Shown one piece after another: positions 1 to 64,000 of a stretch of 64,000 nt of DNA; position 1 is the first letter of the stretch, and every line of letters starts with the position of its first letter. Origin of the DNA: Minisyncoccota bacterium (lineage in GTDB: Bacteria; Patescibacteriota; Microgenomatia; UBA1400; PJMF01); NCBI GenBank assembly GCA_009991965.1, contig JAACWQ010000002.1:17617-81616 (forward strand), read 5' to 3'. Both the position numbers and the translations under genes were made by a program. The notes beneath the pieces were generated by a model. It was not told where the DNA came from and made no database searches. It was given only the letters and a program-made list of their open reading frames with translations.

Positions 1-1052
1 TCAAAGGCTTGTTTGCTCAGTTCCAGCATCTCGTTCACATCGCCCGGCGCTAAGACAATTTTGGGAAACTCGCCATGGCCTGCGTAGCAAGCAAACAGCA
101 AATCAGCTTGCTCGGTCCAAGTTGGCAAACCAGTAGCTGGCCCTGGTCGCTGGCTGACGAACACCACTATAGGAATCTCTGCAATGCCGGAGTACGAGAG
201 GGATTCGGTCATGAGCGCAAAGCCACCACCAGAAGTACCGACGGCAGAGCGCACACCAGCAAAGGAAGCTCCAAGCGCCTCACTGATCACGCCGACTTCA
301 TCTTCTGCATGGCGTACAACCATGTTGGTGGTTTTTTGCCAGGCTGCCAAAGTGGCCAACACAGACGAAGAAGGAGTCATGGGGTACGAGGCATAAAAGC
401 GACAATCTGCAGCGGCTGCTCCAAGTGAAAAGGCGTCATTGCCGCCCATGACGAGTGGAGCTTCAACCGATTTTTTCCAGGGGAAAGCTGTTTTTTTTGG
501 TGATTGTGCTATGACAGCGTCATATCCTCGAGTGGCACAATTTTGGTTTGTAGCGGTAATCTCTTCACCTTTTCTGCCAAATTGATCTGCGATCAGATCA
601 ATCAGCAATTCTCGTCTGCCACCGACAAGTGCCCAACTTGCGCCGAGTGCGATCATGTTTGCCATGATGCTATTTGCCTTGAGTTCTGCCAACAGTTCTT
701 TTATTGGCAGCGGAATAATGGTGTACTCAGTATCTTTTGGCACATCTCTGGCTGCAGGATCGAGCAACACGATGCTGTTTTCTCCCAGCCTGTGTTTGTG
801 CTCTTCGAGTGTGATTGCATCGAGACAAACAAGATAGTCTACTTGCCATTGGCGGTTGCTAACGGGGGTGGCGTCGCAAAATACTTCGTAGGTGTTGTGT
901 CCGCCTTGGATGAGTGACGGGTACTCGGCGTAGTCAAAAACCTGTCCGCCAGATTGGGCGCAGAGTTTACTAAAGAGCAGGCCAGTTGTCATGACACCTT
1001 GACCAGCGGGTGCGCCCACTTTCCACAAAAAACCGGTTTGTTGGGCTGCCAT
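1..1052 (-). CDS. 2-oxoacid:ferredoxin/flavodoxin oxidoreductase alpha subunit, N-terminal gamma-like domain fused to the TPP domain (KorA-like). Partial: the 3' end runs off the window edge.
   Basis: Manual reverse translation from the ATG at 1052 gives MAAQQTGFLWKVGAPAGQGV...AADCRFYASYPMTPSSSV (the YPITPS TPP motif of OFOR alpha subunits)...EIPIVVFVSQRPGPATGLPT. The frame is open to position 1. The ATG overlaps the flavodoxin stop as TAATG. The plus-strand ORFs listed here are antisense artefacts. Confidence 0.7.
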   Translation of the reverse strand, partial: MAAQQTGFLWKVGAPAGQGVMTTGLLFSKLCAQSGGQVFDYAEYPSLIQGGHNTYEVFCDATPVSNRQWQVDYLVCLDAITLEEHKHRLGENSIVLLDPAARDVPKDTEYTIIPLPIKELLAELKANSIMANMIALGASWALVGGRRELLIDLIADQFGRKGEEITATNQNCATRGYDAVIAQSPKKTAFPWKKSVEAPLVMGGNDAFSLGAAAADCRFYASYPMTPSSSVLATLAAWQKTTNMVVRHAEDEVGVISEALGASFAGVRSAVGTSGGGFALMTESLSYSGIAEIPIVVFVSQRPGPATGLPTWTEQADLLFACYAGHGEFPKIVLAPGDVNEMLELSKQAF

Positions 1053-1513
1053 TATGCGGTGAGCTCGCTGAGTTGTTTGGCCCAGGACTTAATAGATGCT
1101 ACGCAAGCTGTCTCATTCAAGTAGTATTGGTCGAGCTTGAGTGCTTCGCCGAGTTGTTTGCCGGCCGCGGCAGTTGCCATTGTTGCAATTTCTTCTGCGG
1201 CGCCACAAAAGTAGGTGTAGTTGGAGTCCCCCAATGCAAGTATTGCGAATATAAATGGTATTGGCGGAGTCGTGTCGGCAAGTTTGTTAAAAAAGTGGAA
1301 AAAATCTTCGTGCGGCTGACCTTCTTTGCCCTCGTAATCCCAGCTGGGTGAGGCAAAAATAGTGAGTTCTGAATCGGTTAAAGTTTGCGCTGTTGCCGTA
1401 CTTACCTGGCTTACCGCGACCTCATGACCGATTTGCTGGAGTTCTTCGCTGAGCACCTCTGCGGCAGTATAGGTGCTGTTGGAATAGGTGGCGTAGAGGA
1501 TGGTTATTTTCAC
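1052..1513 (-). CDS. flavodoxin
   Basis: VKITILYATYSNSTYTAAEVL...ASPSWDYEGKEGQPHEDFFHFF...LALGDSNYTYFCGAAEEI is a typical short-chain flavodoxin. Likely GTG start at 1513; the listed ATG at 1621 would overlap the upstream MFS gene by 100 nt. Stop is coupled to the korA-like start. Confidence 0.8.
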   Translation of the reverse strand: MKITILYATYSNSTYTAAEVLSEELQQIGHEVAVSQVSTATAQTLTDSELTIFASPSWDYEGKEGQPHEDFFHFFNKLADTTPPIPFIFAILALGDSNYTYFCGAAEEIATMATAAAGKQLGEALKLDQYYLNETACVASIKSWAKQLSELTA

Positions 1514-1520
1514 AGTAGTA

Positions 1521-2771
1521 TCATAACATCGCCTTCTTCGAAATCCGAATATGCCGCGGCACGACCAGACCTGCTCCAATTGCCACAACCAACAGGAGGC
1601 CTGAGAATACCGCCATAGCATTCTGTGTACCGATAAACGTTGCGATCAGCGTGGCGCACATTGGTCCAAGAATCCAACTGAGGTTATTCGCCGACCGCTG
1701 GAGACCAATCAGATCGCCACCAAAGAGTCCTAGCCTCTCGACCAACTCTTCAAATGTCGCATTCATCTCTGGCAAGGCGAGCGAGACAAAAATTGACCCG
1801 ATAAAAATTGCGGCCAAAAGCTGCCAACCACCTGCAAAAAAGAAACCAAGCGTGAGTAATGCACTCCCGATACCAGCGCTGATAAACGCAGTGCGTGTTT
1901 TATCCCAGCGTTTGCCAGTTTGCGAAATGAGCAGTGGCACAAACAAAGAGGGAACAACATAGGCTGGAAGCAGGAAATTGCCAAGGTTGGTGTTTTTTGA
2001 CAATTCTGTAGATAGCAAAATACCAACACTCCAAAAACTGACATCGAGCAATACAATGGCAAGATAAAAGCCGTAAATATGCCAAACTTTTTTCATGAGC
2101 ACTCGCCACACTCGCAGCTCTTGTTTGAGGGTATGTGGGTGTTCAATTTCTTCATCTGAAGTAAGGTTTTGCATCCATTTTTTACTCAATTCAAAAATGG
2201 TATAGCTCAGCAGAAAGAACCCGAACACAGCCATGAACGGTACTCGAGTGTGCAAGCGTAAAAGCACAATGGCCAAAATAGGCGCGATTGTGTATGCAAT
2301 AGCTTTTACGACTTCTAACCACCCCCAGGTTGCAGCGCGGTGCTTTGCTTCGACTACACGCGAAATAAAACTGTAGTGGGCGAAGTTGCCACTCTCGAAA
2401 TACACCCCCCACAGTAAGCTAGCTATCGAAAGTACTATCAGTCCACGCGGGACACCAAACAGACTGAAGGCAGTCATGAGACCAAAAATTGTTGTTAGCC
2501 GAACATAAAAACGAAAGGTTTTGGTAGGAAACAAATCGGGAAATGCGAGATCACTCAAGAGGCCTGTGAGCGAACTTGCGCTGAGGATAATACCGACGGT
2601 AAGAATTGAAACGCCAAGTTCTTGGGTGACAATGGGGAGGCCGTATGCGACGAGTCCATCTGCAAGGTAAAAAAATAAGACAGTAGCGAGATAGCCGAGA
2701 ATGCCTGGGATTGTCAAAAGAGATCGAACGTGGCGAATAGTTGTTTGTCTGGCGTGGAAGCGATGGCGCAT
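1521..2771 (-). CDS. MFS transporter
   Basis: About 12 predicted TM segments with an MFS-like profile. Start taken at MRHRFHARQ (ATG 2771), 4 nt after the stop of the upstream MBL gene. The listed start at 2807 is the alternative. Confidence 0.7.
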   Translation of the reverse strand: MRHRFHARQTTIRHVRSLLTIPGILGYLATVLFFYLADGLVAYGLPIVTQELGVSILTVGIILSASSLTGLLSDLAFPDLFPTKTFRFYVRLTTIFGLMTAFSLFGVPRGLIVLSIASLLWGVYFESGNFAHYSFISRVVEAKHRAATWGWLEVVKAIAYTIAPILAIVLLRLHTRVPFMAVFGFFLLSYTIFELSKKWMQNLTSDEEIEHPHTLKQELRVWRVLMKKVWHIYGFYLAIVLLDVSFWSVGILLSTELSKNTNLGNFLLPAYVVPSLFVPLLISQTGKRWDKTRTAFISAGIGSALLTLGFFFAGGWQLLAAIFIGSIFVSLALPEMNATFEELVERLGLFGGDLIGLQRSANNLSWILGPMCATLIATFIGTQNAMAVFSGLLLVVAIGAGLVVPRHIRISKKAML

Positions 2772-2775
2772 GCCT

Positions 2776-3426
2776 CTACTGTACGCTAAAGTCGAGATGC
2801 TCAGCAAGAATGGTTTTGCCGTGACCGGGGTAAAGTAGTGTGGTGGTTGGTAGCTTAGCTAGTCGCTCGAGCGACTTTTTGAAATCTACTTTGCTCGAGT
2901 AACTATGGGTGCTTGTGCCAAGACCTTCGTCGGTGATCAGGTCGCCGCTGCAGATAAACGGAGTCGAGCCAGAGAAGACGCCAATCCCGATTCCGCCAGG
3001 TGTATGGCCAGGGAGATGAATGATTGAGAGTATTTCTTTACCAATCTTAAAGGTCGTCTCGTTTGTTAGCAAATTTGTTGCCGCCGGCACCGGATCAACT
3101 GGATAGCCAAGCCAGTGCGCTGCGCTTTTTTGCGCGCGTGCGAGGAGTGGAATATCAGCCGCGTGTAGCCAGGTTGGGATGCTGGCAATACTTGAGAGTG
3201 CGAGTGAACCAAGCACGTGGTCAAAATGCGCATGAGTAAAAACAATGACGGTTGGCTTCAGTTCCAATTCACTCAGCACCTCAAGTAAGAACTCGCCGCT
3301 GTCGGCCGGGTCAATCACGATTGCCTGTCGAGATGCAACGTCCCAGACGAAGTAGCAGTTGGTGGTCATGGCCCCAAGGGGGATTGTTGTGACTCGCAGC
3401 CGGCCGTGTTCGTTCGTTATGTACAT
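2776..3426 (-). CDS. MBL-fold metallo-hydrolase (glyoxalase II-like)
   Basis: FTHAHFDHVLG metallo-beta-lactamase motif; ...HLPGHTPGGIG; 216 aa. Confidence 0.75.
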   Translation of the reverse strand: MYITNEHGRLRVTTIPLGAMTTNCYFVWDVASRQAIVIDPADSGEFLLEVLSELELKPTVIVFTHAHFDHVLGSLALSSIASIPTWLHAADIPLLARAQKSAAHWLGYPVDPVPAATNLLTNETTFKIGKEILSIIHLPGHTPGGIGIGVFSGSTPFICSGDLITDEGLGTSTHSYSSKVDFKKSLERLAKLPTTTLLYPGHGKTILAEHLDFSVQ

Positions 3427-3445
3427 CTAAAGGTATAATACCCGC

Positions 3446-4138
3446 ATGAGCGCAGAGAGAATAGAACGACGATTGTATTTTGATATTGATAAGACAGTAA
3501 TAAATTCTGATCTACTCAAACAGAACATTATTAGCGCGCTCGCAGAGCATTGCAATGTAAGCAAGAAAATAGTCGCTTCCTACCTAGTCGGGTATCAAAA
3601 TTCCTTGCTTAAGTCCACAGATTTTGATCCAAAAGAACTCGCGGCATACATTGCTCAACACAAGACGGGGTTTACTACTCAGCAGCTTGAATCAGTGATC
3701 TTGAATGAAAAGAATTTTGATGACATAGTTTTTTCAGATTTTTTAAGTACAGTAACAAAAATCTCTCTCACGTTTGCAAAAAATCATTTAAGAGTGGGCA
3801 CCTATTCTGAGGGTGTAAAATTTTGGCAAGAGCTCAAATTACTACTTGCTGGGATTGACGGGGAATTTGACGGAGACTTACGAATTATTCGCAGGAGAAA
3901 GCTTGCTGCAGCAGTACTCGAGGAATTACCCGAGGGTTCTGCAGTTGTAGACGACAAAAAAGAAGTTGTCGACACCCTTGCCGAAGCGCGTCCTGATATA
4001 CATCCCATCTGGATCAACCGGAATTCAAAAGAAGTATCAAGTAAGACTGGCGTACACACAATTTTTTCACTGCGAGAACTATCGCCGTTATTGAAAACTC
4101 TCTGGTTAGGCTCCGATCAATCCACTCAAGCCAAGTAA
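3446..4138 (+). CDS. HAD-superfamily hydrolase
   Basis: N-terminal YFDIDKT (the DxD nucleophile motif of HAD); 230 aa. Confidence 0.55.
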   Translation: MSAERIERRLYFDIDKTVINSDLLKQNIISALAEHCNVSKKIVASYLVGYQNSLLKSTDFDPKELAAYIAQHKTGFTTQQLESVILNEKNFDDIVFSDFLSTVTKISLTFAKNHLRVGTYSEGVKFWQELKLLLAGIDGEFDGDLRIIRRRKLAAAVLEELPEGSAVVDDKKEVVDTLAEARPDIHPIWINRNSKEVSSKTGVHTIFSLRELSPLLKTLWLGSDQSTQAK

Positions 4139-4741
4139 ACCGCCCAAAACAACATTGATAATCGGTCTGATTAGCATGCTAATTGGTGACTGACCACCCC
4201 AAGGCATCAGCAATCCGACTAGTACAAGCGTGCCATAGCGCTGCATAAATGACTCGTATTCGTAGGCGATATTTCTTGGCAGGAGCGCAAGCAAGATCTT
4301 GCTGCCGTCGAGTGGAGCGACTGGTACGAGGTTAAACAGAGCGAGCATGACGTTGTAGAAAATGCTCAAACTAATAATGCTGCCGATTGCTGGCAAAAAA
4401 GGCAATGCAATTGCGAGAAGTAGCGCTGTGATGAGATTAATTGCTGGTCCAGCTAGGGCGATAAGGGCTGCATCACGTACGGGTTCCTTCAGGTTGTATG
4501 GATCAAATTGTACTGGTTTGCCCCAGCCAAAACCGATGACCAGGAGTGCGATACTGCCAAGTGGATCGAGGTGAGCGAGCGGATTGAGAGTTAATCTTCC
4601 TTGATGTCTTGGGGTGGGGTCGCCGAGTTTGTCGGCACTCCAGGCATGGGCAAATTCATGCACAGTGAGCGAGACCACAAGGACGCCAGCGAGGATGACA
4701 AACGAGAACGGATCTTGGAAAAGGAGTGAGAGCAAACCCAT
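4106..4741 (-). CDS. M50-family membrane metalloprotease (site-2 protease-like)
   Basis: HEFAHAW HExxH motif inside a TM helix, polytopic membrane protein, LDGSKIL-like downstream motif. Convergent 33-nt overlap with the HAD gene. Confidence 0.7.
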   Translation of the reverse strand: MGLLSLLFQDPFSFVILAGVLVVSLTVHEFAHAWSADKLGDPTPRHQGRLTLNPLAHLDPLGSIALLVIGFGWGKPVQFDPYNLKEPVRDAALIALAGPAINLITALLLAIALPFLPAIGSIISLSIFYNVMLALFNLVPVAPLDGSKILLALLPRNIAYEYESFMQRYGTLVLVGLLMPWGGQSPISMLIRPIINVVLGGLLGLSGLIGA

Positions 4742-4760
4742 GGTGGCTAGTATAACGCAG

Positions 4761-5021
4761 TTACTCTTTGCGCTCTTCTAAAATTTGAGGAATTGATTTT
4801 CCCTCAAACTTTTTTGGAATGGGGAAGAATTTTAAGTTTGCGGCAAGAATTACCATGGACATGCTCATAATAAAAAGCACCCATGTCAGAGCGGCGCCAA
4901 AATACCAGTAGGGTGACTCTGACCAGGACCCAACTTGAAGGGCGACCACAAGCATCATAACGAATGTTAATATACCGAAAATATTGAGTAGGTTGCTCAG
5001 TCCTTTATAAAAATTGTTCAT
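4761..5021 (-). CDS. small membrane protein, unknown function
   Basis: 86 aa with two hydrophobic helices and a clean ORF. No family recognised. Confidence 0.4.
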   Translation of the reverse strand: MNNFYKGLSNLLNIFGILTFVMMLVVALQVGSWSESPYWYFGAALTWVLFIMSMSMVILAANLKFFPIPKKFEGKSIPQILEERKE

Positions 5022-5092
5022 ATGCCTTTATTCTAGCATCTTTTTTAGGAGATTGCTGCTTCACAGCCTGGATGATACAATACGCCTCTGTT

Positions 5093-5311
5093 ATGGCATC
5101 CTTTACATTCAAATTTCCCAGCACCGCACATATTGGCAATAAAGTTTCTCATGCCAAAAATCGCACCAAGCGTCCATTTCGTTATAACCTCCACACCGTC
5201 ACTGTTATTGTTGACGGCAAGAAGCAACGCATGAAGGTTCCAACCAAGATGCTTAGAATGCTCAAGCGCTCGGGTGTAACCACTCACCACAAACCTCAGA
5301 CCGAGAAATAA
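5093..5311 (+). CDS. rpmB: 50S ribosomal protein L28
   Basis: ...GNKVSHAKNRTKRPFRYNLHTVTV... matches the bL28 core (SH-N-TKR-F-PNL). Start taken at MASFTFKF; the listed ORF starts 21 nt earlier at 5072. Confidence 0.7.
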   Translation: MASFTFKFPSTAHIGNKVSHAKNRTKRPFRYNLHTVTVIVDGKKQRMKVPTKMLRMLKRSGVTTHHKPQTEK

Positions 5312-6166
5312 TTACTCAAGTATTGCGTTTTTTACCTGATTCCAAGTCGCTGGTTGCTGACCGGCTAGCTGTACTTTGTTGTGCGGGAGCAGCTTCATCC
5401 GGGTTGGGCCTTTGCGCGTGGGCACCTCTGTCCAGAGTTGTGGCCAAGGTGAGTATGCTCTGGCGGCTGCTTCGAGCGGTGCGGGCAGATTGGCTATAGT
5501 ATCCTTGATCGTGTCCCAAGCAACAAAGCCATCGGCTTTTGTCAGCTTTTTTGCGACGGGGGTTGGTGATTCTGCTGGTTGGGGTGTTGGTTGCAATTCG
5601 CCTGAGCAAATTTGCTTCAGCAGGGTGGGAAGTTCGTCTGCTACCAGTGAAAATGCATGGTCGTAGTATTCGGTTTGCGTCCAAGTTGGCTCGACTGCAA
5701 AGGACTTTTGCCAGTACAAATCTCCCGCGTCCATGTCGGAGATAACTTCAATGAGTGAGACGGCTGATTCTTTTTCTCCGTGCAGCAGCACAAATTGACC
5801 TGGCGAGCTGCCACGCCAGCGGGGCAAGGCAGAGGGATGAATGTTTAAGGATTTAATCTTCGGCCAGACCTGGAGCCAGGCTGGAATCCAGTAGCCGAAA
5901 TCTACGACGAGTAAAAAGTCTGGTTGTGGTTGTTGGCTGAGTGCTTCTTTTGTTTCTTCTGTAATTTTTTCATGAATGTAGCTGATGGGGACTTTTGCTT
6001 GCTGGGCAAATTGGGCAAGCGGGTTTTCCTCCAGGATTTTTTTTCGCCCGCTCGGTTTTGCATTTGGCGTAATGATGGATGTCAAAGTGAAATCAGTTTG
6101 TTTGACGAGTGCCTCGGCGCACTGCGCTGTGTACTTGGTAGAGCCAGCGAGCGCGACTGAAATCAT
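5312..6166 (-). CDS. fmt: methionyl-tRNA formyltransferase
   Basis: SLNIHPSALPRWRGSSP (the NIHPSLLPRWRG motif). Lies downstream of def with an ATGA overlap. Confidence 0.9.
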   Translation of the reverse strand: MISVALAGSTKYTAQCAEALVKQTDFTLTSIITPNAKPSGRKKILEENPLAQFAQQAKVPISYIHEKITEETKEALSQQPQPDFLLVVDFGYWIPAWLQVWPKIKSLNIHPSALPRWRGSSPGQFVLLHGEKESAVSLIEVISDMDAGDLYWQKSFAVEPTWTQTEYYDHAFSLVADELPTLLKQICSGELQPTPQPAESPTPVAKKLTKADGFVAWDTIKDTIANLPAPLEAAARAYSPWPQLWTEVPTRKGPTRMKLLPHNKVQLAGQQPATWNQVKNAILE

Positions 6167-6750
6167 AGCTGTTTGGCTCCCAGTGCAATGAGCATCTCTG
6201 GCGCCAGGAGCTCGAGGTCTTCTGTTTCTGGGTTTTCGCTATAAATAGGCAGTCCAAAAGTCAGCGAGTAATCAATAAAGAGAATGCCGTTCAGGTGGTC
6301 GAGTTCGTGTTGGGCTACGCGGGCGGGAAAGTCGTTGAGGTGTTCTTTTACAGTCGTCAACTTGCCATCGATAATTTTATCGTACTGGAGGTCAATCCAC
6401 TCCCAGCGGGGGACTGATCCATAGATTTTGGGGATGGAGAGACAGCCTTCAAGGCGCGGTTCTCCGCCGTCTGGACCAAGTATCTTGTCTGTACTTTGAT
6501 CAACGATTTTTGGATTGATGTAGCATTTGATATTTCCCTCCAATTGGATTGCAAACATACGTTTGCCGACAGCAATTTGCGGAGCTGCTAGTCCCACACC
6601 TCGAGGATTTCGGGTTGCTTTGAGCGAGTTCGTCAGCAAAACAGAGAGTTCCAGCAGTTTGCTGTCGACTTCCGTCACAACTGCAGCGACTTCACGCAGT
6701 GCCGGATGGGGAATATGTACAATTGGTGCGGTTTTTGTTCGGCGTATCAT
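6163..6750 (-). CDS. def: peptide deformylase
   Basis: GVGLAAPQ, EGCLSIP and HELDHLNG, the three PDF motifs. Confidence 0.9.
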   Translation of the reverse strand: MIRRTKTAPIVHIPHPALREVAAVVTEVDSKLLELSVLLTNSLKATRNPRGVGLAAPQIAVGKRMFAIQLEGNIKCYINPKIVDQSTDKILGPDGGEPRLEGCLSIPKIYGSVPRWEWIDLQYDKIIDGKLTTVKEHLNDFPARVAQHELDHLNGILFIDYSLTFGLPIYSENPETEDLELLAPEMLIALGAKQL

Positions 6751-8903
6751 AGTTTTTGTTGCGAGCGGGTTGTGTCAAGTAATTTTTGGGCAGTTTGGTT
6801 ACTTGGATCTCGAGTTAAAATATACTCAAGCTCTATTTCCGCTTCGTCGTACTTTTCTTGTTGTAGTAGTTGTTTACTCAATTCCCAGCGGGCGGCGTCG
6901 TAATTTGATTTGAATTCTATTGCTCGTCGTAGCCACTCGATAGTTCCTTCGGCATCTCCTTGATTGGCCGAAATGATGCCCAGATTATACATGGTCTTGG
7001 CGTCGGTTGGTGCAAATTGCAGCTCGAGCTCAAGTGCAGCTTTTGCTTGTGCGAGTAGTGCTGGCTCAAGTTGGGCGAGTGTAAGAAAAATTTGTGCGCG
7101 GGTTTTATAAAAATTTCGTTGTTGCGGGTTAAGTGCCAGGGTCTGGTCGCTCAAATTGACAGCCGTTATGGCAAGTTGGCTTGCGCTGGTGGCGTCTCCA
7201 GCCAGGCCGAGCGTGGTGGCTGCACTTGCATAGGTTACTGCTAGCGTATCGACGTACTGCGCTTCTTGAGGCGAGAGCGTGACTGCGTCGGTTAGGTCCT
7301 GGAGTGCCGCTTCCCATTGCTGTTGGTCAGACTCGAGCGTGCCGCGCGCATAGAGAACATCGGCACGTCGTGTTTCTAGCACCAAGAACAGCAAATATCC
7401 AGTCACACCGGTCAATACTACGATCTGTAGCCAAGAAAAGGATGAAACCTTTTGAATCGGGCCGATGCCGCGTGCTGCTTTCGCCGTAGTTGTCTGAACA
7501 GTAATTGCCAAGACTGCCAGATAAAAGAAGAGTAAAACAGAAACAACTACGGTTGAGAAACCAAAGAAATTGCTGACAGAGAGCGCTGCGATAGCACCCA
7601 AGAGAGCAATAGCTGTTGTAGCCTCGACGGATGACGTTTTTTTATCGACGATCCGACGGAGTGCGCTCACGACAGCGGTTGCCAAAATACTCAAGTAACT
7701 AATGAGTCCAACGATGCCAGTGGTTGCGAGGAGGTTCAAGAACTCGTTGTGTGCTTTGTTGTAGAGAAAGTTCCATTCTGAGACGAGATTGTGTTCGATC
7801 GGGCGATCAAGATAGTAACTATAGGCAAAGGTTTCTACACCAGAGCCGAGAAGCGGATATCTTTGCCAGATGGCTAGGGCACCACGCCAAACTATTTTGC
7901 GAATTTCCGCCGAGCTGCTGCCGCCAAGTTCGAGTCGGTTAGCGACAACCTCTGGCTCGCTTTCGATGACCATCGGAGCGCTGCGATGTGTCAGTTGTTG
8001 CAGCGAAGGTGAATAAACAGAGCCAAAAATCAACAAGGAGAGCCCGAGTGGCAGTGCGACAAGGAGTGCGCGCTTGAGTAAGCTTGTATCAATAAACTTC
8101 CCTTTCTCTCTATTCCAAAACATTCGCAAAAGCGTGAGCACAGCGGTGACACCAACACCAACTCCAAGTCCGAGTAACCCAGATCTCGATTGGGTAAACA
8201 GCAGCGTGAGGAACAACGTGAGCGTAACTACTACTGCAAAAATACGTCGAGCGCGGAGTTTGGAAAAAATTGCGAGCATGCTACTGATCGGCAGGAGTGT
8301 AATCGCATAGGCAGCGAGCCAGTTCGGTTGGCCGAAGGTAGCGAATACTCTTGATTGCACATCTTGTTTCCAGCAGCTGACATCAAAGGTGCGTGCGTTT
8401 GGTACGAGCAGACAGCTTGCGGAGTGTCCAAAATGCTCTGGAATAGCATAGAGTGAAACAAGCAATCCTCCGATGAGTGCGCTAAAAAAGTAGGTGGGAA
8501 TATCTCGTTTTCGCACGTGGGCAACGAAACTCCAATATAGGAGAACGTATGAAATAGTAGAGAGTAGGCAGCCGTGGTAGCGCGAGTAGTAGCCGAGGAG
8601 GGATGTGCGTGGATGAATAGAAAAAATGGTTGAGAGTAATTGCGAGATGAGAAAAATCAGCAAGGGAATGTCGAGCACACTTGGTTGCCAGATAAAACGT
8701 CGTTGGATGACCATGCGTCCCAGCCAAGCGCCTGTAATCAGAATGGTTAGCGAGTAGACTGCCAACATTTTATCGAACTCAAAAAGTTCTTTGGTGTCAA
8801 ATGAATATGAGAAGTAGAGTGGTACAAATAGGAGAAGAAGCACAAAGCTCATACGGATGAGTCGGATGAGCTGTTGATCGAGTTTTTCGCCTGTGGTTAT
8901 CAT
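6747..8903 (-). CDS. O-antigen ligase/polymerase-like (Wzy_C-type) polytopic membrane protein with a C-terminal TPR domain
   Basis: 718 aa. N-terminal two thirds is multi-TM with a large periplasmic loop; C-terminal ~200 aa is TPR-like (AQYVDTLAVTYA..., RRAIEFKSNYDAARWEL). Confidence 0.65.
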   Translation of the reverse strand: MITTGEKLDQQLIRLIRMSFVLLLLFVPLYFSYSFDTKELFEFDKMLAVYSLTILITGAWLGRMVIQRRFIWQPSVLDIPLLIFLISQLLSTIFSIHPRTSLLGYYSRYHGCLLSTISYVLLYWSFVAHVRKRDIPTYFFSALIGGLLVSLYAIPEHFGHSASCLLVPNARTFDVSCWKQDVQSRVFATFGQPNWLAAYAITLLPISSMLAIFSKLRARRIFAVVVTLTLFLTLLFTQSRSGLLGLGVGVGVTAVLTLLRMFWNREKGKFIDTSLLKRALLVALPLGLSLLIFGSVYSPSLQQLTHRSAPMVIESEPEVVANRLELGGSSSAEIRKIVWRGALAIWQRYPLLGSGVETFAYSYYLDRPIEHNLVSEWNFLYNKAHNEFLNLLATTGIVGLISYLSILATAVVSALRRIVDKKTSSVEATTAIALLGAIAALSVSNFFGFSTVVVSVLLFFYLAVLAITVQTTTAKAARGIGPIQKVSSFSWLQIVVLTGVTGYLLFLVLETRRADVLYARGTLESDQQQWEAALQDLTDAVTLSPQEAQYVDTLAVTYASAATTLGLAGDATSASQLAITAVNLSDQTLALNPQQRNFYKTRAQIFLTLAQLEPALLAQAKAALELELQFAPTDAKTMYNLGIISANQGDAEGTIEWLRRAIEFKSNYDAARWELSKQLLQQEKYDEAEIELEYILTRDPSNQTAQKLLDTTRSQQKL

Positions 8904-8941
8904 CTTGTGGTGAGTATACAGCGACTGCTATACTTGAATCT

Positions 8942-9511
8942 ATGCAAGATTTTGTTGCCCAACCAAATATGGTAGTTGATCCAGTTACTCCCCAGAACTC
9001 ATATGTAGATGAGTACCAACCACCAAGTTCAATGCCAATGCCTGCTGCTACGCTCGATACACCAGACAACACAAAAGAAGCGCTCGAAGATCAAAATATT
9101 TTTGAGTTGCTCGGTGTCAGCGATGGTACTGACGAGGAAAAAGAAGCATTTTTGCTCGAACTGCAACGCGTGCTCTGGGACGACTTTTTACAGTACGACG
9201 TACAGCTTCTGATCACCAAAGAAGAGTATGCGGAGTTGCAAACACAACGTGACTCCAAGACCTCCGCAGAGGAAAAAGAAGAAGCAGTTGTCGCATATTT
9301 GGAGAAATTGATTCCAGACCTTGAAGAAATCATGCTCGAGAAGGCACTTGAGCTCAAGGGAGATATGGTGCGCGAGCGAATTACTGGCCTGAGAGAACTG
9401 TATGCCAGTGATCCAGACAAAATTGCAGAACTCGATAAAGCAGCGACATATGTCCAAGCAGGCAGTTGGCGCTCAGCCGCAACTACGCTCAACGCCTTAC
9501 CTACTTCCTGA
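8942..9511 (+). CDS. acidic hypothetical protein
   Basis: 189 aa, Glu/Asp-rich, coiled-coil-like. Sits immediately upstream of mreB. No family recognised. Confidence 0.45.
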   Translation: MQDFVAQPNMVVDPVTPQNSYVDEYQPPSSMPMPAATLDTPDNTKEALEDQNIFELLGVSDGTDEEKEAFLLELQRVLWDDFLQYDVQLLITKEEYAELQTQRDSKTSAEEKEEAVVAYLEKLIPDLEEIMLEKALELKGDMVRERITGLRELYASDPDKIAELDKAATYVQAGSWRSAATTLNALPTS

Positions 9512-9527
9512 GTTACAATAGCAAAAC

Positions 9528-10502
9528 ATGTCTAAGATAGCCTTTGATATCGGCTCGACCGTAACGCGCGTATCTGTTGGCGACAGAATTTTATTTCAGC
9601 AACCTACCTGTCTGGCACTCGAACGCGAAACTGGCGCTGTTGTGGCAATTGGTACGCAGGCGTACTCACTTTTGGGCAAGACTGCCAAACAGATCGAGAT
9701 ATTGTTTCCAGTTTTGGCTGGCGTTGTGGCCGACACCAACAATTTGTCTGCGTTTCTATCTCAGGTGCTCAAGGAGATTAAGCCAGATCTCTCGAAGAAT
9801 ATTCAAACGACGTTGTTTGGTCACCGGGGCTTAGTGGCCTACAATCCTTGCAGCACCGTAGCACAAAAAGCTCGTCTCCAAGCAGTTTTTCAGCACCTTG
9901 GTTTGCGAACGCAATTTATTCTCCGTCCAGAAGCTATCGCCGTACATCTCACAAAAAAACAACCGACGCAAAGTCTTTGTCTTATCGATATTGGTGGAAG
10001 CTCGAGCATTTGCAGTATCATCACCAATTTCACTCATGTGCAGTCGTACGAGATACCCTGGGGGGGCATACAATTAACCGAGAGTTTGCAACGCTACTTG
10101 GCGCAAAAAGAACAATTTGCAGTCGGGTGGCATGAAGCGGAACGGCTTAAGCGAGCGCTGGTTGCAGTTTTTACCGAGAAGACATTGGCAAAGTATCGTG
10201 ATCATAAAAGCGTGGTGCGTGGACAGGATTTATCGACACATGTTGGCAAGACACTGGTTGTATCTCGAGAGCAATTGGCTGAGATAGTGCAGCCACAGGC
10301 AATAGATTTTTTGAATGGAGTGACAGAATTTCTGGCGCTATTGCCACGAGAAGTAGTGAGTGCAGTGTTAGCGAGTGGTATCACCTTGGTCGGTGGGGGG
10401 AGTCAGTTACCAGGTTTGGCAGAATTACTACAAGAAAAACTTGCTTGCGAGGTGATAAGCGTTGCACATCCAGATCTAGCTTGCGTGCAAGGACTGCAGT
10501 GA
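9528..10502 (+). CDS. mreB: rod shape-determining protein MreB (actin-like ATPase)
   Basis: FDIGSTVTRV (phosphate-1 loop), IDIGGSSS, LVGGGSQLPGL (adenosine/phosphate-2 motifs). Gene order mreB-mreC-mreD-mrdA. Confidence 0.8.
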   Translation: MSKIAFDIGSTVTRVSVGDRILFQQPTCLALERETGAVVAIGTQAYSLLGKTAKQIEILFPVLAGVVADTNNLSAFLSQVLKEIKPDLSKNIQTTLFGHRGLVAYNPCSTVAQKARLQAVFQHLGLRTQFILRPEAIAVHLTKKQPTQSLCLIDIGGSSSICSIITNFTHVQSYEIPWGGIQLTESLQRYLAQKEQFAVGWHEAERLKRALVAVFTEKTLAKYRDHKSVVRGQDLSTHVGKTLVVSREQLAEIVQPQAIDFLNGVTEFLALLPREVVSAVLASGITLVGGGSQLPGLAELLQEKLACEVISVAHPDLACVQGLQ

Positions 10503-11278
10503 AAGTTGTTCGACCCGGTCTCTATGAAGCGCAGAAAAAATGGCTGGTGGTTGTTGCCATGGTTGTTTTTATTGGTGTAGCTGAAATGCAGGGTTGGTTG
10601 CTCCCGCTGCGTGGGCAGGTAAGTTTGGCGAGCGCGCCACTTTTTTCATTTTTGAGCAAACAATTGGCGAGTACTATTTCGCCATTTTCGCTTATTCGCA
10701 AGCGAGTGCAATTAGTACAGCGCTTAGCAAGACTTGAATATGATTACGCGGCAGCACTTTCCAAAATCAGCGAACTGGAGCGAGAGGCACAAGAAACGGC
10801 TGCGTTACGAGCTATTTTGAGCAAGTCTACGATTACTACAGATCAAATAATTACCGCCGCCCGGATCTCGTATGCACAACCAGAAATTTCAGCAGGGCGC
10901 ATGCAGGGAGTGCAAGAAAATATGTTGGTGCTTGCGGCACAAACAGTTGTTGGGAGAGTGCGAAGAGTTGAATCAAACAGAGCTACGGTTGGATTGCTGA
11001 CAGATCAGCGCGAAAAATCGATTATTGCGGTGACCGACTCTGGCGTGCAGGGCTTAATTGTCGGCGATGGACAATCAGTTTTCCTCGGTCTTGTGCCGCA
11101 AGATAAAGCAATTACTCCTGGAGAAAAAGTTGTCACTGTCGGCCAGGAGAATGTACCTGCCGGATTATTTATAGGTACAGTCGTAGAAGTAATTGGTGAT
11201 CCAGCTGAGCCAACCAAACAAGTTCGTCTTGAACAATATGTATCATTTTTTACTGCACCGTTGGTAACGGTGAGATAG
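10499..11278 (+). CDS. mreC: rod shape-determining protein MreC
   Basis: N-terminal TM helix, a coiled-coil region, then a beta-rich C-terminal domain (VVTVGQENVPAGLFIGTVVEV). GTG start overlaps the mreB stop as GTGA; the listed TTG start at 10445 overlaps mreB by 58 nt. Confidence 0.7.
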   Translation: MKVVRPGLYEAQKKWLVVVAMVVFIGVAEMQGWLLPLRGQVSLASAPLFSFLSKQLASTISPFSLIRKRVQLVQRLARLEYDYAAALSKISELEREAQETAALRAILSKSTITTDQIITAARISYAQPEISAGRMQGVQENMLVLAAQTVVGRVRRVESNRATVGLLTDQREKSIIAVTDSGVQGLIVGDGQSVFLGLVPQDKAITPGEKVVTVGQENVPAGLFIGTVVEVIGDPAEPTKQVRLEQYVSFFTAPLVTVR

Positions 11279-11284
11279 CAAATT

Positions 11285-11737
11285 ATGGAACAGTTTCGCA
11301 GTATTCTCAGATTTTTGTTTCAATTGGGCACCGTACTTTGTTTGCTCCTGTTGGAGTATCCACTGGGAGCTCCGTTGTTGACAGTGACGTTGTGCATTCT
11401 CTGGTTTTCTGGCAGAAGCTGGTGGCCGAGATTTTCTATAAGCGTCATGCTGTCACTTGCTATCGCACTTGTTTTTTCTTTTTCTTGGTTGGGTGCGTTC
11501 GGATTCTTTTTGGTTAGTTTTTGGGTAGTACGAAAAAGTCAAAGTCAGGGTTGGCCACAAGTTCTTATAGGATTATTTATTCTGGTTTTTGCAACTGTGA
11601 TAACCGACCGAGTCAGCAGCATTGCGTTTTGGCAGATAGTAGTAACGCTGGGCGTCATCACAGTTTTTTCGAAATCTAGTCGTCGACAATTGCGCCAGCT
11701 TTGGCAACAACGCAAGTCGCACCGTGTACAACTATGA
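11285..11737 (+). CDS. mreD: rod shape-determining protein MreD (inferred from position)
   Basis: 150-aa polytopic membrane protein between mreC and the PBP2 gene. Stop overlaps the PBP2 start as ATGA. Confidence 0.5.
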   Translation: MEQFRSILRFLFQLGTVLCLLLLEYPLGAPLLTVTLCILWFSGRSWWPRFSISVMLSLAIALVFSFSWLGAFGFFLVSFWVVRKSQSQGWPQVLIGLFILVFATVITDRVSSIAFWQIVVTLGVITVFSKSSRRQLRQLWQQRKSHRVQL

Positions 11738-13569
11738 AACAACAAAACGCCGTATCGTCTGCAAAGTACCGAATGTTGGTGGGAACGATAGTGTTTGTTT
11801 TTTCTTTGCTAAGTTTGCGCTTGATTGATTTGCAGTTGGTACGAGGACAAGAATTTTTCGAACGAGCAGAGGACAATAAGTCATTTCAGGAGGTGATCGC
11901 GCGGCGCCGTGGCGTGATTTTGGATCGCTACCAAGAGCCAATTGCGTTTAATGAACCGACTTATTTTTTGCGTGATGCTACCAAGCTTTTTTCCGAATCG
12001 ACACGTATTTCGCCACAAGCTGCACTTGAAAATGCAGCGGCCGCAACGGCATCGACAGAGCTCGTCGTCGGTATGCAGCGCTCGTATCCGTTTGGCGCGA
12101 CACTCGCTCACGTGTTGGGGTATACCAGCGGAGTTTCAGTCGAAAATTTACAAGCAGACAGAACATTATTACCGAGCGACTCGATTGGAAAGTTTGGTTT
12201 GGAGCGTAATTTTGAAATGTTGCTGCGTGGTGAGCCGGGCGCAATGCAGTACACGGTGGATGCGCGTGGGAGGCGACTGGCAGTAGAGAAACAACTTGAC
12301 GGCACTTCTGGACAAACACTCAAGACCTCACTTGATCCATATCTCTCGAGCATAGCTGCCAAACTGATGGGAGATTTGCAAGGCAGCGTTATTATCAGTG
12401 ATCCAAAAACAGGGCAGATTCTCACACTGTTGAGCTCTCCAAGTTTTGATGCCAATCTGATGACAAAAACTGCACTTGATCGAGACGAAGAACGACAGCG
12501 ACAAGAAGCAGTGCGTTCGGTTCTATCACATCCAAAGAACTTGTTTTTTAACCGGGCAATTGCTGGCGCGTATCCGCCTGGCTCAGTATTTAAGCTTGTG
12601 ACTGCGATTGCTGGCGTTGAGTCGGAAGCCATCACAGCAGATACAACGGTGGAAGATACTGGCGTCTTAACTGTCAATGATTTTGATTTTGCCAACTGGT
12701 ATTACACGCAGTACGGTAGAACTGAAGGCGTTATCTCACTCCAGCGAGCAATTGCGCGGAGTAACGATATCTTTTTTTATAAAACTGCAGAAGCAATTGG
12801 TCCAGACCGTTTAGCGGAATTTGCACGACTGTTTGGTTTTGGTAAGCAAAGTAATATAGAGCTGGGTGGCGAGGCAACAGGGCTCGTGCCAGATCCAGAG
12901 TGGAAGGAACAGACTTTGGGTGAGCGTTGGTTTTTGGGGAATACATATCACTTTGGAATTGGACAAGGTTTGTTGCTTGTGACACCCTTGCAAGTATCGC
13001 AAATGACCTCGAGTATTGCCAACAAAGCGACGCACTGTCCAGCCACGGTTCTTGGGGTTCTTCAGCAGTGCGAGGGTTTGGGAGTAGCCCAATCGACGCT
13101 CGACGTTGTTGTCGCCGGCATGCTCGATGCGTGCAGTACTGGAGGCACTGGGTATCCACTATTTCCCTACAACGAACAACACCGTGTCGCTGGAGTCGGT
13201 CCGTATGAGGCGATTCGTCTCGGTGCAATTGCATGTAAGACTGGAACGGCAGAGTTTGGTGGCAACGATATCCGTGGGCATAAGGCAACTCACGCCTGGT
13301 TCACTTCGATCGTTGGCACCAAGCCAATTTTAGACGCTTTAGCAGTCGAAACACCAATTGCAACAAGCTCAGCAGAGCTTTCGCCTGAGGCAACCTGGCA
13401 CAAAGTATGGAAACAACAGGTGCTCAGGCACGGCTTGCCAGAAACCCTTGCTTTTACGATCTTGGTCGAGAGTGACGAAGTCGAGCCATTCCGTGAGGGG
13501 AGTGTGGATGCCGCACCGATTGTGGCGAAGCTGTTGAAATGGATGGAGATGGGTAAGATAGATAATTAA
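11734..13569 (+). CDS. mrdA: penicillin-binding protein 2 (class B peptidoglycan D,D-transpeptidase)
   Basis: SVFK (SxxK), SND (SxN) and KTGTAE (KTG) active-site motifs. N-terminal TM helix plus dimerisation domain. Confidence 0.85.
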   Translation: MKQQNAVSSAKYRMLVGTIVFVFSLLSLRLIDLQLVRGQEFFERAEDNKSFQEVIARRRGVILDRYQEPIAFNEPTYFLRDATKLFSESTRISPQAALENAAAATASTELVVGMQRSYPFGATLAHVLGYTSGVSVENLQADRTLLPSDSIGKFGLERNFEMLLRGEPGAMQYTVDARGRRLAVEKQLDGTSGQTLKTSLDPYLSSIAAKLMGDLQGSVIISDPKTGQILTLLSSPSFDANLMTKTALDRDEERQRQEAVRSVLSHPKNLFFNRAIAGAYPPGSVFKLVTAIAGVESEAITADTTVEDTGVLTVNDFDFANWYYTQYGRTEGVISLQRAIARSNDIFFYKTAEAIGPDRLAEFARLFGFGKQSNIELGGEATGLVPDPEWKEQTLGERWFLGNTYHFGIGQGLLLVTPLQVSQMTSSIANKATHCPATVLGVLQQCEGLGVAQSTLDVVVAGMLDACSTGGTGYPLFPYNEQHRVAGVGPYEAIRLGAIACKTGTAEFGGNDIRGHKATHAWFTSIVGTKPILDALAVETPIATSSAELSPEATWHKVWKQQVLRHGLPETLAFTILVESDEVEPFREGSVDAAPIVAKLLKWMEMGKIDN

Positions 13570-14897
13570 AAAAGCTTTTTTCGCTCCCCATCCCAAAAAT
13601 TACTCCGCCGACAAAGGAGCTGTTTGGCCTGTTCTGGGTGTGCCATCAACTTTTCAATTGCGATTTCTAGGAGTAATGTATTCTGAGACCCTTTGACTAA
13701 AAGAACATCATCTGGTCGTAAGTACTTATCGAGTTTTTCAGCTGCATCAACCGCGCTACTACAGACAAAAGCTGGTTTATGGGCCTTTTCAAAGAGTGGC
13801 AGGACGTGCGCGTGCATGGCTGGACCAACCAGAAAGACTACATCACATACTTCGGCGGCAACTTTGCCAGCTTGCTCGTGTTCGCTCGGACTGGCACTGC
13901 CGAGCTCTCGAATATCTCCGAGTAGCGCGAGCTTTCGTTTGCCTGGCATATCACGTAGGAGGTGCAAAAAATCAATGAGTGGCTCGGGCGATGAATTGTA
14001 CGAACTATCGAGGATAGTGGTGTTGTGTTTGCCTTGGATGAGACTGGCCCTGCCAGGTGGCAGGGAAAAGTTTTTTTCGAGCGCTGCGCAAGCAGCCTCA
14101 AGTGTGAGATTGGAGCGCAGCCCAACGCAGAGTGCGGCCGCAAAGCTCATGCCAAAGTGCACTGGTAAGAGGTATTTGGTGAAGTTGACGCTGCCCACTG
14201 CTTCGCTGGTTCGAAAAGAAAAGGTGGTGCCGTTGCTGTCATGGATGGTTTCTAGGAGTTGGACAGTCGCGGTTTCACTGGTGCCAAAGGTGAGGGCTGT
14301 CGCCTTCGTTTTTTTTGCCAAGTTCATGATTAGTGGCTCGTCTGCATTGAGGATTGCAGTCCCGCTGCTCGGGAGCGTTGTGATCAATTTGCCTTTTTCA
14401 GTGGCGATGGCTGCGAGGACGTTTGTTCGATTCGGCACGACGTTATGCATCTGCAACCAGGACTCGAAGTATTGCCCGTGTACCGTATTGACCGCCGTAA
14501 AAATACCAATTTCTGGTTGAACGATAGTCAGGAGGTACGACATATTTTTTGGCGGTGTTGGGCCGTCGATGCCGAGTTCTACGACGTAGGTATCGGCGGA
14601 ACTTGCGGGACGAAAGAGAGCAGGAAGAGCTGTCACGGCAAGTCGTAACCAATCTTTGATCGAGTACGATTTTGGATACAGCCCTAAAATATTGAGCGGA
14701 ATACCGCTTTCGGAGTTGGCTTTTTCGCTGGTTTTTACTTGGCGAACGTCTGCTAAAACAGCCGCAACCGCTTCCATAGTGCTGGTTTTGCCAGCAGATC
14801 CAGTGATGCCGATGATTTGTGGTTGCCAACGAGCAAGCTTGGCACGAGCCAGAAGGCGGAAGTACTGCAGGAGAAGTATTCCGAGGTATTTCTTCAT
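13566..14897 (-). CDS. murF: UDP-N-acetylmuramoyl-tripeptide--D-alanyl-D-alanine ligase
   Basis: GITGSAGKTST P-loop of Mur ligases; overall MurF domain order; 443 aa. Confidence 0.85.
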   Translation of the reverse strand: MKKYLGILLLQYFRLLARAKLARWQPQIIGITGSAGKTSTMEAVAAVLADVRQVKTSEKANSESGIPLNILGLYPKSYSIKDWLRLAVTALPALFRPASSADTYVVELGIDGPTPPKNMSYLLTIVQPEIGIFTAVNTVHGQYFESWLQMHNVVPNRTNVLAAIATEKGKLITTLPSSGTAILNADEPLIMNLAKKTKATALTFGTSETATVQLLETIHDSNGTTFSFRTSEAVGSVNFTKYLLPVHFGMSFAAALCVGLRSNLTLEAACAALEKNFSLPPGRASLIQGKHNTTILDSSYNSSPEPLIDFLHLLRDMPGKRKLALLGDIRELGSASPSEHEQAGKVAAEVCDVVFLVGPAMHAHVLPLFEKAHKPAFVCSSAVDAAEKLDKYLRPDDVLLVKGSQNTLLLEIAIEKLMAHPEQAKQLLCRRSNFWDGERKKLF

Positions 14898-14953
14898 GGC
14901 GTTTTCATTGTACTACGCTCCAGGTCATGTTCTGCGCGTATCTTGATCTCAGT

Positions 14954-16066
14954 ATGACAACAGAATCAGTAGCAGAAAATCTCGTTGCACTGAGTGCAGT
15001 GCCTGGAATTGGTAGAAGAACGCTCGCGCGCATCTATTATCACCGAAGGAAACACCGTTGGTTTTGGGCAGATTTTTGGGTATTGAAAGTGTCAATTATC
15101 GAAAAAATACCACTTGCTGAAAAAGTTGTTTTGGCAATCCAAAATTGGAAAAGAGAGCACGAAATAGGGGATTTTTATGCAGTTTTACAAAAAAAGAATA
15201 TTCGGGTAATCACTATAGGTTCTAAAGAGTATCCACAATTATTGGCTCAGAGCGAGTATCCGCCGGTGCTATTGTTTGCCAAAGGTGCTGTACTCGACCC
15301 GTGTCCCCAGCTTCCCATCGCGGTGGTAGGCACGCGCCAGGTTACGAGCTATGGTCGGGCAGTCACGACGGAGATCACCAAGCAACTTTGTCAAGTCGGT
15401 GCAACCATAGTTTCCGGCTGTATGTATGGGGTCGATACGGTGGCACACCAGGCGGCGCTTGCAGAGAAAGCACGGACAATCGCAGTCCTTGGTTTTGGCT
15501 TTGACCATGTTTATCCCGCCGAACAGTTGCCGGTATTTGACGCTATTCTCGCCAGTGGTGGCACGATTCTAAGCGAGTATGTGCCAGACACCGGGCCAAA
15601 GAAGGGGAATTTTATCGCCCGTAACAGTATTGTGGCGGGGATGAGTAGGGCAGTGGTGGTAACAGAGGCAGCCAAGCGAAGTGGCAGTCACACGACAGCG
15701 CAATTTGCGCTCGAGTCGGGTCGATCGGTTTGTGCGGTGCCGGGGCCGATCTATAGTCCGTACTCAGAGGGAACCAAGTGGTTGGTCAACGAAGGCGCAG
15801 TTTTGGTGACTTCAGCAGACGATATTTTGAGTGAACTTGGTATTGATAGCACTGGAGCAGGAGTAGGTTCACGGTCGACCAAACCAGAATTGCAGGAGCC
15901 ACTCGAGCAAGAAATTATTGCTATCCTCCAGACTGGTCCGCAGCGAAGCGAAGCGTTATTTGAGCGACTTTCTTGTTCGTTTGCGGAGTATCAAGCATGT
16001 CTTACGAAGCTCGAACTCAGCGGTTACCTCGAGCGAAATGGAGAGCAGATTGCTATCTGTTATTAG
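14954..16066 (+). CDS. dprA: DNA processing protein DprA/Smf
   Basis: VVGTRQVTSYG ... GCMYGVDTVAHQAAL ... IARNSIVAGMS (DprA Rossmann-like core). Start taken at MTTESVAE (14954); the listed ORF starts at 14819. Confidence 0.85.
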   Translation: MTTESVAENLVALSAVPGIGRRTLARIYYHRRKHRWFWADFWVLKVSIIEKIPLAEKVVLAIQNWKREHEIGDFYAVLQKKNIRVITIGSKEYPQLLAQSEYPPVLLFAKGAVLDPCPQLPIAVVGTRQVTSYGRAVTTEITKQLCQVGATIVSGCMYGVDTVAHQAALAEKARTIAVLGFGFDHVYPAEQLPVFDAILASGGTILSEYVPDTGPKKGNFIARNSIVAGMSRAVVVTEAAKRSGSHTTAQFALESGRSVCAVPGPIYSPYSEGTKWLVNEGAVLVTSADDILSELGIDSTGAGVGSRSTKPELQEPLEQEIIAILQTGPQRSEALFERLSCSFAEYQACLTKLELSGYLERNGEQIAICY

Positions 16067-16106
16067 TCATGTGTACAGTGGTGTAGTATAGTCACCGGTA
16101 TAATTT

Positions 16107-18230
16107 ATGCAGTTAATCATTGTTGAATCACCAACTAAAGCGCGCAAACTCTCGGGATACCTCGGGAAAGGATATGAAGTTTTGGCATCAGTTGGCCATG
16201 TTCGCGATTTGCCAAAAGCGGAAATGGGTGTCGACACAGAAGCAAATTTTGAGCCAAAATACGTCGTTTCCAAAGATAAGACCAAGGTCTTGTCACAACT
16301 GAAAGAACAGGCAGCCAAGGCAGATACTATTATTCTCGCCACTGACCCTGATCGCGAAGGGGAAGCAATTGCTTGGCATGTGCAAGAAATTTTGCTCGAA
16401 AGTCTCAAAAAGAAAAAGTTAACTCCCAAGTTTCAACGTGCGAGTTTTTATGAAATCACTAAATCGGCAGTATTAGCCGCAATCAAAGATCCCGTCTCAG
16501 TCAACATGGACTTGGTGAACGCGCAGCAGGCGCGCCGAATCGTTGATCGCTTGGTCGGGTATGAGGTTTCGCCAGTGTTGTGGCGCAAAATTCGCCGCGG
16601 TCTCTCAGCAGGTCGTGTGCAGTCGGTAGCGTTGCTCTTGATCGTCGAGCGTGAGAAGGAAATCGCTGCCTTCAAACCAGACGAGTATTGGGAAGTTGAC
16701 GTAGAGTTGGCGCTCGCGAGCGAGAGCCAGCACATTATTGCGCGTGTGACGACTATTAACGGTGAGAAATACGAGCCAAAAACTGCAGCTGACACGACAG
16801 CGCTTGTTGCAGCTATCCCAACCGGTGCATACAAGGTGACAGAGCTCGATAAAAAGGCACGAAAAACTTCGAGTTACCCGCCATTTTCTACTTCTACTCT
16901 CCAGCAAGGTGCAGCAAATCGACTTGGTTGGAGCAGTAAGCAGACAATGCGGATTGCACAACAACTCTACGAAGAAGGTCTGATCACCTACCATAGAACA
17001 GACTCATTTAACTTATCGACCCAAGCGCTAGGAATGGCCAGAGAGTACCTTAGCAAAATTTTTTCGCCAGAGTATTTGCCGGCACAGCCACGCATTTTTC
17101 ACTCCAAAAGCAAGAACGCCCAAGAGGCGCATGAAGCTATTCGCGTGACCGATGTGTCTAAAACTGCCAAAGATATCCTCGGTGGTCGTATAACCGAGCA
17201 ACACGTCAAGCTCTACGACCTGATCTGGCGCCGATTCTTGGCTAGTCAAATGAGCGAAGCAATTTATGACCAAACAAGCGTCACTATTTCGCTTACGCCA
17301 GAGAAGAAATCTGCTGGTCTGAGTGAAGCAGTGCTCAAAACCTCGGGATCTATTCTCAAGTTTCCTGGTTGGCGTGCACTTTTGCCTGCTGGTGATGATT
17401 CGCCGTTGCCAAATATGATCGTGAACGAAGATCTACAATATCAGCAGCACACCGCAGAGCAGAAGTTTACCCAGCCACCTGCGCGTTATAATGACGCTTC
17501 GCTCGTCAAGGAACTCGAAAAGCGAGGGATTGGCCGACCGAGTACCTACGCCAGTATTATCTCGGTTATTGTCGATCGTGGCTATGTAGAGCGGGTTACC
17601 AAACGTTTCTTCGCGAGTCCCATCGGGATTACCGTTGCAGATTTTCTCCAACTGCATTTTCCAGTTTTCATGGAATATGAATTTACTGCCGAGATGGAAG
17701 AAGATCTTGATCGTATTTCCAGAGGAGAAAAAGAGTGGCGTAAGGTAGTCGGTGCGTTTTATACACCATTTCATAAACGGATTGCCGAAGTCACCGATTC
17801 CGCCGATCGCGTCCAAGTTCCCGTCGAGAAAACTGGTGAGATTTGCCCAGACTGTGGTGCGACCGAGCACGGCGAGATTGTCATTCGCAGTGGCCGATTT
17901 GGCAAGTTCAAGAGTTGCAGTCGATTCCCAGAGTGTAAGTTTACGCAAAATATTGTCGAAAAAGTCGAAGGCGTTATTTGCCCATTGTGCCAGAAGGGCG
18001 AGGTTGTTATCAAAAATTCTCGTTGGGGCAAGTCATTTTTCGGTTGCAGCACTTATCCCAAATGTGATTGGGCGAGTTGGAAAAAGCCAGAAGTTGGTGA
18101 GATCATGACAAAAGAAGAATGGGCGGTGCAACAAGCGACTAGAGCAGAGCGACGCGCTAAGTTTGCAAAAAATAAACCAGTTGAAAAGAAAAAGCCAGTG
18201 AAGAAAAAAGCAGCACCCAAAAAAGCATGA
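16107..18230 (+). CDS. topA: DNA topoisomerase I
   Basis: MQLIIVESPTKARKL Toprim start, active-site Tyr region, three C-terminal C4 zinc ribbons, Lys-rich tail. Confidence 0.95.
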   Translation: MQLIIVESPTKARKLSGYLGKGYEVLASVGHVRDLPKAEMGVDTEANFEPKYVVSKDKTKVLSQLKEQAAKADTIILATDPDREGEAIAWHVQEILLESLKKKKLTPKFQRASFYEITKSAVLAAIKDPVSVNMDLVNAQQARRIVDRLVGYEVSPVLWRKIRRGLSAGRVQSVALLLIVEREKEIAAFKPDEYWEVDVELALASESQHIIARVTTINGEKYEPKTAADTTALVAAIPTGAYKVTELDKKARKTSSYPPFSTSTLQQGAANRLGWSSKQTMRIAQQLYEEGLITYHRTDSFNLSTQALGMAREYLSKIFSPEYLPAQPRIFHSKSKNAQEAHEAIRVTDVSKTAKDILGGRITEQHVKLYDLIWRRFLASQMSEAIYDQTSVTISLTPEKKSAGLSEAVLKTSGSILKFPGWRALLPAGDDSPLPNMIVNEDLQYQQHTAEQKFTQPPARYNDASLVKELEKRGIGRPSTYASIISVIVDRGYVERVTKRFFASPIGITVADFLQLHFPVFMEYEFTAEMEEDLDRISRGEKEWRKVVGAFYTPFHKRIAEVTDSADRVQVPVEKTGEICPDCGATEHGEIVIRSGRFGKFKSCSRFPECKFTQNIVEKVEGVICPLCQKGEVVIKNSRWGKSFFGCSTYPKCDWASWKKPEVGEIMTKEEWAVQQATRAERRAKFAKNKPVEKKKPVKKKAAPKKA

Positions 18231-18793
18231 ACGTAACGCTCTTTGGTGGCGCGTTTGATCCGCCACATCTTGGGCATCAAGCAATTGCTATCGAGTTGGT
18301 AGCACAGCAGTTGGCAGACGAAGTTTGGTTTTTGCCTGTTAAGATGCATGCATTTGAAAAAGATTTGAGCAGCGAGGTGCACCGATTGGCAATGTTGGAG
18401 TTGCTGCAAATTCCGCACACTCGCGTCGAACTAGCAGAGCTAGAACAAACAACAACCAACTATACGTACCAAACGTTGACAGCGTTGGCGGCAAAGTATC
18501 CCGAGCACACCTTTAATTTTGTCATAGGCTCTGACAATCTTAAAAAGTTTCACCTCTGGGATGAGTACCAGAAATTGATCACAGAATTTCCTTTTTTCGT
18601 CTATCCGCGCGCCGGTTATCTGCTCGATCCGTTATATCGAAATATGAAGGTTATTCCAAAAGTGCAACCAGTTCTGGTGTCGTCGACGCAAGTGCGCGAA
18701 TGCGTCGCCGCTGGTAAATCAATTTCAGACCTAGTGCATCCATTTGTCGAGCGGTATATTCAAAACAACAACCTCTATGTCAAAAGAACTTAA
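18227..18793 (+). CDS. nadD: nicotinate-nucleotide adenylyltransferase
   Basis: LFGGAFDPPHLGHQ (HxGH nucleotidyltransferase motif). ATGA overlap with topA. Confidence 0.85.
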   Translation: MNVTLFGGAFDPPHLGHQAIAIELVAQQLADEVWFLPVKMHAFEKDLSSEVHRLAMLELLQIPHTRVELAELEQTTTNYTYQTLTALAAKYPEHTFNFVIGSDNLKKFHLWDEYQKLITEFPFFVYPRAGYLLDPLYRNMKVIPKVQPVLVSSTQVRECVAAGKSISDLVHPFVERYIQNNNLYVKRT

Positions 18794-19532
18794 GCAGATA
18801 ACCGATTTTATTCGCCAGACATTCACTCGTCAAAAAAAAGAAAAAGCAGTCATTGCCGTTTCTGGGGGAATTGACTCTGCAGTGTCACTCACCTTGGCGG
18901 TAAAAGCACTTGGTGCAGAGAACGTGTTTCCACTTTTTCTCCCGTACGATAAGCAATTATTCATTGACAGCGAGATCATTTCTGCCTGGAATGACATACC
19001 AATCGAGAATACTCAGACAACCAATATCCACTCGATGGTGCAAGCGATTGCAAAGACGTTGGGCGCAGAAGAGCAATTGAGTCTCGGCAATATTATGGCT
19101 CGCGTGCGCATGATCGCGGTGTACGAACGAGCACGGCAGCTCGACGCATTAGTGATCGGCACCGAGAATAAGTCGGAAAAATACTTGGGTTACTTTACGC
19201 GCTTTGGAGATGAGGCGAGTGACTTGGAGCCATTGCAGCATTTGTACAAAACACAGGTTCGTGAGCTGGCGGAGTTTTTGGAGTTGCCCAAAATATTTTC
19301 GCAAAAAGCGCCGACTGCAGGGCTTTGGCAGGGGCAGACTGATGAGGAAGAATTGGGTTTTAGCTACGAGGTAGCAGACAAGGTGCTCATCGAATTAATT
19401 GATAAAAAGATTACGGCAAAAAATATTGTAATTCCAGATATTACACCTGAGTTAGTTCAGAAGGTTGCCAAGAGAGTGGCAAGCCAGCGGTTTAAGTTGG
19501 AGGTGCCGTATACTATTATTTCTCAAAAATAA
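18777..19532 (+). CDS. nadE: NH3-dependent NAD+ synthetase
   Basis: AVIAVSGGIDSAV PP-loop (SGGxDS). Start at MSKELKQ assumed; the listed ORF starts at 18744. Confidence 0.85.
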   Translation: MSKELKQITDFIRQTFTRQKKEKAVIAVSGGIDSAVSLTLAVKALGAENVFPLFLPYDKQLFIDSEIISAWNDIPIENTQTTNIHSMVQAIAKTLGAEEQLSLGNIMARVRMIAVYERARQLDALVIGTENKSEKYLGYFTRFGDEASDLEPLQHLYKTQVRELAEFLELPKIFSQKAPTAGLWQGQTDEEELGFSYEVADKVLIELIDKKITAKNIVIPDITPELVQKVAKRVASQRFKLEVPYTIISQK

Positions 19533-19533
19533 T

Positions 19534-20430
19534 ATGCACACTCCCGACCTCCAATATCGCGATCGTCTCAAGCTCATCCTCAATGAGGGCACTCGGGTAA
19601 AATCCCAGACAGGCACTGATACCATTAGCTACGTTGGTTTGCCGCCGATGCACTTCAAACTGGCCAACGGTTTTCCGATTATTACCGAGCGTAATATGGC
19701 GCCCAAGGTAAGTGATCGACTCCCCGTGACGATTTGGCGCCAGGCGATTGGTGAGATTCTTGCCTTTATCAACGGTGCCCGTACACAAGCGGAGCTCGAA
19801 TCTTTTGGTGTTACTTGGTGGTCATCTTGGGTGACAGAAGCCAAGTGCCACAAACGTGGACTCGAAACTGGCGACTTAGGTCCTGGCTCATATGGGGCTG
19901 CTTTCCATGATTTTCCAACCAGTGAAGGTGAGACGTACAACCAGTTCAAAAATATCGTTGAACAGATCCGCGAATTACCGCATTTAAAAACGCATTTTAT
20001 CTCTCCTTGGATCCCGCAATACACCATTCGGGGCAAAGGTAAGCAGCAAAAGGTAGTAGTTTGTCCTTGTCATGGCTGGGTGCATTTCTTGGTGCACGGC
20101 AATAAGCTGATTTTGCATATGTTCCAGCGTTCTGGGGACTTACCAATAGGTGTGCCGAGCAACATGGTACAGTATGCGGCGCTCCTCATGATGGTAGCGC
20201 AGGTTACTGGGCTCGAACCCTATGAGTATGTCCACACTATTTCTGACGCGCACATTTATGTCGATCAAGTGCTAGCGGTCAAAACCATGCTGGAGCGCGA
20301 GCCAATTGCCTATCCGACCATGAAATTAACGCGAAAAACAGATGATTTGTTTGCTTTTCGTGCTACGGACTTTGAACTAGTAGATTACAATCCACATCCT
20401 GGTATTAAGGGTATTCCAGTAGCGATTTAA
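19534..20430 (+). CDS. thyA: thymidylate synthase (ThyA type, with a small-domain insertion)
   Basis: LANGFPIITER, VVCPCHGW (catalytic Cys in the PCH motif), FQRSGDLPIGVPSNMVQYAALLMMVAQVTGLEP. About 298 aa from MHTPDLQY. Confidence 0.8.
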   Translation: MHTPDLQYRDRLKLILNEGTRVKSQTGTDTISYVGLPPMHFKLANGFPIITERNMAPKVSDRLPVTIWRQAIGEILAFINGARTQAELESFGVTWWSSWVTEAKCHKRGLETGDLGPGSYGAAFHDFPTSEGETYNQFKNIVEQIRELPHLKTHFISPWIPQYTIRGKGKQQKVVVCPCHGWVHFLVHGNKLILHMFQRSGDLPIGVPSNMVQYAALLMMVAQVTGLEPYEYVHTISDAHIYVDQVLAVKTMLEREPIAYPTMKLTRKTDDLFAFRATDFELVDYNPHPGIKGIPVAI

Positions 20431-20434
20431 CCAT

Positions 20435-20899
20435 ATGTCAAAAGCAAACGACACTACTTTAATTGATATTTCCAACGCGCGCTACGACGATCAACGCGAA
20501 CATATGGAGCGCATTTTGGCAGCGGGGCATTGTCCGTTTTGTCTAGAAAACTTGCAGCTATATCACAAATCCCCGATAGAACAAAGCTCGAAGTACTGGG
20601 TGCTGACGCCAAACGCTTGGCCGTATAAACACACTAAGGTGCATTATTTGGCGATTCTCAAGCGCCATGCCGAAAATTTATACGACCTAACGCCCGAGGA
20701 AGGGGCAGACCTGTTTGCGTTATTTGCCAAGGTGCAAAAGGAGCAGAATATTCCTGGTGGGGCCGTGACTATGCGATTTGGTGATACTCGTTACTCGGCG
20801 GGCACGGTCAAGCATGTGCACGCACACTTTTTGGTGCCAGATTTGGATGATCTGGAATATGAGCCAGTGCGGTTTAAGATTGGGGCGGATAAAGGTTAA
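20435..20899 (+). CDS. HIT-family protein
   Basis: C-terminal HVHAHFLV histidine triad; CPFC near the N-terminus. Confidence 0.65.
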   Translation: MSKANDTTLIDISNARYDDQREHMERILAAGHCPFCLENLQLYHKSPIEQSSKYWVLTPNAWPYKHTKVHYLAILKRHAENLYDLTPEEGADLFALFAKVQKEQNIPGGAVTMRFGDTRYSAGTVKHVHAHFLVPDLDDLEYEPVRFKIGADKG

Positions 20900-21150
20900 G
20901 TGTAGACGTTTTTGCGGTGGCGGACACGAAGAACAATAGCTATATTTTCAACGTCATCCAAATCAAAAATTACTCGGTAATTACCAACTCGCCAACGATA
21001 TGTTCCAATCCGGTGATTGACCAATTTTTTTGCGTACTCAAGGGGGTTTTGTGCAAACGTTTTAAATTTATTCAAGAGTCTTTTTTTGGTTACGCTATCG
21101 AGTTTTTCTATATCTTTTCGTGCAGATTTTGTGAAGATTAGCTTGTACAC
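20896..21150 (-). CDS. type II toxin, RelE/ParE family
   Basis: 84 aa; ...YRVIFDLDD...RVRHRKNVY is the RelE/ParE fold signature. Lies downstream of the Phd-like gene. Confidence 0.8.
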   Translation of the reverse strand: MYKLIFTKSARKDIEKLDSVTKKRLLNKFKTFAQNPLEYAKKLVNHRIGTYRWRVGNYRVIFDLDDVENIAIVLRVRHRKNVYT

Positions 21151-21152
21151 CT

Positions 21153-21401
21153 TTATAGCTCTGAGAAAACCTCATCCATACTGAAAATTTCACCATTCTC
21201 GTATTCCTGACGAGCCGTTTTGATGCTGTCAACGTAAGACTTATCTGCAAGCTCAAGCAACTCTTCAAACAGATCAATGTTAACGAGAGCAGACGTAAGT
21301 TTGCCACGCTTGCTCACGAGTAAAAAGTCTCGGATATTTTCAACCAGATCTAAATTGGATGAAAGATTGTTTCGTAGTGTTGTAGCGGTAGCGTATTTCA
21401 T
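21153..21401 (-). CDS. type II antitoxin, Phd/YefM family
   Basis: 82 aa; MKYATATTLRNNLSSNLDLV... (Phd N-terminal fold). Sits 2 nt upstream of the RelE-like toxin. Confidence 0.75.
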   Translation of the reverse strand: MKYATATTLRNNLSSNLDLVENIRDFLLVSKRGKLTSALVNIDLFEELLELADKSYVDSIKTARQEYENGEIFSMDEVFSEL

Positions 21402-21428
21402 ACATTTGAATTGTACATTTCAAATGTA
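21401..21428. promoter_or_regulatory. perfect 10-bp inverted repeat TACATTTGAA / TTCAAATGTA flanking TTGTACAT, abutting the Phd antitoxin start codon; candidate TA operator
   Basis: Read directly from the sequence. TGTACA is also repeated upstream of the second YefM gene at 44247-44275. Confidence 0.55.
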
Positions 21429-21796
21429 TAAAGAACAAGGCTAAATTCAAGATTTGGCCGGATAAAAAGTAATAGCTCCGAGTTTTTCGAGTGCCTCAGG
21501 AAATAATTGTATTTCAGTCGCATGTCTTGCAAACTTAATCGATGTGGAATTGCTATGGATGCCATCGAGTCTAAGTGCTTTTGCATAAGTTACAGGATCA
21601 GAACCAATTTGTTGAGCAGCCCGAGTTATTGCTTTGAGATGAATCAAGTTTCCCAGAATCAAGAAGTTGCTGCGGTGCCATAGAGTGATGATACAGAAAA
21701 CTACCAGGTACCAATGTGTGCTCAGGAATATTCAAACCAGTTTCAGATTCTGCAGGTTGTGGATATTCATTGTTTGGAGAAAGAGACAATGGGTTA

Positions 21797-22594
21797 TTAG
21801 GTTAGATTAATAATTTCCACCCCCGCACTTTTGAGCACCCGCTCGCCATCGAGCACGGTGTAGCCATGTTGGAAGTACACTTTTGAAAAACCGGCCGCAG
21901 CAATCAATTTTGCACAAGTTGGACAAGGAAAGTCGGTCACATACAGCTCACAACCAGCCAATGAAGTTCCGGTATTTGCAGCTTCTCCAATTACCTTTGC
22001 TTCGGCGTGAATTGCGGTAGTCAATTCAATTTCTTCGCCCTTATGAAAGTGTGCTCGCGGATCTCCCTCTGCATACGATTGCTGTTCATCGGGCAAGTGC
22101 GTGTTATGCGCTTTTGCCAAAATTTTGCCTGCTCGAACAGCAACTGCGCCAACTTGTCGCCACCAGTCGCTGCTTTTCAAGCCTTCAAGCCGCGCGACGT
22201 CCATCAGCTTGTCAGGGTGTGGTTTGTTGCGTTCTAAGATTTTCTCCTTGTCCCAGCGCAGAAAAATATTCGAAGTTTTGACTTGATTTTTTGGCAAGTA
22301 TTTTGCTACAAACTGAGTAGTGACGAGCTCATCGGGAATGGCGAGGGGAGTCAGTTCGGCCGCAAGTTCAGCAACAACTTTTTCATCAAGAATTTTAACC
22401 GTTTTGAAAATATTCCAACTGGTGATGGCCGCAACTATTTTTTCTTCTGGTAATGCGCGAATTTCTTTGTGTGAAGGGGTGAATTCTTTTGCACTATCAC
22501 CAGGCAAAAGAACGAGCGTATCAGCGTTTGGAAATGAATTGAAAAACTCTAGATAGCCGCGGTGCAAAACGGGAATGTAGGCGAGTAGTGTCAT
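21797..22594 (-). CDS. dCMP/cytidine deaminase-fold protein with an N-terminal ~130-aa extension
   Basis: C-terminal HAEAKVI ... PCPTCAKLI (the CDA zinc motifs HAE and PCxxC). The N-terminal 130 aa have no recognised family. Confidence 0.7.
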   Translation of the reverse strand: MTLLAYIPVLHRGYLEFFNSFPNADTLVLLPGDSAKEFTPSHKEIRALPEEKIVAAITSWNIFKTVKILDEKVVAELAAELTPLAIPDELVTTQFVAKYLPKNQVKTSNIFLRWDKEKILERNKPHPDKLMDVARLEGLKSSDWWRQVGAVAVRAGKILAKAHNTHLPDEQQSYAEGDPRAHFHKGEEIELTTAIHAEAKVIGEAANTGTSLAGCELYVTDFPCPTCAKLIAAAGFSKVYFQHGYTVLDGERVLKSAGVEIINLT

Positions 22595-22599
22595 AGGAG

Positions 22600-23154
22600 T
22601 TACTCCGTTTTGAGTTCGCTGAGCACTTCTTCGATTGCTTTGATCAGTTTGGTCGAAAGCGTTTTTTCAATTTTTTTGGCGGCGCCGACTTGGACGAGAC
22701 GCAACTTTGCACTAGTGGAAGTAGTGGCCATTGGTTCGAGCACAACTACTTTTTTGCAGTACTGCTTGAGTTCGGCTAACTCTGCATCGTTGTATGTTTT
22801 GGTAGTTGCGATTAAGACGTCGGGACAGACAAGCTTGATGAGTTCCCAGCGCCCTGCGCATTCTGGTTTAAGTACGACATGATCGACTGACCGCAGGTGA
22901 CTGAGCATTTCTTGCCGTTCATCCTCGGGAACAATTGGCCGATCTGGGCCTTTGCGGGCGCGAACCTTGGCATCGCTATCAACGCCGACGATCAAGACAT
23001 CACCTTGCGATTTAGCTTCTTCGAGATAGCGTGCATGGCCGATGTGGAGCATGTCAAACGTGCCTTGCGTCAAAACAATTCTTTTATTTTGCTTGCGGTA
23101 TTGTGCAGTGAGTTCAGGCAAATTTTCGTAGGTGAGTGTGGAAGCGACTGTCAT
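22600..23154 (-). CDS. cytidylyl/adenylyltransferase of the RfaE-domain-II/TagD family
   Basis: GTFDMLHIGHARYLEEAKSQGDVLIVGVDSDAKVRARKGPDRPI closely follows the HldE domain II / TagD pattern (GxFDxxHxGH ... RP). Start at MTVAST assumed. Confidence 0.7.
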   Translation of the reverse strand: MTVASTLTYENLPELTAQYRKQNKRIVLTQGTFDMLHIGHARYLEEAKSQGDVLIVGVDSDAKVRARKGPDRPIVPEDERQEMLSHLRSVDHVVLKPECAGRWELIKLVCPDVLIATTKTYNDAELAELKQYCKKVVVLEPMATTSTSAKLRLVQVGAAKKIEKTLSTKLIKAIEEVLSELKTE

Positions 23155-23936
23155 ATATTGGAGAATAGCTGCTCGAGGGGTTCTAGCTCCGACTCTATAG
23201 TAAAAGTAAGGCGGCACGGTGTAATCGTGGCCTTGCTTTTGTTATTAAATTTAGTATCGCAATCTGGCAAAGATTCTGTCGCTTTGTGACTGAGTACATA
23301 TTCGAACGAACCATCTGTAATGATTTGATGATTTTTCCAGTAGTCACCAGGACCAGTTGGAACAACGTAGAGTTGATTGACTGGCTCTGTTGGAAAGTTG
23401 ACGTTCCAGAAACTGCCGGGCTGAAAGGTATAGGCGAGTGCTTTTTCGATGATATTTCGGATCAACACACCGGGATATTCGAGTAACTGCAAGTTGAATG
23501 CAGCATTCTGTTCGTGGTTTTTGAACAGTACAGAATCTGGACTATTCAGCGAAAATGCGATGCCGGGAGTTGCGCGAGACTGAGCGGCGGTGACGACGGC
23601 AGCAATAGTTCCAGAACGATGTATTGCGTTGCTATTGTTGAATCCGAGGTTAACACCAGAAAGAATGAGGTCTGGCTTACGCTCGAGGCGCTCAAAAGCA
23701 AGATAGATGGCATCGGACGGTGTGCCGTCAACCCAGATTGCTTCACAGCCATCGACAATTTCCGTTCCCCAGGTACTTCCTGCAACGCTGAGGCCAGAAC
23801 CTTGAGCCGATTTCTGATCTTTGGTAGCGATTATGGCAAAGTCTGCGAAGGACTCGACAATGCGTTTTAGCAGAATGATGCCAGGTGCACGAATGGAGTC
23901 GTCGCCAGTAATGAGAAAAAACGGACGTTTTGTCAT
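23151..23936 (-). CDS. surE: 5'/3'-nucleotidase SurE
   Basis: ITGDDSIRAPGI (the N-DDG-APG motif) and SGVNLGFN. Confidence 0.85.
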   Translation of the reverse strand: MTKRPFFLITGDDSIRAPGIILLKRIVESFADFAIIATKDQKSAQGSGLSVAGSTWGTEIVDGCEAIWVDGTPSDAIYLAFERLERKPDLILSGVNLGFNNSNAIHRSGTIAAVVTAAQSRATPGIAFSLNSPDSVLFKNHEQNAAFNLQLLEYPGVLIRNIIEKALAYTFQPGSFWNVNFPTEPVNQLYVVPTGPGDYWKNHQIITDGSFEYVLSHKATESLPDCDTKFNNKSKATITPCRLTFTIESELEPLEQLFSNI

Positions 23937-23984
23937 ACGGGCTATCTTGCCACACTCTACATAAAAAACAAAGAGGAGCGAATT

Positions 23985-24449
23985 TTATAAACCAGCTGCA
24001 GCTTTGGCGGCGTCAAACTCTGCCTGTGATTTGGCTGAGTTTTCTACAAACCAAGCGGGCGGTGAGTAGCTTGGTTCACTCAGCTGATAGTTGTACTCAA
24101 CTTTAGCAGCTGGCGCGCTAGTTTTGGCATAGGTTTTGGTTGTAGTGGTTGTTTTTGTTTCACCGTTGACCGTAGTTGTCACCGAAGTAGCACTGCCACC
24201 AGTGACGGTGACATTAACATTTTTCTCTCTGCCTTGTGGTTCATCTGCTTCTGCCCAGCGCTCGAGTTTGGAAACGCCGTACTCTGCCAACACCTGGCTG
24301 GGGATAAGCACGCGCTCCTTGAGTTCGCCCGTTTGCCAACCGACCGCGAGTGCGCCATCAACCGACAGAAACAAGGCTACTAATAAACCAGTAATGATGC
24401 GACTGGCTCGTTCAACGCTCAAGTCAGCATTATGGAAAGGTGACTGCAT
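23985..24449 (-). CDS. membrane-anchored hypothetical protein with a Thr-rich region
   Basis: N-terminal TM helix; TVTGGSATSVTTTVNGETKTTTTTK low-complexity stretch; 154 aa. Confidence 0.45.
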   Translation of the reverse strand: MQSPFHNADLSVERASRIITGLLVALFLSVDGALAVGWQTGELKERVLIPSQVLAEYGVSKLERWAEADEPQGREKNVNVTVTGGSATSVTTTVNGETKTTTTTKTYAKTSAPAAKVEYNYQLSEPSYSPPAWFVENSAKSQAEFDAAKAAAGL

Positions 24450-24453
24450 AGGA

Positions 24454-24996
24454 TTATTTCTTTTCTACTGGATCTGCTTGGAATAGTTGCTGTGTTTCAA
24501 AAGCAAATAGACTGGCAACTAAGAGGTTGGGGAAGGTTTGAATTGTGTTGTTGAATCGCTCGACAGTTTTGTTGTATTCCTCGCGATATCGCGCAACCAT
24601 ATTTTCTGTAGACAGTAGGTCGCGATGCAATTCCTGGAAATTTTTGTCTGCTTTTAATTCTGGATAGCTTTCGGTCACAACCATAAGCGAGCGCAAAGTT
24701 TGAGTCAACATATTGTCTGCCTGGGCTTTTTCTCCTGCAGTGGCAGATGTATCAAGCGCCGCGCGGGCTTTGGCGACATCGGTAAAGGTATCTTTTTCGT
24801 GTTTGGCATAATTTTTGACGAGTTCAACTAGGCTCTGGATGATGGCTGAGCGGCGGTGCAGTTGAATATCAACATCCGAAAAATCAGTTTTGACGCGATT
24901 GCGCAGGCGAATAAGTGCGTTAAAAGTGGTCAAAAGATATAAAAGAATTACACCTACAGTGGCAGCAGCGATACTGAGGATTTGAAAGATTGTCAT
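24454..24996 (-). CDS. LemA family protein
   Basis: N-terminal TM helix, then FNALIRLRNRVKTDFSDVDIQLHRRSAII, the LemA signature. Confidence 0.8.
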   Translation of the reverse strand: MTIFQILSIAAATVGVILLYLLTTFNALIRLRNRVKTDFSDVDIQLHRRSAIIQSLVELVKNYAKHEKDTFTDVAKARAALDTSATAGEKAQADNMLTQTLRSLMVVTESYPELKADKNFQELHRDLLSTENMVARYREEYNKTVERFNNTIQTFPNLLVASLFAFETQQLFQADPVEKK

Positions 24997-25031
24997 AGGT
25001 GTAAATTATAGCACGCCTGCAGGAGGTAGAT

Positions 25032-25820
25032 TTATCTTCTTTGTATGAGTCCAGATAAAATCAGATTTGTTTCCGTAATAAAAAACTTTTTGACATCTTC
25101 CCAAACACTATCCACTATTTTGGCTCGCTCTGGTCTAGTTTCGGCGTCATCAAAGTAGACAAGTGATTTGAGTAAGTGTGGCACATCTGTCGTTTGTCGC
25201 TGATATTTTTGAATAGTGAAATCTAATACTTTTCGTAACGACCAGTTTTCTAGTTGGCAGATGGTATATAGATCAAAGAAATCGCGTTTCAAGCCTCTGC
25301 TGCCAATAGCTTCGAGTTTCATACAGGCAAGGTCACTAATTGATGCAATCTGAAGTGAATTAAATACACTTGTAGGTTCAAGCAAAGTGTAGCCATAGTG
25401 AAAGAGGCTAATTTCTGTATCCAGACTACCTCCTTCGGTGATCCAGATGGAGCGCCAAAGCAGTGCCACCAGCTAAGTATGAGTTTGGAGGCAAGAGCGG
25501 GCTTAGTATGCCCATGAGCTCTTGAGTCCAGAGCGGAATGTGGGTTGTAAACATGCTAGTTCACTTTTTGGTACTTTATAAAATATTGACCAGATTTCAG
25601 TATCCTTTTTTTTCAGGTTGGTTGCAGACTTCAGTACTGAAGTGATATCGTTTTTCGAATAGGTTTTGGTCATCCATTGCCATGCTTCGAGTGAAGCATT
25701 TTTTAGTAATGTCTCAATAATGTAGGTTTTGTCTCGCTGTACATCTAACTCAGTTGTCGAGGAGGAGGGAAACAGGTATTGATAGGATTTTGGCAACTGC
25801 ATACAGATGTATGATAGCAA
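25032..25820 (-). pseudogene. AbiEii/AbiGii-family nucleotidyltransferase toxin (DUF1814) disrupted by two frameshifts
   Basis: Three ORF pieces in three frames on the minus strand. Piece 1 (25820-25503) ends ...KKDTEIWSIFYK (like the EKDYxxxWxL start of DUF1814). Piece 2 (25560-25426, manual) reads MFTTHIPLWTQELMGILSPLLPPNSYLAGGTALALHLDHRRR* with the hallmark GGTAL. Piece 3 (25469-25032) continues ...SLDTEISLFHYGYT...DLACMKLEAIGSRGLKRDFFDLY (the R-S-x-D-x-D and KDxxDLY motifs). Removing one T at about 25430 restores GGTALALHLDHRRRSLDTEISLF. Confidence 0.5.
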
Positions 25821-25839
25821 ATTGTGCTAGTATTTACCT

Positions 25840-26094
25840 ATGGCAAACCCCGACCAACTTCCTGGTACGCACAAAACTATCTACGAAGCTAGCTTTGGCG
25901 AAATCTTTGTTCGCAATTTTGTGGCAGGCATGGCGCGTACCCTAGGAGGACTATTTTTGTACATCGTGGTTTTATTTTTCCTAGGCAATTTATTTTTGCA
26001 GCAGGTCTGGCCGGTACTGCAGCCACAGCTTGAAAGTTTGCGAGCATCAACACAGATGTTGCAAGAGTTGGGCGAACTTACCCAGCCTAGGTAG
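25840..26094 (+). CDS. small hypothetical membrane protein
   Basis: 84 aa with one strong TM helix (LGGLFLYIVVLFFLGNLFL). No family recognised. Confidence 0.3.
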   Translation: MANPDQLPGTHKTIYEASFGEIFVRNFVAGMARTLGGLFLYIVVLFFLGNLFLQQVWPVLQPQLESLRASTQMLQELGELTQPR

Positions 26095-26109
26095 GGGGAG
26101 GAAGTAGGG

Positions 26110-27102
26110 TTAAGTATTTTGTGCTGCTACTTCTTGGTCAAAAGTACGCAATTGTTGGTCTATAAATGAAGCATCCTCAGGTTTTAACTCTTTGATTATC
26201 CCTTGAAGTTTTCTGAGTAAATACTTCCACTCGATAAATCCAATTTTGTCTGTTTGAAGTTTTTTCATTGCCTCTTCACAATAATGAGAAATTTCATCAG
26301 ACGAAAGTGTTCCTTGTTCTGCTTTTAGCAGTTGAGCTTCGTGCCAATTGTTGAAATTATTGACTTCATCATTTATGACCAGTACGCTGTCCTGAGCGAG
26401 ATCTACTAGCGGTGCAAGCACGGGGTCAACCTGTGTAACCGGTGTAGTATCGAATCCTTGATGAACGCCATTTACTTGTAGGAATTTCTGCATAATTGGA
26501 GTAATTCTTTCAGCAAATGCAATTGCGTCTTGTTCGGTTGCGAGACTATCGTGCTCTGATGCAGCCATAGAACCTGATAAATTTTGTTTATCAACTCTTG
26601 TTTGCCATGTATGACGTAGTTCATGAAGAATAGTATTCAGAAGTACATCGTTTCGAAAAGCCATGTTGCTCCAGTTATTTTTTTGCAATGTTTCACCCGG
26701 AGTTGCAATCGCGTGATGTGGAATGCTTGAATATACAACTATGTCACCGTTTGAATTGGTAATTCCTCCCACAACATTTCCATAGAAATCCAGATCAGAA
26801 ATTTGTCCAGATGTTACTAAAATAGAAAATTGAGCTGCTTTGTCTTGCAATCCCAATTCCTCAAATAGCATCGCAAATGCATCTATATCAAGTTGAATGT
26901 CAAAGAATCCCATGTCACGAAAAGCTGGAAGCGTAGGGAATCGACCCATTATTTCTCTAACAGAATGATTCTGTGAAGGTTGTGCGGCATTTTCTGCTCT
27001 GGCTTGAAGTCGAGTAGCTAGATTATTTGCCACAATGTCAATGTTGTTTCCTATCGCTTCTTGATCGACAATTGGTTCATTTTGAATTGCTGGTTCTTGC
27101 AT
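26110..27102 (-). CDS. hypothetical protein with a HExxH zinc-metallopeptidase-like motif
   Basis: 330 aa; ILHELRHTWQ (HExxH) with downstream acidic residues; no signal peptide or TM helix. Loosely DUF4157-like (the HEL-x-H-x-x-Q pattern of polymorphic-toxin-associated metallopeptidase domains); this is unverified. Confidence 0.5.
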   Translation of the reverse strand: MQEPAIQNEPIVDQEAIGNNIDIVANNLATRLQARAENAAQPSQNHSVREIMGRFPTLPAFRDMGFFDIQLDIDAFAMLFEELGLQDKAAQFSILVTSGQISDLDFYGNVVGGITNSNGDIVVYSSIPHHAIATPGETLQKNNWSNMAFRNDVLLNTILHELRHTWQTRVDKQNLSGSMAASEHDSLATEQDAIAFAERITPIMQKFLQVNGVHQGFDTTPVTQVDPVLAPLVDLAQDSVLVINDEVNNFNNWHEAQLLKAEQGTLSSDEISHYCEEAMKKLQTDKIGFIEWKYLLRKLQGIIKELKPEDASFIDQQLRTFDQEVAAQNT

Positions 27103-27151
27103 ATACTAACTCTATCATAGTATGTAGGGTCTCTCATGTTACACTTACCCC

Positions 27152-27658
27152 ATGCACGTTTTTCTCATTGCCGCCTTGACTGCTGACGGTTTCATTGCCA
27201 AAAGCATTGATCAGATCTCAACTCGTTGGACGAGTAGAGAAGATGCTGATTTTTTTGCGGCAAAAACTAAAGAGGCGAGAGTTGTAGTGATGGGTCGCAC
27301 TACTTTTGAGACAATTGGTAGGCCACTACCAGATAGAAAAACAATAGTCTACACCTCCCATGAACTGACTGGATTTCCCCCAGAGCAAGTAGAAGCAACC
27401 CAATTGCCACCAGCCGAATTATTAGCGAAGATAGAAGCCGAAGGATACACGAATGTTGCTATCTGTGGCGGGTCCAAAGTGTATACGAAATGGATGCAAT
27501 CAGGCCTAATTAACACGCTGTACCTTACTATAGAACCAGTACTTTTTGGCACCGGAATTAGGCTTTTTTCCGAAGAAATCACGACACAGATTCGTCTTAC
27601 AGAGCGTCATTTGTTATCTGATCAAACCACTGTTTTCGAATACGAGGTTGTCAAATGA
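27152..27658 (+). CDS. folA: dihydrofolate reductase
   Basis: MHVFLIAALTADGFI...VVMGRTTFETIGRPLPDRKTIVYTS matches the DHFR N-terminal consensus. Confidence 0.8.
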   Translation: MHVFLIAALTADGFIAKSIDQISTRWTSREDADFFAAKTKEARVVVMGRTTFETIGRPLPDRKTIVYTSHELTGFPPEQVEATQLPPAELLAKIEAEGYTNVAICGGSKVYTKWMQSGLINTLYLTIEPVLFGTGIRLFSEEITTQIRLTERHLLSDQTTVFEYEVVK

Positions 27659-28092
27659 AACCAGTGACTGTCGGAATCAAGCGTTTTGATACCAGTTTGC
27701 CACTGCCAGAATACAAAACATCGGGTGCGGCGGCTATGGATTTGGTTTCTCGCCTCGAAGTAAAAATTGCTCCACACTCGGTCGGGTACGCACCGCTCAA
27801 CATTGCACTTGAGCTGCCCGAAGGCTACTGGGCACTGATCGCTGCTCGAAGCAGTTTGCACAAACGGGGATTGCTCTTGGCCAATGGCATTGGCGTGGGA
27901 GACCACGATTATCGAGGTGATAACGATGAATACTTGGCTGCTTTGCTCAACTTTACTGACACGCTGGTAGTTGTCGAGCGTGGGGAACGTATCGCACAGT
28001 TGATGATCCAACCAGCAATCCGGATTGATTTAGCCGAAAAAGTTTCGTTCAAAAGCGCAGATCGTGGTGGACTCGGGAGTACTGAGCGCTAA
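27655..28092 (+). CDS. dut: dUTP diphosphatase
   Basis: SGAAAMDL, GVGDHDYRGD and RGGLGSTER, the dUTPase motifs. ATGA overlap with folA. Confidence 0.9.
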   Translation: MKPVTVGIKRFDTSLPLPEYKTSGAAAMDLVSRLEVKIAPHSVGYAPLNIALELPEGYWALIAARSSLHKRGLLLANGIGVGDHDYRGDNDEYLAALLNFTDTLVVVERGERIAQLMIQPAIRIDLAEKVSFKSADRGGLGSTER

Positions 28093-28167
28093 CTTTATCC
28101 ATACCTTATCTAGCTTTTCAAGTATTGCTTTGGCACAAGATGTTGTGGTTTAGTTGTTTTTTGGCAT

Positions 28168-29136
28168 ATGTCAAATTTTGAACGTCAAAACAGTAACCCA
28201 GTCAATCGAGCAAGTTTGTCTAAGGAAGAAGCTGAAAGACATTGGCCACAGGGTCGACCAGAGGCAATTGTTTTTGCTTCAGCAAGTTTACGCAAGGGTT
28301 TATTGTTGCATTTATGGTTGCAACTGCTCGGTGGGACAAGCCCAGGAAAAAGTATAACTCCAGATTTTGTTGGAGAGGTACAACTTGATTTTTCAAGTCC
28401 TCTTGCTTTTCAGCAGTCTGTTGAGGCTCAAATCCGAAATGGTGATGGCACTGCAATACAATCAGTATTAATTGGCTATTTGTATGGTGTGCCAATTATC
28501 CTTGATCCGCAGAATGGAGAAACTAGAAGCAATAACGCCCTAGGAGAGTCAGAAAATAAAATTGCGTCAGTGAGTGAAAGATACGCAGGAAAAGATGTAA
28601 TTATTTTTGCTTGCGACACCGTTGGGGAAGTCGAAAAAACAAACAACAGTTGGATACGTTTTGGAAAGCCAAGAAATGAACCTGAGTTTGCAGAGAACGT
28701 AAAGAGTCTTGGCTCTGAGGTATGGAAGCTTTTTTATCTTTGGGATCATTACTGGAGAAGTGACGGGGCCCCAGTTCCTTTAAAACACACCAATGCATTA
28801 CTTGTAAAATATGCAGAAAAGAAGGTATCTTCCAACACAACTCTTAGTTTGGAAGTTCCCCATGACTTTGATCGTGTATTTACATTTTTTACTGTATTCT
28901 TGGAATCTGGCGGAGGTGGGATATTTCAGCAGCTTATTGATTGGACCAACAATACTCTTGATAAAATTTCAGACTTAGAAATGAAGCGAGCTTTGGCGCA
29001 ACTACCTGAGGAGCAGCAACCTTGGTATTTGATGTTCGACATTATGGGAGTGCAGGCATGGCAACTTTTGGAGGTGTTGAGCGAAGTAGCAGGCTTGCAG
29101 TATACTGATCTAGAAACAGAAAGTGTACATACATGA
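28168..29136 (+). CDS. Maf-like (putative nucleoside-triphosphate pyrophosphatase) domain protein, unusually long
   Basis: IVFASASLRKGLL ~ Maf LxLASxSPRRxELL; IIFACDTVGEVEK...RFGKPRNEPE ~ Maf ADTVV...ILGKPxD; GGGGIFQQLI ~ Maf GLGGxFVxKI. It carries insertions and a ~100-aa C-terminal extension. Its stop overlaps the tmk start as ATGA. Confidence 0.4.
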   Translation: MSNFERQNSNPVNRASLSKEEAERHWPQGRPEAIVFASASLRKGLLLHLWLQLLGGTSPGKSITPDFVGEVQLDFSSPLAFQQSVEAQIRNGDGTAIQSVLIGYLYGVPIILDPQNGETRSNNALGESENKIASVSERYAGKDVIIFACDTVGEVEKTNNSWIRFGKPRNEPEFAENVKSLGSEVWKLFYLWDHYWRSDGAPVPLKHTNALLVKYAEKKVSSNTTLSLEVPHDFDRVFTFFTVFLESGGGGIFQQLIDWTNNTLDKISDLEMKRALAQLPEEQQPWYLMFDIMGVQAWQLLEVLSEVAGLQYTDLETESVHT

Positions 29137-29771
29137 CAAATCAGAAAACTCTCGGCCTCCTCATCACCCTCGAAGGTGGCGAAGGTGGTGGCAAAACCAC
29201 TCAAATCGTTCGCTTGCGCGACAAACTAACTGCTCTTGGCAAGGATGTAATTGCACTCCGTGAGCCTGGTGGCACAACGGTGAGCGAACAGATTCGTGAG
29301 GTAGTCCTCTCGGCCAAAAATGCAGGTATGGCGTATACAACGGAAGTACTGTTATTTCAGGCAGCGCGTGCCCAGATTTATCGTGAAATTGTGTTGCCTT
29401 CGCTTGCCGCGGGCAAAGTCGTGCTGATGGATCGTTCACGCGACAGTAGTGTGGTGTACCAAGGTATCGTTCGGGGATTTGGTCGTGAGCTAATCGATCA
29501 ACTCAATGATATTTCGACCAAAAATACGTTGCCAGCACTAACTATTTTACTGGATGTACCAGTGCCAACAGGACTTGCTCGGGTAGCAGAGGCGGGCAAC
29601 AATAATCGTATGGAGATGCAGGGGACAGAGTTTCATGAAAAAGTCCGTCAGGCATATTTAGATTTGGCCAAAGCAGATACGACTGGTCGCTGGAAAATTA
29701 TCGACGCGAGTCAATCACTCGAAGCAGTCGAGGCAGCCATTTGGCAGGCTACTCAAAATATCTTCCCTTGA
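29133..29771 (+). CDS. tmk: thymidylate kinase
   Basis: LITLEGGEGGGKTTQ P-loop, DRSRDSSVVYQG and the LID region. Confidence 0.9.
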   Translation: MTNQKTLGLLITLEGGEGGGKTTQIVRLRDKLTALGKDVIALREPGGTTVSEQIREVVLSAKNAGMAYTTEVLLFQAARAQIYREIVLPSLAAGKVVLMDRSRDSSVVYQGIVRGFGRELIDQLNDISTKNTLPALTILLDVPVPTGLARVAEAGNNNRMEMQGTEFHEKVRQAYLDLAKADTTGRWKIIDASQSLEAVEAAIWQATQNIFP

Positions 29772-30312
29772 GCACAAAGAGTAACAATATCGACGCAAGA
29801 GCGATTGGTATGAGGTACGCTGCCTGGTTGAGGGAGACTGCCTGACCGGTGAGATAAAAAAGTGGCGCGGTTGTAATCAAGTGTGCTAGATGATAGCCAA
29901 GCATAAATTTCCAACGTGGCAGTCTGAGTAGTGGTGCGCCCCAGATGAGGGCGTCTGATAGCATGCCAGTACCAGCTAGTCGTAGCATGAATGACGTTTC
30001 GACTTCACGCGTCGGCTTAATTTTGATACTTGCCAATTTTGTCAGAATTTTTTGGCCAAAAATACGTCCGATGATTTTTGTCCCATAGCGCGCGCTGATA
30101 CTATAAGCAATGTTCGCCGCGACGAAACTACCAGATATATCAATTAAATATGCGGGTAACCAACCGATGACAGGAATGGCGGTGAGGGTAAAGAGGCCAC
30201 CGGGAACGAGGGGAATGATCAGCCCGAGCATCTTGGCCACAAAAATGGCAGGCAAATAGACGAAGAGGTTGGATTGCAGAAAGGCAATGAGTTCGAGCAA
30301 CATGTCTGGCAT
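29749..30312 (-). CDS. DedA/VTT (TVP38-like) family membrane protein
   Basis: Polytopic membrane protein, ~187 aa from MPDMLLEL, with a DedA-like topology. The listed 30378 start would overlap recR. Confidence 0.45.
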   Translation of the reverse strand: MPDMLLELIAFLQSNLFVYLPAIFVAKMLGLIIPLVPGGLFTLTAIPVIGWLPAYLIDISGSFVAANIAYSISARYGTKIIGRIFGQKILTKLASIKIKPTREVETSFMLRLAGTGMLSDALIWGAPLLRLPRWKFMLGYHLAHLITTAPLFYLTGQAVSLNQAAYLIPIALASILLLFVLKGRYFE

Positions 30313-30343
30313 AGTTCTACTTTGTATTCTATAGTATGGCGGT

Positions 30344-30955
30344 ATGTTCAAACTTCCCCGCGCTGTTCGCGAACTCACCGAGACTTTTGAGCGCCTGCCA
30401 GGTATCGGGCCGAAGTCTGCCCAGCGTCTGGTTTTTTACCTGTTACACAACCCAGAGCAGAAGTTACAAGAGTTTGCCGATCGACTGACGGCCCTCAAGC
30501 GCGAGACGGTCTTGTGCAGTCAGTGTCACACGGTCAGCGAGCACGATCCTTGTAGCATTTGCGACGATCCCAACCGAGACAGAAGTATTTTGTGCGTGGT
30601 GGAGCAGCCGTTGGATTTGGTAGCACTCGAACGCTCGGAGTCGTTTAATGGGATTTATCATGTTCTGCATGGCTCGATTGCGCCACTCAATAATATTGGG
30701 CCGGACCAGCTTTTTTTACACGACATCGTCAATCGTATGGAGGGAGTTGAGGAGCTGATTTTTGCGACCAACCCGACTATGGAAGGTGAAGCGACAGCGC
30801 TGTATATTAAAGAGTTTCTGGAACAGTCAACCAAAGTAGATACGACGACAATTACAATCACGCGCATTGGCCACGGCTTGCCGATTGGGGCTGATATCGA
30901 GTATGCCGACGGCGTGACGCTCAAGCGGGCGTTGGAGGGTAGGAGGGGGTTATGA
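30344..30955 (+). CDS. recR: recombination protein RecR
   Basis: LPGIGPKSAQRL helix-hairpin-helix, CSQCHTVSEHDPCSIC zinc finger, Toprim domain. Confidence 0.9.
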   Translation: MFKLPRAVRELTETFERLPGIGPKSAQRLVFYLLHNPEQKLQEFADRLTALKRETVLCSQCHTVSEHDPCSICDDPNRDRSILCVVEQPLDLVALERSESFNGIYHVLHGSIAPLNNIGPDQLFLHDIVNRMEGVEELIFATNPTMEGEATALYIKEFLEQSTKVDTTTITITRIGHGLPIGADIEYADGVTLKRALEGRRGL

Positions 30956-31348
30956 CCTTTTTTCTTTGTCTAACTTTTTGTCAAACGTGAGTAGTTCATG
31001 GGCGTTTAGTTTTGAATAGGCAAGAAGATAGCTATCTACAAAGTGCAAGCCTTTTTTGTACCATTGCCATAAGTTTGTTATCACTGAGCGTTCCTCAACG
31101 ACAAGCCATTTTTGTGCAGCAACAGATTCTAGCGCTACAGCCACTTCTTCGGTACTTTTTTTATACACTGATTGCAACACAAAACTTGTTTCTGCCAATA
31201 CTATTGGTTTGAGAATGAGCTTTATTTTTCCAGACTGAGCTTGTTTGAACCACTCCTTCGCTAGCTCTTGTTGGCTTTTGTTATCTCCTACCAAAAAACG
31301 CACTAAAATATTGGTGTCTACCAAGTAGCTTTTCACTCTTGTGCCCAT
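30950..31348 (-). CDS. vapC: PIN-domain ribonuclease toxin (VapC-like)
   Basis: YLVDTNILV with the N-terminal Asp; conserved acidic residues later (AETSF..., FVDSYLL). 132 aa. Overlaps the upstream antitoxin by 16 nt. Confidence 0.8.
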   Translation of the reverse strand: MGTRVKSYLVDTNILVRFLVGDNKSQQELAKEWFKQAQSGKIKLILKPIVLAETSFVLQSVYKKSTEEVAVALESVAAQKWLVVEERSVITNLWQWYKKGLHFVDSYLLAYSKLNAHELLTFDKKLDKEKRS

Positions 31349-31575
31349 GTAGTTTCAAACTTTTTTCTTGCTTCTTTGAGCTGCTTGTCAGTTAATTTTA
31401 TATCAGACGCAAGCGATCCCTCAAGCGACCAAAAATCTTTTTTTGGTTTGACTATAATTGTGTCGTCTACCACTTGAATAGTGGCTTTTGCACTCCCAAG
31501 TATGCCAAATAGCTCTCGAATAGCTTTTGGAATAGTTAATTGTCCCTGACTAGTAATAGAAACAGTGTTTTGCAT
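31333..31575 (-). CDS. vapB: AbrB/MazE/SpoVT-type antitoxin (VapB-like)
   Basis: 80 aa; ...ITSQGQLTIPKAIRE... is the looped-hinge-helix (swapped-hairpin) motif. Lies upstream of the PIN gene. Confidence 0.7.
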   Translation of the reverse strand: MQNTVSITSQGQLTIPKAIRELFGILGSAKATIQVVDDTIIVKPKKDFWSLEGSLASDIKLTDKQLKEARKKFETTWAQE

Positions 31576-31627
31576 TACATTACTTTAACTTAAAAATAAT
31601 GCAAAGTCAATTAATAGTTTAAAAACT

Positions 31628-31656
31628 TTGTGCTACCATAGCACCAAGCCTATGAT
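31628..31656 (+). promoter_or_regulatory. candidate sigma70-type promoter of hpf (TTGTGC-17-TATGAT), overlapped by the palindrome GTGCTAccaTAGCAC (31630-31644)
   Basis: Hexamers and the 17-nt spacer read directly from the sequence. The palindrome lies in the divergent vapB/hpf intergenic region. Confidence 0.4.
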
Positions 31657-31680
31657 TCTTGTTCAAATTTTGTAGTTCAA

Positions 31681-31706
31681 CCACCCAAACGTAGGGGTGG
31701 TTTTTT
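31681..31706 (+). terminator. intrinsic-terminator-like hairpin CCACCC-aaacgtag-GGGTGG followed by TTTTTT, within the hpf 5' leader, 16 nt before the AAGGAGG ribosome-binding site
   Basis: Read directly from the sequence; the T-run is on the plus strand only. Confidence 0.4.
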
Positions 31707-31722
31707 GTAAAAGGAGGACGCT

Positions 31723-32034
31723 ATGCAGCTCCAGGTTTCATCCAAACATATGGACGTGACGCCGGCTATCCGCGAGTTTGCGCGCAAACAGGCGGGGAAG
31801 CTCGTCCGGTTGAGCAAAAAAATCACTGGAGCGCGGCTTTTTCTTGAAACAGTACCAAAAAAACACAACGACCCGCAAGCAAATACAGTCACTTATGAAG
31901 TTGAGGTACCGGGTAAAAATGTGGTGGTCACAGCTCATGCGAGAGATCTGTATCAGGCGATTGTGGTGGCGACCAACTCTGCGGCCAGACAGGTACGCAA
32001 AGTATTTGAAAAAAGACGAACCATGCGTCGCTAG
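31723..32034 (+). CDS. hpf: ribosome hibernation promoting factor (RaiA/HPF, short form)
   Basis: MQLQVSSKHMDVTPAIREFARKQ...VVVTAHARDLYQAI is the S30AE/HPF family. Strong AAGGAGG ribosome-binding site. Confidence 0.85.
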   Translation: MQLQVSSKHMDVTPAIREFARKQAGKLVRLSKKITGARLFLETVPKKHNDPQANTVTYEVEVPGKNVVVTAHARDLYQAIVVATNSAARQVRKVFEKRRTMRR

Positions 32035-32080
32035 ACGTTTGCTTGCACTCGACTAGCAAATTCAGGTACCATGGTGGTAT

Positions 32081-32428
32081 ATGACAGATGACCAACAACA
32101 AGATCCACTCAAGGCCCTCGAAGATTTGATTGCCCAGCGTAAAGCGGGAGTAGCGCCACCTCCAGCCGACGCGCCACCTGCAGAACCATCACCGCCACAA
32201 ATAGATACCGAAGCGATGCGGGCAGAGGCCAAAGCCAAAGATGAGGTTGATATCGCGGCCAAGCGCCAAGAATTTGCAGACCTCAAACAAACCTCGCCAC
32301 AGGTCCAGGCAGCGACAGAGCAAAAACAGGCGGCAGATGAAGCGCAAACAGAAGCGGACGCATTTACTGATGACTTCCAAATTCGCCAAATTGATCACAC
32401 GACAATTCCAGATGAGGCTGGGACATGA
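32081..32428 (+). CDS. acidic low-complexity hypothetical protein
   Basis: 115 aa rich in Ala, Pro, Glu, Asp and Gln. ATGA-coupled to the next ORF. Confidence 0.4.
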   Translation: MTDDQQQDPLKALEDLIAQRKAGVAPPPADAPPAEPSPPQIDTEAMRAEAKAKDEVDIAAKRQEFADLKQTSPQVQAATEQKQAADEAQTEADAFTDDFQIRQIDHTTIPDEAGT

Positions 32429-33060
32429 GCGCACTTGGCCAAAAGCCACCGGCTACTCGCTCGCGCCCAGGTGGCGGATTTAATCAAGGACTCGGGCAAT
32501 TTAGTGACGAGCACCTCGAAGAAAACGCGAGCCAGGCTAGTGTTCAGCAAAAGCAACTTGCCCAGCAACAAACACAAATAGCTGGCACACCCAATCCGGC
32601 ACAGAAAAGTACCGGCCAGCAGCCGATACAAGATCGACAGCCACGAGAAGTAGGCACAATTCTCGATGAAACAGTCTTTCGTCCAGTGCAAGATGTGGCC
32701 ATGGAGCTGATTCGTTTTTTTGATATTGGGACAATTTTGCAAATCAATCCGCAAACAGATACTCCAGAAGAGCAGGCAAAGAAAAAACAGCTCCATGCGC
32801 GTTACGAGCAATTGACTCAAGAGCAGCAGCAGGTAGCCCAGCGCAATTTTCAGGAAGCGCAGCAGCGCAAACAGCAACAAGCGGAAGAGGATCTACAGAA
32901 AAAACAGCTGGAGGAGCAGCAAAATCAGTCATTTGTTGTGCCGACCTCACCGCAAAAAGGACCAGTTGGTCCTGCCAGTGGCAAGTCGAACAAACAAAAT
33001 ATGATCGCTAAGCTCAATCAGGATCGACAACAGATGAGTCAGGCTCAGGGAGCTGGGTAA
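32425..33060 (+). CDS. Gln-rich hypothetical protein
   Basis: 211 aa, Q-rich and coiled-coil-like (QQQVAQRNFQEAQQRKQQQAEEDLQKKQLEEQQNQ). Confidence 0.4.
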   Translation: MSALGQKPPATRSRPGGGFNQGLGQFSDEHLEENASQASVQQKQLAQQQTQIAGTPNPAQKSTGQQPIQDRQPREVGTILDETVFRPVQDVAMELIRFFDIGTILQINPQTDTPEEQAKKKQLHARYEQLTQEQQQVAQRNFQEAQQRKQQQAEEDLQKKQLEEQQNQSFVVPTSPQKGPVGPASGKSNKQNMIAKLNQDRQQMSQAQGAG

Positions 33061-33345
33061 GTTTTTTAATGGCGATTAGTAGGAAACGTTAGCATCTTTT
33101 GCACTGCTGCATTGTTGTCTACTTCTCCAAAAAGCACAGGCAAGAGTATGCAGAGTATCTGATCCAAAGTGTGGTGAGATTTAAGACTAGCTTCAACCGG
33201 AGTTGGAACCTGCTTGCCCGTCTTCACATTGATAATTTCTGTTGGATATTCTGTTTCGGCGATAATCATAACAACTTCTTTTTTCTCGAAGCTGTGGAGA
33301 TTATACTCCTATCTGGCGCAGGAGCAATTATAGTAGAATAGCCTC

Positions 33346-34710
33346 ATGCGTCTTTTCAATACCCTTTCTCGCAGTGTCGAAGATTTTGTCCCGTTACATG
33401 CGCCAAATGTTTCTCTCTATGCCTGCGGCCTGACGGTTTATGATTACACCCACTTGGGGCATTTACGCAAATATACGCTCGATGATGTGCTGGTGCGCAC
33501 ACTCAGACACGCAGGTTTCAAGGTCGAATTTGTCCAAAACATTACTGATGTTGGGCACCTGGTTTCTGACGCTGATACTGGCGAAGACAAGCTCGAGAAG
33601 GGTGCCAAAAAATACCACAAGTCTGTCTGGGATATCGCCAAAGAGTTTGAAGCCTATTTTTTCAAAAGCATGGACGGCATGGGCAATCTACGGCCAGATG
33701 TTAGTTGCAGAGCGACGGAGCATATTGAGGCCCAGATTGCGCTGGTGCAGAAACTAGAACAAAAAGGGTTTACCTATAAAATTGAGGATGACGGTATGTA
33801 TTTTGACACCAGCAAATTGCCCGATTATGGCAAGTTGAATCCTCAGGAGCTTTCACAACTTCGCGAAGGGGAACGTATTGGTGTGGTTGTAGGTAAAAAA
33901 AACCCGACTGATTTTGCACTGTGGAAATTTGAAAAGCCAGGTGAAGATCGCCAAATGAGTTGGCCGAGCCCCTGGAGTGAGCGAGGTTTTCCCGGCTGGC
34001 ATATCGAGTGTAGCGCCATGAGCATGCAGTATTTGGGCGAACAAATTGATATCCACACGGGTGGTATTGACCATATTCCTGTACACCATAGCAACGAGAT
34101 AGCGCAGTCCGAAGCGGCGACTGGCAAGGTGCCATTTGTGCGCTTTTGGGTGCATCACAATCACTTGCAAGTAGATGGGCAGAAGATGAGTAAGTCTTTG
34201 GGTAACTTTTTTACGATCGACGATGTTATAGAGCGCAAGTTTAATCCGCGAGCACTTCGTTTGCTATTTTTGCAGGGACAGTATCGAGATCAAATGAATT
34301 TTACCTGGGAATCGTTGGTGGCGGTACAGACTGCGTATGATCGGCTGGCGCGGCAGGTGCAAAGTTGGGGGAGCGAAGTGGCACAGTTGAGTCCACAAGC
34401 AGAAAAACTGCGTCAGGCATTTTTTGCAGCACTTGCAGATGATTTAAAAACCGCGCAAGCGATTGCGACGCTGTGGGAGATGACAAAGAGTGAATTGCCA
34501 GTTGGCGAAAAGTTGCAGTTGTTTCGTGAGTTTGATGCAGTTTTACAGCTGGGCTTCGAGAACATACAGTCAGTTGAGCTATCCGCTGAAATCCAGCAAC
34601 TGCTGCAAGAGCGAGACAAAGCTCGAGCAGAGAAAAATTGGCAGAAGGCTGATGAACTGCGAGAAAAATTGTCTGATCTTGGGCATATGGTTGCCGACAT
34701 AAAACTTTAG
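33346..34710 (+). CDS. cysS: cysteinyl-tRNA synthetase
   Basis: YACGLTVYDYTHLGHLRKY (HIGH region), KMSKSLGN (KMSKS), zinc ligands. Confidence 0.9.
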   Translation: MRLFNTLSRSVEDFVPLHAPNVSLYACGLTVYDYTHLGHLRKYTLDDVLVRTLRHAGFKVEFVQNITDVGHLVSDADTGEDKLEKGAKKYHKSVWDIAKEFEAYFFKSMDGMGNLRPDVSCRATEHIEAQIALVQKLEQKGFTYKIEDDGMYFDTSKLPDYGKLNPQELSQLREGERIGVVVGKKNPTDFALWKFEKPGEDRQMSWPSPWSERGFPGWHIECSAMSMQYLGEQIDIHTGGIDHIPVHHSNEIAQSEAATGKVPFVRFWVHHNHLQVDGQKMSKSLGNFFTIDDVIERKFNPRALRLLFLQGQYRDQMNFTWESLVAVQTAYDRLARQVQSWGSEVAQLSPQAEKLRQAFFAALADDLKTAQAIATLWEMTKSELPVGEKLQLFREFDAVLQLGFENIQSVELSAEIQQLLQERDKARAEKNWQKADELREKLSDLGHMVADIKL

Positions 34711-34726
34711 GAGGTATACTTTTTAT

Positions 34727-34930
34727 ATGACAAAACTAACAACAAAACGAAAATTAGTGCTGCCGCGGGAAGGTAAAAAAATCGCTGGTGTTTGCATGGC
34801 TTTTGCCAACTATTTTAATATCGACGTGACGCTTGTGCGGATTATCTGGGTGTTTTTGTTGCTGCCTGGTGGTTTACCAGGAATTATTCCCTATTTAATT
34901 TGCTGGGCTGTAATACCGAGTGAAAAATAG
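34727..34930 (+). CDS. PspC-domain membrane protein
   Basis: KIAGVCMAFANYFNIDVTLVRIIWVFLLLPGG is the PspC domain; 67 aa. Confidence 0.7.
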   Translation: MTKLTTKRKLVLPREGKKIAGVCMAFANYFNIDVTLVRIIWVFLLLPGGLPGIIPYLICWAVIPSEK

Positions 34931-36419
34931 CATATTTATTGTCCTGTTTGCGATTGCACTGCGCTTGGTACCGATTTGGGGTGGTGCGTTTCCGTTTATG
35001 TACGACCACGCGCGCGACAGTTTGGCTATCTGGGAAATGTGGGAGTTACACAAGCCAGCTCTGTTGGGAGCACAGACGAGTATTCCCGGTTTGTACTATG
35101 GTCCAGACTGGTATTATCTAGCGCTGCCGTTGAACGTACTTTTGGGCTTTCATCCAATTGCTGGTGTTTTGACCACAATAGTATTGGCAGCGCTCGCGCT
35201 CTATTTTGTTGCTCGTACGTTTGATAAAACAACTACTTTGTTATTGGCGACAAGTGTGGGGCTGATCGGCGCACAGCAATCGAGTTGGTCGCCGTATCTG
35301 ACGAGTATCACCAGTGTAGTTATTCTTGCACTGACACAGCAGTTGAGTCACTCAAAAGGCAACCGGCATTTTTGGTTGGCAGCTGCACTTGTTGGCACGC
35401 TCTCACTCAGTTTTCATTTTCAACCGGCCTTCGCTGTTGTACAGTTGCCGCTCGTTTTGTTTGCCTTGAGAGCAGAATTTAAAAAATACACTTGGAAACA
35501 ATTATTAGTATTGGTAGGAGTATTTGCTGCACCATTTTTGCCACAGGTTTTGTTTGAAGTTCGACATAATTTTCACCAGTCAACGCAATTGTGGCTATTT
35601 ATTTCTCAGTATGGAGCAGAGTCGGCACGGGTAGGACAGAACACAACTGGTATTGCTCGAGTATTTGAAGTAGGTCGCTATGTGTTTGATAGCGCCACCA
35701 GCGCATTTCCATTGCAAGTTCCTTTGGCAGGCTTTGCTTTACTTGGCGTATTTGGTTGGCAACGAAGAAAAAATCGAGCTGCAAAGGAGATTGATGTGGT
35801 TCTTGCACTTTCGTTGCTGATGATCATCGGCACATTTTTTCTCTATTTGTTTTTGCCTGCTAAATCGTACTACTTTGTTGGTCTGACTCCGTACTGGGTG
35901 TATGTTTTGGCAGTCGTTATTGGCAAATTTCGAGTAAATCAAAAGGTTGTTGTAACTACCATTGGAGTATTGGCGTTATTGCAACTTGGTCTGAGCCAGT
36001 CATCGAGACAAAACCTACTGCAAACCTCTAATGCATATGCATCAAAACAAGCGGTGATAGAAAAAATTGCTGAGCTCTCGAGTGGAGAGCCATTTACTGT
36101 GTACCACTACATTCCAGAATTATACGATTACACCTATCAGGTTTTGCACTACCGCCAACAACTGGCAAACGCTCAGTACCAACCAGTCGAAATTTCATAC
36201 GAACCTGGAAAATATTTGTATTTAGATGAGTACTCAACTGCGCAGTGGGTACCGGCGAAAAGTACTGAGCAAAGTAAACACACCTTTTTGGTGGTTGAAG
36301 CAGATGACCGAATAGAGCTAGTGATGGCTTGGTGGGAGCGGGTGTCTGTTGGGCAGGAAATAGCGAAGTCATATACAATTAATCCCAACATCACACTTTA
36401 TGAATACATTTTTCACTGA
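34920..36419 (+). CDS. GT-C fold membrane glycosyltransferase (GT39/ArnT/PMT-like), paralog 1
   Basis: Polytopic, 499 aa, N-terminal YDHARD in the first loop (the DxD-like motif of GT-C enzymes). Confidence 0.55.
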   Translation: MKNSIFIVLFAIALRLVPIWGGAFPFMYDHARDSLAIWEMWELHKPALLGAQTSIPGLYYGPDWYYLALPLNVLLGFHPIAGVLTTIVLAALALYFVARTFDKTTTLLLATSVGLIGAQQSSWSPYLTSITSVVILALTQQLSHSKGNRHFWLAAALVGTLSLSFHFQPAFAVVQLPLVLFALRAEFKKYTWKQLLVLVGVFAAPFLPQVLFEVRHNFHQSTQLWLFISQYGAESARVGQNTTGIARVFEVGRYVFDSATSAFPLQVPLAGFALLGVFGWQRRKNRAAKEIDVVLALSLLMIIGTFFLYLFLPAKSYYFVGLTPYWVYVLAVVIGKFRVNQKVVVTTIGVLALLQLGLSQSSRQNLLQTSNAYASKQAVIEKIAELSSGEPFTVYHYIPELYDYTYQVLHYRQQLANAQYQPVEISYEPGKYLYLDEYSTAQWVPAKSTEQSKHTFLVVEADDRIELVMAWWERVSVGQEIAKSYTINPNITLYEYIFH

Positions 36420-37974
36420 TTGCAGAAATTTTTTCCAGCAACTTTCGGTTAGCCAACGAGTTTTTGTAGTTGGCATTTTTTTGTTTGCCATTGCGGTCAG
36501 ATTCTATTCAGGTCAAGACAATTATCTCTGGACGTATGACCAGGCTCGTGATGCTTATACGATTCGTTCCATAATCGAAGATCACAACCTTGTGTTGGTT
36601 GGGCCACAAACAGAATTTTTTGGTTTGCGACACGGCGTATTGTTTTACTATTTACTTGCTCCTGCGTATTTTTTCTCTCAAGGGGATCCCAACTTGCCAG
36701 CGCTGACACTTATTTTTTGGAATCTGACGGCACTGATTCCGTTGACACTTTTGGCATATTCTTGGCGAAAAAGCACAAGAGATGCGCTACTTGTTTTGCT
36801 GCTTGCAGCCGCCTCATATCAACTTATTGAGTATTCACGATGGATTAGCAACTTGTCATTTGCGGTGGCTCCGTTGGCGTGGTTTTATTACTTTTTCTGG
36901 CGGGTGATCGAACAGCGGAAGCTAGCTGTCGTTGCTGGCTTGTGCCTAGGTCTTGCGATTCAAGGTGAATTTTTTCTTATTTATCTCATTCCGCTGAGCT
37001 TGCTGTATCTCTATTTTGTGAAGACACCAGCGCGCACAGCAGCGAGGTTTGGATTTGGTTTACTACTTGGTACCACCACATTTCTTTTGGCAGAACTGAA
37101 ATTTCAATTTTTGGGAACGAAGACGTTTATTGTCGAATTTCTTGGAGATCATGCGGATAATTTTGTTGCACCAAGTTTTGGTATTACCAAGTATTTAGAC
37201 CATATAGGTACGACCACGCAACAACTTGTCGGCGGTTTGACTCCAACAATGGGTTTGTACTTCTTTATATTCCTGTTGGTAAGCCTATTGGTCTTTTACA
37301 AAAAAGAGCGAAAACAATCGTGGTTGTTATATCTGCTAGCCATCACATTTAGTCATAGTTTGTTGTTTAGCTTTCGCTTTGTAGATGCGGTGTTTGTCAA
37401 TATTCCTGTCTTATTTCCAATTATTTTATTAGCAGGTATGGCGTTGAGTGCGTGGTTTGATCGCTATCGTTTGCTCACGGTTGGTTTGATCGTGGCGATG
37501 TTTGTTACACTTGGCTCACAATTACAATTTGCAAAAATTACGCGCAAGCCGTTTGCAGGCATGCAGCTTGTTCAGTCTGGAATTACTTTTTCTGAGAAGC
37601 TTGATCTGGTGCAAACTGCATACCAACTAGCGGGCGATGAGGAGCCATTTAGTTTGAGTGTTTTGGGCAGTCCATATGGGGTCAGTACGGTTTGGGCATC
37701 GCTGTTTGAGCAATATCATGCCCGCACTGGTGCCCCGTTGCCTGTTTTGACGGGGTTTTGGGCGAATGGCTATGTTGGGGGAGATATATTGTCCAAAAGT
37801 GATCAGCGAACAAGGCGACACATCACAATTATTGAATCGAATTATGACGTTTTAATCGACGAACATACGATTGCCGCATTTTTGGAGAACGAAGAAAAGA
37901 CATCAGTTTTGTTGGAAGAGCGAGAAATAGCGGGGTTTAAATTGCAGCTGAGAGAACTGCGACCTGGTAGGTGA
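36400..37974 (+). CDS. GT-C fold membrane glycosyltransferase, paralog 2
   Basis: 524 aa. YDQARDAYTI aligns with YDHARDSLAI of the upstream paralog, with similar topology. The two genes overlap by 20 nt. Confidence 0.55.
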   Translation: MNTFFTDCRNFFQQLSVSQRVFVVGIFLFAIAVRFYSGQDNYLWTYDQARDAYTIRSIIEDHNLVLVGPQTEFFGLRHGVLFYYLLAPAYFFSQGDPNLPALTLIFWNLTALIPLTLLAYSWRKSTRDALLVLLLAAASYQLIEYSRWISNLSFAVAPLAWFYYFFWRVIEQRKLAVVAGLCLGLAIQGEFFLIYLIPLSLLYLYFVKTPARTAARFGFGLLLGTTTFLLAELKFQFLGTKTFIVEFLGDHADNFVAPSFGITKYLDHIGTTTQQLVGGLTPTMGLYFFIFLLVSLLVFYKKERKQSWLLYLLAITFSHSLLFSFRFVDAVFVNIPVLFPIILLAGMALSAWFDRYRLLTVGLIVAMFVTLGSQLQFAKITRKPFAGMQLVQSGITFSEKLDLVQTAYQLAGDEEPFSLSVLGSPYGVSTVWASLFEQYHARTGAPLPVLTGFWANGYVGGDILSKSDQRTRRHITIIESNYDVLIDEHTIAAFLENEEKTSVLLEEREIAGFKLQLRELRPGR

Positions 37975-37986
37975 TACAATCACCCC

Positions 37987-39114
37987 ATGGCACTGCAAGT
38001 CGGAATCGTCGGATTACCCAACGTCGGAAAATCAACATTATTTAATGCGCTGCTCAAAGAGCAGCTGGCTTTGGCTGCCAATTACCCGTTTGCCACGATA
38101 GAACCAAATATTGGAGTCGTGCCTGTACCAGATGCGCGTCTTGAAGTGTTAGCAAAGATTGCCAAAACGACAGTGATTAAACCTGCCACTGTTGAGTTTG
38201 TTGATATCGCAGGCTTGGTCAAAGGTGCGTCGCAGGGAGAAGGTCTCGGCAACAAGTTTCTTTCACACATCCGTGAAGCGGCGGTGATTTGTCATGTGTT
38301 GCGCGATTTTGATGACGAAAATGTGATTCGCGAGGGTGCCGTTTCGCCAAAAGAAGATTTGCACACTGTGCGACTCGAATTACAGCTGGCAGATTTGGCT
38401 ACCCTCGAAAAACAGGTAGAGCCAAAAGGTAACGTCGATCGGGCTGCAAAAGAGCGTTGGCAAATTATTACTTGCTTCAAAAACATACTTTCAGATGCTC
38501 TTAGTATCAATCAAATTCTACATTCCGAACAAAAAATGGGGGAGTATGGACTCAACCAATTCACACCCGAAACAATCACGATGGTCGCACGCGAGCTTTC
38601 GCTCCTGACGGCAAAAGAAGAATTGTATGTTGTCAACGTCAGTGAGTCTGCGCTTGGTGGCGTGGTGAGCGAGGCAACAGCGCAATTTGCCACGGAGCTC
38701 GGGGTCAAACCAGAGCGTGTGGTCGTCATGTGCAACCAGATTGAGAGTGAGCTCGCAGTACTCTCAGATGAAGACAGAACGGCCTATTTGGCAGATCTTG
38801 GTCTGGAACAAGCTGGTCTCGATAGGTTAATTGCCACAGCCTACAAAGTCCTCAAGTTACAAAGTTTTCTCACTGCTGGCGAAATGGAAGTGCGTGCCTG
38901 GACTATTACTCAAGGAACGGCAGCTCGCCAGGCTGCGGGGGTAATTCACACCGATTTTGAGCGCCAGATGATTTCCGCCCGCATTACTGCATACGAAGAT
39001 TTTGTTGCTTGTGGTGGCTGGAAGGGTGTCAAGGAACTCGGCAAACTGCGCACCGAAGGCCGCGAGTACATCATGCAAGAGGGTGATGTGGTGGAGTTTT
39101 TGATTGGGAAGTAG
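37987..39114 (+). CDS. ychF: ribosome-binding ATPase YchF
   Basis: VGIVGLPNVGKSTLFNAL (G1), TGS domain at the C-terminus. Confidence 0.9.
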   Translation: MALQVGIVGLPNVGKSTLFNALLKEQLALAANYPFATIEPNIGVVPVPDARLEVLAKIAKTTVIKPATVEFVDIAGLVKGASQGEGLGNKFLSHIREAAVICHVLRDFDDENVIREGAVSPKEDLHTVRLELQLADLATLEKQVEPKGNVDRAAKERWQIITCFKNILSDALSINQILHSEQKMGEYGLNQFTPETITMVARELSLLTAKEELYVVNVSESALGGVVSEATAQFATELGVKPERVVVMCNQIESELAVLSDEDRTAYLADLGLEQAGLDRLIATAYKVLKLQSFLTAGEMEVRAWTITQGTAARQAAGVIHTDFERQMISARITAYEDFVACGGWKGVKELGKLRTEGREYIMQEGDVVEFLIGK

Positions 39115-39225
39115 TTCTTACCAGGGGTGTGCTATACTACCACCCATACAAATGCCGTCCTCGTCTTTTGTTTAAGCAACAAGAGAACCAGTAGCTCACG
39201 AGGCAGGCCAGACACAGGAGCATAC

Positions 39226-39582
39226 ATGTCACTAAAAATCTTACCAAAAAAAGAAATTCGTTCTTACGAGTTGACCTTGTTGTTGCCAGCTGATTTAGCT
39301 AGTGACGAGATGGAGGTTGTTCGTGGTGAACTACGTGAGTTGCTCAAGAAAAATAAGGTATCCATCGTCGAAGAAGCAGAGTGGGGACGAAAATATTTGG
39401 CTTACACAATTAAATACTTAGGTGTTCGTCACACCGAGGCAAATTATTTGCACTGGACCTTGTCCGCAGCGCCAAAACAAATTTTGAAATTAGAGTTCGA
39501 ATTGCACAACTATCCTCGAGTGATTCGTCATCTTATGGTAGTCGCAGAAGCAAAAAAGGAAGCAGTTAAGGCGGCGGAGTAG
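39226..39582 (+). CDS. rpsF: 30S ribosomal protein S6
   Basis: YELTLLL...EEAEWGRKYLAYTIK...ANYLHW matches bS6. Start at MSLKIL; the listed ORF begins at 39127 in what is probably 5' UTR. Gene order rpsF-ssb-rpsR. Confidence 0.85.
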   Translation: MSLKILPKKEIRSYELTLLLPADLASDEMEVVRGELRELLKKNKVSIVEEAEWGRKYLAYTIKYLGVRHTEANYLHWTLSAAPKQILKLEFELHNYPRVIRHLMVVAEAKKEAVKAAE

Positions 39583-39649
39583 GACGCTACAGTTTATGTC
39601 ATACTACGAGATATAGTGGATGACAGTAACCGTTTGACGAAAGGAAGAT

Positions 39650-40159
39650 ATGGCCACCAGATCACTCAATAAAGTACAGCTAATCGGTAATCTCACTCGA
39701 GATCCAAATTTGCGTTATACGCCAAACAGTACGGCAGTGTGTTCTTTTAGCATCGCGACCAATCGTACTTGGGTGCCAGCTGACGGTGGTGAGAAGCAAG
39801 AACGAGTCGAGTACCACAACATTGTTGCTTGGTCGAAATTAGCAGATATCTGCGGACAATTACTGCATAAAGGCGACAAAGTTTACGCCGAAGGCAGAAT
39901 GCAAACACGAGATTGGAAGGGCGAAGACGGCGTCGAGCGCAAGACCACCGAGATTGTTTTAGAGAACATGTTACTCCTGCAGTCACGATCTGGCGGTGCA
40001 CAACAAAGTAGCTCTGCTGAGAGTTATGGTGAAGAAGAATCAGAATTCGCTGCTGAGCCAGCGCCAGCTGCAAAGAAAACGAGTGCTAAAAAAGTAAAAG
40101 AAGAAGCACCAATCGAAACAATGAGTGCTGAAGACATCGCAGACGATGTCCCATTTTAG
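39650..40159 (+). CDS. ssb: single-stranded DNA-binding protein
   Basis: OB fold (LIGNLTRDPNLRYTPNSTAV...WHNIVAW), Gly/Gln-rich linker, acidic DDVPF tail. Confidence 0.9.
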   Translation: MATRSLNKVQLIGNLTRDPNLRYTPNSTAVCSFSIATNRTWVPADGGEKQERVEYHNIVAWSKLADICGQLLHKGDKVYAEGRMQTRDWKGEDGVERKTTEIVLENMLLLQSRSGGAQQSSSAESYGEEESEFAAEPAPAAKKTSAKKVKEEAPIETMSAEDIADDVPF

Positions 40160-40188
40160 TAGGTTAGTAGAGTAAAAAGGAAAATAAT

Positions 40189-40416
40189 ATGCAACCAAAA
40201 CGCAAACCAAGAAAGATAATCCGCAAGCGAACATCGCCAATTGCAGATTCTTTCTCATACAAAGAGGTTGATGTATTGCGACAATGTTTGTCTGAGCAGG
40301 GTGCTATTTTGACACGACCAGAGACTGGTTTGTCACAAAAAATGCAACGCAGAATGACAATCGCAGTCAAACGAGCACGTCATTTGGCCATGTTGCCATT
40401 TACGCAGACTCTGTAA
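40189..40416 (+). CDS. rpsR: 30S ribosomal protein S18
   Basis: SFSYKEVDVLRQCLSEQGAILTRPETGLSQKMQRRMTIAVKRARHLAMLPF matches bS18. Confidence 0.9.
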   Translation: MQPKRKPRKIIRKRTSPIADSFSYKEVDVLRQCLSEQGAILTRPETGLSQKMQRRMTIAVKRARHLAMLPFTQTL

Positions 40417-40454
40417 TTCTCCTAGTTCTCAAGCAAGTACTTCCAAGTACAATA

Positions 40455-41720
40455 GTGAGACTTATGATGGTTTCACTGAAATTTATTGCTCGACTTCTTA
40501 CCACGCTAGTATTAGTGGTACTGGGAGCGGCTTTGCAGTTTCAATGGAATGTTGTTGGTCGGTTTGTGAGCAATGAACGTGTGCGTCAAACGATTTCTAC
40601 CACCAAGCTTGGTTCATTGGTTAATACCGATTTACCCGCAAATGTGGGAAAGGTGGACTTTTCTCCCTTTTGGGAAGCGTGGAATTTACTCGAAGCAGAT
40701 TATCTTGAAACAGATAAAATTGATCCAAAAGTAATGACTGATGGTGCGATTGCAGGCATGACTGCTTCGCTCGGTGATCCTTACACAATGTACCTCAATC
40801 CAAAAGATGCCGTGCGCTCAACCGAAGATTTGGCTGGAGCATTTTTTGGCGTTGGTATAGAACTTGGCTATGTTGATGGCACACTTGCCGTTATGTCACC
40901 ACTTTCGGGGAGTCCTGCAGAAACCGCTGGTGTCAAAGCCGGTGATCTGATCCTGCGCATTAAAGACGACTCAAAGGCAGTTGATGAGACAACGAGCAAC
41001 ATTTCGATTATGGACGCAGTCGATAAAATTCGTGGTCCAGAAGGTACGCCTGTTACTTTGACATTATTTCGCGATAACAATGGCAACGAACCATTTGATG
41101 TGACGATCACGCGTGGTGAAATTGTAGTGAAGTCGGTCGAGTTGGACATGGTAGAACAGGGTGGTAAGCGCGTTGTGCACATCAAGCTGTCCCGTTTTGG
41201 CGGTAGAACAGATGGAGAGTGGGATGCGATCGTGACAAAAATTCTTGCGGAACGCACGAAAATTGATGGCATTGTGCTCGATGTGCGCAATAATCCTGGC
41301 GGCTTCTTTGACGGTGCGATCGCAGTGGCAAGTGACTTCATCAAATCTGGTGTCGTGGTGTCACAACAAGGTCGCTCGAGCAATCAAGACTTCAAAACCC
41401 TGGGTACCGCACGTTTAGTTGGCATTCCAATGGTGGTATTGGTAAACCGCGGTAGTGCTTCTGCTTCAGAAATCGTCGCGGGCGCACTCAAAGATCAACT
41501 GCAAGTGAAGCTAGTTGGCGAGAAAACCTTTGGTAAAGGAACCGTACAAGATGTTCGCAATCTCAAAAACTCAGGTGTGATGCATATCACGATTGCTCGG
41601 TGGGTGATGCCAAATGGTGACTGGATTCATCACGAAGGCATCCCGGTTGATGTCGAAGTGCAAGACGACCAGAAGACGCCAGAAGACGAACAGCTGATGA
41701 AGGCTATCGACTCTCTTTAA
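40455..41720 (+). CDS. ctpA: C-terminal processing peptidase (S41 family) with a PDZ domain
   Basis: VVLVNRGSASASEIVAGALKD (catalytic Ser) and TFGKGTVQ (catalytic Lys); a PDZ domain between them. Confidence 0.85.
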   Translation: MRLMMVSLKFIARLLTTLVLVVLGAALQFQWNVVGRFVSNERVRQTISTTKLGSLVNTDLPANVGKVDFSPFWEAWNLLEADYLETDKIDPKVMTDGAIAGMTASLGDPYTMYLNPKDAVRSTEDLAGAFFGVGIELGYVDGTLAVMSPLSGSPAETAGVKAGDLILRIKDDSKAVDETTSNISIMDAVDKIRGPEGTPVTLTLFRDNNGNEPFDVTITRGEIVVKSVELDMVEQGGKRVVHIKLSRFGGRTDGEWDAIVTKILAERTKIDGIVLDVRNNPGGFFDGAIAVASDFIKSGVVVSQQGRSSNQDFKTLGTARLVGIPMVVLVNRGSASASEIVAGALKDQLQVKLVGEKTFGKGTVQDVRNLKNSGVMHITIARWVMPNGDWIHHEGIPVDVEVQDDQKTPEDEQLMKAIDSL

Positions 41721-41754
41721 AAACATTTTTAAACCGTGTATAACTAGTCTGCCC

Positions 41755-42936
41755 ATGCGGTCCACAGAATCTACTCGTTCCTTTTTACTCGGTCTTGCTG
41801 TTTCAGTTGTCGTACTTGTTTCGTTTTTTGCCGGCGGTTTGGCAGATAGAGTTTTTGTGATTCGACCACTTGATTGGCTGTCACCTCGTTCTGGCGTGAG
41901 CAAGAATGTAGCTGAAAATACAAGCTCTGACCTTGGTCAATTGATTCAAATGGGCAACCAATTGTCTGTTTCAGATGTGGTCGCAGCCGCATCGCAATCC
42001 GTTGTCACTGTCTCGATCAAAAAACAACAGCGTGTGTTGACGCCATCAGCCAACTCTATTTTTGGATTGAATTTTGGACAAACGGAGTTGCAAGAAATTC
42101 AACAAGATATTGGTACCGGCTTTATTGTTGGGACCAATTTGATCGTAACAAACAAGCATGTAGTCGGTGACGGCAACGCTACCTATAAAGTGATCGATAG
42201 CGACGACGTAGAGTACGATGTCACAAAAATGTATCGTGATCCGATCAATGATCTTGCAATTCTTGAAGTGAAGGGCTTGCCAAATGTGGCATTGCCGCTG
42301 GGAGATTCAGAACAAATCCGCGTGGGAGAGAGCGTTATTGCAATTGGTACTGCTCTGGGTGAGTTTCGCCACACCGTGACCACTGGTGTTATCTCAGGAC
42401 TTGGTCGTGGTATCGAGGCGGGTGATGGCTTTTCGAGTCTTGAAACTCTCGAGGGAGTGATCCAAACAGACGCTGCTATTAACCCGGGCAACTCTGGTGG
42501 TCCGCTGCTCAATTCCAAAGGTGAAGTGATTGGTGTCAATGTTGCGGTTACGGCGGGGGCGCAGAATATTGGTTTCGCCATTCCTATTAATGTCGTCAAA
42601 TCTTCGGTACAAAATTTCAACGAAACTGGTCAATTTGACCGTCCATTCCTCGGTGTTTCATATCGTCCAATTAGCGAGCAAGCTGCATTGTTCAACGATG
42701 TGCCACAGGGTGCCTATTTGATAGAGGTCACTCCAGGTGATTCGGCAGCAGCAGCTGGTTTACAACCGGGCGATATTATCACGGCAATCGATGGCGAGCT
42801 CGTTAAAGACCAGCAACTTGCTGTCGTGCTCAATGATAAACGAGTGGGTGACGTTGTGACAGTTCGTTATTGGCGTGAGAACAATTTTAACGAAGTGCAG
42901 ATTACACTACAGGCTCCGCAAGTGGTTCCCCAGTAG
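41755..42936 (+). CDS. htrA: HtrA/DegP-family serine protease with a PDZ domain
   Basis: TNKHVV (His), DLAIL (Asp), GNSGGPLLN (Ser); C-terminal PDZ; N-terminal TM helix. Confidence 0.85.
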   Translation: MRSTESTRSFLLGLAVSVVVLVSFFAGGLADRVFVIRPLDWLSPRSGVSKNVAENTSSDLGQLIQMGNQLSVSDVVAAASQSVVTVSIKKQQRVLTPSANSIFGLNFGQTELQEIQQDIGTGFIVGTNLIVTNKHVVGDGNATYKVIDSDDVEYDVTKMYRDPINDLAILEVKGLPNVALPLGDSEQIRVGESVIAIGTALGEFRHTVTTGVISGLGRGIEAGDGFSSLETLEGVIQTDAAINPGNSGGPLLNSKGEVIGVNVAVTAGAQNIGFAIPINVVKSSVQNFNETGQFDRPFLGVSYRPISEQAALFNDVPQGAYLIEVTPGDSAAAAGLQPGDIITAIDGELVKDQQLAVVLNDKRVGDVVTVRYWRENNFNEVQITLQAPQVVPQ

Positions 42937-43849
42937 TGAGTGCGGGGTAGAGTTCCTCGAAGACTGGCAGCAGGTTTCCTTCAAGAATTCCTGAAAGGTT
43001 ATACCAAGACTGTTTACTGCGATGGTCGGTAATACGATTTTGTGGGTAATTATAGGTGCGAATTTTTTCGGCTCTTTTGGCTCGACCAATGGCGCTACGC
43101 GCTGCACCGAGTGTTTCTTGGCGTTTTTCTTCTTCAATCTCCCAGAGTTGGGAGCGCAATAATTCAAGAGCAATTTTGCGATTCTGTTCCTGTTTTTTTT
43201 CCTGTCTAGCAGTCGCTACCAGACCGCTGGGTTTGTGGGTAAGGCGAACCGCACTGCTAGTTTTGTTGACCGATTGACCACCGGCACCGCTGGAGCGCAT
43301 GAATTGCCACTCAAGATCTTCGTCACGAATTTCGATAATGCTGGGTGCCACTTCTGGTAATACAGCAACGGAAGCAGTTGACGTATGGATTCTGCCTTGA
43401 GATTCTGTTTCTGGCACGCGCTGCACGCGGTGGACGCCAGACTCAAATTGAAAGGTTTCGAAGGCAGAGAGTGTTTCGCCATTTACCATCACCGAACCAC
43501 GGATTTTGATAATCAGTTCGTCGATAAAAACGACTGCGAGTTTTTGTGTCTCGCAAAAACGCAGATACATGCGCAAGATATCATTTGCCCAGATTTTTGC
43601 TTCGTCGCCACCAGTGCCAGGGCGAATTTCAATAGTGCAAGGACCCTTGGTTGGTTCAGTTGCAATGGAGTCAGAGCTATTATCGCCAAATTGTGCCGCA
43701 GCATCTTCGAGCATCTTTTTTTCTGCCGTCAAACGCTCTATTTCTTGGCGGGCCATCTCAGCAAACTCGGGATCGGTTCCCAATGTTTCAGCTTCGGTTA
43801 TTTTTGTGGTGAGTTCATCTAACTGCGCTTGAAAAGGAGAATCTGACAT
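42902..43849 (-). CDS. prfA: peptide chain release factor 1 (short form)
   Basis: SGAGGQSVNKTSSAVRLTH (GGQ motif). The stop-codon recognition region reads RVQRVPETESQGRIHTS, a PxT-type tripeptide (RF1) rather than the SPF of RF2. Convergent 35-nt overlap with htrA. Confidence 0.65.
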   Translation of the reverse strand: MSDSPFQAQLDELTTKITEAETLGTDPEFAEMARQEIERLTAEKKMLEDAAAQFGDNSSDSIATEPTKGPCTIEIRPGTGGDEAKIWANDILRMYLRFCETQKLAVVFIDELIIKIRGSVMVNGETLSAFETFQFESGVHRVQRVPETESQGRIHTSTASVAVLPEVAPSIIEIRDEDLEWQFMRSSGAGGQSVNKTSSAVRLTHKPSGLVATARQEKKQEQNRKIALELLRSQLWEIEEEKRQETLGAARSAIGRAKRAEKIRTYNYPQNRITDHRSKQSWYNLSGILEGNLLPVFEELYPALTTGEPLAEPVV

Positions 43850-43872
43850 AACGCTAGTGTAACAGAAGAAAG

Positions 43873-44196
43873 CTATTGGGCTTTTTGTTGTTTGGCAGCA
43901 GAGCGGATAGCAGTCTGCTGATTGCGCAGAATCTCTTGGTAAGATTGCGAAGGACCGTCGTCAACTTTTTTGGTTTTCTTTGCTTTTGGATCAGTTTTAG
44001 CCGCTGCCATTTTCTTCAAAAATTTATCGACACGACCCTGACGATCAACGAAGCGAAGTTCGCCGGTAAAAAAGGGATGACATTTATTGCAAATATCGAC
44101 GGTGAGCTCGGCACTAGTAGAACCAATGACAAACGAGTTGCCACAACTACAGGTTACTTTGCAATCATCGTGCCAGTCGGCGTGAACGTGTTTCAT
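43873..44196 (-). CDS. rpmE: 50S ribosomal protein L31 with a Lys-rich C-terminal extension
   Basis: CSCGNSFVIGSTSAELTVDICNKCHPFFTG (the CxxC...CxxCHPFYTG pattern of bL31). Confidence 0.8.
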   Translation of the reverse strand: MKHVHADWHDDCKVTCSCGNSFVIGSTSAELTVDICNKCHPFFTGELRFVDRQGRVDKFLKKMAAAKTDPKAKKTKKVDDGPSQSYQEILRNQQTAIRSAAKQQKAQ

Positions 44197-44246
44197 AACG
44201 AAAGGAGATTATAACACAAGGGGTGGGAAAGGAAAGCTATTTACAG

Positions 44247-44275
44247 TTTGTACAATAAGTTGTACAATTTGTACC
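44247..44275 (+). promoter_or_regulatory. direct repeats TTGTACAAT / TTGTACAAT / TTGTACC immediately upstream of the yefM start; candidate operator
   Basis: Read directly from the sequence. Shares the TGTACA palindrome with the Phd/RelE locus operator at 21401-21428. Confidence 0.5.
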
Positions 44276-44551
44276 ATGAGTACCATTCAAGCCCTCCCAA
44301 TATCTCAAGTTCGATCGCAACTTCCTAGTCTTGTCGACGATGTTGCCGTGCTATCTCGCAAAGTGCTCATCACCGTACAAGGCACTGTCCGCGCAGCGCT
44401 CGTGAATCCAGATGAGCTTGCGTATCTCGAAGAAACAGTGAGTGTTCTAGCAGATCCTACAACGATGAAAGCGATTGAACAGAGTAAAGAGGACGTGGCG
44501 GCAGGCAATGTTACAGACTGGCAGGACATTAAATCAGAGCTTGGTTTGTAG
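44276..44551 (+). CDS. yefM: type II antitoxin, Phd/YefM family
   Basis: 91 aa; MSTIQALPISQVRSQLPSLVDDV... (YefM N-terminal fold). Sits 2 nt upstream of a RelE-like gene. Confidence 0.75.
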   Translation: MSTIQALPISQVRSQLPSLVDDVAVLSRKVLITVQGTVRAALVNPDELAYLEETVSVLADPTTMKAIEQSKEDVAAGNVTDWQDIKSELGL

Positions 44552-44553
44552 CC

Positions 44554-44811
44554 ATGTACGGTATTCAATTTACCCGTTCGGCTAAGAAGTCATTTTCAAA
44601 GATCGCGAAACAAGAACAAGTTCGCATTGCAAAAGCAATAGAAAAATTGGCGGTTGATCCAACTATTGGCAAACCCCTACAGGGAGTGTTGAAAAATCAC
44701 TGGAGCCTGCGTATTGGAAGCTACCGGGTGATCTATGTAATTTTCAAAGAAAGATTGCTGGTTATAGTTTTTGATGTGGGGCACAGGCGTGAGGTTTACA
44801 AAGAGCGTTAG
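44554..44811 (+). CDS. relE: type II toxin, RelE/ParE family
   Basis: 85 aa; ...WSLRIGSYRVIYVIFKERLLVIVFDVGHRREVY matches the RelE family. Confidence 0.8.
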   Translation: MYGIQFTRSAKKSFSKIAKQEQVRIAKAIEKLAVDPTIGKPLQGVLKNHWSLRIGSYRVIYVIFKERLLVIVFDVGHRREVYKER

Positions 44812-46019
44812 CTAGTTATTTGCTCACCAGTCTCTAAGTTTTTGACCACATAGGTAGCATTTTTCACCTCTTCTTCGCCAACAATCACCGCAAACTTAGC
44901 CCCAATTTGACTGGCATACTTGAGTTGTTTGCCAATGCTGGTAGTGCCTGGATACAGCTGGGTGATTTTGCCCTCAGCGCGTAGTTTCTTGGCAATTCCA
45001 GCGGAAGCTGTTCGTAGTTCTGGCGAAAATACGGTGACTAGATACTCCAGAGAATTCGTACTGCTTGGAATAAGATCCAGTGTTTTAGCAGCTTCGACGA
45101 TCCGATCAAAGCCAAGACCAACGCCGACAGCGGGGATGTCAGACCCGCTCAAATTTTCAATCAAATTGTCATAGCGACCGCCACCGCCGCAAGATCCCGC
45201 GCCAGATTCTGGCACGATGATTTCAAAAATCATGCCGGTGTAGTAGTCGAGTCCACGCGCGAGGGTGGGGGAAAAGACGAGGGCAGACTTTGGAACACCC
45301 AAAGCTACCGTCAGCTCCATGATTGTTTGCAGTTGTGTAGATACTTCGACAGATTGCAGCGCTGTTAGCACAGCTTTGGCATCGCTTGCGCCTAGACCTT
45401 TGGCCACTAGCTCTGTTTCGACTTCTGCCGGGGTTTGTTTATCGAGTTTGTCGATAGATTGAATGAGCGAAAAGACGTCGACAGCGTTGTTTGCAAACGG
45501 CGAGAGCGAGTTTATGAGCGTTTGTCGATCATTGACGCGAACCTCAATTTTTTTGAAGCCAATCGCTGCCAGGCTCTGATAGCTGCAGGCGAGGATTTCG
45601 GCGTCACTGATGGGATCTTTGCTACCAAAAATATCAAAGTCACACTGGGTAAATTCGCGGTAGCGACCCTTTTGTGGTTTGTCAGCCCGGAAAACATTCT
45701 GCACTTGGTAGCGGCGAAAGTACTTGGGCAGATCATTTTGATATTGGCTGAGTAAACGGGCGGTAGGTACTGTTTGGTCATACCGCAAGGCCACCTCGCG
45801 CTCACCACGATCGGTAAACGAGTAGACCAGTTTGTCGGCTTCATCGCCATACTTACCGAGTAGCAGCGATGCATACTCGAGCGTTGGCGTCTCGACTGGT
45901 TCAAAGCCGAAGCGTTCGAACGCTTCGGTCATCTTGCTTTGGACGAAGTCGCGCGCGCGCTTTTCGGCGGGCAGAAAGTCGCGGAAGCCTTTGAGGGTTT
46001 GAACTTGTTGGTTTTTCAT
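44808..46019 (-). CDS. hisS: histidyl-tRNA synthetase
   Basis: KGFRDFLP (motif 1 region), class II aaRS core, C-terminal anticodon-binding domain. 403 aa. Confidence 0.9.
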   Translation of the reverse strand: MKNQQVQTLKGFRDFLPAEKRARDFVQSKMTEAFERFGFEPVETPTLEYASLLLGKYGDEADKLVYSFTDRGEREVALRYDQTVPTARLLSQYQNDLPKYFRRYQVQNVFRADKPQKGRYREFTQCDFDIFGSKDPISDAEILACSYQSLAAIGFKKIEVRVNDRQTLINSLSPFANNAVDVFSLIQSIDKLDKQTPAEVETELVAKGLGASDAKAVLTALQSVEVSTQLQTIMELTVALGVPKSALVFSPTLARGLDYYTGMIFEIIVPESGAGSCGGGGRYDNLIENLSGSDIPAVGVGLGFDRIVEAAKTLDLIPSSTNSLEYLVTVFSPELRTASAGIAKKLRAEGKITQLYPGTTSIGKQLKYASQIGAKFAVIVGEEEVKNATYVVKNLETGEQITS

Positions 46020-46048
46020 ATATTTTTCTTTCTTATTATAACCTAGAT

Positions 46049-46282
46049 TTATCCCAGCCTAGCTTCGCCTGCCTCAATTTGACGTTTCCATTCGGCAAGT
46101 ATCTCTGGATCTTCACCTGTTTCTTCCAACTCTTTTATCCACCACGCCATAATTTCACCACGTACCGGTGCGTTTTGGATTCGAAAGCAGTCGTTGGCCA
46201 TACGAGTTGTGCGATCAGTAATACCACGTTCCTCATCGCTTAAAAATAGTTCCTTACTTTCTTTATTCATATTTTCTTTCAT
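46049..46282 (-). CDS. small hypothetical protein between the hisS leader and hisS
   Basis: 77 aa from ATG 46282 (MKENMNKESKEL...WWIKELEETGEDPEILAEWKRQIEAGEARLG). The listed start at 46315 is a TTG inside the terminator T-tract and is rejected. No family recognised. Confidence 0.35.
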   Translation of the reverse strand: MKENMNKESKELFLSDEERGITDRTTRMANDCFRIQNAPVRGEIMAWWIKELEETGEDPEILAEWKRQIEAGEARLG

Positions 46283-46313
46283 TGACCAAACCAGAGAAGG
46301 GGGTCGAAAGCCC

Positions 46314-46338
46314 AAAAAAAGCTCCCGATTTTGGGAGC
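46314..46338 (-). terminator. intrinsic terminator GCUCCC-aaaauc-GGGAGC followed by U7 (minus strand), inside the hisS leader region
   Basis: Perfect 6-bp GC-rich stem plus TTTTTTT on the minus strand only, read directly from the sequence. Confidence 0.7.
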
Positions 46339-46374
46339 GCGTTCTTCTCTGATTTGGTTTGAAATAAGTACTAT

Positions 46375-46452
46375 TTATTTACGAGAAAACACTCCCACTG
46401 TATGCAGAGAGTGATGATGGATAGCTAGAATTTTTCGATACGATTGTGTCAT
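46375..46452 (-). CDS. candidate His-codon-rich leader peptide, 25 aa, MTQSYRKILAIHHHSLHTVGVFSRK
   Basis: Manual translation of the minus strand. The codons are ATC CAT CAT CAC TCT CTG CAT, giving 4 His in 7 codons. It lies between a near-consensus promoter and the intrinsic terminator, upstream of hisS. Shorter than 60 aa, so it is absent from the ORF track. Confidence 0.4.
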   Translation of the reverse strand: MTQSYRKILAIHHHSLHTVGVFSRK

Positions 46453-46461
46453 CGTCTGGCC

Positions 46462-46490
46462 ATTCTAACAGCCTATAGTGAGAGAGTCAA
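46462..46490 (-). promoter_or_regulatory. candidate sigma70-type promoter TTGACT-17-TAGAAT (minus strand) driving the leader transcript
   Basis: -35 is the reverse complement of 46485-46490 and -10 the reverse complement of 46462-46467, with an exact 17-nt spacer. The leader ATG lies 9 nt downstream of the -10, so the transcript would be leaderless or nearly so. Confidence 0.5.
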
Positions 46491-46532
46491 CTTACTGGAG
46501 TTTTCCTGCCACTCCGTGTACACTAGCTTTCT

Positions 46533-47015
46533 ATGCCAGAAACAACCATCTGTCCAAAATGTAATTCTCCACTCAGCGAAGCAACTGAGACACCAAATGG
46601 TCGTAAGCTCCAACGCTGCAGCAAGGGATCTTGGAATGCAGAAACGCGCCAAACAGAGGGTTGTGATTATGTGCTTTGGCTCGCCGTAGAACCAGAAACA
46701 CTCGACGAAAAATGTCCTAAGTGCGACGCACCTTTGGTATTACAAGTCACTCGATTTGGCAAAAAGATGAAAAAGTGCAGCACTAATACCTGGGATCCGA
46801 CGACCAAGACTGCTTCTGGTTGCGACTTTGTAGAGTGGATTAATGGCACCACAGAAGAAACTGATGAAAAATGTCCTGAGTGTGATGAGCCACTGGTGAT
46901 TTTTACTACCGCCAAAGGCAAGCGCATGAAAAAATGTTCGACCGCAGGTTGGGATCGAGAAACTCGTCAAGCAACTGGTTGTACACACATTGAGTGGCTG
47001 AACGCAAGTAAATAA
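46533..47015 (+). CDS. stand-alone protein built of three tandem topoisomerase-I-type C4 zinc-ribbon repeats
   Basis: Three ~50-aa repeats, CP(K/E)C(D/N)..PL......G(K)(K/R)M(K)KCS(T)..WD..T(K/R)...GC...EW, resembling the TopA C-terminal zinc ribbons seen in this window at 17820-18090. 160 aa. Confidence 0.7.
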   Translation: MPETTICPKCNSPLSEATETPNGRKLQRCSKGSWNAETRQTEGCDYVLWLAVEPETLDEKCPKCDAPLVLQVTRFGKKMKKCSTNTWDPTTKTASGCDFVEWINGTTEETDEKCPECDEPLVIFTTAKGKRMKKCSTAGWDRETRQATGCTHIEWLNASK

Positions 47016-47068
47016 GTTACTTTTTTTCTGCAACGATAGTTAGAAAAAGCGGAAATTCACTTCTGGCT

Positions 47069-47785
47069 CTATTTTCCATTTTTGCGGCTTTGCCAACACT
47101 TTCCTTTGGTGAGGTCCATTCCTCGAGTGCGGTGATGCAAAAATCCAGCTTGGACAAGCATGGAGCTATAGTCATGTAGAGAATGGTGAAATGACCAAGT
47201 GACTGCAGAAGATCGTTGCCCAGGATGCATCTCAATGGGAATTTTGAAACTACTTGCATAGCGATTGATCCAGCGATGTTGCAGTTTGGTTTTTTCGTCG
47301 ATACCCCAGCCAGATTGACGGGGAATGCGAAAACAAGGGTGATTGAGTACGATCACTAGTTTGCCACCTGTTTGGAGTTGTTTGGCTGCGTTTTGTATAG
47401 TTCCCTCAGGTTGCTCCATGTTTTGTAGTGCCAAGATGATTGTGGCATGACTGAATTTTTCTTCTGGTTCTTCTAATGGTTTTGTAACATCGCGCACCAT
47501 AAATGAATAGTTGGGTTTTTTTACTGTGGCCGCCGCCGCTCTAACTAGGCCGGCCGCTGCATCCAAACCGAGATAACGAGCGATAGCGGGAATTTTTTTA
47601 GCTAAAATACCCTGACCACAACCGAGGTCGAGTAGGCTGCTGCTTGATTCCAAACTAAGCAGGCGCAACACGCCAGGAATCACGACATGTTCATGAAAGT
47701 AGTGTCCATCTGAGCCAACCAGTTTGTTGTACCAAGGAGATACTTGTTGCCAGGAGGTTTGTGTTTTTTGTTTTGGCTGTGGCAT
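47069..47785 (-). CDS. class I SAM-dependent methyltransferase
   Basis: LLDLGCGQGILAKKI (motif I GxGxG) and an acidic motif II. Confidence 0.8.
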   Translation of the reverse strand: MPQPKQKTQTSWQQVSPWYNKLVGSDGHYFHEHVVIPGVLRLLSLESSSSLLDLGCGQGILAKKIPAIARYLGLDAAAGLVRAAAATVKKPNYSFMVRDVTKPLEEPEEKFSHATIILALQNMEQPEGTIQNAAKQLQTGGKLVIVLNHPCFRIPRQSGWGIDEKTKLQHRWINRYASSFKIPIEMHPGQRSSAVTWSFHHSLHDYSSMLVQAGFLHHRTRGMDLTKGKCWQSRKNGK

Positions 47786-47868
47786 ATGTGTAGTTATTTT
47801 CCCAAAACCTATTATAGTTGATCAAAAAGAATAAAAACTAGCTCTTTCGGATACTTTGATCTAGTGAT

Positions 47869-48408
47869 ATGCTTTTTGATATGCCAAAAAACGAAATGCT
47901 TAGATTTGTTAGATTATCAATGGAAAATAATCAGGAAAACGATGTCAGAAGAGCTGTAGCTGTTGCGTCTAAGAAGAAGAGAGATGAAGCGAAGCGAGAA
48001 TCGGAAGTAGAAAAAGAGTCAGAATTTGTCAAATTTTTAGAAACTTTTCTTCAAGTGCTTTCAGATCCTGAGGCAAACATAACTGTAGAAATTTTTCCAG
48101 GCGAATCTACTACAAGAGTAGCAATCATTGGATTAAACAAATATCCAGCTGTTGTTCAAGAGTTGGTGGATGAATTTGTTTCGACAATTGGCCAAATAGA
48201 TCGAACTTTGAGTGTTTCTCAAAATTTCTTTTTACAAATGATGGCATATTTTAGAAAGTCATCTGGGGATGAATCCGAAGCATCCCCCTCTGCAGAAATT
48301 GTTGATGGTGTTTATACAGTTAATCTGAGGCAAAACGTGCGCGTGAGTGAAAAACATCCAAGCGAGCTGGCATTTTATCTTAGGGTTGAACAGCGAAAAA
48401 ATAGCTAG
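47869..48408 (+). CDS. hypothetical protein
   Basis: 179 aa. Charged N-terminal part and a possible KH-like core (ITVEIFPGESTTRVAIIGLNKYPAVVQEL), uncertain. Confidence 0.4.
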   Translation: MLFDMPKNEMLRFVRLSMENNQENDVRRAVAVASKKKRDEAKRESEVEKESEFVKFLETFLQVLSDPEANITVEIFPGESTTRVAIIGLNKYPAVVQELVDEFVSTIGQIDRTLSVSQNFFLQMMAYFRKSSGDESEASPSAEIVDGVYTVNLRQNVRVSEKHPSELAFYLRVEQRKNS

Positions 48409-48857
48409 GAAATTGTGATTATTGTATAGCTGACAGCTCCGCGAGGAGTAGTTGCTGTAACAGTTTCGCCAACCGATTTTCCCAAAATAGCAGCCCCGAT
48501 AGGACTGGTCATGGCGAGCTTGTGTTCTTTTGGATCAGATTCATGTTCGCTGACGATAAGGACAGTTTGCGTGCCCTTGGGTCCGGCGAGTGTGACGATC
48601 GAACCAAATTGGACTGTTGAACTTTGTTGTTTTTGTACCACCACGCCTTCATCAAGTAAATGATTGATACGACGTAGTTGTCGGCCAATCGATCCGAGCT
48701 CAAACTTGGCATATTTGTACGCGCCATTTTCAGATAAATCTCCCATTTCACGGGCAGTTTTAAGCCGCTTCATCACTTCCACACGTTCTGTTTTAAGCCG
48801 AAAGCGATCTTGCTGCAGTTGTTTGTAGGCTTGTGGGGTGAAGGGGATGGGAGGCAT
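48405..48857 (-). CDS. greA: transcription elongation factor GreA
   Basis: N-terminal coiled coil with GDLSENGAYKYAK (the GreA/B acidic finger) and an FKBP-like C-terminal domain. Confidence 0.85.
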   Translation of the reverse strand: MPPIPFTPQAYKQLQQDRFRLKTERVEVMKRLKTAREMGDLSENGAYKYAKFELGSIGRQLRRINHLLDEGVVVQKQQSSTVQFGSIVTLAGPKGTQTVLIVSEHESDPKEHKLAMTSPIGAAILGKSVGETVTATTPRGAVSYTIITIS

Positions 48858-49846
48858 TATAGTCCAAGCACTTTTCTGCCATTAATGGTTGCAATTTTGA
48901 CAAGTTCATCAATGTTAGTAAAACGGGTTCCAGCTGCCAGTACTGAAAGTTCCTGCCACATGTCACCATCACAAAACGGTACCATAAAATCACAGATGTT
49001 GTCTGTACCAATGGCGACAGTTATACCTGCCGAAACAAGCTCATCCACGGGAGTGAGAGAATTATGAATTGGCGCAACGTCTTCACGACGAGGGCTATCA
49101 ATCCAAGCCATTGGGCAAGCAATCATCATAATACCTGCAGCTTTCAATTTTTTATATATTTTTAGGCGATAGGATTTTTTGTGCGCGGCCAGAGAAATGG
49201 CATGAATTGCAACGACTTTGTTTTGCATCCCATGCTCAACAGTTTTATTACAAAGAAGCTCTGTCTCTACATCCATTGGCGTATTAAATTGGTCAACATG
49301 AACATGAACAAGTTTATTTTGTCGTTTGGCAGTCTGTAATAAGATATCCATGTGTTTGGCGCCAAATCCCGGACCAAAATCTCGCTCATCTCGTTTGGGT
49401 AGTCCTCCTATGATATCGACCAGTTCGGCTCCACGATCAAACCAATAACGTGCTTCTTTATTTATCACGCCTTTGAGTGTTTGTGTTGCAAATCGAATTG
49501 ACAATTCGTTTTTAAACTTTTCCCTTGCACGTAAGCCACCTTTAATTGCTCTGTCCTTGCAAACAGGGTCAACGTCAACAAATGAACCTATGGCATTTAC
49601 TCCATTGCTGATCATTACCTCAAAAGCTCGACAGAAACGATCATAGTATTCAGTTTCAGATGCATCTTTCTTTACTGCATCTACCAAATCCCACTTTTCT
49701 TCGAGAGTGTGGTTGCTGTACATGCCCAGTGAGTCAGGGTTGATAGTAAATGCTCTGTCAACATGAGCGTGTGCGTTGACCCAGCCACCATTTTTTTGAA
49801 TGGCGGCGAGAATCAATGGTTTGAAAGTAAAGTGGTTGGCTGGCAC
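48857..49846 (-). CDS. amidohydrolase-superfamily metal-dependent hydrolase (cytosine-deaminase-like)
   Basis: NAHAHVD (HxH metal ligands), HVHVD, GTDN and a C-terminal Asp. 329 aa. Confidence 0.6.
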   Translation of the reverse strand: MPANHFTFKPLILAAIQKNGGWVNAHAHVDRAFTINPDSLGMYSNHTLEEKWDLVDAVKKDASETEYYDRFCRAFEVMISNGVNAIGSFVDVDPVCKDRAIKGGLRAREKFKNELSIRFATQTLKGVINKEARYWFDRGAELVDIIGGLPKRDERDFGPGFGAKHMDILLQTAKRQNKLVHVHVDQFNTPMDVETELLCNKTVEHGMQNKVVAIHAISLAAHKKSYRLKIYKKLKAAGIMMIACPMAWIDSPRREDVAPIHNSLTPVDELVSAGITVAIGTDNICDFMVPFCDGDMWQELSVLAAGTRFTNIDELVKIATINGRKVLGL

Positions 49847-49847
49847 A

Positions 49848-51473
49848 CTATCCTTTTTTTCTTACTATTAGTCTTTTTTCTAGTTTGTGTATGAGACGTT
49901 CAGCAGTTGAGAACTCTGTGACGAGAGGTATATTATTCTTGATTGACCACTCTTGTATTATTGCTTGATCACGTTCGCTATCGGTTGATTGCTTGTTGTA
50001 GGGTACGTTGATGATAAGGTCAAAAAGATTTTGGCGCAAAACATCTTCGAGTGAAGGATGCGCACCCTCATACATTTTGTGAAGCAAAATAGATTTTACT
50101 TTTTGTTTAGCTAAATATGCGTGCGTATGTTGTGTGGCGTAGAAGTGAAAGCCAAGCTCTCTGAGACTTTTGATAAGTGGTAAAAACTTTTTCTTGTTTT
50201 TTTCTTCACCAATTGTTAGGAGTGCAAATCGCTCTTTTGCTTGTGCTAAGCGCATCTGCAATGTGTATATTTCGATAAAGCCCGCTGACGCATTTTGGTT
50301 GAACGCTGATGACTTCATAAAGGTAGCGAGTTTTTCGTCAAAGATACTATTAGCAGTCTCGACTGCCACTACTTCTGCCATGCCTTTGAATAATTTAATC
50401 GTGACTAGACCCGAAACTTTTTCGTTTATTTTATCGATAAAGGCATTGAGATCATCCATGAGCGGTTCGTACCAAAGTGCTCCATAGCAAAGATATGCCC
50501 ATTTGGTATCTATTTCTTGCTTAAATTGATTTTCTTCTCTGGTGGAAACATATTTTTCTAGATTAAAATGGGCGTTGATAATAATCTCTGCTGCAGGAGC
50601 CTCATAGAGGCCGCGCACCTTCAAGCCTACCAATCTATCTTCGATATGGTGTGCAATACCAATCGCATGTTGAGCTCCAATCTTATTGAGTTGATTAATG
50701 ATCTCAACAAGATCTAACTGTTTGTTATTGAGTTCAACAGGTAGACCTTTCACAAATTTTAGTTTTACATATTCTGGTTTGTTAAGTGCTTTTTCTGGTG
50801 TACGACACACTTGTAAAATTTTTTCAAGCGGAGGGATGAGTGCCGGGTTTTCAATCTCACCACTTTCGCCAGTCACTCCCCACATATTATCGTCATACGA
50901 ATAGGGGCTATCAATTGTCTGTTTGACTGGAATCTTGTGTTTTTTTGCATACGCGATTTCTTCGTCTCGGCCAAGAGACCACTCACGAACTGGTGCAATT
51001 ATTTTCATTTCTGGGGCAAGTGTCAAAATTGAACCTTCAATCCGTACTTGATCATTTCCTTTACCCGTAGAGCCGTGCGCAATGCAGTCTGCTCCTTCGG
51101 CTCGAGCTATATCTACTGCAAGTTTTGCTAGCAGGGGCCGACCCATTGGAGTCGATAGATAGTAGCGACCTTGATAGTGACTATTGGCTTTAATTCCTTT
51201 TGCTAGGTAGTGATAGGCAAACTCTTTTTTAGCATCAATCACAATTGCTTTAACAGCTCCCAACTTTTCCGCTTTGCGTCGAATCGCCTCCAGATCATCT
51301 GCCTGTTGCCCAATGTCTATCGTGAGTGCCACTACCTCTGCCTTATATTCGTCTTGGATCCATTTGAGCATGACGCTTGTGTCAAGTCCGCCAGAGTAGA
51401 GGAGGACAACTTTTTTAACTTCGCCTTTGTGGCCTTCGTAACTTGAAATTTTTTGGTAAACAGTTTGTTGCAT
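49848..51473 (-). CDS. argG: argininosuccinate synthase fused to a C-terminal methylglyoxal-synthase-like (MGS-like) domain
   Basis: VVLLYSGGLDTSVMLKWIQDEYKAEVVALTIDIGQ (PP-loop, ArgG N-terminus) and AHGSTGKGNDQVR, the ArgG core through ~residue 400. The C-terminal ~140 aa (FHFYATQHTHAYL...LFDLIINVPYNKQSTDSERD...NNIPLVTEF) resembles the MGS-like regulatory domain of CarB/PurH. Start taken at MQQTVYQ (ATG 51473, AAGGAA ribosome-binding site); the listed ORF extends to 51515. Confidence 0.7.
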   Translation of the reverse strand: MQQTVYQKISSYEGHKGEVKKVVLLYSGGLDTSVMLKWIQDEYKAEVVALTIDIGQQADDLEAIRRKAEKLGAVKAIVIDAKKEFAYHYLAKGIKANSHYQGRYYLSTPMGRPLLAKLAVDIARAEGADCIAHGSTGKGNDQVRIEGSILTLAPEMKIIAPVREWSLGRDEEIAYAKKHKIPVKQTIDSPYSYDDNMWGVTGESGEIENPALIPPLEKILQVCRTPEKALNKPEYVKLKFVKGLPVELNNKQLDLVEIINQLNKIGAQHAIGIAHHIEDRLVGLKVRGLYEAPAAEIIINAHFNLEKYVSTREENQFKQEIDTKWAYLCYGALWYEPLMDDLNAFIDKINEKVSGLVTIKLFKGMAEVVAVETANSIFDEKLATFMKSSAFNQNASAGFIEIYTLQMRLAQAKERFALLTIGEEKNKKKFLPLIKSLRELGFHFYATQHTHAYLAKQKVKSILLHKMYEGAHPSLEDVLRQNLFDLIINVPYNKQSTDSERDQAIIQEWSIKNNIPLVTEFSTAERLIHKLEKRLIVRKKG

Positions 51474-51535
51474 CGTTTCCTTAGTAGCTATTGTTAATAC
51501 TAGAACGAGAACCACAGAAAAAGACTAAAAAAAAT

Positions 51536-51561
51536 CCCGCCATAAGCGGGATAAAAACCCA
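51536..51561 (-). terminator. intrinsic-terminator-like hairpin AUCCCGC-uuaug-GCGGGAU followed by a U-tract (minus strand)
   Basis: 7-bp stem plus T-run, read directly from the sequence. Second of two tandem hairpins downstream of the M29 peptidase gene, ~60 nt upstream of the argG start. Confidence 0.5.
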
Positions 51562-51610
51562 ATTAATTTCGATATTTTCTCGAAAAAAAGAGGCTTGTAG
51601 TAAAAAAAAA

Positions 51611-51636
51611 CTAGTGGCTTGCACTAGGTTCATGAG
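51611..51636 (-). terminator. intrinsic terminator CUAGUG-caagc-CACUAG followed by U9 (minus strand), downstream of the M29 peptidase gene
   Basis: Read directly from the sequence, 36 nt after the stop at 51673. Confidence 0.6.
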
Positions 51637-51672
51637 TGTAATGAAAAGTTGCCAATGATACAAGGGGTGTTT

Positions 51673-52536
51673 TTAGATTTTAAAAATTCTATTTTCCAAA
51701 ACAATTTCATCATCTACCCACACCGTCGGCTCACTCACCAAACCATCGATATGAATCGGCACATTATTTTCTCCACCAATTGCGCTGCTATTGCCAAAGG
51801 CGACATGTACCGTCCCGAAAGCTTTTTCGGCTTCCAGTAGGTTTTGCGAGATCTTTGCTGCCTTATTTGTGCCAATGCCAATTTCTGCTACAGTCAATCC
51901 TTTTTTTCCATATTGAGACAATTTTTGCTGCAAATTTTGTGCCGCCATACCACCCGAAAACTTGGTAGCGATACCGTCGTGAATTTCAATAGTAATCGGT
52001 TCATCAAGCACGTCATCGGCAATTGAGCCATCGATGACAAGGGTGCCATTGGTAGTTCCCAACACGGGGGCAAAGAAAACTTCGCCGCTGGGTAAGTTGC
52101 CAATTTTGCCCGCTTGCAAAAAGCCAGTTTCGGCTTCCACGCCCGATTGCCGAATAGAGGCAGCTAGATCAGTTCCTTGTGTACTTGTGATGTGCATTTT
52201 TTTGCCTGTTTGCAATTTCTTTTTGATCGCGCGACCCAGTGTTTGCAAAGCTTTGTAGTCGGTTTGCAACGCCATTGTGATGTGATCAAACCAAAATCTG
52301 CACCTGGCAAACTGAGCGCTCGACCACCACCAAGTAGCGCCTGCTTGTGGTTTGCATGATCGTGATTTGCGCATTTCTAGAACTGTCACGATAACTATGA
52401 TTTCATTTGGTTTGCAAGCGAGATTAGAATCCAAAAAAGTTTTTGCCAGGCTGGTGAGGTCACTTTGCGTTTTCGTGAGTAGCTGTTTGGAAATATTTGG
52501 TTGTGTAAGGTACATAGCTTCTCGGCATTGTAACAA
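51673..52536 (-). CDS. M29-family (AmpS/aminopeptidase T-like) aminopeptidase with an atypical, shortened N-terminal region
   Basis: C-terminal two thirds is clearly M29 (HITSTQGTDL..., EIGIGTN, GTVHVAFGNSS...VPIHIDG). The N-terminal ~100 aa is short relative to AmpT and contains an odd ATWWWSSAQFARCRFW stretch. Confidence 0.55.
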   Translation of the reverse strand: MLQCREAMYLTQPNISKQLLTKTQSDLTSLAKTFLDSNLACKPNEIIVIVTVLEMRKSRSCKPQAGATWWWSSAQFARCRFWFDHITMALQTDYKALQTLGRAIKKKLQTGKKMHITSTQGTDLAASIRQSGVEAETGFLQAGKIGNLPSGEVFFAPVLGTTNGTLVIDGSIADDVLDEPITIEIHDGIATKFSGGMAAQNLQQKLSQYGKKGLTVAEIGIGTNKAAKISQNLLEAEKAFGTVHVAFGNSSAIGGENNVPIHIDGLVSEPTVWVDDEIVLENRIFKI

Positions 52537-52563
52537 ACTTTGTTACAATACAACTTGAGAAAC

Positions 52564-52636
52564 GGGCCGGTAGCTCAGTTGGTAGAGCGCTGCATTCGCA
52601 TTGCAGAGGTAGAGAGTTCGATCCTCTTCCGGTCCA
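52564..52636 (+). tRNA. tRNA-Ala (anticodon CGC)
   Basis: Cloverleaf folded by hand: acceptor GGGCCGG/CCGGTCC with the G3:U70 Ala identity pair, anticodon stem CTGCA/TGCAG with loop TTCGCAT, T-loop GTTCGATCC, discriminator A. The 3' CCA is not fully encoded. Confidence 0.85.
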
Positions 52637-52637
52637 C

Positions 52638-53084
52638 ATGACAAATATTCCTGGCATCGACTACATCGGCATTACGTTTACCTTTTTTTGCCATGACGGC
52701 AATGGTAGATTTGTGATGGCGCTGCGCGGCAAAAATGCGCGTGACGAGCAAGGTCGTTGGGATTTGGGAGGAGGCCAGCTAGAGTTTGGCGAAGATGCAA
52801 TTGCTTCTCTTAAGCGTGAGATAAAAGAAGAATACTGCGCCGATGTATTAGAGCACGAATTTCTTGGGTATCGCAGTGTGTTGCGAGAGCAAAAGGGCAA
52901 GCAAACACACTGGTTATCGCTCGATTATTTAGTTCGCATTGATCCAACACAGGTGGCCAATGGGGAGCCCCACAAGCTCGATGCGGTGGAGTGGTTTACT
53001 TTGGATACTTTGCCAAGTCCGACCCATTCGCAGTGTCCGAATTTTTTGAAAGCGTACAAAGAAAAGTTGACAAAATGTATATGA
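52638..53084 (+). CDS. NUDIX hydrolase
   Basis: GGGQLEFGEDAIASLKREIKEEYC is the Nudix box (GX5EX7REUXEEXGU). The ATG lies 2 nt after the tRNA-Ala 3' end. Confidence 0.75.
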   Translation: MTNIPGIDYIGITFTFFCHDGNGRFVMALRGKNARDEQGRWDLGGGQLEFGEDAIASLKREIKEEYCADVLEHEFLGYRSVLREQKGKQTHWLSLDYLVRIDPTQVANGEPHKLDAVEWFTLDTLPSPTHSQCPNFLKAYKEKLTKCI

Positions 53085-53103
53085 TGATAATATACTTAAG
53101 AAT

Positions 53104-53391
53104 ATGAAGTTGCCCACCCCGATTACTTTTGAGTGGGATGAGAACAATAAAGATAAAAATTGGAAGAAGCATAAAGTACAACATAAGGAAATTGAGGAGG
53201 TATTTTTTAATCGACCAATCAAGTTTTTTGCAGACGCAAAGCACTCTACAGTTGAAAAAAGATACTTAGCCTTGGGAAAAACTAATGATGATTGTTTGTT
53301 GAGCATAGTTTTTACTATTCGAAGTAATAAAGTTAGAGTTATTTCTGCACACAAACAAAGTAGAAAGGAAAAGACAATATATGAAAAATAA
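53104..53391 (+). CDS. brnT: BrnT-family toxin (DUF497 ribonuclease)
   Basis: FEWDENNKDKNWKKHKVQHKEIEEVFFN...RVISAHKQSRKEKTIYE matches the BrnT consensus. Overlaps the brnA gene by 11 nt. Confidence 0.75.
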   Translation: MKLPTPITFEWDENNKDKNWKKHKVQHKEIEEVFFNRPIKFFADAKHSTVEKRYLALGKTNDDCLLSIVFTIRSNKVRVISAHKQSRKEKTIYEK

Positions 53392-53668
53392 AAATCTAAA
53401 AGTAGCACCAAAATTTAAGAGCGAAGACGAGGAGCGAGCATTCTGGGCCACTGCTAATACGACCGAGTATTTTGACACAGAGAATCCTGTCATGCTTGAT
53501 TTGTCTAAATTAAAGCCCTCTACAGAGTCAATTTCTTTGAGACTCCCAAGCTACATGTTGGGAAGAATCAAGGAAATGGCGAACTTTCGTGATGTGCCGT
53601 ATCAGTCTTTAATGAAAATGTTTCTTTCGGAACGAATTGATCGAGAATTGCGTAGACAACAAACATAG
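53381..53668 (+). CDS. brnA: BrnA-family antitoxin
   Basis: FKSEDEERAFW...ISLRLPSYMLGRIKEMANFRDVPYQSLMKMFLSERI matches the BrnA (DUF4415-like) consensus. Confidence 0.75.
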   Translation: MKNKNLKVAPKFKSEDEERAFWATANTTEYFDTENPVMLDLSKLKPSTESISLRLPSYMLGRIKEMANFRDVPYQSLMKMFLSERIDRELRRQQT

Positions 53669-54403
53669 ATGAAAAACGTTCTCATAACCGGCGCCAGCAC
53701 CGGCATTGGCCGCGCAACCGCAATCGCTTTGGCCAAACATGGTTTTTCACTTTTTATTACTATTACTGCGCGGTCTGAAGCAGGATTGAACAAGACCAAA
53801 CAGCTCGTAGAGGAAGTGGGTGGGGAAGCAAAAGTCATTTTGGCAGACCTGAGTGATATTGGCTCAGTTAATCAGCTCATTAAGACAGTCAAAAGTGAAA
53901 CAAAGTCACTGCAAGCAATCGTAAATATTGCCGGCATTTGGCACGATGCAGACACGGTTTTTGCTGATACCGATTTTGCCGATTTTTCGCAACAAACGAT
54001 TCTTGATACCTTCGCGGTTGGTTTTACTGCACCAACTATTCTCGTGCACGGATTACTGCCACTTATGTCCAAAGGATCGCAGATAGTTAATCTTTCTGGC
54101 ACATTTGAAAATGGCGCCAAGGGATGGCTGCCGTATTATGCCTCCAAGCGCGCGCTGGAGGATTTGACGGTTGGTTTGTCGCAGGAATTGGCGGAACAGG
54201 GTATTGGTGTCAATGCAGTTTCGCCGTCCGACACCGCCACAGAAAGTTATGCCAAATTTTTCCCGCAGTATCTAGATGAGTCGGTTGAGCCAGAATTAGT
54301 AGCGCAAGAAATTACAAGATTTTGTCAGCCAGAAAATAAGATTACAGGGCAGGTGTTGGTGGTTAAAAAAGATCAGGAGCCAGATGTTTACTTCCATTGC
54401 TAG
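53669..54403 (+). CDS. SDR-family oxidoreductase
   Basis: LITGASTGIGRA (TGxxxGIG) and YYASKRAL (YxxxK). Confidence 0.85.
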   Translation: MKNVLITGASTGIGRATAIALAKHGFSLFITITARSEAGLNKTKQLVEEVGGEAKVILADLSDIGSVNQLIKTVKSETKSLQAIVNIAGIWHDADTVFADTDFADFSQQTILDTFAVGFTAPTILVHGLLPLMSKGSQIVNLSGTFENGAKGWLPYYASKRALEDLTVGLSQELAEQGIGVNAVSPSDTATESYAKFFPQYLDESVEPELVAQEITRFCQPENKITGQVLVVKKDQEPDVYFHC

Positions 54404-55016
54404 TTACTTGGGTCTTGGAATTACGCTTGGTCTATCTGCCGGTCTTATACCTGGACCGTTTCAGTCTGTAGTGATATCGCAGACGCTCAAACATGGTTTT
54501 TGGGAAGGGGTAAAGGTTGCGTTGTCGGTACTATTTATTGATATTTTCTTTATCCTCTTCACGCTCGTACTTCTCACAAAATTTATTGTTTCTGAGCGAG
54601 CGATGGGGGTTTTGTATTTGGTTGGCTCAGCGTATTTATTTAAGCTGGCGTACGAAAATTTTCAAACAAAGCAAGGTGATTTTGGGGTAGCTGAAGACAA
54701 ACCGCCAAATTCAATTCGGAAGGGAATGCTCACGTTATTTTTGAGACCTGGTTCATACTTGTTTTGGTTTACGATCGGAGGACCGGCAATTATTGATTCT
54801 TACAAAAGTACCGCGCTAGCGACTCTCGCATTTTTTGTAGGCTTGTACGTCTGTTTTATCGGACCGAATATTGGAGTGGCGTACCTTTCGTATAAAGCAA
54901 AAACTTTTCTCCAAAGCAAAACACATAGCATGCTGCTTCGTTTTCTTGGAGTAGTGTTGGGTATTTTTGCGCTGATGTTTGCGTATAATGGGATGCGGGT
55001 TTTGGGGTTACTGTAA
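54384..55016 (+). CDS. LysE/RhtB-family amino-acid exporter
   Basis: 210 aa, six TM helices, N-terminal GLGITLGLSAGLIPGPFQSVVISQTLKHG typical of the LysE superfamily. Confidence 0.7.
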   Translation: MFTSIASYLGLGITLGLSAGLIPGPFQSVVISQTLKHGFWEGVKVALSVLFIDIFFILFTLVLLTKFIVSERAMGVLYLVGSAYLFKLAYENFQTKQGDFGVAEDKPPNSIRKGMLTLFLRPGSYLFWFTIGGPAIIDSYKSTALATLAFFVGLYVCFIGPNIGVAYLSYKAKTFLQSKTHSMLLRFLGVVLGIFALMFAYNGMRVLGLL

Positions 55017-56036
55017 GTTACTGATCTGTGTCTCCTCAAACCTAACCCCAAACTTCCCAGTTAGATAAATCCCCGGCTCAATCGTAATCACCATGCTAGC
55101 TTTAATGAGCTGTTCGTTTCGGGCACTGAGTGATGGCGGTTCATGAATTGATAACCCCAAACCATGTCCGGTCGTATGGATAAATTGCTGTCCGTAGCCT
55201 GCCTCTGAAATTATCTGACGAGCTGCCGTATCAATGCTTTTTGCCGTTGGCTTTTCTTGCTTGAGCGCAACTTGCGCGGCACCAAAAGCTTGGTGGACGA
55301 TCGCATCAATCTTCACAAATTCTGGATCGGGCGTGTCACCAAACCAGACAGTTCTCGTCATATCCGCACAGTAACCAGCTACTTGCGCACCACAATCGAT
55401 TAATACTGCCATTTCTTTTTCCAGTTTTTTATCTGTCGGTTGGTGATGGGGCAGGGCAGAATTTTCTCCAAAAGCCACAATAGTAGGAAAAGCCGTGCCA
55501 TCTGCGCCAGCCAAGAGCAACTGCGCGTCTAGGTTGCGACGGACGTCATGTTCGGTCATACCTACGGCCAGAGTGGCCAAGATTTGCTCCAAGACGTTTT
55601 TAGTAATTTCTACCGCGTGAGAAATAAGCGCTAGTTCTTGTTTATCCTTGCGCATACGTTGTTGCCAGAGCGCCTCAGAATTCCACGAAGAGAGCGTCAA
55701 TGACGACTTTTTGAGTGCTTGATATTCAGTAGCGGTGAGTGCTTGGAGATCAGCGGCAAGGCTGGTTATTGGTGGGATTTTTTCGAGCACTGCGGCAACA
55801 CTACATTTTGGTACGTATTCAATAATTGATTGCTTTTCAACAGGCGAAAAACTGGCATACAAAAGTGTCGCGCTGTCATTGGTCATGACCAAAAACGCTT
55901 CGCGCTCGCCTGGTGCAAGACTCTCAAAGCCGGTCAAGTATCGGATGTGTTGGGGGTCGGCCAAGAGTACTGCAGAGCCAGGAGTAATAGTTTTTTGGAG
56001 GGTTGTAATTCTATTGTTGAAAGAAAACGAGGTCAT
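55008..56036 (-). CDS. pepP: M24-family Xaa-Pro aminopeptidase / prolidase
   Basis: HTTGHGLGLSIHEPPSL (HGxGHxxGxxxHE) and metal-ligand Asp/Glu residues. Confidence 0.8.
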   Translation of the reverse strand: MTSFSFNNRITTLQKTITPGSAVLLADPQHIRYLTGFESLAPGEREAFLVMTNDSATLLYASFSPVEKQSIIEYVPKCSVAAVLEKIPPITSLAADLQALTATEYQALKKSSLTLSSWNSEALWQQRMRKDKQELALISHAVEITKNVLEQILATLAVGMTEHDVRRNLDAQLLLAGADGTAFPTIVAFGENSALPHHQPTDKKLEKEMAVLIDCGAQVAGYCADMTRTVWFGDTPDPEFVKIDAIVHQAFGAAQVALKQEKPTAKSIDTAARQIISEAGYGQQFIHTTGHGLGLSIHEPPSLSARNEQLIKASMVITIEPGIYLTGKFGVRFEETQISNLQ

Positions 56037-56716
56037 GATTTTTTGGGATCAGACAGCGGAGCGAGCGAGCGAATAGTGGTGGCGGTTAAGCCATCTTCAT
56101 CGTCTGTGGCAATCACGAGGATGGTCAAATCTTCTCCGAGCATCTTGAGCGAGATCTCGCTGCCATCGGAGTTTTGGTACTCGGTCGATTTATTGACAGT
56201 GACTTCTTTTGTTTCGTTTGTACCACGTGTTTTCAGGGTTAGTGTCGACTTTTCAATCCCAGTCAGTGTTCCCAATAACACCATACGAACCTTTGGTTTT
56301 TCCGAAGTACCAGAGGAGAGAATGTATTTTGGCATGAATGTACCATCAATTTCTGTCCCGATAGCAACGACTAAGTTGTCGACCGAGAGGTCTGTGATCG
56401 AGATCTCTTTGTTGCTCTTGAGCACTTTGACAGTCTCATCGAGCGGCAAAACTAGTGGTCCTTTGTGGGTAGCGATAGTCAGTGAGGTTGCAGACACACG
56501 TTCGATTGGCCCGACAAAGCCGCGTTTTTTTATGCTAATTTCTGCCAATGCACCAGCAACTTCTGGTTGTTTTTCTTTGAGGATTCGATCGATACGCTTT
56601 GGCAAGGCTTCTTTTGTCGCGCTACTATCCGTCGCATCTTGAGCAGCGACTGTTCTAAATGACGTGACAAAAAGACAAAAAAATATGATTGTAAAAATAA
56701 TTTTTGAATACTTCAT
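56033..56716 (-). CDS. secreted hypothetical protein
   Basis: Signal peptide MKYSKIIFTIIFFCLFVTSFRTVAAQD. 227 aa, beta-rich. Confidence 0.5.
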   Translation of the reverse strand: MKYSKIIFTIIFFCLFVTSFRTVAAQDATDSSATKEALPKRIDRILKEKQPEVAGALAEISIKKRGFVGPIERVSATSLTIATHKGPLVLPLDETVKVLKSNKEISITDLSVDNLVVAIGTEIDGTFMPKYILSSGTSEKPKVRMVLLGTLTGIEKSTLTLKTRGTNETKEVTVNKSTEYQNSDGSEISLKMLGEDLTILVIATDDEDGLTATTIRSLAPLSDPKKS

Positions 56717-56719
56717 ATA

Positions 56720-57184
56720 TTATTTTGTTTCGGCTGCTGGTGAGGCGGATTCTGCAGGTTGTGACAAGAGCGAGCTCACAACTATTGTCCGTGTAGCGGC
56801 GAATGTTTCGCCATTTTCATTCAAAGCGTGTACGGTGAGTATAGTACCTCCAGACTTTAGGTCAACGGTGAAGCTAAAGTTGCCACTCCCATCGGCCGTA
56901 GTAATGAATTCTTCGTCGTTGGCAAACAAGACCAGAACTGCGTTGGGTTGCGATATACCTGTTACTGTGGTGCTCGGTTCTTCTTGCACCGTATTATCTT
57001 CTGGATTCAGAATGGTAAGGAGAGCAGAGCTTGGATCATTGCCTGGCGACGCCGTAGGCGCTGTTGTACTGACTGGTTGGGTCTTGGCAGATTGGGTTGC
57101 TTTGCGTACGCGGTACAGACCATAGGTGATAAATAACCCAAAGGCGAGACCAATAATAATAGCAAGTAGGATTTCTTTTTTCAT
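56720..57184 (-). CDS. membrane-anchored hypothetical protein
   Basis: N-terminal TM helix, Thr/Pro/Ser-rich linker, Ig-like beta domain. 154 aa. Confidence 0.5.
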   Translation of the reverse strand: MKKEILLAIIIGLAFGLFITYGLYRVRKATQSAKTQPVSTTAPTASPGNDPSSALLTILNPEDNTVQEEPSTTVTGISQPNAVLVLFANDEEFITTADGSGNFSFTVDLKSGGTILTVHALNENGETFAATRTIVVSSLLSQPAESASPAAETK

Positions 57185-57233
57185 CTGTCGCGACCTGCAT
57201 TATAAACCACAGCCTCATGTTATAGTACAAGCT

Positions 57234-57893
57234 ATGCTACTAACCTATCATGGCCACTCAACTTTCAAATTAAAAGGCAAACTTGGCACAGTTGTCACCG
57301 ATCCGTATCATGCGGGTATCGGTATGCAGTTGCCGTCACTCAGTGCCGATATTATTACGGTATCTCACGATCATGCAGACCATAACACAGTGGGGCAGGT
57401 GAGTACGACAAGTAGGCGCAAGCATCCGTTCATTATTGAAAAACCAGGGGAATACGAAGTTGGCGGCATTTCTGTTTTTGGCGTGCCGACATTTCATGAT
57501 GCCAGTGGTGGGAGTGAGCGCGGACCAAACACAGTGTTTACGATTTTGCTTGACGAATTGCGCATTTGTCATTTGGGAGATCTTGGACATGAACTGACAA
57601 CTACGCAACTTGAAGCTATTGGTAGTGTCGATGTCTTGCTGTGTCCAGTTGGTGGGGTGTTCACTATCGATCCAAAGCAGGCGGTCAAAGTGATTCGCTC
57701 GCTCGAGCCAAGTATTGTGGTGCCGATGCATTTCCGTACTCCTGGTCATGACCAAGCAGTTTATGGTGAATTGGCAACGAGAGAAGAGTTTATGGCAGAA
57801 TTTGGCACCGAGACCACTCCAGTTGAGAAACTTGAGATTACGCGTGCAACCTTGCCCGAAGAAACAGAGCTTCAGCTGCTTTTGCAGATGTAA
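57234..57893 (+). CDS. MBL-fold metal-dependent hydrolase (UPF0173/YtkL-like)
   Basis: MLLTYHGHSTFKL...VSHDHADHN (HxHxDH). Start at ATG 57234; the listed ORF begins at 57126. Confidence 0.7.
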   Translation: MLLTYHGHSTFKLKGKLGTVVTDPYHAGIGMQLPSLSADIITVSHDHADHNTVGQVSTTSRRKHPFIIEKPGEYEVGGISVFGVPTFHDASGGSERGPNTVFTILLDELRICHLGDLGHELTTTQLEAIGSVDVLLCPVGGVFTIDPKQAVKVIRSLEPSIVVPMHFRTPGHDQAVYGELATREEFMAEFGTETTPVEKLEITRATLPEETELQLLLQM

Positions 57894-57895
57894 TT

Positions 57896-59209
57896 ATGGC
57901 AACACAATCGGTTCGTATTCCGCCGCACAATTTGGATGCAGAGCGATCATTGCTTGGCTCAATTTTGATTGATCCAGAGGCGATTATCAAAGTTGCCGAC
58001 CAACTTACCTCAGACAGTTTTTATTCGCCGGCAAACCAATCACTGTTTGCTGCCATGTTGGCACTGTATGAACTGCGTCAGCCGATTGATGCGGTGACAC
58101 TTACTTCACAACTAAAAAAACAAAAGGAATTGACTCAAGCTGGCGGAGCAGCGGCTGTGGCCGAGTTATCCAATGCAGTTGCGAGCGCGGCGAATGTCGA
58201 ACATTATGCCAAACTGGTTAGTGAGGCAGCCACCAAACGGCGACTTATCTCTGTGGCGAGTCAGATTACGACGTTGGCATTTGACGACGGCAAAGACATT
58301 CAAGACATCATGGATACAACCGAGCAGGAAGTGTTTGCGGTGTCTCAGAAGCAGTCGATTAAGTCTTTTCTACCGGTTAAAGATACTCTGGTAGAGAGTT
58401 TTGAGCGCCTCGACGAACTGCAGCGCTCGGGAGGAGAACTGCGCGGGGTGCCGACTGGTTTTGCTGATCTCGACAATATGCTGGCTGGATTGCAGCGGTC
58501 CAATCTTGTTATTTTGGCTGCGCGGCCTGGTATGGGTAAAACTGCGCTCGCGCTGAACATCGCACATCACGTGGGTGTGACGGCGAAGCGTCGAGTAGGC
58601 ATTTTTTCGCTCGAAATGAGTCGAGAAGAGCTTGTCGATCGCTTACTTGTTTCTCAGGCAGATATCGATGCTTGGCGGCTCAAAACAGGACGACTTAATC
58701 AACAAGACTTTTTGAAACTCTCAGACGCGATGGGTGTTTTGGCAGAAACAGCACTTTTTATCGATGACACGCCTGGTCTTTCTGTTTTTGAGATGCGAAC
58801 GCGCGCTCGACGCCTCATGTCCGAACATCATATTGATATGTTGATTGTCGATTACTTGCAGCTGTCACATGGCCGCACTAGAGATAACCGTGTGACTGAG
58901 GTTGGAGAAATTTCCCAAGGTCTCAAAAATATTGCGCGTGAGCTCAAAATCCCAGTGCTGGCACTTTCGCAGTTATCGCGTGCGATTGAGAGCAGAGGCG
59001 AGAAAACACCACAATTGTCCGATCTGCGCGAGTCTGGCTCAATTGAGCAAGACGCCGACGTGGTCATGTTTTTGTACCGCAAAGATGATGATATTCCTGA
59101 ATCTATGTCGATTAAACTCGCCAAACACCGCAATGGCGCGTTGGGTGAGATCGATCTGTTTTTCCGCGGTGACCGTATCAGATTTTATGGTATGGAAACG
59201 AAGCGCTAA
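57896..59209 (+). CDS. dnaB: replicative DNA helicase DnaB
   Basis: N-terminal PHNLDAERSLLGSIL, Walker A ARPGMGKTALAL, Walker B LIVDYLQL, RecA-like core. Confidence 0.9.
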   Translation: MATQSVRIPPHNLDAERSLLGSILIDPEAIIKVADQLTSDSFYSPANQSLFAAMLALYELRQPIDAVTLTSQLKKQKELTQAGGAAAVAELSNAVASAANVEHYAKLVSEAATKRRLISVASQITTLAFDDGKDIQDIMDTTEQEVFAVSQKQSIKSFLPVKDTLVESFERLDELQRSGGELRGVPTGFADLDNMLAGLQRSNLVILAARPGMGKTALALNIAHHVGVTAKRRVGIFSLEMSREELVDRLLVSQADIDAWRLKTGRLNQQDFLKLSDAMGVLAETALFIDDTPGLSVFEMRTRARRLMSEHHIDMLIVDYLQLSHGRTRDNRVTEVGEISQGLKNIARELKIPVLALSQLSRAIESRGEKTPQLSDLRESGSIEQDADVVMFLYRKDDDIPESMSIKLAKHRNGALGEIDLFFRGDRIRFYGMETKR

Positions 59210-59448
59210 TTATTTGCCATGACCGGTGTCATGCCAAACAACAGATAAAACAATCCTCCGGAGAGAATCAAAAACATAAGCAGTGTGCCGACATTTCGCT
59301 TGATGGCGAGCGATGCTTTGTCTGGGTTGGAACTGTCAGTGCTGATAATAATAACGGTGGCAATCACGAGCCAAATACCTGCACGAACGAGTAATGACTG
59401 TATCGTAGTGATATCAAATATTGCATGAAGTATGGCAGTCAATTGCAT
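59206..59448 (-). CDS. small hypothetical membrane protein
   Basis: 80 aa with two TM helices. Confidence 0.35.
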   Translation of the reverse strand: MQLTAILHAIFDITTIQSLLVRAGIWLVIATVIIISTDSSNPDKASLAIKRNVGTLLMFLILSGGLFYLLFGMTPVMANN

Positions 59449-59527
59449 AGAAGAATACTATGCAGGAGTAGGGGGAAAATTGCAAGTGAGCTGCCGAGTC
59501 GCTTGGTATATAATATCTTTCTCACAG

Positions 59528-59612
59528 GCCGAGGTGGCGGAATGGTAGACGCGTGGGTCTCAAAAACCCATGAGGCTCAAACCTCGTGAGGGTTCGAGTC
59601 CCTCTCTCGGCA
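59528..59612 (+). tRNA. tRNA-Leu (anticodon CAA)
   Basis: Folded by hand: acceptor GCCGAGG/TCTCGGC, anticodon stem TGGGT/ACCCA with loop CTCAAAA, a long variable arm, T-arm GAGGG-TTCGAGT-CCCTC, discriminator A. Confidence 0.85.
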
Positions 59613-59621
59613 CAAAGCATT

Positions 59622-60797
59622 TTATTTTGCATCCAGCACCGCTTTTGCCACAATATCGGCTAGTCCCGGATGAAATGGTGTCGGGATAATATTTTCAACA
59701 GTTGGATTTTTAACACAATCTGCCAGCGCATGAGCAGCTGCTTGCTTCATGTGTTGGGTAATTTTTGGCAATCTCCCTTGTATTACTGCGCGGAAAATCC
59801 CGGGGAAGGCGAGAACATTATTTATCTGGTTTGGCATGTTACTTCTACCAGTGGCGATCACGGCCGCACCTGCCCGTTTGGCAATGGCTGGATCAATTTC
59901 GGGAACAGGATTGGCGAGGGCGAAGACAATCGGTTTTTCAGCCATGTTTTCGATAATTTCTGGAGCAATCAGGTTTGGACCAGACACACCGATGATCACA
60001 TCAGCATTTTTAGCGACAGTGGCGAGAGAGCCTTTGAGCATTCGTTTGTTGGAACTATCAGCCAGCGACTGCTTGTACATATTCTGGCTTTCTCTGCCAG
60101 AGACGAGCGCACCAATGCGATCAACAACTATGACGTCTGCAACACGGTCTACTTTTGGCAAAAGCGAGCATGTTTTGCCGAGACACTCTAAGCCAAGCAA
60201 CATACGAGCAACTGATAGACCAGCCGCACCTGCGCCGACGATGACGACTTTGAGACTGTCAAACGGCTTACCAACAACTTTGGCGGCATTCAGTAGCGCT
60301 GCTTTGACCACAATGGCAGTGCCGTGCTGATCATCATGAAAGACGGGGATACCAATATCTTGCAATGCTTCCTCAACTTGGAAACAGCCAGGAGCTTTGA
60401 TATCTTCGAGATTGATGCCGGCAAAGGTTGGCGCGACTTGTTTTACAAAAGTAATAATTTCCTCTGGAATTTGCGTATTTAACACAAGCGGAAATGAATC
60501 AACGCCACCAAATTCTTTGAGTAACAGAGATTTGCCTTCCATGACAGGCAGACCTGCCAGCGGGCCAATATTGCCCAGACCCAAGACAGCAGAGCCGTCC
60601 GAGATGACTGCTACAGTGCGTCCCTTGAGCGTATGCGTGTAGGCCAGCTCTGGGTTTTCGGCAATTGCAAGACAAACATCGGCCACGCCTGGTGTGTAGA
60701 CGAGTGGGAGCAGCTCTTTGTGCAGTTTACCCATTTTGGCAACGGTTTCGAGTTTGCCAGTGTATTTTTTGTGGAGGTCGAGAGCTTGTTGGTTCAT
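59622..60797 (-). CDS. maeB: NAD(P)-dependent malic enzyme (short form)
   Basis: PLVYTPGVADVCLAI ... VISDGSAVLGLGNIG ... VVIVGAGAAGLS (Rossmann) define the malic-enzyme N-terminal and NAD-binding domains. 391 aa. Confidence 0.85.
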   Translation of the reverse strand: MNQQALDLHKKYTGKLETVAKMGKLHKELLPLVYTPGVADVCLAIAENPELAYTHTLKGRTVAVISDGSAVLGLGNIGPLAGLPVMEGKSLLLKEFGGVDSFPLVLNTQIPEEIITFVKQVAPTFAGINLEDIKAPGCFQVEEALQDIGIPVFHDDQHGTAIVVKAALLNAAKVVGKPFDSLKVVIVGAGAAGLSVARMLLGLECLGKTCSLLPKVDRVADVIVVDRIGALVSGRESQNMYKQSLADSSNKRMLKGSLATVAKNADVIIGVSGPNLIAPEIIENMAEKPIVFALANPVPEIDPAIAKRAGAAVIATGRSNMPNQINNVLAFPGIFRAVIQGRLPKITQHMKQAAAHALADCVKNPTVENIIPTPFHPGLADIVAKAVLDAK

Positions 60798-60949
60798 ATG
60801 TTTGTAGTGTAGCGCATTTTAATTTTTAGCGGCAACGTGCTACGGAACCTGTAATCTTTGTGGTTTAGCTTTGAGAGATGGGGCTGTGTAAGTGCACAAT
60901 AATACTGTTACTTGTAAAACATCTAAATAGATGTATATTTATATGTAAT

Positions 60950-61198
60950 ATGAAAAAATTAATAAAGTACGCAAGTAATCCGGAGCTGCCCAATCTAGAC
61001 CAGTTAGTTCAGGTTCCAGACTTTCTTCCACCGCCAGAGACTCTCGCAAAAGCGCAAGCTGTGGAGAGGGTCACTATTGGTTTGAGCCAACATGTTGTTA
61101 GCTTTTTTCGCAAAGAGGCTAGAGCACATAAGGTTTCGTATCAGCGGATGATTCGCGAATTGTTGGATGTGTATGTAAGTCGGATAGAACAGGGTTGA
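60950..61198 (+). CDS. orphan BrnA-like (DUF4415) antitoxin
   Basis: ...VERVTIGLSQHVVSFFRKEARAHKVSYQRMIRELLDVYV follows the BrnA pattern (RLd.dvl.wfk...gYQt.iN.iLR.yv). No BrnT gene lies adjacent. The listed ORF starts at 60878 in AT-rich upstream sequence. Confidence 0.5.
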   Translation: MKKLIKYASNPELPNLDQLVQVPDFLPPPETLAKAQAVERVTIGLSQHVVSFFRKEARAHKVSYQRMIRELLDVYVSRIEQG

Positions 61199-61212
61199 TT
61201 AATAACTTTCGT

Positions 61213-61656
61213 CTACTTTAAAAACCCTATAGCCAATAGAGTAATTATCTGCGGCACCAAGCCATAAAACATATGGGGGATCGAGTGATGAAATTTACCA
61301 TGAAAGTTATTGATCGGTTTGAGAAACGCCGGTTCCCAGCCGAGAAAGTTGCGCGGTGCCTCGAGAAAATCGGGCAGTAAGCCAAAAAATGCTCCAAGCC
61401 AAATATGATAATTCAGCGGCTGGCCCTGTTGCCAGAGCAAATAAATGAGACCAGCGCTCAGCGCGAGATCAACAAATTCGAGTTTAAAGGCAGTTTTTTT
61501 CTTGCGCGTGCCGTTGGACAATCCAGTGCCGACGTCCCAATGCGGAACCCAGTCCTCGAGGTAATGCAACCCGATCGCAACAGGGATGTAGAGCAGGGGA
61601 TGGCCAAGTTTGGCAGCCACAAAAGCGCCGGTAGTAGCATGAGCGAGTGACAACAT
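61213..61656 (-). CDS. hypothetical membrane protein (possibly a DUF457/YdjM-like metal-dependent hydrolase)
   Basis: Polytopic protein with His/Asp in loops (HYLEDWVPHWD, HGKFHH). Start taken at MLSLAHA (61656) so as not to overlap the divergent lgt gene; the listed ORF extends to 61893. Confidence 0.35.
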   Translation of the reverse strand: MLSLAHATTGAFVAAKLGHPLLYIPVAIGLHYLEDWVPHWDVGTGLSNGTRKKKTAFKLEFVDLALSAGLIYLLWQQGQPLNYHIWLGAFFGLLPDFLEAPRNFLGWEPAFLKPINNFHGKFHHSIPHMFYGLVPQIITLLAIGFLK

Positions 61657-61688
61657 GAGGTAGTAGTATACCGCACAACTGTCGCTGG

Positions 61689-62516
61689 ATGGTACAATCG
61701 ATTGGTATGTTTCCCACGTTGTTCTCCCTTGGTCCATTCGAACTGCGAACCGCAACAGTTTGCACAGTACTCGCGGTGTTGAGCACGTTGTATGTTTTTT
61801 GGCGCAAAGGCAGGGAAGAGCATTACGAAGAACGAGACTTGTTTGACACTTTTTTCTTGGCTGGATTGGTTGGATTACTGGTTGCTCGGGCAAGTTTTAT
61901 CTTGCTTCATGCTGCCGATTTTGGCTTTACAGTGAGCAAGTGGCTCGACGTAGGTTTGTATCCGGGCATGATTGGCAAAATCGGTTTATTTGCCGCCACA
62001 ATCGTATTACTCCGTCAGGCAAAGCGACACAAGTGGGATTTGTTTGAAGTGTTAGATTTCTGGATTTTGGCGCTCTCGACGGGTTTTGTCTTTTTATTCT
62101 TGGGCTTTTTCTTTGATGGTACTGGCATGGGCGTACCAACTTCACTGCCTGTTGGCATCATTTTTCCATCGGTAGTTGAGCCGCATCACCCGGTGCAGTT
62201 GTATGCAGCTATTTTCTTTTTTGGTCTTAGTTGGTATCTCTGGAGGGTAGAGAAAAACTACCGAATGTATCGTTGGTATCGTGCAAGTAAAACAGGCGCA
62301 GAGACGGGATTTTTGGTCGGTATGTTTGCAGTTGCGACAGGATTTTTCTTTACCTTGCTCTCCGTTATTACCCCTGCAGAGTTGGTGTTCGTCGGTGTTG
62401 GTTGGGATTGGCTGGCATTTGTATTTGTTTTGTTCTTTGGATTTGGCGTATTGTTTGTGCGATCTGGGCGAACATTCGGCAAGCGAAAGCAGGTTTCGTA
62501 TGGTTCTCAAGAGTAA
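61689..62516 (+). CDS. lgt: prolipoprotein diacylglyceryl transferase
   Basis: Polytopic protein with the Lgt signature region (FSLGPFELR..., GLLVARASFIL) and position immediately upstream of lspA. Confidence 0.75.
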   Translation: MVQSIGMFPTLFSLGPFELRTATVCTVLAVLSTLYVFWRKGREEHYEERDLFDTFFLAGLVGLLVARASFILLHAADFGFTVSKWLDVGLYPGMIGKIGLFAATIVLLRQAKRHKWDLFEVLDFWILALSTGFVFLFLGFFFDGTGMGVPTSLPVGIIFPSVVEPHHPVQLYAAIFFFGLSWYLWRVEKNYRMYRWYRASKTGAETGFLVGMFAVATGFFFTLLSVITPAELVFVGVGWDWLAFVFVLFFGFGVLFVRSGRTFGKRKQVSYGSQE

Positions 62517-62922
62517 ATCTGTTGTATTGCGTGCCAGTCTGATCGCGAGCGGGATTGTCGTGCTGGACCAGATTAGTAAATTACAGGCGAGCAATGTGAC
62601 AAGTAATCCTGGCGTTGGTCTTGGCTTGGCGGCGCAGTACATTTCACAGCCAATGGTGGTCGTCCTCACTTTGTTTATTTTGTTCGCGTTGTGGTTTTTT
62701 GCCAGAGATTGGTGGCAGCGCTTCCCCTACGCCGCTGGCTTATTTTGCGGTGGGGCACTCAGTAATATGTTGGATCGAGTCTTTTTCGGCGGCGTGCGCG
62801 ACTGGCTGGAAGTACCAGTATTTGGGCTGCGCAACAACTTTGCTGACTGGGCGATTTTCCTCAGCTTGATCTGGATTTTGCGTACGACACTTGTGCGAGC
62901 AGCACAGAAAGAAACAACATGA
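62500..62922 (+). CDS. lspA: lipoprotein signal peptidase II
   Basis: GGALSNMLDR ... GGVRDWLEV ... FADWAIF (LspA catalytic Asp motifs). Start at MVLKSKS; the listed ORF begins at 62281 inside lgt. ATGA overlap with rluD. Confidence 0.8.
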   Translation: MVLKSKSVVLRASLIASGIVVLDQISKLQASNVTSNPGVGLGLAAQYISQPMVVVLTLFILFALWFFARDWWQRFPYAAGLFCGGALSNMLDRVFFGGVRDWLEVPVFGLRNNFADWAIFLSLIWILRTTLVRAAQKETT

Positions 62923-63707
62923 GTTTTGACGATCAGATAGTATATGAAGACGACGATATGTTGGTGCTCAACAAGCAAGCGGGAGTGGTGGTGAATCGCG
63001 CGCAATCGGTCAGAGACGAGACGATTCAAGATTGGATAGAGGAGTATTTGCAGGGAGTGGATCACTCGCCTGCGCTGTGGAGTTCGCTTATTCCCGATGA
63101 TTTTACTGGCGAGTACGGCTCGCCCGAGGAAGTCTTTGCAGAACGTTCTGGCATCGCTCATCGACTCGATAAAGACACGAGCGGTGCACTTATTATTGCC
63201 AAAAATCCGGGCAGTCTCATTGCGCTGCTGAGACAGTTTCATGATCGACAGATTAAAAAAACGTATACGGCGCTGGCGCACGGCGTATTGCCGCTCACAG
63301 AAGAATTATTTTCGGCGCCAATTGCGCGTCTGCCGGGCAAAACGGGAAAGTTTGGAATTGTTGCAACCGGTCGTCCATCCGAGACTGTGTTTCGGGCGAT
63401 CAAGCATTTTTCTATTTCTCGGCCTGAGTGGCCTGAGTTTTATGGAGAATTTAGTTTGGTCGAAGCGAAGCCAAGAACTGGCCGCACGCATCAGATTCGC
63501 ATACATTTGGCGTATTTAAGCCATCCGATCGTAAGCGACATGCTGTACGTGGGACGCAAGCATTTGCGGATAGATAAACAATGGTGCCCACGACAATTTT
63601 TGCACGCCAGTGAGATTGCGTTTATTCACCCAAGGACCAGGAAAGAGGTGGTGGTGCGGACGGATTTGGCGGGGGACTTGAAACAAGTACTTCAAACTTT
63701 GGCTTGA
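62919..63707 (+). CDS. rluD: RluA-family pseudouridine synthase
   Basis: HRLDKDTSGALIIAKN (catalytic Asp motif) and the downstream RluA core. Confidence 0.85.
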   Translation: MSFDDQIVYEDDDMLVLNKQAGVVVNRAQSVRDETIQDWIEEYLQGVDHSPALWSSLIPDDFTGEYGSPEEVFAERSGIAHRLDKDTSGALIIAKNPGSLIALLRQFHDRQIKKTYTALAHGVLPLTEELFSAPIARLPGKTGKFGIVATGRPSETVFRAIKHFSISRPEWPEFYGEFSLVEAKPRTGRTHQIRIHLAYLSHPIVSDMLYVGRKHLRIDKQWCPRQFLHASEIAFIHPRTRKEVVVRTDLAGDLKQVLQTLA

Positions 63708-63717
63708 TTTAATGGAT

Positions 63718-64000
63718 TTAATCGGCTAGCGAAAACTGAATTTGTGGAAACGGCAAAGCTTCTTTGCCAACTTTTTGTGTGTTTCTAATTGCAAAGTTTA
63801 TAACCTTTTTTGTTGTAAGCTGCTCAACTAGTTGTGTTGGGTCCAGGTTGTTTGCTCCAGAAAAGTTTTGATCAAATTCTGCCTGTGTGAGAATAGGCTG
63901 AGCCCCCGCAGATATTGTTTGTGCTCTGGCAATCACAGTGTCCTTTGTTGAAACTTCTCTTGGCAGCATCCAGTAGAAGCTTACCTCCTCTGTCTGCGAA
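63718..64000 (-). CDS. hypothetical protein, C-terminal part only (gene continues beyond the window)
   Basis: The frame is open from the window edge (…SQTEEVSFYWMLPREV…) to the stop at 63718. No family recognised. Confidence 0.35.
   Translation of the reverse strand, partial: SQTEEVSFYWMLPREVSTKDTVIARAQTISAGAQPILTQAEFDQNFSGANNLDPTQLVEQLTTKKVINFAIRNTQKVGKEALPFPQIQFSLAD

Follow-up and report, generated by a model that had tools for sequence, protein, structure and literature searches.

The small operon that ends in the histidyl-tRNA synthetase gene (hisS) in the 64,000-nucleotide stretch of DNA analyzed here (the window) is very probably controlled by a leader-peptide transcription attenuator, in which a ribosome translating tandem histidine codons senses charged tRNA-His. 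We regard a classical ribosome-stalling switch as very probable because the histidine-rich mini-gene and its terminator recur in related genomes. The mechanism is a known one and not new; the bacterial group is one without an earlier report, and a full-text literature search found no paper joining Patescibacteria with transcription attenuation and none on an amino-acid attenuator of Microgenomates. A preliminary description of the locus had set it against the control of synthetase genes in Firmicutes, a framing that is misplaced, since the host is a member of the CPR/Patescibacteria (Microgenomates-type).

The element lies on the minus strand (Table 1), where the promoter, leader ORF, histidine codons and terminator of the preliminary description were recovered exactly to the base. 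The promoter (TTGACT-17-TAGAAT) carries a TG within its 17-nt spacer and matches the consensus at 10 of 12 positions; the terminator (GCUCCC-AAAAUC-GGGAGC-U7) has a stem that starts 36 nt past the leader stop codon. Such motifs are not significant singly: a 3.5-kb scan returned 2 promoter-like sites (4.4 expected) and 6 terminator-like sites (3.7 expected). The fold z-score is −2.4. The argument for more than chance is made by the conservation of the architecture, and not by the significance of any individual motif.

Table 1. Positions in the window of the putative histidine attenuator and of the genes downstream of it.
Feature	Positions	Strand	Remarks
−35 hexamer TTGACT	46485–46490	minus	TTGAC invariant in 7-sequence alignment
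−10 hexamer TAGAAT, TG upstream	46462–46467	minus	9 nt ahead of ATG
Leader ORF, 25 codons + TAA, MTQSYRKILAIHHHSLHTVGVFSRK	46375–46452	minus	ATG at 46452–46450
His codons CAT CAT CAC (codons 12–14)	46411–46419	minus	Fourth His codon CAT (His17) at 46402–46404
Segment 1, CACUCUC	46407–46413	minus	Overlaps His14-Ser-Leu; pairs with segment 2 in MFE fold
Segment 2, GGGAGUG	46390–46396	minus	Partner is segment 1 (anti-antiterminator) or segment 3 (antiterminator)
Helper helix 5′ half, UUUUCUC	46383–46389	minus	Pairs with GAGAAGA (46343–46349); 87.5% of cells paired
Helper helix 3′ half, GAGAAGA	46343–46349	minus	Overlaps 5′ arm of long-range helix
Segment 3, CGCUCCC	46333–46339	minus	Terminator 5′ arm is GCUCCC (46338–46333)
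Segment 4, GGGAGC (terminator 3′ arm) + U7 tract	46314–46326	minus	GGGAGC 46326–46321; T7 46320–46314
Long-range helix 5′ arm, ACCAAAUCAGAGAAG	46344–46358	minus	Core paired in 8/8 sequences; 3 pairs with compensatory double changes
Long-range helix 3′ arm, CUUCUCUGGUUUGGU	46285–46299	minus	Past terminator, just upstream of ribosome-binding region of first gene
Possible segment 5, GCUUUC	46306–46311	minus	Could pair with terminator 3′ arm in read-through RNA
Orphan 73-aa ORF, first putatively regulated gene	46049–46270	minus	No Pfam or NCBIfam match
hisS, histidyl-tRNA synthetase, 403 aa	44808–46019	minus	Starts 29 nt past 73-aa ORF

The transcription start, leader translation, ribosome stalling, termination efficiency and physiological response that we infer from this layout would combine as follows. 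Transcription would begin at, or a few nucleotides before, the ATG of the 25-codon leader ORF, which would therefore be translated as a leaderless or near-leaderless message. When histidine is plentiful, the ribosome would pass His codons 12–14 toward the stop codon and mask segment 2 together with the adjacent UUUUCUC; with segment 2 masked, the terminator (GCUCCC/GGGAGC-U7) would form and the transcript would end at about 140 nt. If the leader is not translated at all, segment 1 (CACUCUC) would pair with segment 2 and the terminator would form too. When charged tRNA-His is scarce, the ribosome would stall on CAU-CAU-CAC and mask segment 1, leaving segment 2 free because it starts 17 nt past the final codon of the His run. 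Lengthened by UUUUCUC:GAGAAGA, segment 2 would then pair with CGCUCCC, which contains the terminator 5′ arm, and RNA polymerase would read through into the 73-aa ORF and hisS. Across the leaders, segment 2 follows the last His codon by 12–22 nt, mostly 16–18. The leader stop codon sits where a terminating ribosome would cover segment 2. Counting against this reading, stalling at His17, the conserved fourth His codon, would mask part of segment 2 and favour termination.

The 1:2, 2:3 and 3:4 pairings that had been put forward for this RNA are present in the window (CACUCUC with GGGAGUG; GGGAGUG with CGCUCCC) and are supported by folding and comparative data. Unmasked minimum-free-energy (MFE) folds hold 1:2 together with the terminator in most of 13 leaders, and a 30-nt footprint on the His codons, imposed during nascent-RNA folding, leaves the terminator 5′ arm paired upstream in 12 of the 13. 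The preliminary description would have given way if 2:3 could not compete; with the His codons and segment 1 of the window masked, the antiterminator fold (−23.0 kcal/mol) is competitive with the terminator-containing fold (−24.3 kcal/mol), and the latter is slightly more stable, so read-through must be decided kinetically. The 2:3 duplex is stronger than in shuffled sequences (Fisher-combined p about 8e-6, six lineages); the corresponding value for 1:2 is a weak one (p about 0.04), since C/U-rich and G-rich stretches pair whatever their order. In eight sequences, 100% of cells are paired for 1:2 and 2:3. Within the nine-member subtype described below, the covariation test found the 1:2, 2:3 and 3:4 helices essentially invariant, with no compensatory changes, and is therefore uninformative, so that the structural support for the attenuator helices is confined to their recurrence across subtypes and to the shuffle statistics. 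The helper helix is predicted to stack on 2:3 and draw segments 2 and 3 together. The possible pairing of segment 5 with the terminator 3′ arm (4:5), with 85% of cells paired and one-sided changes only, is weakly supported.

The His codons and the terminator are kept upstream of orthologous hisS genes, as the preliminary description had proposed to check. Six independent assemblies carry the 251-nt region with 100% identity; GCA_002772675.1, ERZ27293386, JGI 3300004210, 3300025150 and 3300007986, and SRR6053076 also hold the contig. Leaders of the same subtype comprise nine distinct sequences: the window and the related loci L008, L092/L009, L087, L089, L090, L091, L097, and L098. Their invariant core is CAYCAYCAC-UYYCU-N-CAU-N4-UGGGAGUG, plus the terminator. 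In 9/9 an in-frame ATG stands exactly 11 codons ahead of HHH, despite diverged N-terminal sequence, and over these 11 codons the leader frame is free of stops, the other two frames holding 0–3. Diverged leaders lie directly upstream of hisS, five of them in Microgenomates (L010, MTKVAVKLAHHHSLR; L011, MLLSNATTQVHHHTLL; L013, MQKINEKTSVFHHHSST; L037, MQYKTTKNTESHHHPLSRGL; L021, MQQLQMCSVAHHTLS), and L032 (MRVQQLSASLFFHHPRHTVRG) is a sixth diverged leader; every one carries a terminator of its own, and its segment 2 is complementary to segment 1 as well as to the terminator 5′ arm. The common design is a −10 box 6–12 nt ahead of the ATG, then 9–12 variable codons, then HH(H), with a C/U-rich segment 1 that overlaps or follows the His codons and a G-rich segment 2 with two alternative partners. 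HH(H), found in about 14 related leaders, is the sole peptide feature common to all subtypes, and an in-frame CAYCAYCAY is rare (any frame: 0.07 per kb over 859 kb from related loci). The terminator is found in all family members, the stem of L090 being weak (only 4 bp). Downstream of the His run, comparison of the leaders places the constraint on the RNA rather than on the peptide, because L098 keeps the pairing despite a Ser-to-Phe change (UCU to UUC) and the changes in the His (CAT/CAC), Ser, Leu, and Ala codons of L008 are synonymous.

Some further loci stand apart from this family. L025 (Roizmanbacteria) follows the same three-hairpin logic and is left as an ambiguous member because it has a single His codon. 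The hisS gene of L085 (Daviesbacteria) has a leader of about 200 nt with a promoter and a terminator, in which no His ORF and no Rfam match were found. A short ORF with HHHH in L051 was rejected as a leader, because it forms the C-terminal end of a larger ORF, TrpR/YerC-like, that lacks a terminator, and L093, from a metagenome pattern scan, is a GC-rich false positive. Within the window, a gene resembling argininosuccinate synthase has a terminator upstream of it (51552–51534, minus strand); this terminator closes the aminopeptidase-like gene that comes before, and what looks like a mini-ORF beside it overlaps the end of the aminopeptidase-like gene.

The near-leaderless start of the predicted transcript had been thought unusual for a leader peptide, whereas the distance of 6–12 nt from −10 box to leader ATG, seen in every family member, would make it a conserved trait of the family. 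No Shine-Dalgarno-like motif precedes the leader ATG in any member. Judged from promoter spacing only, the leader 5′ UTR would be 0–5 nt, and a leaderless start of the leader ORF is plausible. Of 10 promoter-proximal start codons in the window, 7 begin an ORF of 60 codons or more (background 25%, P = 0.003), and near-leaderless starts seem to be common in this genome. The cysS gene has its −10 box 6 nt ahead of its ATG, and its upstream region holds neither a terminator nor a Cys-rich leader. Mycobacteria are known to have leaderless sensory short ORFs (Canestrari et al., bioRxiv 10.1101/834739).

Downstream of the leader, the small ORF most likely starts at its second ATG (46270), which gives 73 aa, because the first and second ATGs of L090 are in different frames and it is the second that opens the conserved ORF. 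Its homologues form only 3 clusters among 5.8 billion proteins, and every one whose context was examined is placed between a His leader and hisS. No terminator was found in the 29-nt gap between this ORF and hisS. In the relatives, hisS is always present downstream of the His leaders, and the genes between differ: HisG-like and HisD in L009/L092; HisG-like, a HAD phosphatase and a His-racemase-like protein in L089; and His-racemase-like/CntK_N proteins in L008 and L097. Together with hisS, the HisG-like, HisD, HAD, and His-racemase-like genes fit histidine metabolism or charging. The closest relative, L007 (HisS 81% identical), is on a contig that stops 128 nt upstream of hisS.

With enterobacterial hisL (Rfam His_leader, RF00514), trpL, thrL, leuL, and pheL, the element shares tandem cognate codons in a short ORF, 1:2/2:3/3:4 pairing and an intrinsic terminator, and with hisL also the control of histidine genes, the L009/L092 leader preceding hisG-like, hisD, and hisS. 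It differs from hisL in having 3 (+1) His codons rather than 7, in having no Shine-Dalgarno motif and practically no 5′ UTR, in its CPR host, and in that the constant regulated gene would be the synthetase gene and not a biosynthetic operon; it matches no Rfam leader model in sequence or structure. In E. coli, pheM-pheST is a leader-peptide attenuator on an aminoacyl-tRNA synthetase operon, and pheM has a normal ribosome-binding site. The likeness to pheM-pheST is that a synthetase operon is controlled through codons for the cognate amino acid, but the amino acid and the phylum are different and there is no homology. The preliminary description went too far in holding that no His-codon leader had been described for a histidyl-tRNA synthetase gene, since Naville and Gautheret (2010; PMC2965389) had predicted a histidine leader peptide ahead of hisZ and of a hisS paralog (hisS*) in Bacillus. 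Both there and here a His-codon short ORF and a premature terminator precede a gene of the HisRS family, and both cases are computational only; by description, the Bacillus gene is a Firmicute paralog, the main hisS having a T-box, whereas the gene here is the single hisS of a CPR genome. The T-box of Firmicutes hisS (Rfam RF00230) shares with the window element the gene, the signal (uncharged tRNA-His) and an antiterminator/terminator choice, but Stem I, T-box sequence and Rfam match are missing here, and the sensor would be a translating ribosome in place of direct tRNA binding. The mycobacterial polycysteine short ORFs (bioRxiv 10.1101/834739) are alike in being leaderless sensory ORFs at the operon 5′ end, where stalling at cognate codons remodels the downstream RNA; they differ in using Cys rather than His and in freeing a sequestered ribosome-binding site (translation), whereas the window element has a canonical intrinsic terminator.

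These mycobacterial ORFs are also the precedent for an improbable alternative in which the switch acts mainly on translation, or at two levels, through RNA structures close to the first gene's ribosome-binding region, the terminator being secondary. The structures would be the long-range helix (46358–46344 with 46299–46285) and its outer UUUCA:UGAAA extension. This helix, with the terminator inside it, appears in the predicted MFE folds of 6/6 read-through RNAs and competes with the antiterminator helper helix because its 5′ arm shares GAGAAG; its count of 3 compensatory pairs was reached by 10/500 shuffles and its covariation score by 2/500. A single lineage, L090, supplies all three compensatory changes, however; about 15 nt separate the end of the 3′ arm from the downstream start codon, and only in a subset of sequences does the structure cover GAAAG, the putative ribosome-binding motif. 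The helix is moreover absent from L091 and from the short leaders L010, L011, L013, L021, and L037, and the short leaders adjoin hisS and keep the terminator and the 1:2/2:3/3:4 logic. That the leader is instead an untranslated RNA sensor, either a minimal T-box-like element binding uncharged tRNA-His or a protein-bound leader, with the ORF and its His codons incidental, is very unlikely. CAU/CAC could pair with the tRNA-His anticodon, T-box control is frequent for synthetase genes, and the UGGG in segment 2 is complementary to CCCA, the expected 3′ end of tRNA-His, but segment 2 of L037, L021, and L032 has no UGGG. Ahead of the His codons there are only roughly 35 nt, too few and too variable to hold a Stem I, and such a sensor gives no reason for two or three tandem His codons, for an ATG at a fixed distance by the −10 box, or for a single stop-free frame. 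The preliminary view that no T-box is present agrees with the Rfam searches: there was no T-box, His_leader or other leader-family match in the window at the gathering score, no leader or T-box match at E up to 10 in an 800-nt region (45900–46700), and no His_leader or T-box match at E up to 1 in nine related loci, where the sole leader-family match was a sub-threshold Trp_leader in L021 (27.7 bits against a gathering score of 41). Searches that included 29 related loci returned only tRNAs and sub-threshold noise.

It is less credible still that the locus is a small gene in its own right, with a separate promoter and terminator and with a 25-aa micro-protein or a small RNA as its product, the downstream genes using promoters of their own. 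The unit is compact (about 140 nt from promoter to terminator), the hisS ATG has a TATAAT-like hexamer 15 nt upstream, and released attenuator RNAs can work in trans in other bacteria, as is reported for rnTrpL (PMC6614838). Yet the unit always stands immediately upstream, on the same strand, of hisS or of histidine-related genes followed by hisS, even as the intervening genes differ; the complementarity of segment 2 to the terminator arm is kept across lineages; and peptide conservation beyond the His run is limited to the stretches in which the RNA pairs. Chance juxtaposition of promoter-like hexamers, a short ORF and a hairpin would agree with promoter-like and terminator-like matches that are individually no commoner than in shuffles, but is effectively refuted by the recurrence of the whole arrangement in at least 14 distinct sequences from different genomes and metagenomes.

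The ribosome-stalling attenuator might also be part of something larger, although we hold this extension to be doubtful: a portable, two-tier histidine switch of CPR bacteria, in which the leaderless attenuator would be joined by the long-range helix, and possibly 4:5, gating translation or processing of the read-through mRNA. Such a module, including the first codons of the downstream gene, would have repeatedly captured HisG-like/HisD, HAD phosphatase, histidine-racemase-like, and orphan 73-aa cassettes, and would suggest that organisms believed to lack amino-acid biosynthesis have a histidine-salvage physiology that has gone unrecognised.

To our knowledge, almost nothing is known of gene regulation in CPR/Patescibacteria, and nothing of transcription-translation coupling in these bacteria. 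If the element works as read, reduced and mostly uncultured CPR bacteria use a textbook ribosome-stalling mechanism, which implies coupled transcription and translation, intrinsic termination and σ70-type promoters, and they appear to use leaderless initiation. Leader-peptide control would then extend to a sole histidyl-tRNA synthetase gene, a small and variable set of histidine-related genes and one orphan protein would be flagged as co-regulated, and the leader would offer a handle on how CPR organisms cope with histidine limitation.

The minus-strand arrangement claimed in the preliminary description (a promoter, a His-containing ORF, a terminator, a small ORF and hisS, the last two downstream of the terminator) is confirmed in the sequence (see the table). 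Because the zinc-ribbon gene 5′ of the leader runs on the plus strand, the 250-nt gap is a divergent promoter region; with this divergent neighbor, no upstream gene is left for which the hairpin could serve as 3′ terminator. An assembly artefact is excluded by the identity of six independent assemblies over the 251-nt leader region. Neither motif is significant alone (scans gave 2 promoter-like sites vs. 4.4 expected and 6 terminator-like sites vs. 3.7 expected); the fold z-score of the leader is −2.4. Convergent with hisS is a Phd/YefM-ParE antitoxin-toxin pair, kept at the same position in several relatives; the end of its toxin ORF has a 4-nt overlap with the hisS stop codon. The window also encodes, beside an amidohydrolase, an argininosuccinate synthase fused to a C-terminal MGS-like domain, an uncommon finding in a CPR genome whose biosynthesis is reduced.

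Coordinates of the features in the window and in related loci (L numbers; genomes or metagenome contigs carrying the hisS region), with leader peptides; promoter, leader and terminator elements were read from the sequence.
Locus	Feature	Position	Strand	Sequence or assignment
Window	−35 box	46490-46485	minus	TTGACT
Window	spacer	between TTGACT and TAGAAT	minus	17 nt, with TG
Window	spacer motif	46471-46478	minus	TATAGG(C/T)TG
Window	−10 box	46467-46462	minus	TAGAAT
Window	leader ATG	46452	minus	9 nt after −10 box
Window	leader ORF stop	46377-46375	minus	TAA; 25 codons, MTQSYRKILAIHHHSLHTVGVFSRK
Window	long-range helix, 5′ arm	46358-46344	minus	ACCAAAUCAGAGAAG
Window	terminator	46338-46314	minus	GCTCCC-AAAATC-GGGAGC-T7, 36 nt past leader ORF
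Window	possible "segment 5"	46306-46311	minus	
Window	long-range helix, 3′ arm	46299-46285	minus	CUUCUCUGGUUUGGU
Window	orphan 73-aa ORF	46049-46270	minus	
Window	hisS	44808-46019	minus	Pfam tRNA-synt_His + HGTP_anticodon
Window	Phd/YefM + ParE	44276-44811	plus	
Window	zinc-ribbon gene	from 46533	plus	
Window	argininosuccinate synthase-MGS-like fusion	49848-51515	minus	555 aa
Window	cysS start region	33320-33348	plus	TAGAAT 6 nt before ATG
L098	leader peptide			MRRLLIKISVIHHHFLHTMGVFSRR
L087	leader peptide			MEFNVCSKTSAHHHSLHTVGVFSRR
L097	leader peptide			MTKLFSQTPAIHHHSLHTVGVFSGS
L097	histidine-related cassette	2728-3411		
L089	leader peptide			MSIDLRSKNKVHHHSLHAVGVFSRTIF
L089	histidine-related cassette	9013-11541	minus	
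L090	leader peptide			MKNCYTVAPAIHHHSLHIVGVSSRL
L008	leader peptide			MINNYRQTLAIHHHSLHIMGVRSRV
L008	histidine-related cassette	1804-2496		
L092/L009	leader peptide			MINNYRQTLAIHHHSLHIMGVRSRV (as L008, DNA different)
L009	histidine-related cassette	116-2433		
L091	leader peptide			MALFTLPTSIVHHHSLHIVGVNFGA
L010	leader peptide			MTKVAVKLAHHHSLR
L010	tRNA-Ala(CGC)	2202-2275	minus	
L011	leader peptide			MLLSNATTQVHHHTLL
L011	tRNA-Ala(CGC)	2175-2248	minus	
L013	leader peptide			MQKINEKTSVFHHHSST
L013	tRNA-Ala(CGC)	2187-2260	minus	
L037	leader peptide			MQYKTTKNTESHHHPLSRGL
L021	leader peptide			MQQLQMCSVAHHTLS
L021	tRNA-Ala(CGC)	2134-2207	minus	
L032	leader peptide			MRVQQLSASLFFHHPRHTVRG
L085	hisS leader	2277-2475		

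Conservation of the His run and terminator upstream of hisS in relatives had been proposed as a check, and both recur. When related loci were searched with the leader by BLASTN, L008 (HisS 69% identical) proved to hold a 72% identical copy that keeps the window's promoter and terminator arms and has a 25-codon ORF in which codons for His, Ser, Leu, and Ala differ synonymously. Adding a scan of metagenome contigs, with a degenerate pattern limited to the His codons plus segment 2 (GGGAGUG), and look-ups of homologs of the 73-aa ORF brought the total to nine distinct sequences of the same subtype. Although the pattern left out the ORF start, an ATG lies exactly 11 codons 5′ of HHH, and 6–12 nt past the −10 box, in 9/9; none of the nine has an in-frame stop, and the other two frames carry 0–3. 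Conservation is nearly absent from the first 11 codons, and 3′ of the His run it tracks the RNA rather than the peptide: a Ser to Phe change in L098 (UCU to UUC) retains pairing with GGGAGUG, and U/C variation in segment 1 (CACUCUC) merely swaps G-U for G-C pairs.

The 350–400 nt 5′ of hisS in 80 species-level relatives contained more leaders, different in sequence but alike in layout. Their promoters, TTGAC(N)-17-TAnnnT, end 8–11 nt 5′ of the ATG (the stretch examined in L032 took in the −10 box only), with TATAGGAT as the −10 region in L010, L011, and L021; they have their own terminators (ACCCGC/GCGGGU, GAUCCCC/GGGGAUU, ACCCUCU/GGAGGGU, CCCGCU/AGCGGG or ACUCCC/GGGAGU), and a G-rich segment 2 complements the 5′ arm of that terminator as well as a C/U-rich stretch that coincides with or follows the His codons. 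At the peptide level they share nothing but HH(H), with 9–12 codons ahead of it. Leaders occur in ~8–9 of the 80 relatives, and HisS identity to the window protein is 57% or more in every leader carrier; in some other relatives a tRNA-Ala gene lies too near hisS to leave room. Many relatives have a divergent tRNA-Ala(CGC) gene just 5′ of the hisS leader, and in L027 and L028 this gene is so close to hisS that a leader cannot fit. The ~200-nt hisS leader of a Daviesbacteria MAG (L085), with a consensus promoter and strong terminator, has no His-codon ORF and no Rfam match, and could represent another sensor for hisS, as yet undescribed. The window's locus is also present in GCA_002772675.1 and several groundwater metagenomes, and the nearest HisS relatives among GTDB species representatives are MAGs labeled Pacebacteria, Woesebacteria, Roizmanbacteria, and Patescibacteria; the host is therefore a CPR bacterium (Microgenomates-type) and not a Firmicute.

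Folded without constraints, the 142-nt window transcript has an MFE of −30 kcal/mol and holds a 1:2 hairpin (CACUC.CUGC/GUGGGAGUG), the helper helix UUUUCUC:GAGAAGA, and the terminator. When a stalled ribosome was mimicked by masking 30 nt around His12, His13 or His14, the nascent RNA formed a 14–15-bp antiterminator in which GGGAGUG:CGCUCCC (2:3) is stacked on the helper helix across a 3-nt bulge. Its energy varies with the length of RNA emerged from −20.6 to −23.0 kcal/mol, vs. −24.3 kcal/mol for the terminator-containing fold of the full-length masked RNA, so the two states are nearly isoenergetic, and the GGGAGU:GCUCCC pairing proposed earlier proves competitive when 1:2+3:4 is compared with 2:3. 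The choice between them would be made during transcription, as in classical leaders. With the ribosome placed at either the stop codon or His17, segment 2 is masked and the terminator can form in the fold. Masking at the His codons leaves the terminator 5′ arm paired with upstream sequence in 12 of the 13 leaders. Tested against mononucleotide shuffles across six lineages, the 2:3 duplex reaches significance (Fisher-combined p ~8e-6), the 1:2 duplex only marginally so (p ~0.04) because of base composition. In an 8-sequence alignment both are paired at 100%, vs. 40–78% with the partner slid, and neither has compensatory changes; since the segments are invariant within the subtype, this pair-count test is neutral. 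Segment 2 begins 12–22 nt (mostly 16–18) after the final codon of the His run, and the leader stop codon falls from 25 nt upstream to 8 nt downstream of the segment 2 start, distances that fit ribosome-footprint logic.

Transcription usually starts ~7 nt past the −10 box, from which the leader 5′ UTR would be 0–5 nt, and no Shine-Dalgarno-like motif fits in the 6–12 nt from −10 box to ATG. Of the 10 start codons in the window that lie 5–12 nt past TTGnnn-16/18-TAnnnT, 7 begin ORFs of 60 codons or more, compared with 25% of all ATG/GTG (P = 0.003); this promoter spacing suggests that leaderless mRNAs may be common in the host. The cysS region lacks a T-box, as claimed, and also lacks a leader. 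The near-leaderless start described earlier agrees with the spacing, but calling it unusual does not hold: every family member has this spacing, and leaderless sensory short ORFs, acting on translation, are documented in mycobacteria (bioRxiv 10.1101/834739). The motif inside the promoter spacer is conserved at the same place in L008, L090, L091, and L098 and may be a promoter-specific element or operator.

Gene content between leader and hisS differs among loci: no gene in L091 and the short leaders; an orphan ORF of 73–77 aa in the window, L087, L090, and L098; this ORF plus a CntK_N histidine-racemase-like protein in L097; a histidine-racemase-like protein in L008 (NCBIfam CntK/HisR, below cut-off); a HisG-like protein and HisD (TIGR00069, 450 bits) in L009/L092; and a HisG-like protein, HAD phosphatase, orphan ORF, and racemase-like protein in L089. 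The stretch from terminator to first codons is conserved even with a different gene behind it. The 73-aa protein has no Pfam or NCBIfam match and only three homologous clusters among 5.8 billion proteins; homologs with examined context all lie between a His leader and hisS. All identifiable passenger genes are histidine-connected, which independently ties the leader's His codons to function. The cassettes form an incomplete histidine pathway, a hint that histidine is salvaged or interconverted and not made de novo.

A long-range helix surrounds the terminator, with a 3′ arm that stops shortly before the ribosome-binding region of the downstream gene, just 5′ of an invariant UGAAAG that precedes the start codon. 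It is in the MFE fold of 6/6 read-through RNAs folded, and its 9-bp core is paired in all eight sequences scored, those having a non-hisS gene after the terminator; double compensatory changes occur at three positions, all from L090, and in L008 and L092 the helix is extended outward, not inward. Its 5′ arm and the antiterminator helper helix have GAGAAG in common. The terminator 3′ arm also has a potential partner in a short segment past the U tract, with 85% of cells paired and 0 double changes. The long-range helix could gate translation or processing of the read-through RNA.

No Rfam family, His_leader and T-box included, matches in the window or 29 related loci, which upholds the reported absence of a T-box at the hisS leader. 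The element is alike in mechanism to hisL, trpL, and pheM-pheST, the classical leader-peptide attenuators. The mechanism itself is not new, and the statement that a His leader at a histidyl-tRNA synthetase gene was undescribed goes too far, since Naville and Gautheret (2010, PMC2965389) had predicted one at the Bacillus paralog hisS* and at hisZ. New are the phylum, the family, and the way in which a leaderless start, hisS as target, and a long-range helix are combined; full-text literature searches found no paper joining Patescibacteria with transcription attenuation and no amino-acid attenuator described in Microgenomates. Relatives, folding, and passenger genes support the original interpretation, and the element is very probably a functional His-responsive, ribosome-mediated attenuator controlling hisS. 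As far as our search could tell, it would be the first well-supported cis-regulatory switch found for CPR bacteria, and the leader points to a putative co-regulated set of histidine genes.
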